Counted from the first letter of the stretch, positions 1 through 23,496 are shown. The stretch: DNA of 23,496 nucleotides from Candidatus Micrarchaeota archaeon (GCA_038046605.1 JBBSVW010000004.1:1-23496), one strand, 5' to 3'. Numbers and translations: made by a program. The notes: a model not told the origin generated them from the letters alone.

Positions 1-1
1 C

Positions 2-73
2 CACAATGTCAGGACGCTGGCAAAAAGCGTTTTGAATCAGTTATGGGACGCTCTCATTCAAGTGGTTGGATAA
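2..73 (+). CDS. Possible 3' end of a gene entering from the left edge
   Basis: Frame 2 is open from the edge (HNVRTLAKSVLNQLWDALIQVVG) to TAA at 71-73, convergent with the next gene; too short to identify. Confidence 0.3.
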   Translation, partial: HNVRTLAKSVLNQLWDALIQVVG

Positions 74-110
74 ATAGGGGGTCCGTCATTTATTGGGGCG
101 TTTTTACAAA

Positions 111-326
111 TCAGTCATCGCCATCCCCATCGTCCCCATCATCGTCATCTCCGTCATCCTCATCGCCGCTGGTATCAATCTTCTCATAATCCTCCTTGTC
201 AACGGGCCCTGGCTTTCCCCCACTTTCCCCTTTTGCGCGCATGAAGATGATCCCTAGCACAATAAGGATGACGCCCAAAACCACCTGCCCAAAAAGCGCA
301 AGAATGATTCCTATTAGTATGAGCAA
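111..326 (-). CDS. Small membrane protein with an Asp/Gly-rich acidic C-terminal tail
   Basis: Hydrophobic N-terminal ~29 aa followed by a tail ending GDEDDGDDDDGDDGDGDD; TTG start uncertain because the IS sits 10 bp upstream. Confidence 0.65.
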   Translation of the reverse strand: MLILIGIILALFGQVVLGVILIVLGIIFMRAKGESGGKPGPVDKEDYEKIDTSGDEDDGDDDDGDDGDGDD

Positions 327-336
327 ATCATCAATA

Positions 337-354
337 GCACGTTCGGGTTTTTAA
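337..354 (+). repeat. Left terminal inverted repeat of the IS
   Basis: 15/18 match to the reverse complement of 1284-1301. Confidence 0.88.
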
Positions 355-427
355 GCACTTTTTAATGGGAGATCACGGTAATCTATCCTTAATTCAACCG
401 ACGAAGGAAGAATTGAGGTGATTCACC

Positions 428-1282
428 GTGAATCCGCCCACCTGTTTCACGGAATCCATGTTTAAAGCATTTTCGCAAGCCGTGGAGGCTTGCCTGAAGA
501 GGCTTGTTCCCAACAAGCCTCGCGGTCCGCACCACGACCGCTTTGCCTTGTTCTGGATTCTGCTGCTGCGCTATATGCTCTGCTTTTCTTCCGAAAAGCA
601 TTTGCTCCGAATCCTGAAGGAAATGCCTTGGTTTGCCCGAAGCCTAGGCTTAACGCGCGTCCCTGCGCAAAGCGTTTTGACCGATTTTCGCTCGAAAATC
701 GGGAGCAACGGCTTCCAGAAAATATTCAAATCGCTCGTTTCTCATTTCGTGGAAAGCGGCGGCATAGTTGCCGCCGATTCCTCGTTCTTCAAAGCGTTTG
801 CGAACAAGTACAGGAAGCGCAAGAGCGACAAGGACGCGGCTTGGTACAAACGGAAAAGCAAAACTCTTTTCGGCTTCAAGCTGCACTTGTTGATAGATGC
901 GGAATCCGAGATTCCGCTCGCGTTTTGCGTAACGCCCGCAAATGTCCACGATTCTCAAATCTTCCGCAAGCTGATTGCAAGAGTCAAGGCGGAAATCGCC
1001 TTGGCGGATACGGCGTATGATTCGAAGGAAAATCGCGATGCAGCACTCTCAAGTGGAACACTCCCGATTTTCCCGCATAATAAGCGCCGCAGCAAGCGGC
1101 GCAGGAAGCTCAACCCGCTCGAGCAGATTGTTTACAATCTGCGCGTTTCGATTGAGCGGACGTTCTCGCGTTTGAAGTTCCAGCATGCATTGGATGCGCT
1201 GAAAATGCGCGGCTTGGAAAAAGCCTCAATCCATGCTGCGCTGAGCGTTATTGCGCTACTCGTAAAGAAGGTGATAAAATGA
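428..1282 (+). CDS. DDE transposase (DDE_Tnp_1-like, IS5 family), 284 aa
   Basis: Motifs IVAADSS, FGFKLHL, NVHDS, ADTAYDS and the YREK signature YNLRVSIERTFSRLK; GAGGTGA SD at 415-421 before GTG. Confidence 0.93.
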   Translation: MNPPTCFTESMFKAFSQAVEACLKRLVPNKPRGPHHDRFALFWILLLRYMLCFSSEKHLLRILKEMPWFARSLGLTRVPAQSVLTDFRSKIGSNGFQKIFKSLVSHFVESGGIVAADSSFFKAFANKYRKRKSDKDAAWYKRKSKTLFGFKLHLLIDAESEIPLAFCVTPANVHDSQIFRKLIARVKAEIALADTAYDSKENRDAALSSGTLPIFPHNKRRSKRRRKLNPLEQIVYNLRVSIERTFSRLKFQHALDALKMRGLEKASIHAALSVIALLVKKVIK

Positions 1283-1283
1283 G

Positions 1284-1301
1284 TTCAAAACCCGAACGCC
1301 C
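1284..1301 (-). repeat. Right terminal inverted repeat of the IS
   Basis: TTCAAAACCCGAACGCCC immediately after the transposase stop, followed by TA. Confidence 0.88.
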
Positions 1302-1325
1302 TAGTTCTATTAGAGCCTTTTCCCC

Positions 1326-4184
1326 CTAAATCTTCCCCCTCTTTTGCAGCACGTAATTCTGGGTGACCTTGCAAACCTCATCAATGCCGCGGATTCCCTT
1401 TGCAGAAAGGTCCATCAGGATTTTCTTGCGTACCTCTATCTCATCGTAAATGTCCTTTTTGGTCAGGCCCGTAAAGGTTGCAAGCGTTTGGATGAAATTG
1501 GATGGAAGGCCCGTTGGAAGAAGCTTATCCTTTGCGGCATCCCATGTGAAGAGGATTTGAAGCTTTGGCGATTCGCCCGCTTCCTGGTTGACCTCCGCAA
1601 TTTCCGTAATTCTCCTGATCACTCCCTTGCGCCGATCATGCAAGCGATGCTGCATTATGATGAAATTAAGCGCCCCTACCATGATGGGGGGGACCGAAAT
1701 TGGGGGGCTTTGGATCCGGACCAGCGTTTCATATGCGGAATTCGCATGCACGGTTCCAATGCAGTTTGAAACCAGCATCCCATTTGCTATGTAGGTGTGG
1801 TTATCCTCAACAGTAAGGTCGTAAATATAATCGTCAATTGCAACCATCCCGACGCTCTCAACTTCCTCCCACCTGATTTTTGCATCCGCAAGGTATTTCA
1901 TCTGCTTTGAAATTTTGTTTTCAATAGCTTGGCAAATACGGCTTAGCATCCTCCTTGAAATCTGCCTGGCGCCGGTTTCATATGCCTCAACAATGCCCCT
2001 TGTTTTTACGCCAAGCCTTTTTGCAAGCTCTGTTTGGGTAAGGCCAGATTCCAGCCTTGCATCCCTTGCCAGCCTTGAAATGTTCGGTATCAAATCGTAC
2101 GATGGCCCCGATTTTTCAATCACCAAATCCAAATTCTGCGCTTTTTTGCCATGCCCAAAGCCAATATGCGTCTTGAATTTTTCCAGATTCTCCTTCCCGT
2201 AGATGTTAATTACAAAATAAGGCCCCAAGTTGCCCTTTCCATCCTTCTTTGCTGCGTACGTGCTTGAGCTTATCCCAAAACGAAGGAGAAGGAGGGGGGC
2301 AATTTTTGCAAATGTGGGGTTTGCACTTGAGAGGCAAACACCAGAACTATGCAAATTCGCCCAGCCATCGCAATCATACATCCCCCCAAGGAACAAGGCA
2401 ATTTCAGTGTTGCCTGATGTCAGCAGTTTGTTGTTTAGCTCGAAAATCTTTGTCTTGTTCCCAAATGGCACGCCATAATCCTGATGGAATTTTGCCGTGA
2501 GTGCCCTATCCCAAACAGCTGCGCGATAATAGTTCCCATAGTCCAGGCGGGTTACCTTATGGGCGCTGATTTGGGAGATTTCCCCTGCAAATGCATCTAC
2601 AAGGGGTTTATTTGCGTTCACAAACTGGATAGCATTGGCATTGATGTGCCCATCGCCATAAATCAGCCCCGCAAGATAGGGTGAGGGCATTTTCCCTCCG
2701 TCATTTGCAACATTTAGTTCCGCAGGAAAGCCCAGGTAATCTCCTTTCTTGACCTCGCCGGCAGCAATTTCACTAATCCCCTCGTAAATTTTATACACCG
2801 GATGGTCGTTGGTGAAAGTTATTTCCTTCCCGGATTTGAAGGCGATTTTCACCATTTTCCTTTTGGTTTTTTTCCTCCAAACTCTCCTTACCTGTTTATC
2901 CTCCATTTCCAATGTTTTCTTATTCAGGCTAACCGCGAAAAGTGGCTCCTTAATTTCTGCATATTCGAACCCATCCTCCCTGCGGATGGCGCCCTTGTTG
3001 AAATGCCTAAGCGCAATATCGCTTATTCTCTCAATCATGCCATCGGACAATTGAATTAGTGAATTCCCATTCAAGGCCCCCCGATGGCCGGTATTCATTG
3101 CCGTGAAAAGCGTAAAGCCCTCCTCCCCCCGGATTTCACCGACAATTATCCTATCCGGCCTCATCCTAAGCGAATTTTTAACCAGTGTATCCATGCTAAT
3201 TTCCCCCGTCCCCTCGGCGGAAGCTGGCCTGACCTCCATCCGGACCCAATGTTCAAGTGGAAGGGCGAGTTCCGCGGTGTCTTCAATAGAAATAATCCTC
3301 TCATCTTTTGGTATGAACGTAGAGAGCACGTTTAGCGTGGATGTTTTTCCAGAAGCCGTCCCTCCGGATACCAGCACGTTTGCCGGGAACGCCCCAAAAC
3401 CATCGCTTATGGTCCAAAGGAAGGCGGCGACATCAAAATCCATCGTTCCGTATTTGATAAGGTCGATTACCGTGAAGGGATCCTTCCTAAATTTCCTAAG
3501 CGTCAGGGTTGAGCCATCAATTGATGCCGGCGGGATCGTCGCATTCACCCTCGAGCCATCCGCAAGCCTTGCATCTAAGAGGGGCGATTGGATATCGATC
3601 CTCCTGCCAACCGTTCTTGCCATCTTGTCGATGAGGTTGATAATGTCCTTATCCTCGTAGTATACTATGTTGGTTTTCATCATCTCATACTTGCGGTGGA
3701 AAACAAATACTGGCTTTCCGGGCCCAACGATCATGATTTCCTCCAGCATGTCGTCATCAAGCAGGGGATCAATTATTCCAAAGCCCGTCATCTCCTTGAC
3801 AACCGCCTCTGCATAGAACTGCTTGGCATGGATTGGGATCTTGAGTTCGGGAGTGTTGGCGATGATTTCGAGCACTTTTTGCAGGTATTTTGCGCGTTTT
3901 TCATCACGTGCGAGCTTGATTGTTTCAGATTCGGATATTACCCCTGTTGTGATTTCAAGAAGGGTGTTGATAAGCCCGCGCTCCTCGCCCTTAAGGTGGG
4001 GCGCAGGCACCTCATAAATGTAAAGCGGCTCGTTTGGCTCCTTGTAGATGCGCACATCGCCATAGCTTTCGACAAGCAGGATTTCAGATTTTTTCTCCTC
4101 GGATTGCTTTGGCGCATCCTCGCCTTGCGGAGATTGGGCCTTCTTTTGCGCTTTGGCGCGATCAAGTGCATCTTGGAGGTTCAT
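1326..4184 (-). CDS. CpaF/VirB11-family (KlbA-like) type IV pilus/secretion ATPase containing an intein; 952-aa precursor, ~514 aa spliced
   Basis: Walker A GGTASGKT, Asp box ISIEDTAEL, Walker B LRMRPDRIIVGEIRG, His box MNTGHRG|CIGTVHANS split by the intein. Start placed at MNLQDALD (ATG 4184); the longer track ORF overlaps a divergent gene. Confidence 0.93.
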   Translation of the reverse strand: MNLQDALDRAKAQKKAQSPQGEDAPKQSEEKKSEILLVESYGDVRIYKEPNEPLYIYEVPAPHLKGEERGLINTLLEITTGVISESETIKLARDEKRAKYLQKVLEIIANTPELKIPIHAKQFYAEAVVKEMTGFGIIDPLLDDDMLEEIMIVGPGKPVFVFHRKYEMMKTNIVYYEDKDIINLIDKMARTVGRRIDIQSPLLDARLADGSRVNATIPPASIDGSTLTLRKFRKDPFTVIDLIKYGTMDFDVAAFLWTISDGFGAFPANVLVSGGTASGKTSTLNVLSTFIPKDERIISIEDTAELALPLEHWVRMEVRPASAEGTGEISMDTLVKNSLRMRPDRIIVGEIRGEEGFTLFTAMNTGHRGALNGNSLIQLSDGMIERISDIALRHFNKGAIRREDGFEYAEIKEPLFAVSLNKKTLEMEDKQVRRVWRKKTKRKMVKIAFKSGKEITFTNDHPVYKIYEGISEIAAGEVKKGDYLGFPAELNVANDGGKMPSPYLAGLIYGDGHINANAIQFVNANKPLVDAFAGEISQISAHKVTRLDYGNYYRAAVWDRALTAKFHQDYGVPFGNKTKIFELNNKLLTSGNTEIALFLGGMYDCDGWANLHSSGVCLSSANPTFAKIAPLLLLRFGISSSTYAAKKDGKGNLGPYFVINIYGKENLEKFKTHIGFGHGKKAQNLDLVIEKSGPSYDLIPNISRLARDARLESGLTQTELAKRLGVKTRGIVEAYETGARQISRRMLSRICQAIENKISKQMKYLADAKIRWEEVESVGMVAIDDYIYDLTVEDNHTYIANGMLVSNCIGTVHANSAYETLVRIQSPPISVPPIMVGALNFIIMQHRLHDRRKGVIRRITEIAEVNQEAGESPKLQILFTWDAAKDKLLPTGLPSNFIQTLATFTGLTKKDIYDEIEVRKKILMDLSAKGIRGIDEVCKVTQNYVLQKRGKI
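1764..3077 (-). mobile_element. Class 2 (Ala1) intein, 438 aa, with LAGLIDADG homing endonuclease and XRE-type HTH
   Basis: N-junction GHRG/ALNGNSLIQLSDG; block B TFTNDHPVY; LAGLIDADG motifs YLAGLIYGDG and FLGGMYDCDG; blocks F/G IYDLTVEDNHTYIANGMLVSN/C; same site and Ala...Ser-Asn/Cys junctions as the M. jannaschii KlbA intein. Confidence 0.93.
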
Positions 4185-4483
4185 GTTTTTTTCAAAAAAA
4201 TGAGCGCAGGGAAGTTCAAAAACCCATATGCAAGCATATTTATTAAAAAAAACTTTCGAAGGGGATGGGCGTAAGGAAATGCCCCTGAAACTGCCTGCAA
4301 TGCGCCTTTTTCCCCTTTTTTTGGGCAAAATCCCAGCTTGAAAGCCAATTTCGCTATTGCGTTCGCCTATTATTGCGCAGAATCCCAATCCCCAGGCCAA
4401 ACCGCATTTTTTACTTCCTTTTTTATCCCGATTTCCAATTTCAAATAGAAAGCTTAAAAAACAACATTTGATTTTGTTTGCAT

Positions 4484-4789
4484 ATGGGCATCGAATCTGA
4501 CGTGCAGCTTGCAGCCGGCATACTGGTGGTGTTCGACATACTTTTCTTCTATGTGCTAAAACGGCTCTCAAAAGTGTACAACAAGCTCCACGGAAGGCTC
4601 GAGCGCAAGGCGGGCGATGTTGCCGTGTACCTTTCACACGTGAATGAGGATAGGGCGCACCTTGAAAAGGCAATGGCAAACAAGATAGAGCGGCAATGGG
4701 CGGAAACACACTTTTCGGCGGCGTTTTTGGATATGAAATCCGGCAGGGCCGAAAAAGCCCGGGCAAAACTTGTCATGTCTTTGAAATGA
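4484..4789 (+). CDS. Single-TM coiled-coil protein (pair 1, gene A)
   Basis: ATG 4484 about 25-30 bp after GAAAGCTTAAAAA; N-terminal TM followed by a charged helical region. Confidence 0.75.
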   Translation: MGIESDVQLAAGILVVFDILFFYVLKRLSKVYNKLHGRLERKAGDVAVYLSHVNEDRAHLEKAMANKIERQWAETHFSAAFLDMKSGRAEKARAKLVMSLK

Positions 4790-5109
4790 GGGATCTATAT
4801 ATGATGGCAATAATTGGCGGCGTTAATGACTTTACACTCCTTCTATTCGTTTTGGTATTTGCGGCCTTCATATGGATGCTAAAGCTTGCCTCCGATCTCA
4901 AGGCGGCGATACTCCAGCGCAGCAAATCGCTCGATTCGAAGGTCACGAATCTTGAGAGCAAGGCCGTTTCGATTCGGCGAGAGGTTGTGGAGCTGCACAA
5001 GGCCGTTTCCCAAAAGCTTGACCGGGAGGAGTTCGAAAAGCGCATAGATGGGCTTGTTGCCCTGGTTGGCAAGAAGAAGGAGGCGGAAAGGAAAAAGGAC
5101 GTTAGGTGA
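4786..5109 (+). CDS. Single-TM coiled-coil protein (pair 1, gene B)
   Basis: ATGA overlap with the previous stop (alternative starts 4801/4804); TM FTLLLFVLVFAAFIWML then heptad-patterned helix. Confidence 0.8.
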   Translation: MRDLYMMAIIGGVNDFTLLLFVLVFAAFIWMLKLASDLKAAILQRSKSLDSKVTNLESKAVSIRREVVELHKAVSQKLDREEFEKRIDGLVALVGKKKEAERKKDVR

Positions 5110-5254
5110 ATTTTTCCCCAAAGCGCCGGGCAGGCGGATCCCCCTGTATTTTCCAACCCACCTTGCGGATTATGTTTTTTTATCGCACAAATTTTATCCT
5201 TATCTGCGTCCCCAAATTTTCGCCTCCCTAGTTTTTCCTTTCCCCGGCCTTAAC

Positions 5255-5268
5255 CAATATATTTAAAC
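5255..5268 (+). promoter_or_regulatory. Putative TATA box of the pilin-like operon
   Basis: AATATATTTAAA about 30 bp upstream of ATG 5298, consistent with a leaderless or short-leader transcript. Confidence 0.5.
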
Positions 5269-5297
5269 CACCAAACCGTAATCGCTTCGAAGAAAGT

Positions 5298-5765
5298 ATG
5301 CACCTAAAGGGCCAATTTGCAATCGAGATGTTCTTTGCATTCACTTTTGCCATCCTTTTGATTTTTTGGCTCGTGAACTACCTTGAGGTGTTTTCGAACG
5401 TGTCCGAAAAGGCGCCCCTTGTGCAAACCCAGCGGCTAATTGCTAGGGATATCGTGCGCATTGCAAACGATGTATGCGTGTATGGGGGGAATGCCTCGAT
5501 TTCAAGCCTCAAATCGCAAATTGATGCCCCCTGCCTGATACAGCGCCAGCAGAACTGGTATTACAATATTTCCGTGGATTCCGACCAAAAAACCCTGCTC
5601 ATTTTCAGCGATGTAACAAATATCACGGTTAAATACAAGGCAGCGTGCATCCTTGACATCAATGCGAATTTGACAAGCTGCTCTGCGTTCAGCAAGCTTT
5701 GCATATTCAAATTCGAGTCAGGAGGCGAGCAAAAAGTGAAAATCCAGTCCGGTGCATGCCCATGA
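5298..5765 (+). CDS. Type IV pilin-like protein (class III signal peptide)
   Basis: MHLKG/QFAIEMFFAFTFAILLIFWL: KG cleavage motif, Q+1, E+5, hydrophobic helix; several Cys and NxS/T sequons. Confidence 0.85.
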   Translation: MHLKGQFAIEMFFAFTFAILLIFWLVNYLEVFSNVSEKAPLVQTQRLIARDIVRIANDVCVYGGNASISSLKSQIDAPCLIQRQQNWYYNISVDSDQKTLLIFSDVTNITVKYKAACILDINANLTSCSAFSKLCIFKFESGGEQKVKIQSGACP

Positions 5766-6139
5766 GGGCGCAATTATTCTCAATGGATTTTGTCATAGCA
5801 ATGGCGATATTGACAATAGCCATAGGCGTAACACTGCAAACCGTTGACAATTTCCAAAAAAGGGTGCAATTCATTGAAGGGGCCCAAACTAACAATGCGG
5901 AAATGATTGCGCAGGCGTATGTTTCCAACTCAACCGGGCCGCCATGGTCCATACCCGGCTTTGCCAACGCAACGCCCTACTGCTACCAATTCTCAAACAC
6001 TACTGGCAATTGCGATTTAGGCGGCGGCTTCAAATGCCCCAAAAACACTTTCACGGCAACGCGCCTTCTTAGGTGCACGAACACAGCGCTGCCTGCCGGC
6101 TATTATGCCTGCTCCATCCAGATCAGGGCGTGCGAATGA
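5762..6139 (+). CDS. Minor pilin-like protein (class III signal peptide)
   Basis: MRA/QLFSMDFVIAMAILTIAIG; ATGA overlap with the previous gene; Cys-rich C-terminus. Confidence 0.8.
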   Translation: MRAQLFSMDFVIAMAILTIAIGVTLQTVDNFQKRVQFIEGAQTNNAEMIAQAYVSNSTGPPWSIPGFANATPYCYQFSNTTGNCDLGGGFKCPKNTFTATRLLRCTNTALPAGYYACSIQIRACE

Positions 6140-6253
6140 AAATTGATGCGATTATGTTTAATGAAATGCGAAAAAATTATTAAGGAAAAATACGCTAAAT
6201 TGAAAAAATGAAGGAATTTGAAATTGATAAAATATAAAAAAGCGGCCCTAAAC

Positions 6254-7270
6254 ATGAATAATCATCAAAATCAAAAAGCGACTGAAATTGAAGCCCCCTC
6301 TAGCCAAAGGGCCTTCATCTTTACCATCGATGCCATGTTTTCACTTGGAGCAATTGCCCTCCTTGCGATGGTCTACATGATCCTTTCGAATTCCCATTTC
6401 GAAGCCCAGCGCTATTCCTCCCTTGAAAATCAGGGGAGGGATTATTTGAGCTTATATTATAGGCAAAATATTGCAATCTACCCGAATAATTTTTCAGTCC
6501 TAACTGGTAGCCACAGGGCGTATAATCTTGGTTATATGAGAATGACCTTTGACCACGGGCCCCTCAATTCCATTCGGCACTATTTGGTTAATATTAGCGG
6601 TAGTTGGTATGTGGAAAATGGCAGGGTTTATGTCACATATGATGATCCTGCCATCATAAAAAATGCTATAGCGCCATCCTTCAATTATTCCGATATGTAT
6701 GCTGAAGTAAGTGCAATGTTCACTGCGAGTGGCGGCTCGGGGCCTCGCATGGGAATTGGCATAAGGTCCGGTTATGATGGAAAAAGATATGTGTGCATTA
6801 TGGATGGTAGTAGCCAATTGGTATTGTGGGCGGCTAATAGCTGGTCGCAGGATTTAAGCTATTCTCAACCAGGTTACTTGAAAAGCGAATACATCGACCT
6901 TCTACAAAATAATGACTGGTATAAGATGTGGATATTGGCCAATCGGACGCAGATAAGTTGTGGAATCAGAAGCATCAAATGGGGGTTCCCGGAGCAAATT
7001 AATTTTGTCGATAATCAATATTCCTGGGGTTTTCCTACGCTTTATGCTGTGGAAAACGGTTATGGCAATGATGTATATTTTGATAACTTTTCCGTATATA
7101 CTTTATCCGTTCCTGGTAATAACACTCTGCTTCGCAGCGTCCTTTATCATTACAATTACCCCTGCGATAATCCGATAAATGATGCGCCTTATGGGATCCT
7201 AAAAACAGATAGTTGCCTGAAATTTCAGGAGAATCTAACGCAAATTAGAAAAGAGGTTTGGATCTCATGA
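6254..7270 (+). CDS. Pilin-like protein with a concanavalin-A-like (DUF1080/LamG-type) beta-sandwich domain
   Basis: QRA/FIFTIDAMFSLGAIALL class III-like motif; central SGSWYVENG...MGIGIRS...WYKMWI...VYFDNFSV pattern; start uncertain (6218 or 6254). Confidence 0.72.
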   Translation: MNNHQNQKATEIEAPSSQRAFIFTIDAMFSLGAIALLAMVYMILSNSHFEAQRYSSLENQGRDYLSLYYRQNIAIYPNNFSVLTGSHRAYNLGYMRMTFDHGPLNSIRHYLVNISGSWYVENGRVYVTYDDPAIIKNAIAPSFNYSDMYAEVSAMFTASGGSGPRMGIGIRSGYDGKRYVCIMDGSSQLVLWAANSWSQDLSYSQPGYLKSEYIDLLQNNDWYKMWILANRTQISCGIRSIKWGFPEQINFVDNQYSWGFPTLYAVENGYGNDVYFDNFSVYTLSVPGNNTLLRSVLYHYNYPCDNPINDAPYGILKTDSCLKFQENLTQIRKEVWIS

Positions 7271-7878
7271 AAAAGGCGTTTTTCTCATTTGTAACAATAA
7301 CGCTCGTTGCGCTAGTCCTCTTCATGGCGGTATCATATTTATACGCCTTCAGGGACCTGGGCCATATCGCCCAAAAGGATCTGGAGGTTAGGCGCGTGGC
7401 CGAAAGGATGGATGACATGAGGCTGGCACTTAACCGTACGCTGATCGATGCCATGATTGATTCGGGATATTACTCATACGGCTGCATTTCTGGCAGCAAT
7501 GCTGTGGGATCTGGTTTTTGCACAAATTTCACCAATTATGCGACTTGGTATGCTGCAAACCTGTCTGCTGCCGCAATAGATGAGGTTTATGTCAATGTTA
7601 CCCTGCTAAATTCCGGCTGCCTGGACGATATTCGAAGCGCCGGGCAAAGGTCCCATGGCAACACTTTTGTTAACGTAACGAAAAATATCACCATGTCCTA
7701 CCAAATAATCACTTCCCTTCCGGCATCCAATTGGAAGGAAACACTCTATTACAATTTCTCCATTAATTTATCTAGATCCGACCTCATAACCGGCGGCTCG
7801 CCTAGATTTGTCATGTCCTACGATGGCATCACTTTGAACCGCTCTGTTCGCAACGAAACCATATATGTAAATTGCTGA
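7267..7878 (+). CDS. Pilin-like protein (class III signal peptide)
   Basis: MKKA/FFSFVTITLVALVLFM; ATGA overlap; many NxS/T sequons. Confidence 0.75.
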   Translation: MKKAFFSFVTITLVALVLFMAVSYLYAFRDLGHIAQKDLEVRRVAERMDDMRLALNRTLIDAMIDSGYYSYGCISGSNAVGSGFCTNFTNYATWYAANLSAAAIDEVYVNVTLLNSGCLDDIRSAGQRSHGNTFVNVTKNITMSYQIITSLPASNWKETLYYNFSINLSRSDLITGGSPRFVMSYDGITLNRSVRNETIYVNC

Positions 7879-7926
7879 TTTAGGGTTAATCGCCATTCCC
7901 TGCCGCATTCCAACCTACTCCCCCTT

Positions 7927-7943
7927 CGAAACCCTTAAATAAA
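7927..7943 (+). promoter_or_regulatory. Putative BRE/TATA
   Basis: CGAAACCCTTAAATAAA about 35 bp upstream of ATG 7975. Confidence 0.5.
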
Positions 7944-7974
7944 CGCCCTGGGTAACCACTATGGGGGGAAAAAG

Positions 7975-8301
7975 ATGCGCCAGGTTGCGGTGCTTATTGG
8001 GGTATTGTTTGTCGCATTGATATTCAATTCCATCCTTCCAAAGGGCAATGGCGCCGATCTGGATAGGGCAACGGTTGAAAAGTTCATCATCGAGGATGCA
8101 AGGACAACCTACGGCGAATTCGGATCCTATAAAATTGTAAAATTCGAAAAGCCGGATTCGAAATGGGCTGTTGAGCTTGATATTACGCTCAATTACAATG
8201 TCGCTCCGGGAACCCCTGCCTCATGCTCCAAAACCTTCCGGCGCTACTATGAGCTATTTCCCATAAAATACCGCGAGGAGCTCTACAAGTCAACGTGCTA
8301 A
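7975..8301 (+). CDS. Hypothetical secreted or membrane-anchored protein
   Basis: N-terminal hydrophobic segment, one Cys pair, upstream promoter-like motif. Confidence 0.75.
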   Translation: MRQVAVLIGVLFVALIFNSILPKGNGADLDRATVEKFIIEDARTTYGEFGSYKIVKFEKPDSKWAVELDITLNYNVAPGTPASCSKTFRRYYELFPIKYREELYKSTC

Positions 8302-8391
8302 TTTGAGCTGCTAGGCGCCGGATTTGTAGGTTTGCAATCCAATGGTTTGTCTAGCCTATTTTTGCCCAATTGCACTTTTAGTTGCATTTTA

Positions 8392-8916
8392 TTAGAGGAA
8401 CAATTTGCACCTTCCGCAAAACTCCGCTTTCTTCCTATCAACAAAAATGATGTTCGGGGAAAACGCCATCACGCATTTCTTGTTCCGGCAGTGCTCAATC
8501 CCCGCCATATGCCCAATTTCATGCATTGCCTCCTTGAGGATGCGCCCTGAGAATAGTTTTTCATCCGCATTCCGGCCATAGAAATGCTCGCTAAGCCTGA
8601 AATATGAAATGACCGCGTAATTCCCGCCCCGTTCCCCAAGTCCATAAACAAAATTCAGGGAATCCGCATACAGGTCGTATGGGAAAAGCGCAAGCACCAT
8701 GAATTTGCCCTCCTGCGTTTTTTGGAATTTTTCATGCAGGAAGCCAATAATGCGCTCCGCATCCCATTTTTGCTTTTGCAAATTGAAGAATTCGTGAGGG
8801 ATGCGTAGGATGGAATGATGGAGTGAGAGTTCCTTCTTGAAAATCGCATTCAGCTCCGTTTTCAAATGGCTTGATTGGGGAAAATGCGCCTCCAGCTCAA
8901 CTAGGAGTATTTTCAT
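8392..8916 (-). CDS. amzA: Archaemetzincin (peptidase M54)
   Basis: DLYADSLNFVYG, KEAMHEIGHMAGIEHC, CVM Met-turn and FCGRC Cys4 zinc site. Confidence 0.95.
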   Translation of the reverse strand: MKILLVELEAHFPQSSHLKTELNAIFKKELSLHHSILRIPHEFFNLQKQKWDAERIIGFLHEKFQKTQEGKFMVLALFPYDLYADSLNFVYGLGERGGNYAVISYFRLSEHFYGRNADEKLFSGRILKEAMHEIGHMAGIEHCRNKKCVMAFSPNIIFVDRKKAEFCGRCKLFL

Positions 8917-8959
8917 GGAAAGCTTAGGCTCAAGTGGTTAATAAAATAATTGGAAAAAA

Positions 8960-9142
8960 TCAGATCACGAGCATCAATATGCCTATTAGCGCCATGAATA
9001 GCCCAAATAGGATGAACCCGCCCTGCACTATTGCAATTACCATCGCCCAAATGCCTGCGCTTTGGAACCAAAAATACCAGCTTCCAGCTACGACAAGAAG
9101 TCCAATTAGGAGTGATATTATCCCCGGCTTACTAATTGCCAT
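8960..9142 (-). CDS. Small two-TM membrane protein
   Basis: 60 aa, almost entirely hydrophobic, 9 bp downstream of the half-TBP gene. Confidence 0.75.
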   Translation of the reverse strand: MAISKPGIISLLIGLLVVAGSWYFWFQSAGIWAMVIAIVQGGFILFGLFMALIGILMLVI

Positions 9143-9151
9143 ATCGATCGC

Positions 9152-9448
9152 CTAGTTTATGAAATCCTCCAAAAGTTCAACGGCCCTTTTAATGCTCTGC
9201 TCGATTTGCTTTTCACTCTTCGCCCCGGAGCATATGACCTTCCCGTTCTTGAACAAAAGAAGGGTTGTGCCAATCTCCTTTAGGCGCATGATGGCCCCCG
9301 GGAACTGCTCAGGCTCGTATTCGACGTTGTCGACTTCCATTGCAATATTGAAAAGGTCCAATTCGACCTCCAAATTGGCTGAAGCCACGATGTTTTCGAC
9401 CTTAAAGCCCATGTTAATTTTATGATGCTTCTTCTTTGCCTTCTTCAT
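9152..9448 (-). CDS. Single-repeat (half) TATA-box-binding protein, 98 aa
   Basis: One full TBP repeat: KVENIVAS, YEPEQFPG, LLLFKNGKVICSGAKS; no second repeat on either side. Confidence 0.9.
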   Translation of the reverse strand: MKKAKKKHHKINMGFKVENIVASANLEVELDLFNIAMEVDNVEYEPEQFPGAIMRLKEIGTTLLLFKNGKVICSGAKSEKQIEQSIKRAVELLEDFIN

Positions 9449-9476
9449 TATTGTTTCGCCCCTTGCCTTTTACCGG

Positions 9477-9508
9477 CTTTATAAATTTAACGATTTCCCT
9501 TTATAAAT
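9477..9508 (-). promoter_or_regulatory. Tandem palindromic TATA boxes upstream of the half-TBP gene
   Basis: CTTTATAAAT at 9477-9486 and 9499-9508, 22-bp period; core TTTATAAA is self-complementary. Confidence 0.65.
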
Positions 9509-9565
9509 AAGCGTCTTGGGGGCACCTTAGGTTCCCCCGCTACCCTTGGAAGCATCCCCCTCCTA
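9509..9565 (+). repeat. Intergenic repeat, copy 1
   Basis: AAGCGTCTTGGGGG (14/14) and CCGCTACCCTTGGAAGCAWCCCCCTCCTA (28/29) shared with 10431-10484. Confidence 0.9.
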
Positions 9566-9701
9566 TTTTTGGCTGCGAATCAAAAAAGTCCCCGTCCTGT
9601 TGTTGCCCACTGCCCCCCTATTTAGCTCGCGAATCAATTGTTGCTAGCGCTAATACTTCTTTTGTTTTTTCCTCCGTTTCTACCCTCTAATTTGTCCCTA
9701 A

Positions 9702-9977
9702 TCAGCCAGCCATCAGGAAAATGAGCCCGAAAACGAACACGAAGGTGAAAAACCAGCCAAAACGATACCAGTTCTCCCTAAGCAGTATTACGATGATCGA
9801 AAGCCCAATTACGGTATCAAGGCCCATGAGCCCCGGAATCCACTGCCTTAGGGGCATTAGCATGGTCCCATACGAAATCCCAAGATGCAAGTTGATAATG
9901 ATGAGTGCAACTACGCCTATCATGAATACTGATACCCAATCTATGCCAAAATCAACGCCTACCGGTCCCATGCTCAT
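9702..9977 (-). CDS. Small multi-pass membrane protein
   Basis: 91 aa, about three hydrophobic segments, 3 bp downstream of the next gene. Confidence 0.75.
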   Translation of the reverse strand: MSMGPVGVDFGIDWVSVFMIGVVALIIINLHLGISYGTMLMPLRQWIPGLMGLDTVIGLSIIVILLRENWYRFGWFFTFVFVFGLIFLMAG

Positions 9978-9980
9978 GTT

Positions 9981-10241
9981 TTATGACACCCCCGCCCTAA
10001 GGGATAGGAAAAGAATTACGCTTGCGATGAAGGTTATGATTGAACCTGGCAAATACTTGACGAAAAATGCCGGCGCCAGCAATAGTATTCCATAAACAAT
10101 CAACGGACGCGGCTGGGAAAAGAAGCCAACTATGGCATCCGAAGCCCCAAGCCCCGTCGAATAGCCAAAAACGGTTACGAATAACCATGCAATGAGCAAA
10201 ATTGAGCCAATCCAAATCATCGGTTCCGGGTCGCCGTGCAT
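9981..10241 (-). CDS. Small multi-pass membrane protein
   Basis: 86 aa, about three hydrophobic segments; GTGAT SD-like motif and TATATATA box upstream (~10283-10291). Confidence 0.75.
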   Translation of the reverse strand: MHGDPEPMIWIGSILLIAWLFVTVFGYSTGLGASDAIVGFFSQPRPLIVYGILLLAPAFFVKYLPGSIITFIASVILFLSLRAGVS

Positions 10242-10430
10242 AAGATCACATCAATGAAAGCACTACTATTTAGTAGTTACATGTATATATACTTTTTGGG
10301 CAATTCTGGCTCTATTTAAGTATAAAAAGTGCATCACGTGTTGCAGTGATAGGTGCAATCAGGTTTTGCTGCTAAATATGGGATATGGCAAGTTAGTCTA
10401 TCTAATTCAAGTAAATAGGGGGGAGGCGGC

Positions 10431-10484
10431 AAGCGTCTTGGGGGAGAGGACTCCTCCGCTACCCTTGGAAGCAACCCCCTCCTA
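10431..10484 (+). repeat. Intergenic repeat, copy 2
   Basis: Direct repeat of 9509-9565 with a different central hairpin. Confidence 0.9.
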
Positions 10485-10513
10485 ATTCGCAAATCTAACT
10501 AAGGGGGTAGAGG

Positions 10514-10574
10514 CAACCCGCGTAGGGGGATTATCCCCCTAGAGGGGTTGGGGGCTTAGCCCCCATGGGGTGTC
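10514..10574 (+). repeat. GC-rich palindromic (REP-like) cluster
   Basis: CAACCC..TAGGGGGA-TTA-TCCCCCTA..GGGTTG and GGGGGC-TTA-GCCCCC; 10549-10574 matches the reverse complement of 17745-17770 at 25/26. Confidence 0.85.
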
Positions 10575-10575
10575 G

Positions 10576-10591
10576 GAGAAACCTTTATATT
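10576..10591 (+). promoter_or_regulatory. Putative BRE/TATA for the rpl21e operon
   Basis: GAGAAACCTTTATAT fits the archaeal BRE plus TATA consensus. Confidence 0.6.
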
Positions 10592-10701
10592 GTTTGCAAG
10601 CAAAAAACAAATAAGCTAAGTTTACAAGAAGCTGCTAGCGGCGGGTCGGATTATTTTGGTTCATCAACCAATAGCATCAATATTATTACGGGGATGATTG
10701 C

Positions 10702-10977
10702 ATGAAACGGTCGCATGGCAAATATGCCGGGAAGAGCAGGAACCTGAAAAGCAAGGGCAGGGTTGCAATCACATCCCAATTGCGCACATTCACACCCGGT
10801 GAAAAGGTCCGCATAGATATAAACCCAAGGTTCGCCTCGGGCCTTCCGCACCTTAGATTCAACAAGCGCGCTGGGCAAGTTGTTGGCATGCAAGGCCACG
10901 CGGTAGTGATTAAATTCAACGACATAAACAAGGAAAAAATCCTTGTCATTTCAGGCGCGCACCTTGTAAAAACCTAG
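10702..10977 (+). CDS. rpl21e: 50S ribosomal protein L21e
   Basis: MKRSHG, GEKVRIDINP, GLPHLRFN, AHL motifs; conserved synteny with rpoF and DUF655. Confidence 0.95.
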   Translation: MKRSHGKYAGKSRNLKSKGRVAITSQLRTFTPGEKVRIDINPRFASGLPHLRFNKRAGQVVGMQGHAVVIKFNDINKEKILVISGAHLVKT

Positions 10978-11002
10978 CTCAAAATATTATTTGGTGATAT
11001 TC

Positions 11003-11332
11003 ATGAAAGTCATTGAGGAAAAGCCGATTTCTTACGCCCACGCACGCGATCTTCTTGCCAAGCGCAAAAAGGATTCCGAGCTTGGCTATGAGCAGCAAAA
11101 CACCCTTGACCATCTTGAAAAGTTCGCAAAGCTAACGGAGGCGGAAAGCGAAAAGCTTGCAAAGGAATTGGCCGAACTCAACATCCTTTCCGATAAGCAG
11201 GTAATGGAGCTGGTAAACAACCTTCCCTCCAAGGAGGACCTTGTCAAGACCATCCTCTCAAAGGAAAAGCTCGAATTCAATGCCGAGCAAATCAAGGAAA
11301 TCACCAAGATAGTGAAGAAATTCGCAAAATGA
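11003..11332 (+). CDS. rpoF: RNA polymerase subunit Rpo4 (F)
   Basis: ELGYEQQNTLDHLEKFAKL, ELVNNLP motifs; GGTGA SD at 10993-10997; synteny. Confidence 0.93.
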   Translation: MKVIEEKPISYAHARDLLAKRKKDSELGYEQQNTLDHLEKFAKLTEAESEKLAKELAELNILSDKQVMELVNNLPSKEDLVKTILSKEKLEFNAEQIKEITKIVKKFAK

Positions 11333-11497
11333 GCAAACTGCTTTTTATTCTTTGTTGAATTTTAGATATTATCGGCACGTTTAGGCTGGCTGCAATTTGT
11401 TTATTCGTTTTGCATAACCATGCATTCCCATAATTCATTTTTGATTCATGATTTTTTGGTTCGATAATTTGGCAGTTCAATAATTTCGTGGTTCAAC

Positions 11498-12175
11498 ATG
11501 TTTCGCAAGGAAGAGCACGCACTTGTTTTGGATTACCTGCCCCACGGGAAGGCGGGCGAGGGCAAGCAAGAGCCAACCGCGCAGGTCATGGGTGATGCCT
11601 ACTTCACCCTTCTTGAAGTTGTGCTAAAACCCGGCATAGCAGTTGCCCCTTTCGAGCGCGTTTACATCGGAAGGGAAGTGCGCGACAAGGTCGAGCGCAT
11701 CAAGCTTCGCCTGACCTACAAGGACCTAACCAATGTCGCCCAGCAGGAGGCGGAATTGGCAATTAGAAAAATCCTCCAAGCCCACGAGCAGGAATTCATC
11801 GGCTTCCTCAACCGTGCCGGCAGCATAAATATCCGCATCCATTCCCTTGAGCTTTTGCCGGGCCTGGGCAAGAAGAATCTTGAGGCGTTCCTATCGGAGC
11901 GCGAAAAAGTGCCCTTCAAGGGCTATGAGGACCTCAACGACCGCCTTCCGCACCTCCAGAAAATCGAGGAAATTATCCTGCACCGCGTCATACTGGAATT
12001 AAAGGCGGAGGAAAAATACTATTTGTTCGTGAAGATCCCCCCCCGCGATGAAGAGGAAGGGGAATTCCACCGCGAAGGAGGGCGGGGAGGTTTCCACCAC
12101 TCCGGCGCAAGGGACTACCCAAGCGGCCGGGATGGCTACTACGGAAGGCGCGATTATAACGATCGGCGCTACTAG
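11498..12175 (+). CDS. DUF655 family putative nucleic-acid-binding protein with a low-complexity C-terminal tail
   Basis: EEHALVLDYLPHG, FTLLE, RVYIG, RIHSLELLPGLGKK, KYYLFV; synteny with rpl21e-rpoF. Confidence 0.92.
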   Translation: MFRKEEHALVLDYLPHGKAGEGKQEPTAQVMGDAYFTLLEVVLKPGIAVAPFERVYIGREVRDKVERIKLRLTYKDLTNVAQQEAELAIRKILQAHEQEFIGFLNRAGSINIRIHSLELLPGLGKKNLEAFLSEREKVPFKGYEDLNDRLPHLQKIEEIILHRVILELKAEEKYYLFVKIPPRDEEEGEFHREGGRGGFHHSGARDYPSGRDGYYGRRDYNDRRY

Positions 12176-12325
12176 GCAAATTTTTTCGGATGCTGGCGAT
12201 CTATTTTTGCCAACCCTAGTAATTCCAGTCCCAAGCCCCCTGCCCCTTATCAAACGCTTTTTCAATTCCATTCGTTTAAATTGGTTGCGTGCTTTACGCT
12301 TCTGCAAATGCGGGGCTAAACCAAT

Positions 12326-13831
12326 ATGACGCAGCTTAAGGCTAAAATTTTCGAGGTCGAACAGGGCCAAAATGAATGCGTGCTCAACAACCTTACTGCA
12401 GCCTCCCTTGGCCTATCCATATATGATCGCGTCCATCTGACCCTTCGGGGAAGGCAAATTGTTGCAATAGTTGATTTCTCCCACCACTTTATTGCGGAAG
12501 GTGAAATTGGCCTATTCGAGGAGGTCGCAAAATTGCTTGATGCAAAACAGGGCGAACTCATATCAATTGAATCCCTCCAGCGGCCGCTTTCCCTGGATTA
12601 CATCAAGAAAAAACTCGACAACAAGATGCTCTCCCAAAAGGAGATCCATTCAATCATTTCCGACCTCATGGCTGAAAACCTCTCCTCAACCGAGCTTGCC
12701 GCATTCATAACCGCAATTTACATAAACGGCCTATCCATGGACGAAACCATTGCGCTTACAAATGCCATTGCGCAGTCCGGCGACATGCTTAAAGTCGACC
12801 ACACAATTGTTGTTTCCGAGCACTCAATTGGCGGGGTTGCCGGCGATAGGGTTTCCATGATGCTTGTCCCCCTCATTGCCTCCCTAGGTATACGCATCCC
12901 CAAAACAGCTGCGCGCGCAATCTCTAGCGCTTCAGGCACGTCGGATTCCATGGAAGTGCTCTGCCCCGTTACCCTAACCGTTCCCCAAATCGAAGCCGTT
13001 GTGCAAAAAACAAACGGCTGCCTTGTTTGGGGCGGGGCCGTTAGGCTCGCATCCGCCGATGACAAGCTAATCCGCATAAGAAATCCCCTCCATCTCGATC
13101 CCAAATCCCTCCTGCTCTCTTCCATTCTGGCAAAGAAAAAAGCCGAAGGCGCGCAGTATGTGCTAATAGATATTCCCGTAGGCAGGGGCGCAAAAATCGA
13201 AAGGATCGATGAGGCCAAATCGCTTGCGCGGGATTTTGAATCCCTTGGCATGTCCCTTGGGATGACAATCAAATGCCTGATTTCCGATGGCTCTTCCCCA
13301 ATCACATCCGGAATTGGCCCTGCGCTTGAGGCCCGCGAAGTGCTTGCCACATTTGAAACAAACGAGCACAACATGCTCTACGAAAAGGCATGCCAGATGC
13401 TGGGGATTGTTTTGCACATGGTCCGCGGCATCACCTACCAGGAAGGCTACAACATCGCCGTTGCGCAGATGCAAAGCGGAAAAGCGCTCCAAAAGTTCCG
13501 TGAGATAATTGGCGCGCAGGGCGGCAATCCCAACATCAAATCCTCCGAAATTGAGATAGGCAAGCTTCGCGCCAAAATTTTCTCCGATGAGCGCGGAAAG
13601 ATCTCCCACATGGATAACAAGGCAATTTCCCGGATCTGCAGGATGCTTGGAGCGCCCTCGGACAAGAAGGCGGGCATGATCCTAAAGGTCCACAAGGGGC
13701 AATCCGTCGAAGTGGGCGATGAACTGGCGGAACTTGTTGCAACCTCGCAAACCAAGCTTGATTTTGTGCTTGCAAACGTCCCCAAAACGCGCATCTTTGA
13801 GCTTGAAAAAATAATAATTGATTTGGTGTAA
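12326..13831 (+). CDS. AMP phosphorylase (thymidine phosphorylase family, archaeal type)
   Basis: N-terminal extra domain, HSIGGVAG, SGTSDSMEVL, GCLVWGGA, SILAKKKA, IDIPVGRGAK, GIGPALEAR. Confidence 0.93.
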   Translation: MTQLKAKIFEVEQGQNECVLNNLTAASLGLSIYDRVHLTLRGRQIVAIVDFSHHFIAEGEIGLFEEVAKLLDAKQGELISIESLQRPLSLDYIKKKLDNKMLSQKEIHSIISDLMAENLSSTELAAFITAIYINGLSMDETIALTNAIAQSGDMLKVDHTIVVSEHSIGGVAGDRVSMMLVPLIASLGIRIPKTAARAISSASGTSDSMEVLCPVTLTVPQIEAVVQKTNGCLVWGGAVRLASADDKLIRIRNPLHLDPKSLLLSSILAKKKAEGAQYVLIDIPVGRGAKIERIDEAKSLARDFESLGMSLGMTIKCLISDGSSPITSGIGPALEAREVLATFETNEHNMLYEKACQMLGIVLHMVRGITYQEGYNIAVAQMQSGKALQKFREIIGAQGGNPNIKSSEIEIGKLRAKIFSDERGKISHMDNKAISRICRMLGAPSDKKAGMILKVHKGQSVEVGDELAELVATSQTKLDFVLANVPKTRIFELEKIIIDLV

Positions 13832-13973
13832 AATAATCAAATATTTGCTTGAAGTTTTTTAAAAAATGATGGCAGGATCACGGATTTATTTATGATTGTT
13901 CTTTCGTTCAAATAATTCATTGATTTGGCAATTGCCGATAAGCTTTTTTATTCCAGTTTGTAATGTGGTAAAA

Positions 13974-14606
13974 ATGCGTATAGCGTCGCCGCAGGAAGCG
14001 CAGGGCTTAATGGATAAGTACCAAATCCCCTATGCAAAAAGCTGCCGCGGCAAAACCTTCATCGAGCTCCAACGGGGCGCATTTGAGCTCAAAAAGCCCC
14101 TTGTATTAAAGCTCATGAGCAAGGATGCCATCCACAAAACCGATAAGGGGCTGGTTCGCCTAAACATCCATGACATGAAGGAGCTCCGGGAGCAATTTGA
14201 GGAGCTTAACACCCTTGCGCAAGGCCTTCGCATAGATGAATACCTCCTTCAAGAGCAGTGCGAGGGCGTTGAATTCATAATCGGAGGCAAGGACGATCCC
14301 AGCTTTGGGCGCGTCATGGTATTCGGGCTAGGTGGCATCTTTGTCGAGCTATTAAAGGAGCGGGCCCTTCGGGTGCTTCCCATCTCCTCGCAGGAAATAG
14401 AAAAAATGATCCTGGAAACCAAGGCCGGTGCCTTCATCAGGGGCTATAGGGGCAGAAGGGTTTCCAAGGACAAGCTTGCCGAATTAATCTATAAGGCATC
14501 CGAACTTATACAAAACGAGGACATACTGGAACTTGATTTCAACCCGGTGATTGCCCTTGGGGAGGAGATTTCGGTTGTCGATGCAAGGATTGTTTTTAGG
14601 GAATAA
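13974..14606 (+). CDS. acdB: ADP-forming acetate/acyl-CoA ligase beta subunit (ATP-grasp)
   Basis: PLVLK, HKTDKGLV, GVEFIIG, DPSFG, FGLGGIFVE, ELDFNP, VVDAR; start chosen at ATG 13974. Confidence 0.92.
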   Translation: MRIASPQEAQGLMDKYQIPYAKSCRGKTFIELQRGAFELKKPLVLKLMSKDAIHKTDKGLVRLNIHDMKELREQFEELNTLAQGLRIDEYLLQEQCEGVEFIIGGKDDPSFGRVMVFGLGGIFVELLKERALRVLPISSQEIEKMILETKAGAFIRGYRGRRVSKDKLAELIYKASELIQNEDILELDFNPVIALGEEISVVDARIVFRE

Positions 14607-14708
14607 TAAAAATGGATTAATGGAATAAAATTGATGGTTGGGTTAAGCGCTTGTTGGCATATCCCCGCTTCATTCCCTCTATCCGAAAAGTTATTTGCGG
14701 TAATTTTT

Positions 14709-16109
14709 ATGGACGATTCGACAAGAATTGGCATGAAGGCGCTAACCGATCCCAAATGCGTTGCCGTAATTGGTGCCAGCGCAGACCCAAACAAGGTCGG
14801 TTTTGGCGTGCTAAAAAGCCTAATTGAAGGATGCGTATTCAAAAGCTACAACTGCAGCGCCTTTGCCGGCTCCGTCTATCCGGTCAATCCCAGGCAAAGT
14901 GAAATACTTGGAAGGAAATGCTACTCCCGCGTACAAGACGTTCCTGAGGCGGTTGATTTGGCGGTGATTGCCGTCCCATCCGCATCCGTAAAGCAGGTGA
15001 TTTCCGATTGCGCCGAAAAGAAAGTGAAGGCGGCGGTCATAATTTCGGCAGGTTTTGCGGAAACCGGGCCGGAAGGAAGGATTTTGCAGGATGAAATAAT
15101 TGCGCTTGCAAGGCAAAATGGGATCCGCATTCTTGGGCCAAACGTGCTTGGAATATTGCGCCCGCGCATTTCCCTCAACGCCTCCTTTGCCCTTTCCATG
15201 CCCGAAGCCGGAGGCATTGCATTCATCTCCCAAAGCGGCGCCCTAGCGGATTCCGTTGTTGACTGGGCGCTTGAGGCAAGGTATAGCTTTTCCCTCCTTG
15301 TCAGTTTGGGCAATTCTGCCGACCTTGATGTTTCCGATTTCCTTGAGTTCTGCCTCGAGGATCCAAATACCCGTGCAATCACGCTTTACCTCGAAGGCAT
15401 ACGCGATGGCAGGAAATTCCTCAAAGTTGCAAGCGCCGTCACAAAAATCAAGCCCATAATCCTCCTAAAGGGCGGGAAAAGCGCCAGAGGCGAAAAGGCA
15501 ATTGCCTCCCATACTGGTTCGCTTGCCGGAAGCTACGCCGTCTATGAGGCGGCAATGAGGCAGGCGGGCGTATTCATGGCCGAATCCGTCGAGGATCTTT
15601 TTGATTTGGCAAAGGCCCTAAGTGAGCAGCCGCGTGTCAATGGGAAAAATGTAGCAATAGTGACAAACGGCGGGGGGGTTGGCGTCCTAACCGCGGATTA
15701 TTGCGAAATGCATGGCCTTAATGTGGTGGAGTTTAACCCACAAACCATAAGCAAGCTCGAATCCTCCGGCAAAATGCATCCTGCCTATTCGCGCGCAAAC
15801 CCCCTTGATCTGGTCGGTGATGCCCTTCCGGAGCGCTACGAGGCAGCACTTGATATTTTGTTGCAGGAAGATTCGATTGACGGAATCATTGTCGTGCAAA
15901 CACTCCAGACCATGACACGCTCAAAAGAGGATGCACAGGTTGTGATTGCAGCCCACAAGAAATTCCCCAAAAAGCCAATTGTCTGCGTCTTCATGGGCGG
16001 AAAATACTCCGCTGAAGGCGTCACGGTCCTTCGCCAAAACGGCATCCCGGATTACAACGACCCGCTCAAGGCCGTGAAAGTGATGAAAGTGCTTTGCGGG
16101 GTTGTCTAA
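14709..16109 (+). CDS. acdA: ADP-forming acetate/acyl-CoA ligase alpha subunit
   Basis: VAVIGAS, YPVNP, ISAGFAE, LGPN, SQSGA, SLGN, catalytic SHTGSLAG, TNGGG, NPLDL. Confidence 0.95.
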   Translation: MDDSTRIGMKALTDPKCVAVIGASADPNKVGFGVLKSLIEGCVFKSYNCSAFAGSVYPVNPRQSEILGRKCYSRVQDVPEAVDLAVIAVPSASVKQVISDCAEKKVKAAVIISAGFAETGPEGRILQDEIIALARQNGIRILGPNVLGILRPRISLNASFALSMPEAGGIAFISQSGALADSVVDWALEARYSFSLLVSLGNSADLDVSDFLEFCLEDPNTRAITLYLEGIRDGRKFLKVASAVTKIKPIILLKGGKSARGEKAIASHTGSLAGSYAVYEAAMRQAGVFMAESVEDLFDLAKALSEQPRVNGKNVAIVTNGGGVGVLTADYCEMHGLNVVEFNPQTISKLESSGKMHPAYSRANPLDLVGDALPERYEAALDILLQEDSIDGIIVVQTLQTMTRSKEDAQVVIAAHKKFPKKPIVCVFMGGKYSAEGVTVLRQNGIPDYNDPLKAVKVMKVLCGVV

Positions 16110-16110
16110 T

Positions 16111-16145
16111 GACCAACCCAAGGGGGAGACCCCCTTAGTTTGGTC
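16111..16145. repeat. Nested hairpin between convergent acdA and cutA (REP-like or terminator)
   Basis: GACCAA..AAGGGGG-AGA-CCCCCTT..TTGGTC. Confidence 0.6.
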
Positions 16146-16185
16146 GGATGCCCAAACCCCCCGCTGCAGAAAAAAAGAATCCGGT

Positions 16186-16524
16186 TTATCCATAGCCCGC
16201 AAATCTCAATTTTACGCTCTCGCGCACCCACTTTTCATACTCCTTGCCCGCATGCTCAATTGGCAGGGCGATAATTGCCGGCATCTCGTATCCTGAAAGC
16301 TGCCGGATCTTTCTCTCCAAATCCAGGAAGGCGCCATCCGTTGTCTTGAATGAGATTTCCCATTCGCCATGGTTTTCCATTTTTCCCTCCCATGAGTAGA
16401 AGGAATCCACCTTATGGACATTCGCGCATGCCGCAAGACCCTCCTTAACCGCTTCTTTTGCGATTTTCTTCGCCTCCTTTAGCGTTTTGCAAGTCGCATG
16501 CACTGAAATTATTTTGGTTGCCAT
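16186..16524 (-). CDS. cutA: Divalent-cation tolerance protein CutA
   Basis: LAACAN, SFYSWEGK, KTT, YEMPAII, YEKWV. Confidence 0.95.
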   Translation of the reverse strand: MATKIISVHATCKTLKEAKKIAKEAVKEGLAACANVHKVDSFYSWEGKMENHGEWEISFKTTDGAFLDLERKIRQLSGYEMPAIIALPIEHAGKEYEKWVRESVKLRFAGYG

Positions 16525-16641
16525 TTTGAAAACCTAACTTAATTGATGTTGTTGCAAGTGTTTATTCCATCCCTCCCCCTATTGATCTTTTCCCTTGATT
16601 TTATGCCTGCGCAATCCCCCCTTCCCTCAATTCCCCTCCGT

Positions 16642-17517
16642 TCACATCTTCCTAAGTATTGCAATCCTCTCCTCAAGCGGCGGATGGGTTGAAAACCAAT
16701 TCCCAATTATCCTCTTGTTGATTGGGTTTGAAATGTATAGCGGCGCAACCGCTTCGCTTATTTCCTTATTGGGCGCCTTGTCATTCTTGATTTTTTCAAG
16801 CGCTGCCGCCAGTCCTTCAGGATATCGCGTAAGAAGCGCTCCGGATGCATCCGCCAAATACTCCCTTCTCCTTGAAATTGCAAGCTGCACAAGCTTTGCA
16901 AATATCGGTGCAAGAATTGCAAGCATAAGCCCGATGACAATTATTGCCCCGCCGCCTTTTCCCCTATCGCCCGATCCCCTAAAGCCCATCCGGATCATCA
17001 TATGCGCAATTATTGCAATTGCCCCGACCATCACTGCTGCAAGCATCATCATGCGGATATCGAAATTCTTTATATGCGACATCTCATGCGCAATAACCCC
17101 CTCTAATTCTTGCCTATTTAGTTTTTTGAGCGTACCTGTGTTCACGCAAATTAAGGCATTCTTCGGGTCCCTTCCCGTTGCAAAGGCATTGATTGCCTCG
17201 TCTTCGATTACATATAATCTAGGCATTGGTATCCCCGCCGCAATGGAAAGCCCCTCAACCGTATTGTAAAGGAATAGGTAATCCTTCCTTTCAGCCGGTT
17301 TTGCATTCACAGTTGCCAAAACAATTTTATCGCTATAGTAATACGTTCCAACGGTCATTACTACTGCAATGATAATTGCAAATATTGAGATGAATTCGCC
17401 CAATCCGGTCATCAGCCCAAAAACGTAAGTTAGGGCGAATATCAAAAGCAGGAAAAATCCTATGTATAGGTAGCTCTTCATCTTGTTCTTGGATATCTGG
17501 TCGTAGAGTTCGCTCAT
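16642..17517 (-). CDS. htpX: Membrane zinc protease HtpX (peptidase M48)
   Basis: INAFATGRDP, ELEGVIAHEMSHIKNFD, SRRREYLADA, FSTHPP. Confidence 0.96.
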   Translation of the reverse strand: MSELYDQISKNKMKSYLYIGFFLLLIFALTYVFGLMTGLGEFISIFAIIIAVVMTVGTYYYSDKIVLATVNAKPAERKDYLFLYNTVEGLSIAAGIPMPRLYVIEDEAINAFATGRDPKNALICVNTGTLKKLNRQELEGVIAHEMSHIKNFDIRMMMLAAVMVGAIAIIAHMMIRMGFRGSGDRGKGGGAIIVIGLMLAILAPIFAKLVQLAISRRREYLADASGALLTRYPEGLAAALEKIKNDKAPNKEISEAVAPLYISNPINKRIIGNWFSTHPPLEERIAILRKM

Positions 17518-17586
17518 ATTTTATTTATAGGCAGCATAAGAGTTAAAAACATCCGTTTCCAGTAAACTGCGCGAATTGCCTTTTTT

Positions 17587-17741
17587 GCTCCCTTCGTCTA
17601 GCTCGGTCAAGGATTCCGGCCTTTCGACCCCATTTTTCTTTCTTGTAAGAAAGAAAACTAGGGATCCAAAAGAAAGAACTTCCGCAAGGAGGTTCGCTTT
17701 GAAGAAAGCCGAGAACGCGGGTTCAAATCCCGCAGGGAGCA
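17587..17741 (+). tRNA. tRNA-Glu(TTC) with an 80-nt intron (17627-17706); CCA not encoded
   Basis: Acceptor GCTCCCT/AGGGAGC-A; anticodon arm CGGC-CTTTCG^A-GCCG with TTC at 17623-17625; T-arm GCGGG-TTCAAAT-CCCGC. Confidence 0.95.
17627..17706 (+). other. tRNA intron at canonical position 37/38
   Basis: Central helix CUUU(32-35)/GAAG and 3-nt bulge AA^A; outer helix not evident (relaxed BHL-type motif). Confidence 0.88.
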
Positions 17742-17744
17742 CTT

Positions 17745-17882
17745 GACACCCCATGGGGGCTAGGCCCCCACCACGTGCCACGCAGACTTGGTGTCTGCTG
17801 AGCCAAAAAATGGATTTTTCGGTCGCCGCCTCCCCCCTAATTTGTGCGCGAATCCATCACATCGTGTTGCCTTACCCCCTTT
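17745..17882 (-). repeat. Repeat-family modules directly downstream of tRNA-Glu
   Basis: 17745-17770 = revcomp of 10549-10574 (25/26); 17825-17839 = revcomp of 10416-10430 (15/15); ~17864-17882 resembles revcomp of 10501-10520. Confidence 0.85.
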
Positions 17883-18003
17883 CTAATTAGCGCGCGCATT
17901 TGCCTTTTTTGCCAATTCTCTGATTTGGGCCAGGACGGATTGCAGGTTTTACTCATATTTGGCCTGCGCTTTTAGTTCTGATGCCTTGTTTTTCCCTCCC
18001 ACT

Positions 18004-18018
18004 CAAAAAGCTTATAAC
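18004..18018 (+). promoter_or_regulatory. Putative BRE/TATA for the surface-protein gene
   Basis: CAAAAAGCTTATAAC about 25 bp upstream of ATG 18041 (leaderless geometry). Confidence 0.55.
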
Positions 18019-18040
18019 CGCCCAAAGAATAGCTAGTAGT

Positions 18041-20413
18041 ATGCGTTTTACCCTCATGATCGTGTTCCTGCTTATCCTGCTGATGCCTATTGTTAGGGGC
18101 ACGCCAAATGTTGTCATTACCAGTTATGCGATATATGATAGCAACGGCATTCTTGCCTCAAACGGGTCCAAAATCGGCGGGGGGGAGGTTATAAATTCTT
18201 GCACGACATCGGATCCGTTCTCCCATGATGTGCATCAAAATATCTCTGCTGGGAATTGGTTTTGGGTGAATATAACCGTCCAAAACACCGGCACAGATGT
18301 AAACGACAATGAGAACAATGGCCGGATTTACCAAGACAATGTAATAGATCCCTTCGGCTTCTATTCGGGCCACAATTACCCCGATTCGCAAGGCAAAACC
18401 GACAATGCATCAATTGGCAATTTTTCAGAAATATATGTTGGAACCCTCACTCCAAACGAGATCAAAAATCTAACCGGCTCCATGAACATAACTGCCTACA
18501 CATACATGGGATGGTATTGGCTTGAATTCAAGGCCTATTCCTCTTCAGGCGAGCATTGCCAGCGGTTCCGTTTGCCCGTCAATCAAACTACGCCATCAAC
18601 CCCCCAATTCTATTTGAATATCACGAATGTGAATGTAACCGGCAGCGATATCATGGAAGACCGTCTTCCCCCAATTGGATTCACTTGCGGACCTGGTTTA
18701 AATAAGCCGTGCTGGGATTATTTCAATGAGTTTGGCCCACCATACAATTACAATTGGACCCTCTACCTGAACCTTACGGTGAAAAACCTTGGCGTCAATG
18801 TCCCCGATCCTTCATGGGCGAATGCATCCTCGATAATTTGCGGTGGCAACTGGGTTTGCGCAAACGTTTCCGTTAATCCCTGGCAGCAAGTTAGGAATGT
18901 ATCCAATCCCATAAACAGCCAAAAGCAATACGATTGCAAATTACTTGCCCCAGTTGGCGCTACCCAAGCTGTCGAACCAAAAAATGTCAGCTGGTATGAT
19001 TGCTACATCCGGCTTGAAAATTCCTCTTTCAATTTCAAGGCCTACAAGTATTTTCGGATAGGTCCGCTTGGCATCCTTCCAACGAGCAGTTACGTCCCGC
19101 CTTATGGCTGGGACCCGTTCATAACAAATCCATACCCGGCAAGCATTTATGCCCTCCCCGGGAACTATTTCAATATGAGCGTCCCAGTCATGGCATATGA
19201 CTATGGGAACTACACATTTTGGGATAACCTGAACCTCACTTTTGATCTATACGATTCCAGTTACGGCCTTCTGAATGGCATGTCCGAATTAGTAATAAAA
19301 AACCCATTGGAAACCAGAAACTATACCACAGCCAGCCCCTGGTCGGTAAAATTGGTGAACCTTTCCATCTATGTCCCTCTAGGAACCACTCCTAGCAGGG
19401 GTGAAATAAGGCTTTTTTCCACGGATCAACTCACATATACGGCCCTCATGACCTCCGGCGATGAAAAGCTAGATAATGTCAACATCAACACATGCCCGGA
19501 TGGCCATCATACTTTCTGGAACAATAAATCCTTCAATCCCAAATTCCAAAACATCTGCCTTTGGCCAAACGAGAGCATAGATTCGACCCGCCTTTTGTAC
19601 CTGATAAATACCCCCGATTTGGTTTACACAGTTGCGCCGGGGGCAAAATACCTAATTCCATACGAGGTTAGAAACGGCCTTTCAAAGCAGGTGACCTATG
19701 GATTATCCTCCATTTTCCGTCCAAAACCGCTGCAAAACACTCCTGGAATTTCATTCGAATATTTCCCCCAAACAATAGTGGTAGGTGCGGCAACGTCCAT
19801 TGACCCCGGCTCCAATTTTGGCAATATCATTGTGACCATACCATTCGATGTCAAGGCAGCAAACTACACCTACCTGATCAACGCCTCAATCCTTCCGCCG
19901 GATTTTGGCATCTGGGATACCGCAAAGCTTACCCTGGTCGTGTCGGCGCACGATGTGGAAGTGGTTGCGATCAAAAGGAAACCAGACAACATTGTCTATG
20001 ACCCACAGCGAACCCCCAGGGTGGATTTAAGCGTCATCATCCGCAACACCCTCTCAATACCGGAAACCGTTACCCTAAACCTCACGGTTGGGGGCAAAAC
20101 CTATGTCGGCTGCGGTGGAAGCCAAATAGGCCTTGGCCCGCAAAATACAACAGAAGTGATTTGCATCGATGGTGGCGATCCTTCGCATGCGGATTTAACG
20201 GGCCTAACCGGCAACAACATCGTTGTGGCCGCCGACCTTGCGCTCCTTTCCAATGTTGATACAAACTACGAAAACAACCATTTCGTTGACATTATTTCCG
20301 TGGTTTCTTCAGAACAAGTAACCGAAACCGTTCCCGAAATTCATCCGGCGCTTTTCCTAATACTTGTCATGTTATCGCTTTTTGCATTTAGACAACGCGG
20401 GCTAAAAATATGA
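18041..20413 (+). CDS. Large cell-surface glycoprotein with Ig/CARDB-like domains and a VPxxxP/PEF-CTERM-like sorting signal
   Basis: Signal peptide MRFTLMIVFLLILLMPIVRG; many NxS/T sequons and Cys pairs; C-terminus TVPEIHP + TM + RQRGLK. Confidence 0.85.
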   Translation: MRFTLMIVFLLILLMPIVRGTPNVVITSYAIYDSNGILASNGSKIGGGEVINSCTTSDPFSHDVHQNISAGNWFWVNITVQNTGTDVNDNENNGRIYQDNVIDPFGFYSGHNYPDSQGKTDNASIGNFSEIYVGTLTPNEIKNLTGSMNITAYTYMGWYWLEFKAYSSSGEHCQRFRLPVNQTTPSTPQFYLNITNVNVTGSDIMEDRLPPIGFTCGPGLNKPCWDYFNEFGPPYNYNWTLYLNLTVKNLGVNVPDPSWANASSIICGGNWVCANVSVNPWQQVRNVSNPINSQKQYDCKLLAPVGATQAVEPKNVSWYDCYIRLENSSFNFKAYKYFRIGPLGILPTSSYVPPYGWDPFITNPYPASIYALPGNYFNMSVPVMAYDYGNYTFWDNLNLTFDLYDSSYGLLNGMSELVIKNPLETRNYTTASPWSVKLVNLSIYVPLGTTPSRGEIRLFSTDQLTYTALMTSGDEKLDNVNINTCPDGHHTFWNNKSFNPKFQNICLWPNESIDSTRLLYLINTPDLVYTVAPGAKYLIPYEVRNGLSKQVTYGLSSIFRPKPLQNTPGISFEYFPQTIVVGAATSIDPGSNFGNIIVTIPFDVKAANYTYLINASILPPDFGIWDTAKLTLVVSAHDVEVVAIKRKPDNIVYDPQRTPRVDLSVIIRNTLSIPETVTLNLTVGGKTYVGCGGSQIGLGPQNTTEVICIDGGDPSHADLTGLTGNNIVVAADLALLSNVDTNYENNHFVDIISVVSSEQVTETVPEIHPALFLILVMLSLFAFRQRGLKI

Positions 20414-21030
20414 ATAAAAAAATAAATCTTGCATTCTTCCTTGCATTGATTTGCCTATCCCAAGCACTTTCTCCCGAGGATTTTTCCCAAAGGCTTGATA
20501 ATTTCCAGCGCCTGCAAGCGGAATCCCTAACTTCCCAGGGAAAGCAAGTTCCCCCCGGAATCACAATTCTGATAACCGAGGCAAATAGGCTCTACTCCGA
20601 GGCGTTCGACGCTTACGGAAAGGGGGACGGCGCCCTATTAAATGAGAAGGCGGAATTGCTGGGCGCCAAGCTGGATGAAATTGAGGCAAATTCGCCGGGC
20701 TATTCCATGCAGGGGCTTAAATCCCTGGCCTTATCCGAACTAGGGCTTGTTAAACCGGAATCCATATTGGAAATCCGGCCCCAGGTTGTTGCAAATGTGC
20801 CAAATCCAACCGTCATCTACGCAACAATAGCCCCAACGGAAAAAGGCCGCCTCATCCCGACAATTTCCCCAGGACAGCTTAGGGGCAGGCAGAATTTTGT
20901 ATACGCCCTTGGCGATATTTTATGGGAAAACAAGCTCCTCCTTGGGGTTTTCATTGCCGGGATTCTAATCCTGTATGCGGTTTATTCAAAACAAGATGAG
21001 GAATCCGATCTCGAGTATTCCGGCGATTAG
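20410..21030 (+). CDS. Hypothetical type I membrane protein
   Basis: ATGA overlap; signal peptide, helical domain, Pro/Thr linker, C-terminal TM, acidic tail. Confidence 0.8.
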   Translation: MNKKINLAFFLALICLSQALSPEDFSQRLDNFQRLQAESLTSQGKQVPPGITILITEANRLYSEAFDAYGKGDGALLNEKAELLGAKLDEIEANSPGYSMQGLKSLALSELGLVKPESILEIRPQVVANVPNPTVIYATIAPTEKGRLIPTISPGQLRGRQNFVYALGDILWENKLLLGVFIAGILILYAVYSKQDEESDLEYSGD

Positions 21031-21098
21031 GGGAAAAATTGCATATTTTATTGTAGCCAAAGGGGCAATGGCCCCGGCGTTTTTTTCAATATCCTTTT

Positions 21099-21269
21099 TT
21101 AGCTGATTATGCCCCTTAAAATTTTCCAAATGTCATCCGTTGGCCCCTTAATCCCGTCCTGCGCCTCCGAAAAAACACCCCTTACCATCATGAACACGAT
21201 AATTACGAACATTATTACCGCGCTAATCAAGAGCAGGTATTCTATTGCGGTTTGGCCCTTTTCGTCCAT
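21099..21269 (-). CDS. Small type IV pilin (class III signal peptide), 56 aa; absent from the ORF track
   Basis: Hand translation: MDEKG/QTAIEYLLLISAVIMFVIIVFMMVRGVFSEAQDGIKGPTDDIWKILRGIIS*. Confidence 0.9.
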   Translation of the reverse strand: MDEKGQTAIEYLLLISAVIMFVIIVFMMVRGVFSEAQDGIKGPTDDIWKILRGIIS

Positions 21270-21367
21270 TTCGAATCAGCCGTGCGTTTCTTAGGGGCGT
21301 TAACGGTTCAAATCCATATTGGTATTATTCTAAAAAAATATCGGAAATTGGCCAGGGAGTTTTGCCC

Positions 21368-21580
21368 CTATTCCCCCCTTTCCTTCCCCATGAGCCATAG
21401 GTAAATTGCCAGCATCATCATCCAAAGTGAAGGTATTGAGTATGCCAGGAGCCTTCCAATATCCTCAAGCCTGGTCGTGTAAAAATACCTAAGCCCATAG
21501 AACATCAGGATGACGGAGATGAATACCGCGGCAAAGCTAAGCGCCTGCGGAAGCGAGTTTGCAACATCATCCAATCCCAT
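21368..21580 (-). CDS. Small two-TM membrane protein
   Basis: 70 aa with two hydrophobic segments. Confidence 0.7.
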   Translation of the reverse strand: MGLDDVANSLPQALSFAAVFISVILMFYGLRYFYTTRLEDIGRLLAYSIPSLWMMMLAIYLWLMGKERGE

Positions 21581-21708
21581 AGTATATTCATCCTTAAGGA
21601 AAGAGCAATGAAACGATAATTATTGGTGGCATCCCTCGAAGCCCTTTTTTGCCAAATGCCTTCCTGCCAATCCCTCTTTAATATTGCAATCCAACTGTTT
21701 GCTTTTTA

Positions 21709-21939
21709 TTACGTTCCCGGAATCTTTTTCTTCTTGACTATCGGAAGCGCCGTGCGCGGGCTTTCCACAACAAGCCTATCCGACGGGAGGCTGATGGATT
21801 CCTTTGGATCCTTGCTGAAAAAATAAAGCTTTGTCCCCCCCCGTCCCGGATTCATATGGAGGAAGTACCGAACCCCCTTCTTATTGACATATGAATAGGA
21901 CCCAACGATCAATTCCTTGAGCGAATCCGTGAATGCCAT
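21709..21939 (-). CDS. Small basic hypothetical protein
   Basis: YSYVNKKGVRYFLH...GGTKLYFFSK...RTALPIVKKK; resembles a small conserved hypothetical family (from memory, unverified). Confidence 0.75.
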   Translation of the reverse strand: MAFTDSLKELIVGSYSYVNKKGVRYFLHMNPGRGGTKLYFFSKDPKESISLPSDRLVVESPRTALPIVKKKKIPGT

Positions 21940-22024
21940 AATCTTGAAGCGACCTTTTTTTACCTTTTTTTAAATGAAAGTAATATAAATGAGTAGAGCC
22001 TACGTCTTTAAAGAGGGGTTGCAG

Positions 22025-22297
22025 ATGAACGTCAATGACGTGGTATTATATTGCATAATCATTGCCAGTGCCCTCCTTGTGGTTTTGGAATTCCTTGCCC
22101 ACAAGCACCAAAAGCTCATGCATCATCAGCTCTATGGGAGCAAGGAGCGCCTCTCCAAGCTTTCGCGCCTTGTTGAGGAAATAGAGGGGGTCGAAAAGCA
22201 GATGCATGTTGCGGCAACCGAAAAGGTCGATAGGCGGAATCTTGATTTGATCATGCGTGAAACGATCGATTTCCTTGGAGAAAAACGCACTTCATAA
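22025..22297 (+). CDS. Single-TM coiled-coil protein (pair 2, gene A)
   Basis: GAGGGGT SD before ATG 22025; TM then heptad-patterned helix with EKVDRRNL. Confidence 0.78.
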   Translation: MNVNDVVLYCIIIASALLVVLEFLAHKHQKLMHHQLYGSKERLSKLSRLVEEIEGVEKQMHVAATEKVDRRNLDLIMRETIDFLGEKRTS

Positions 22298-22310
22298 AAA
22301 TGGTGGAATA

Positions 22311-22628
22311 ATGGCACTTGCTGAAGATTTTGGGTCGCTTTCAATGCTCTCGTATGTGCTCCTAGTGGCATTTGCAATAATCACCGTGCGTGTTGTAATG
22401 CTTTTCCGCGAGCTCAACCGCACCATGAAGGATAGCGTTGGAAAAATTGGCGATAAGATGGATACCCTCGAGCACGAATACGTCCGGCTCAAGCCCAAGC
22501 TTGATGAGATCAATGCGACCCTTGATTCCAAGGTCGATTATGATTACCTTGAAAAGAAGATGCACGAACTGGTAAGTTTGGTCCTTTCAAAGCAGCAAAA
22601 AGAGACGATGCAGGTTCGGAACAGGTAG
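22311..22628 (+). CDS. Single-TM coiled-coil protein (pair 2, gene B)
   Basis: GGTGG SD before ATG 22311; TM then helix with SKVDYDYLEKKMHELVSLV. Confidence 0.8.
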   Translation: MALAEDFGSLSMLSYVLLVAFAIITVRVVMLFRELNRTMKDSVGKIGDKMDTLEHEYVRLKPKLDEINATLDSKVDYDYLEKKMHELVSLVLSKQQKETMQVRNR

Positions 22629-22762
22629 GGGGTTTCGAATTGAATCCAATTTAGGGGCCTTGCAAGCTTTTTGCATCCTGATTACCCAATTGCCTAATTA
22701 TTGCTTGCAAATTGACCCAGTCCGCCTCTAACTTTTATTTCCCTTTACTTCAGTTTCATCCC

Positions 22763-23494
22763 CTACTTCTGCTTCCGCTCCCCCCCCCTGAAGTGGTACA
22801 TCCCAGTCACATACCTGTGCAGCGAATCAAAATGCTCCATGCTCTTTTTGTACAGGTGCGAAAATGCCCTAAGGTCGCGGTTTAGAACGTATGAGGAATA
22901 GATTGCAGCTGCCAGCATCAATAGCGCAAGAAGCAAAAGCAATAGGTTGATTAGCACAATCAGCCAGGACAAATCAAAATCCGCGCTCTTCCCTGGCAGA
23001 TTGATGCCATCGTACACATCCCCAAAAACCTTCGCCTCTACTATGTATTTACCCTCTGCAGGCGCATTCCCCCATTCCACCTTGAACACGTTTTGCCTCT
23101 TTGGATAAACCATCTGCCTCTCCGACTGCAAGTTTGCAACAGTTTCGCCGCTTTGCGTTTTAATGTCAAGGATCACATACGCCGGGAATTCTATGTTTCC
23201 GGTATTTTCAAAGTAGCTGCGGAATTCAACTAGCGGCGCAACAGGCCTATTGCTTGAAATGAGCGCTCCAGTTGAAGAGGATAGCGGCTCACCGTACGCG
23301 GGCACGATTTCCGTAATCTTGCCATCGTACCGAGGCGAGGGGAGGCCGTAGCCCTCAAGGTTGATATTGATATCGTTTTGCACCATTCCCTCGTCCTGCG
23401 GCTTTGTCCTAACCGTTGCAAATTTGATCAGGATTTTTGCGCCAGTGCGCTGCTTAAGCCAGCTTGCCGGCTCGGATATGAGCCGCCCAATTCC
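22763..23494 (-). CDS. Membrane-anchored Ig-like domain protein, 5'-truncated by the window edge
   Basis: Frame stays open upstream of 23386 to the edge; FENTGNIEF beta-sandwich-type motif; C-terminal TM plus basic tail. Confidence 0.75.
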   Translation of the reverse strand, partial: GIGRLISEPASWLKQRTGAKILIKFATVRTKPQDEGMVQNDININLEGYGLPSPRYDGKITEIVPAYGEPLSSSTGALISSNRPVAPLVEFRSYFENTGNIEFPAYVILDIKTQSGETVANLQSERQMVYPKRQNVFKVEWGNAPAEGKYIVEAKVFGDVYDGINLPGKSADFDLSWLIVLINLLLLLLALLMLAAAIYSSYVLNRDLRAFSHLYKKSMEHFDSLHRYVTGMYHFRGGERKQK

Positions 23495-23496
23495 AA

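Follow-up and report, generated by a model that had tools for sequence, protein, structure and literature searches.

How does an archaeon start transcription with half of a TATA-binding protein? TBP is regarded as universally two-lobed in archaea and eukaryotes, and its descent from a one-lobe, homodimeric ancestor is a textbook inference, one that to our knowledge has never been testable on a natural protein. The gene that we describe here, from a Candidatus Micrarchaeota archaeon, encodes a single TBP repeat and then stops; we call its product a half-TBP. It lies in a window (the whole stretch of DNA analyzed, 23,496 nucleotides; GCA_038046605.1 JBBSVW010000004.1:1-23496) that belongs to an assembly of 1.64 Mb in 106 contigs, 90.7% complete. 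We argue, with a probability of roughly 0.78, that this 98-aa protein is the organism's sole TBP and its general transcription initiation factor, and that it works most likely as a symmetric homodimer.

What, exactly, does the gene contain? Its parts and its nearest downstream neighbor are these:

9152..9448, minus strand: coding sequence of the single-repeat TBP, 98 aa, from ATG to TAG, with the stop codon at 9152-9154
9161..9406, minus strand: the single TBP repeat, S1-H1-S2-S3-S4-S5-H2, from the PF00352 match (profile positions 2-85 of 85)
9413..9448, minus strand: Lys-rich N-terminal arm, residues 1-12, MKKAKKKHHKIN, from orthologue comparison and the AF2 model
8960..9142, minus strand: hydrophobic 60-aa ORF, unrelated to TBP and without a Pfam family, 9 bases downstream of the TBP stop

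Pfam PF00352 matches the protein in one stretch only (residues 15-96; 98.6 bits, E 1.8e-28), well past the chance level and above the curated cut-off of 22.9 that marks membership in the TBP family. All 10 NCBIfam matches are to whole-TBP models, each covering only one half of the profile, and all of them, at 60-88 bits, fall below cut-offs of 181-347. The two tandem repeats of a canonical TBP are absent, the frame ending just past the repeat. Sequence, fold and locus place the protein in the TBP family, yet it lacks the two-repeat architecture. The original prediction had described exactly one TBP repeat in 98 aa, the motifs KKAKKKHHK, ENIV, EYEPE, QFPG, LLF and GAKS, and a stop followed after 9 bp by an unrelated gene; the list of ORFs and the single PF00352 stretch bear all of this out, the motifs are all present in the ORF, and the next ORF begins at 9142. 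The stop is TAG, and the 60-aa ORF that follows lies in the same reading frame; no signs of read-through were seen. Orthologues of the half-TBP have the same end point, and conservation of the downstream ORF is confined to family f1. The basic arm varies among orthologues in length and sequence, carrying 3-12 Lys or Arg residues (5 or more at 18 of 21 loci of the order) and 0-3 acidic ones; in other families, the basic tails are shorter and may sit at either end.

Half of a gene invites the suspicion that the other half was lost on the way to the database, through a truncated or frameshifted gene call or through misassembly. Logan contigs speak directly to this. Those of run X2 are identical to the window over 9041-9562, and those of run X3, from a different study, are identical over 9079-9390 and 9423-9689, in neither case with an indel. 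Because contigs from two studies match without any difference, and because they span the stop codon and both flanks, a misassembly or a hidden, frameshifted second half is excluded. The relatives tell the same story: the 22 listed stop-to-stop frames of order genomes are 97-182 aa long, and the frames at 21 order loci contain a single TBP domain apiece, with 0-13 residues left between it and the stop. With synonymous sites saturated in a conserved protein as well (see below), we reject the artifact reading as vanishingly improbable.

If the gene is whole, might its missing partner be encoded elsewhere? PF00352 has one match in the assembly, the 98-aa ORF itself. A six-frame search (hmmsearch --max) with an order HMM, built from the 109 homologues of at most 135 aa among 120 listed, likewise found no second TBP in the assembly, so neither model yields a full-length TBP or a second half in this genome. 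The next match, C55:25758-25991 at E 0.15, was considered as a decayed second repeat and rejected, as it falls in a non-coding frame and no more TBP pieces turned up in any frame. Taking this genome alone, a second TBP gene could conceivably sit inside a gap of the assembly, with its 106 contigs and 90.7% completeness.

The relatives widen the view. The best-matching database proteins, among the 120 listed, are named Candidatus Micrarchaeota or Micrarchaeia, with two Norongarragalinales. Our sample of the order comprises 41 genomes from 11 families, of which 37 have a TBP-domain match and 34 exactly one; not one of the 41 searched has a two-repeat TBP. G002 carries two single-repeat genes on two contigs, and G014 and G026 each have one extra match, sub-threshold at 19 bits and inside a long unrelated frame. 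In four genomes, the domain was found neither by profile nor with the 98-aa protein as query. We read these four as assembly gaps because the neighboring DUF655 gene is also absent in three of them and because the stored locus of the fourth ends about 370 bases past DUF655, which we take to be a contig end.

Across the class (121 genomes, one of them, G111, unpublished and counted only as one tally row), 116 genomes have a TBP match and 56 have exactly one by hand count of the table. Two genomes of family f18 assembled as one contig each (G127 and G137) hold one TBP repeat only. In families f12, f17, f20, f21, f22 and f25, two matches lie side by side within one frame of about 190-220 aa, an ordinary fused TBP, and f14, part of f18 and f16 have two or three separate single-repeat genes. 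Some of these arrangements deserve mention in their own right. G094, G114, G097, G121 and others of f14/f18 (L054-L071, L200-L205) each have two separate single-repeat genes, one paralogue clade sitting on a long branch (0.72; support 100/99), and judged by sequence, the pair looks like a two-gene heterodimeric TBP. Family f16 has up to three single-repeat paralogues (G065, L072-L074 and L210-L212; G075, L026 and L075), only one of which occupies the chromosomal slot described next; these may be a one-lobe counterpart of haloarchaeal TBP multiplicity. Finally, P0121, a 283-aa protein on a contig of 989 bases, has three TBP repeats in a row, to which the order HMM gives 104, 120 and 103 bits; it may be a TBP built of three repeats, or else its contig may be partial or chimeric.

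Absence of a second TBP is one thing; being the TBP is another, and here the position of the gene is informative. On the opposite strand, three neighbors mark the locus:

10702..10977, plus strand: gene for ribosomal protein L21e, the divergent neighbor that marks the TBP locus (Pfam L21e, synteny)
10991..11332, plus strand: gene for RNA polymerase subunit Rpo4/F, Rpb4 family (Pfam RNA_pol_Rpb4, synteny)
11498..12175, plus strand: DUF655 gene of the same conserved cluster (Pfam DUF655, 178 bits, synteny)

L21e, RpoF or both adjoin the half-TBP gene at 20 of 21 order loci; the sole exception, L016, ends before it would reach them and has the family's other neighbors. Beyond the order, we compared 8-kb regions from a further 14 genomes. 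Families f12, f15, f17, f21, f22 and f25 have their fused TBPs in the same divergent L21e-RpoF-DUF655 slot (with RpoF undetected in f25), and the single-repeat genes of f15 and f16 lie there too; those of f18 stand beside a rearranged cluster. Genomes with several half genes (G094, G097 and G065) keep one copy in the slot and the extra copies elsewhere, and in G114, neither copy adjoins the cluster. Sharing its slot with fused TBPs in sister families, the half-TBP gene is TBP's positional orthologue and not an extra gene. Between the TBP gene and L21e lies a separate curiosity, an intergenic dispersed repeat of about 30-35 bases (window positions 9533-9565 and 10456-10484) that flanks two small membrane-protein ORFs. 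The assembly has about six copies (also in C86, C49, C79 and C5); contig depth over the repeat is up three- to four-fold, and several contigs end there.

Selection has plainly kept this protein. We aligned 104 sequences, the window protein and 103 of 109 short homologues, leaving out six that were partial, began with a residue other than Met or had an odd C terminus. Forty-six columns are invariant, and identity to the window protein is 77-93%; the L21e next door is 37-55% identical between families. Over an 83-codon core at the 21 order loci, synonymous p-distances to the window's genome (G000) are 0.62-1.0, and non-synonymous ones are 0.02-0.16. The ratio dN/dS is 0.016 for G000-G001 and 0.014 for G000-G005, the two pairs with G000 for which dS is finite; dS is saturated in 131 of all 210 pairs, and the median ratio in the other 79 is 0.07. 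The half-TBP is thus under strong purifying selection (dN/dS about 0.015 within the genus), so the survey of orthologues leaves no sign of the neutral decay that had been named as a danger to the idea.

Does the protein have the shape of a TBP lobe? The AF2 model (mean pLDDT 88.5, with residues 1-6 disordered at pLDDT under 50) has strands at 15-18, 21-25, 42-44, 52-56, 61-65 and 70-74 and helices at 32-38 and 79-96, and together with Foldseek, it gives the S1-H1-S2-S3-S4-S5-H2 fold of a canonical TBP repeat. Foldseek's 44 matches with E no higher than 0.001 are TBP chains without exception, led by 2z8u and 1mp9 (TM 0.74-0.76, rmsd 0.9-1.1 Å). The two repeats of Methanocaldococcus jannaschii TBP (2z8u) score 71.5 and 63.4 bits against the 98-aa protein, and those of Sulfolobus acidocaldarius TBP (1mp9) score 66.3 and 61.2 bits; identity to each of these repeats is roughly one-half of the HMMER-aligned columns as read by eye, and Foldseek puts identity to archaeal TBPs at 39-42%. 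Residues N19, F49, F66, S74-G75 and E45/E47 align with the same columns in both repeats of both structures and are invariant in the 104 sequences. We take the Asn of S1, the two intercalating Phe and the Thr/Ser-Gly of S5 to be DNA contacts and the acidic stirrup to be the TFB contact, as the structural literature on TBP has it. The half-TBP has the whole set, DNA-face residues and stirrup (YEPEQFPG) alike.

Canonical archaeal TBPs (2z8u from M. jannaschii, 1mp9 from S. acidocaldarius, 1ais/1pcz from Pyrococcus woesei) have two PF00352 repeats in about 180-190 aa. The half-TBP resembles them in its fold, its motifs, its L21e-RpoF-DUF655 slot (shared with sister families) and the single TFB gene that accompanies it; it differs in having one repeat, a Lys-rich N-terminal arm and NCBIfam whole-TBP scores below cut-off. 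With only one repeat per chain, a saddle needs two chains, and such a saddle would be exactly symmetric.

The homodimer prediction, run on the protein alone, scores 0.64, and the best of three controls scores 0.02. Of 30 proteins whose solved structures are pairs of one chain, 20 reach the mark that we use for pairing; among 23 solved as single chains, 1 does. Contacts agree between runs to at least 84%, and the pLDDT of the partner is at least 84. The predicted interface comprises residues 10-28, 71-73 and 79-97, with S1 antiparallel to S1' (20 with 20, 21 with 19, 22 with 18). In canonical TBP, S1-S1' is the contact between the two repeats. Passing the mark speaks for compatibility rather than for binding, and the score may mirror likeness to the intramolecular pseudo-dimer of TBPs already solved. 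With that understood, the proposal that a single repeat forms a symmetric homodimeric saddle gains support from conservation, from the lack of a second repeat in the assembly and from a model that beats its controls.

What would such a saddle sit on? Two putative boxes lie upstream of the gene:

9478..9485, unstranded: palindromic TATA-like box TTTATAAA, putative, -37 to -30 from the ATG
9500..9507, unstranded: second TTTATAAA box, putative, -59 to -52 from the ATG

These are the only two such octamers in the window, and both lie upstream of the half-TBP; two or more occurred in 26 of 100 shuffles, so the count alone is not significant. Genome-wide, upstream of crude gene calls, the TATA-like hexamers TTTAAA (146 against 19.7 expected) and TTTATA (107 against 15.9) are the most enriched words, and AT-only hexamers peak 26-30 bases before the predicted ATG, with a maximum at -28, a peak that fits TBP-dependent, mostly leaderless promoters. 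The assembly has one TFB gene, placed at C3:16057-16605, and it is canonical, with two cyclin repeats in a frame of 301 aa. In an EM motif search, the TATA core of G000 is flatter, with A about equal to T at each position, than that of G123 (400 kb), which has a fused TBP; the strand-polarity index is 0.16 in G000 and 0.97 in G123, a comparison that we set aside as evidence and that rests for G123 on only 93 regions and 77 AT-only octamers and for both on crude starts and differing G+C (46.8% versus 55.8%). In the relevant passages of PMC7289017, the orientation of the archaeal TBP-TFB-DNA complex depends on the contact between TFB and the BRE, and an exactly symmetric TBP is mechanistically compatible with orientation set in this way.

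Putting these pieces together, we infer the following mechanism for dimerization, DNA binding and TFB recruitment. Two identical chains would pair through their first β strands (residues 15-24), which would run antiparallel around a two-fold axis close to Ile20, with helix 2 assisting, and so rebuild the ten-stranded saddle of the fused, two-repeat TBP. Each chain would bring N19, F49, F66 and the Ser-Gly of GKVICSGAKS to the DNA face, along with one acidic stirrup formed by E45 and E47. The dimer would bind TATA-like, AT-rich boxes that precede mostly leaderless genes by about 26-30 bp, the Lys-rich arm probably adding non-specific affinity for DNA. A single TFB would then settle on one of the two equivalent stirrups, and direction would come from its contact with the BRE, not from TBP.

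There are other ways to make sense of a lone repeat, and the evidence bears on them unequally. One might imagine that the half-TBP is one-half of an obligate heterodimer, with a strongly diverged TBP-fold protein from another part of the genome as its partner. Such pairing seems to occur in families f14 and f18: their two separate single-repeat genes, one of them long-branched, show that the class has two-gene TBPs, and a partner too divergent for sequence profiles is conceivable here as well. The diverged f14/f18 paralogues, however, still score 87-100 bits with the order HMM, so a comparable partner would have shown up; in G000, nothing ranks above the match at E 0.15 in its non-coding frame, and 34 of 41 order genomes have exactly one match. 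We consider a heterodimer unlikely. It is also conceivable that the repeat works alone, as a monomeric nucleic-acid binder with some other role, while TFB recognizes promoters by itself. Single TBP-fold domains do bind duplex nucleic acid in other settings, according to the pertinent sections of PMC3597702 and PMC7221094, and the 98-aa protein has a faint match (E 0.14) to DUF3378, the TBP-like domain of RNase HIII. That match is well under cut-off, at 12.7 against 27 bits, and a protein that shares about 50% identity with each of the two repeats of genuine TBPs, with its DNA-face and stirrup motifs kept, its gene in the position of TBP and TATA-like boxes enriched at promoter distance in its genome, is a poor candidate for such a role, which we regard as quite improbable.

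The original prediction itself had pictured the half-TBP as an alternative initiation factor or a TBP competitor. In its strongest form, this would mean that a canonical two-repeat TBP is missing from the assemblies and that the half-TBP modulates or poisons it. The assembly is, after all, somewhat short of complete, and a precedent exists in halobacterial TbpA, a single-domain protein that coexists with full TBPs and is dispensable, as the sections of PMC3597702 devoted to it report. What stands against this idea is that no canonical TBP appears in the genome or in the 40 order relatives searched, that the two one-contig f18 genomes hold a single repeat only, that the gene occupies the TBP slot and that purifying selection on it is extreme. 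With no canonical TBP found and the gene in the positional TBP locus, a general TBP is the better reading, the competitor being very improbable indeed, and this part of the prediction is not supported. Bidirectional initiation, which the prediction also raised, is conceivable.

How does the half-TBP compare with single TBP domains already on record? The prediction held that such proteins had been noted only sporadically, which agrees with the relevant parts of PMC3597702 and PMC7221094 (Ravarani et al.), the two papers in which single-lobe TBPs come up. TbpA (Brindefalk et al. 2013, PMC3597702, in its section on this protein) is a single TBP domain that clusters with true TBP domains and is found beside full-length TBPs. 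The half-TBP resembles it in being a single repeat, but no full TBP was found in its genome or order, its gene is an orthologue at the TBP locus, and its constraint is strong. The same paper lists, in its Table 3, monopartite TBP-domain proteins of Thermococcales (for example, P. furiosus NP_578195, 96 aa), which occur beside a normal TBP, have a function described there as not known and are distant from TBP (for example, 14 positives in a local alignment of 25 residues). Like these proteins, which run to about 95 aa and are predicted to fold as TBP does, the half-TBP stands alone; unlike them, it scores 98.6 bits on the TBP model. RNase HIII's N-terminal domain (DUF3378), described in the pertinent part of PMC7221094 as a single TBP fold that binds duplex nucleic acid, differs in being part of a bacterial nuclease. 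In the passages concerned, a comparative paper on DPANN archaea (PMC8407392) merely counts TBP as present, and a paper on poxviruses (PMC12917281) uses “monopartite” for a hypothetical ancestor. Within the full-text literature that we searched, mostly journals outside subscription, we came across no paper that describes an archaeal clade whose sole, locus-orthologous TBP has one repeat.

Is the half-TBP, then, what came before duplication or what came after? We excised repeats with the order HMM, aligned them on 83 match columns and built three trees: FastTree on 178 rows, FastTree on 228 rows and LG+C20 on 88 rows picked by hand after the FastTree tree had been inspected. The 50 rows added in the 228-row set are from 25 non-Micrarchaeota loci (44 of 80 loci were processed, and 19 labeled Micrarchaeota were left out). 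All three trees agree in the overall picture. In the 88-row tree, 11 other archaeal lineages have their N repeats united in one clade (95/91), the outcome that a single ancient duplication predicts; these outgroups are drawn from Thermoplasmata, Methanomassiliicoccales, Methanomicrobia, Methanosarcinales, Thermococci, Methanofastidiosum, DHVE2, Aenigmatarchaeota and Woesearchaeota. The repeats of Micrarchaeota and Iainarchaeota, whether single, N or C, form one group apart from the N and C repeats of the outgroups, on a split supported at 100/99.

Inside this group, an N repeat and a C repeat from one lineage come out as sisters (f20/f21, 99/84; Iainarchaeota, 100/96). Nowhere is this clearer than in the fused genes of f15, whose N and C repeats pair as sisters (100/95), nest among the single-repeat genes of the same family (99/93) and occupy the same slot. 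A topology that sets all 30 N repeats against all 30 C repeats is rejected, with lnL 81.9 lower and p-AU 0.00026, for groups that were named after the first tree was seen and that are also the textbook expectation. In the outgroups, the N and C repeats of a gene are 41-55% identical to each other. The corresponding figure spans 47-87% in the fused genes of sister lineages (f12, 70-73%; G074 of f15, 84%; P0127, 87%; f22, 54-65%) and is 48-62% in Iainarchaeota. From these alignments and trees, we lean toward an ancestor of Micrarchaeota and Iainarchaeota that had a one-repeat TBP, later duplicated several times. The pattern suggests that the copies stayed separate in f14/f18 and were fused in f15, f12/f17, f20/f21, f22/f25 and Iainarchaeota. 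Concerted evolution within fused genes could imitate part of this pattern of re-duplication but does not account for genomes with only one repeat.

A bolder idea is that the one-repeat TBP is the surviving pre-duplication form, in which case the root of the TBP repeat tree would separate the Micrarchaeota/Iainarchaeota repeats from those, N and C alike, of all other archaea. The 100/99 split is compatible with this, monophyly of outgroup C repeats is not rejected (p-AU 0.417), and identities of the half repeat to outgroup N and C repeats favor neither consistently, the tree being a three-way split. Against it, N and C repeats of the ordinary kind occur in the other DPANN lineages sampled, Aenigmatarchaeota and Woesearchaeota, and the tree lacks a root and has 83 columns only; we think the idea quite improbable. 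If it were true, this lineage would still be using the homodimeric ancestor of TBP, and the two-lobed protein would have been re-invented several times independently.

The trees also contain some oddities. P0122 and P0123 are fused TBPs, on contigs of about 1.2-1.3 kb, whose N repeat nests among the single-repeat genes of the order; the C repeat of P0122 groups with those of f22 and f17, and that of P0123 groups with those of Iainarchaeota. Each either carries a genuinely fused foreign repeat or is a chimera assembled across the conserved EYEPEQFPG region. L094/P0136 is titled Methanobacteriota (and P0136 elsewhere Euryarchaeota), and its fused TBP groups with the Micrarchaeota/Iainarchaeota repeats, not with euryarchaeal ones; the nearest locus to L094 (83% identity) is titled Micrarchaeota, and the label of the MAG may be wrong.

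What the half-TBP means goes beyond one small gene. An entire order and about one-half of the sampled class appear to run all of their transcription on a one-lobe TBP encoded at the TBP locus, and this lineage therefore offers a natural test of how TBP arose. The class has three architectures side by side (a sole half gene, two half genes and the fused gene), and this natural series lets one ask what is gained by fusion and by asymmetry. An exactly symmetric dimer would, in addition, be a test of whether promoter polarity in archaea can come from the TFB-BRE contact alone. Micrarchaeota have also been grown in co-culture. And because the half-TBP is small and easily expressed, the key questions lie within ordinary biochemistry.
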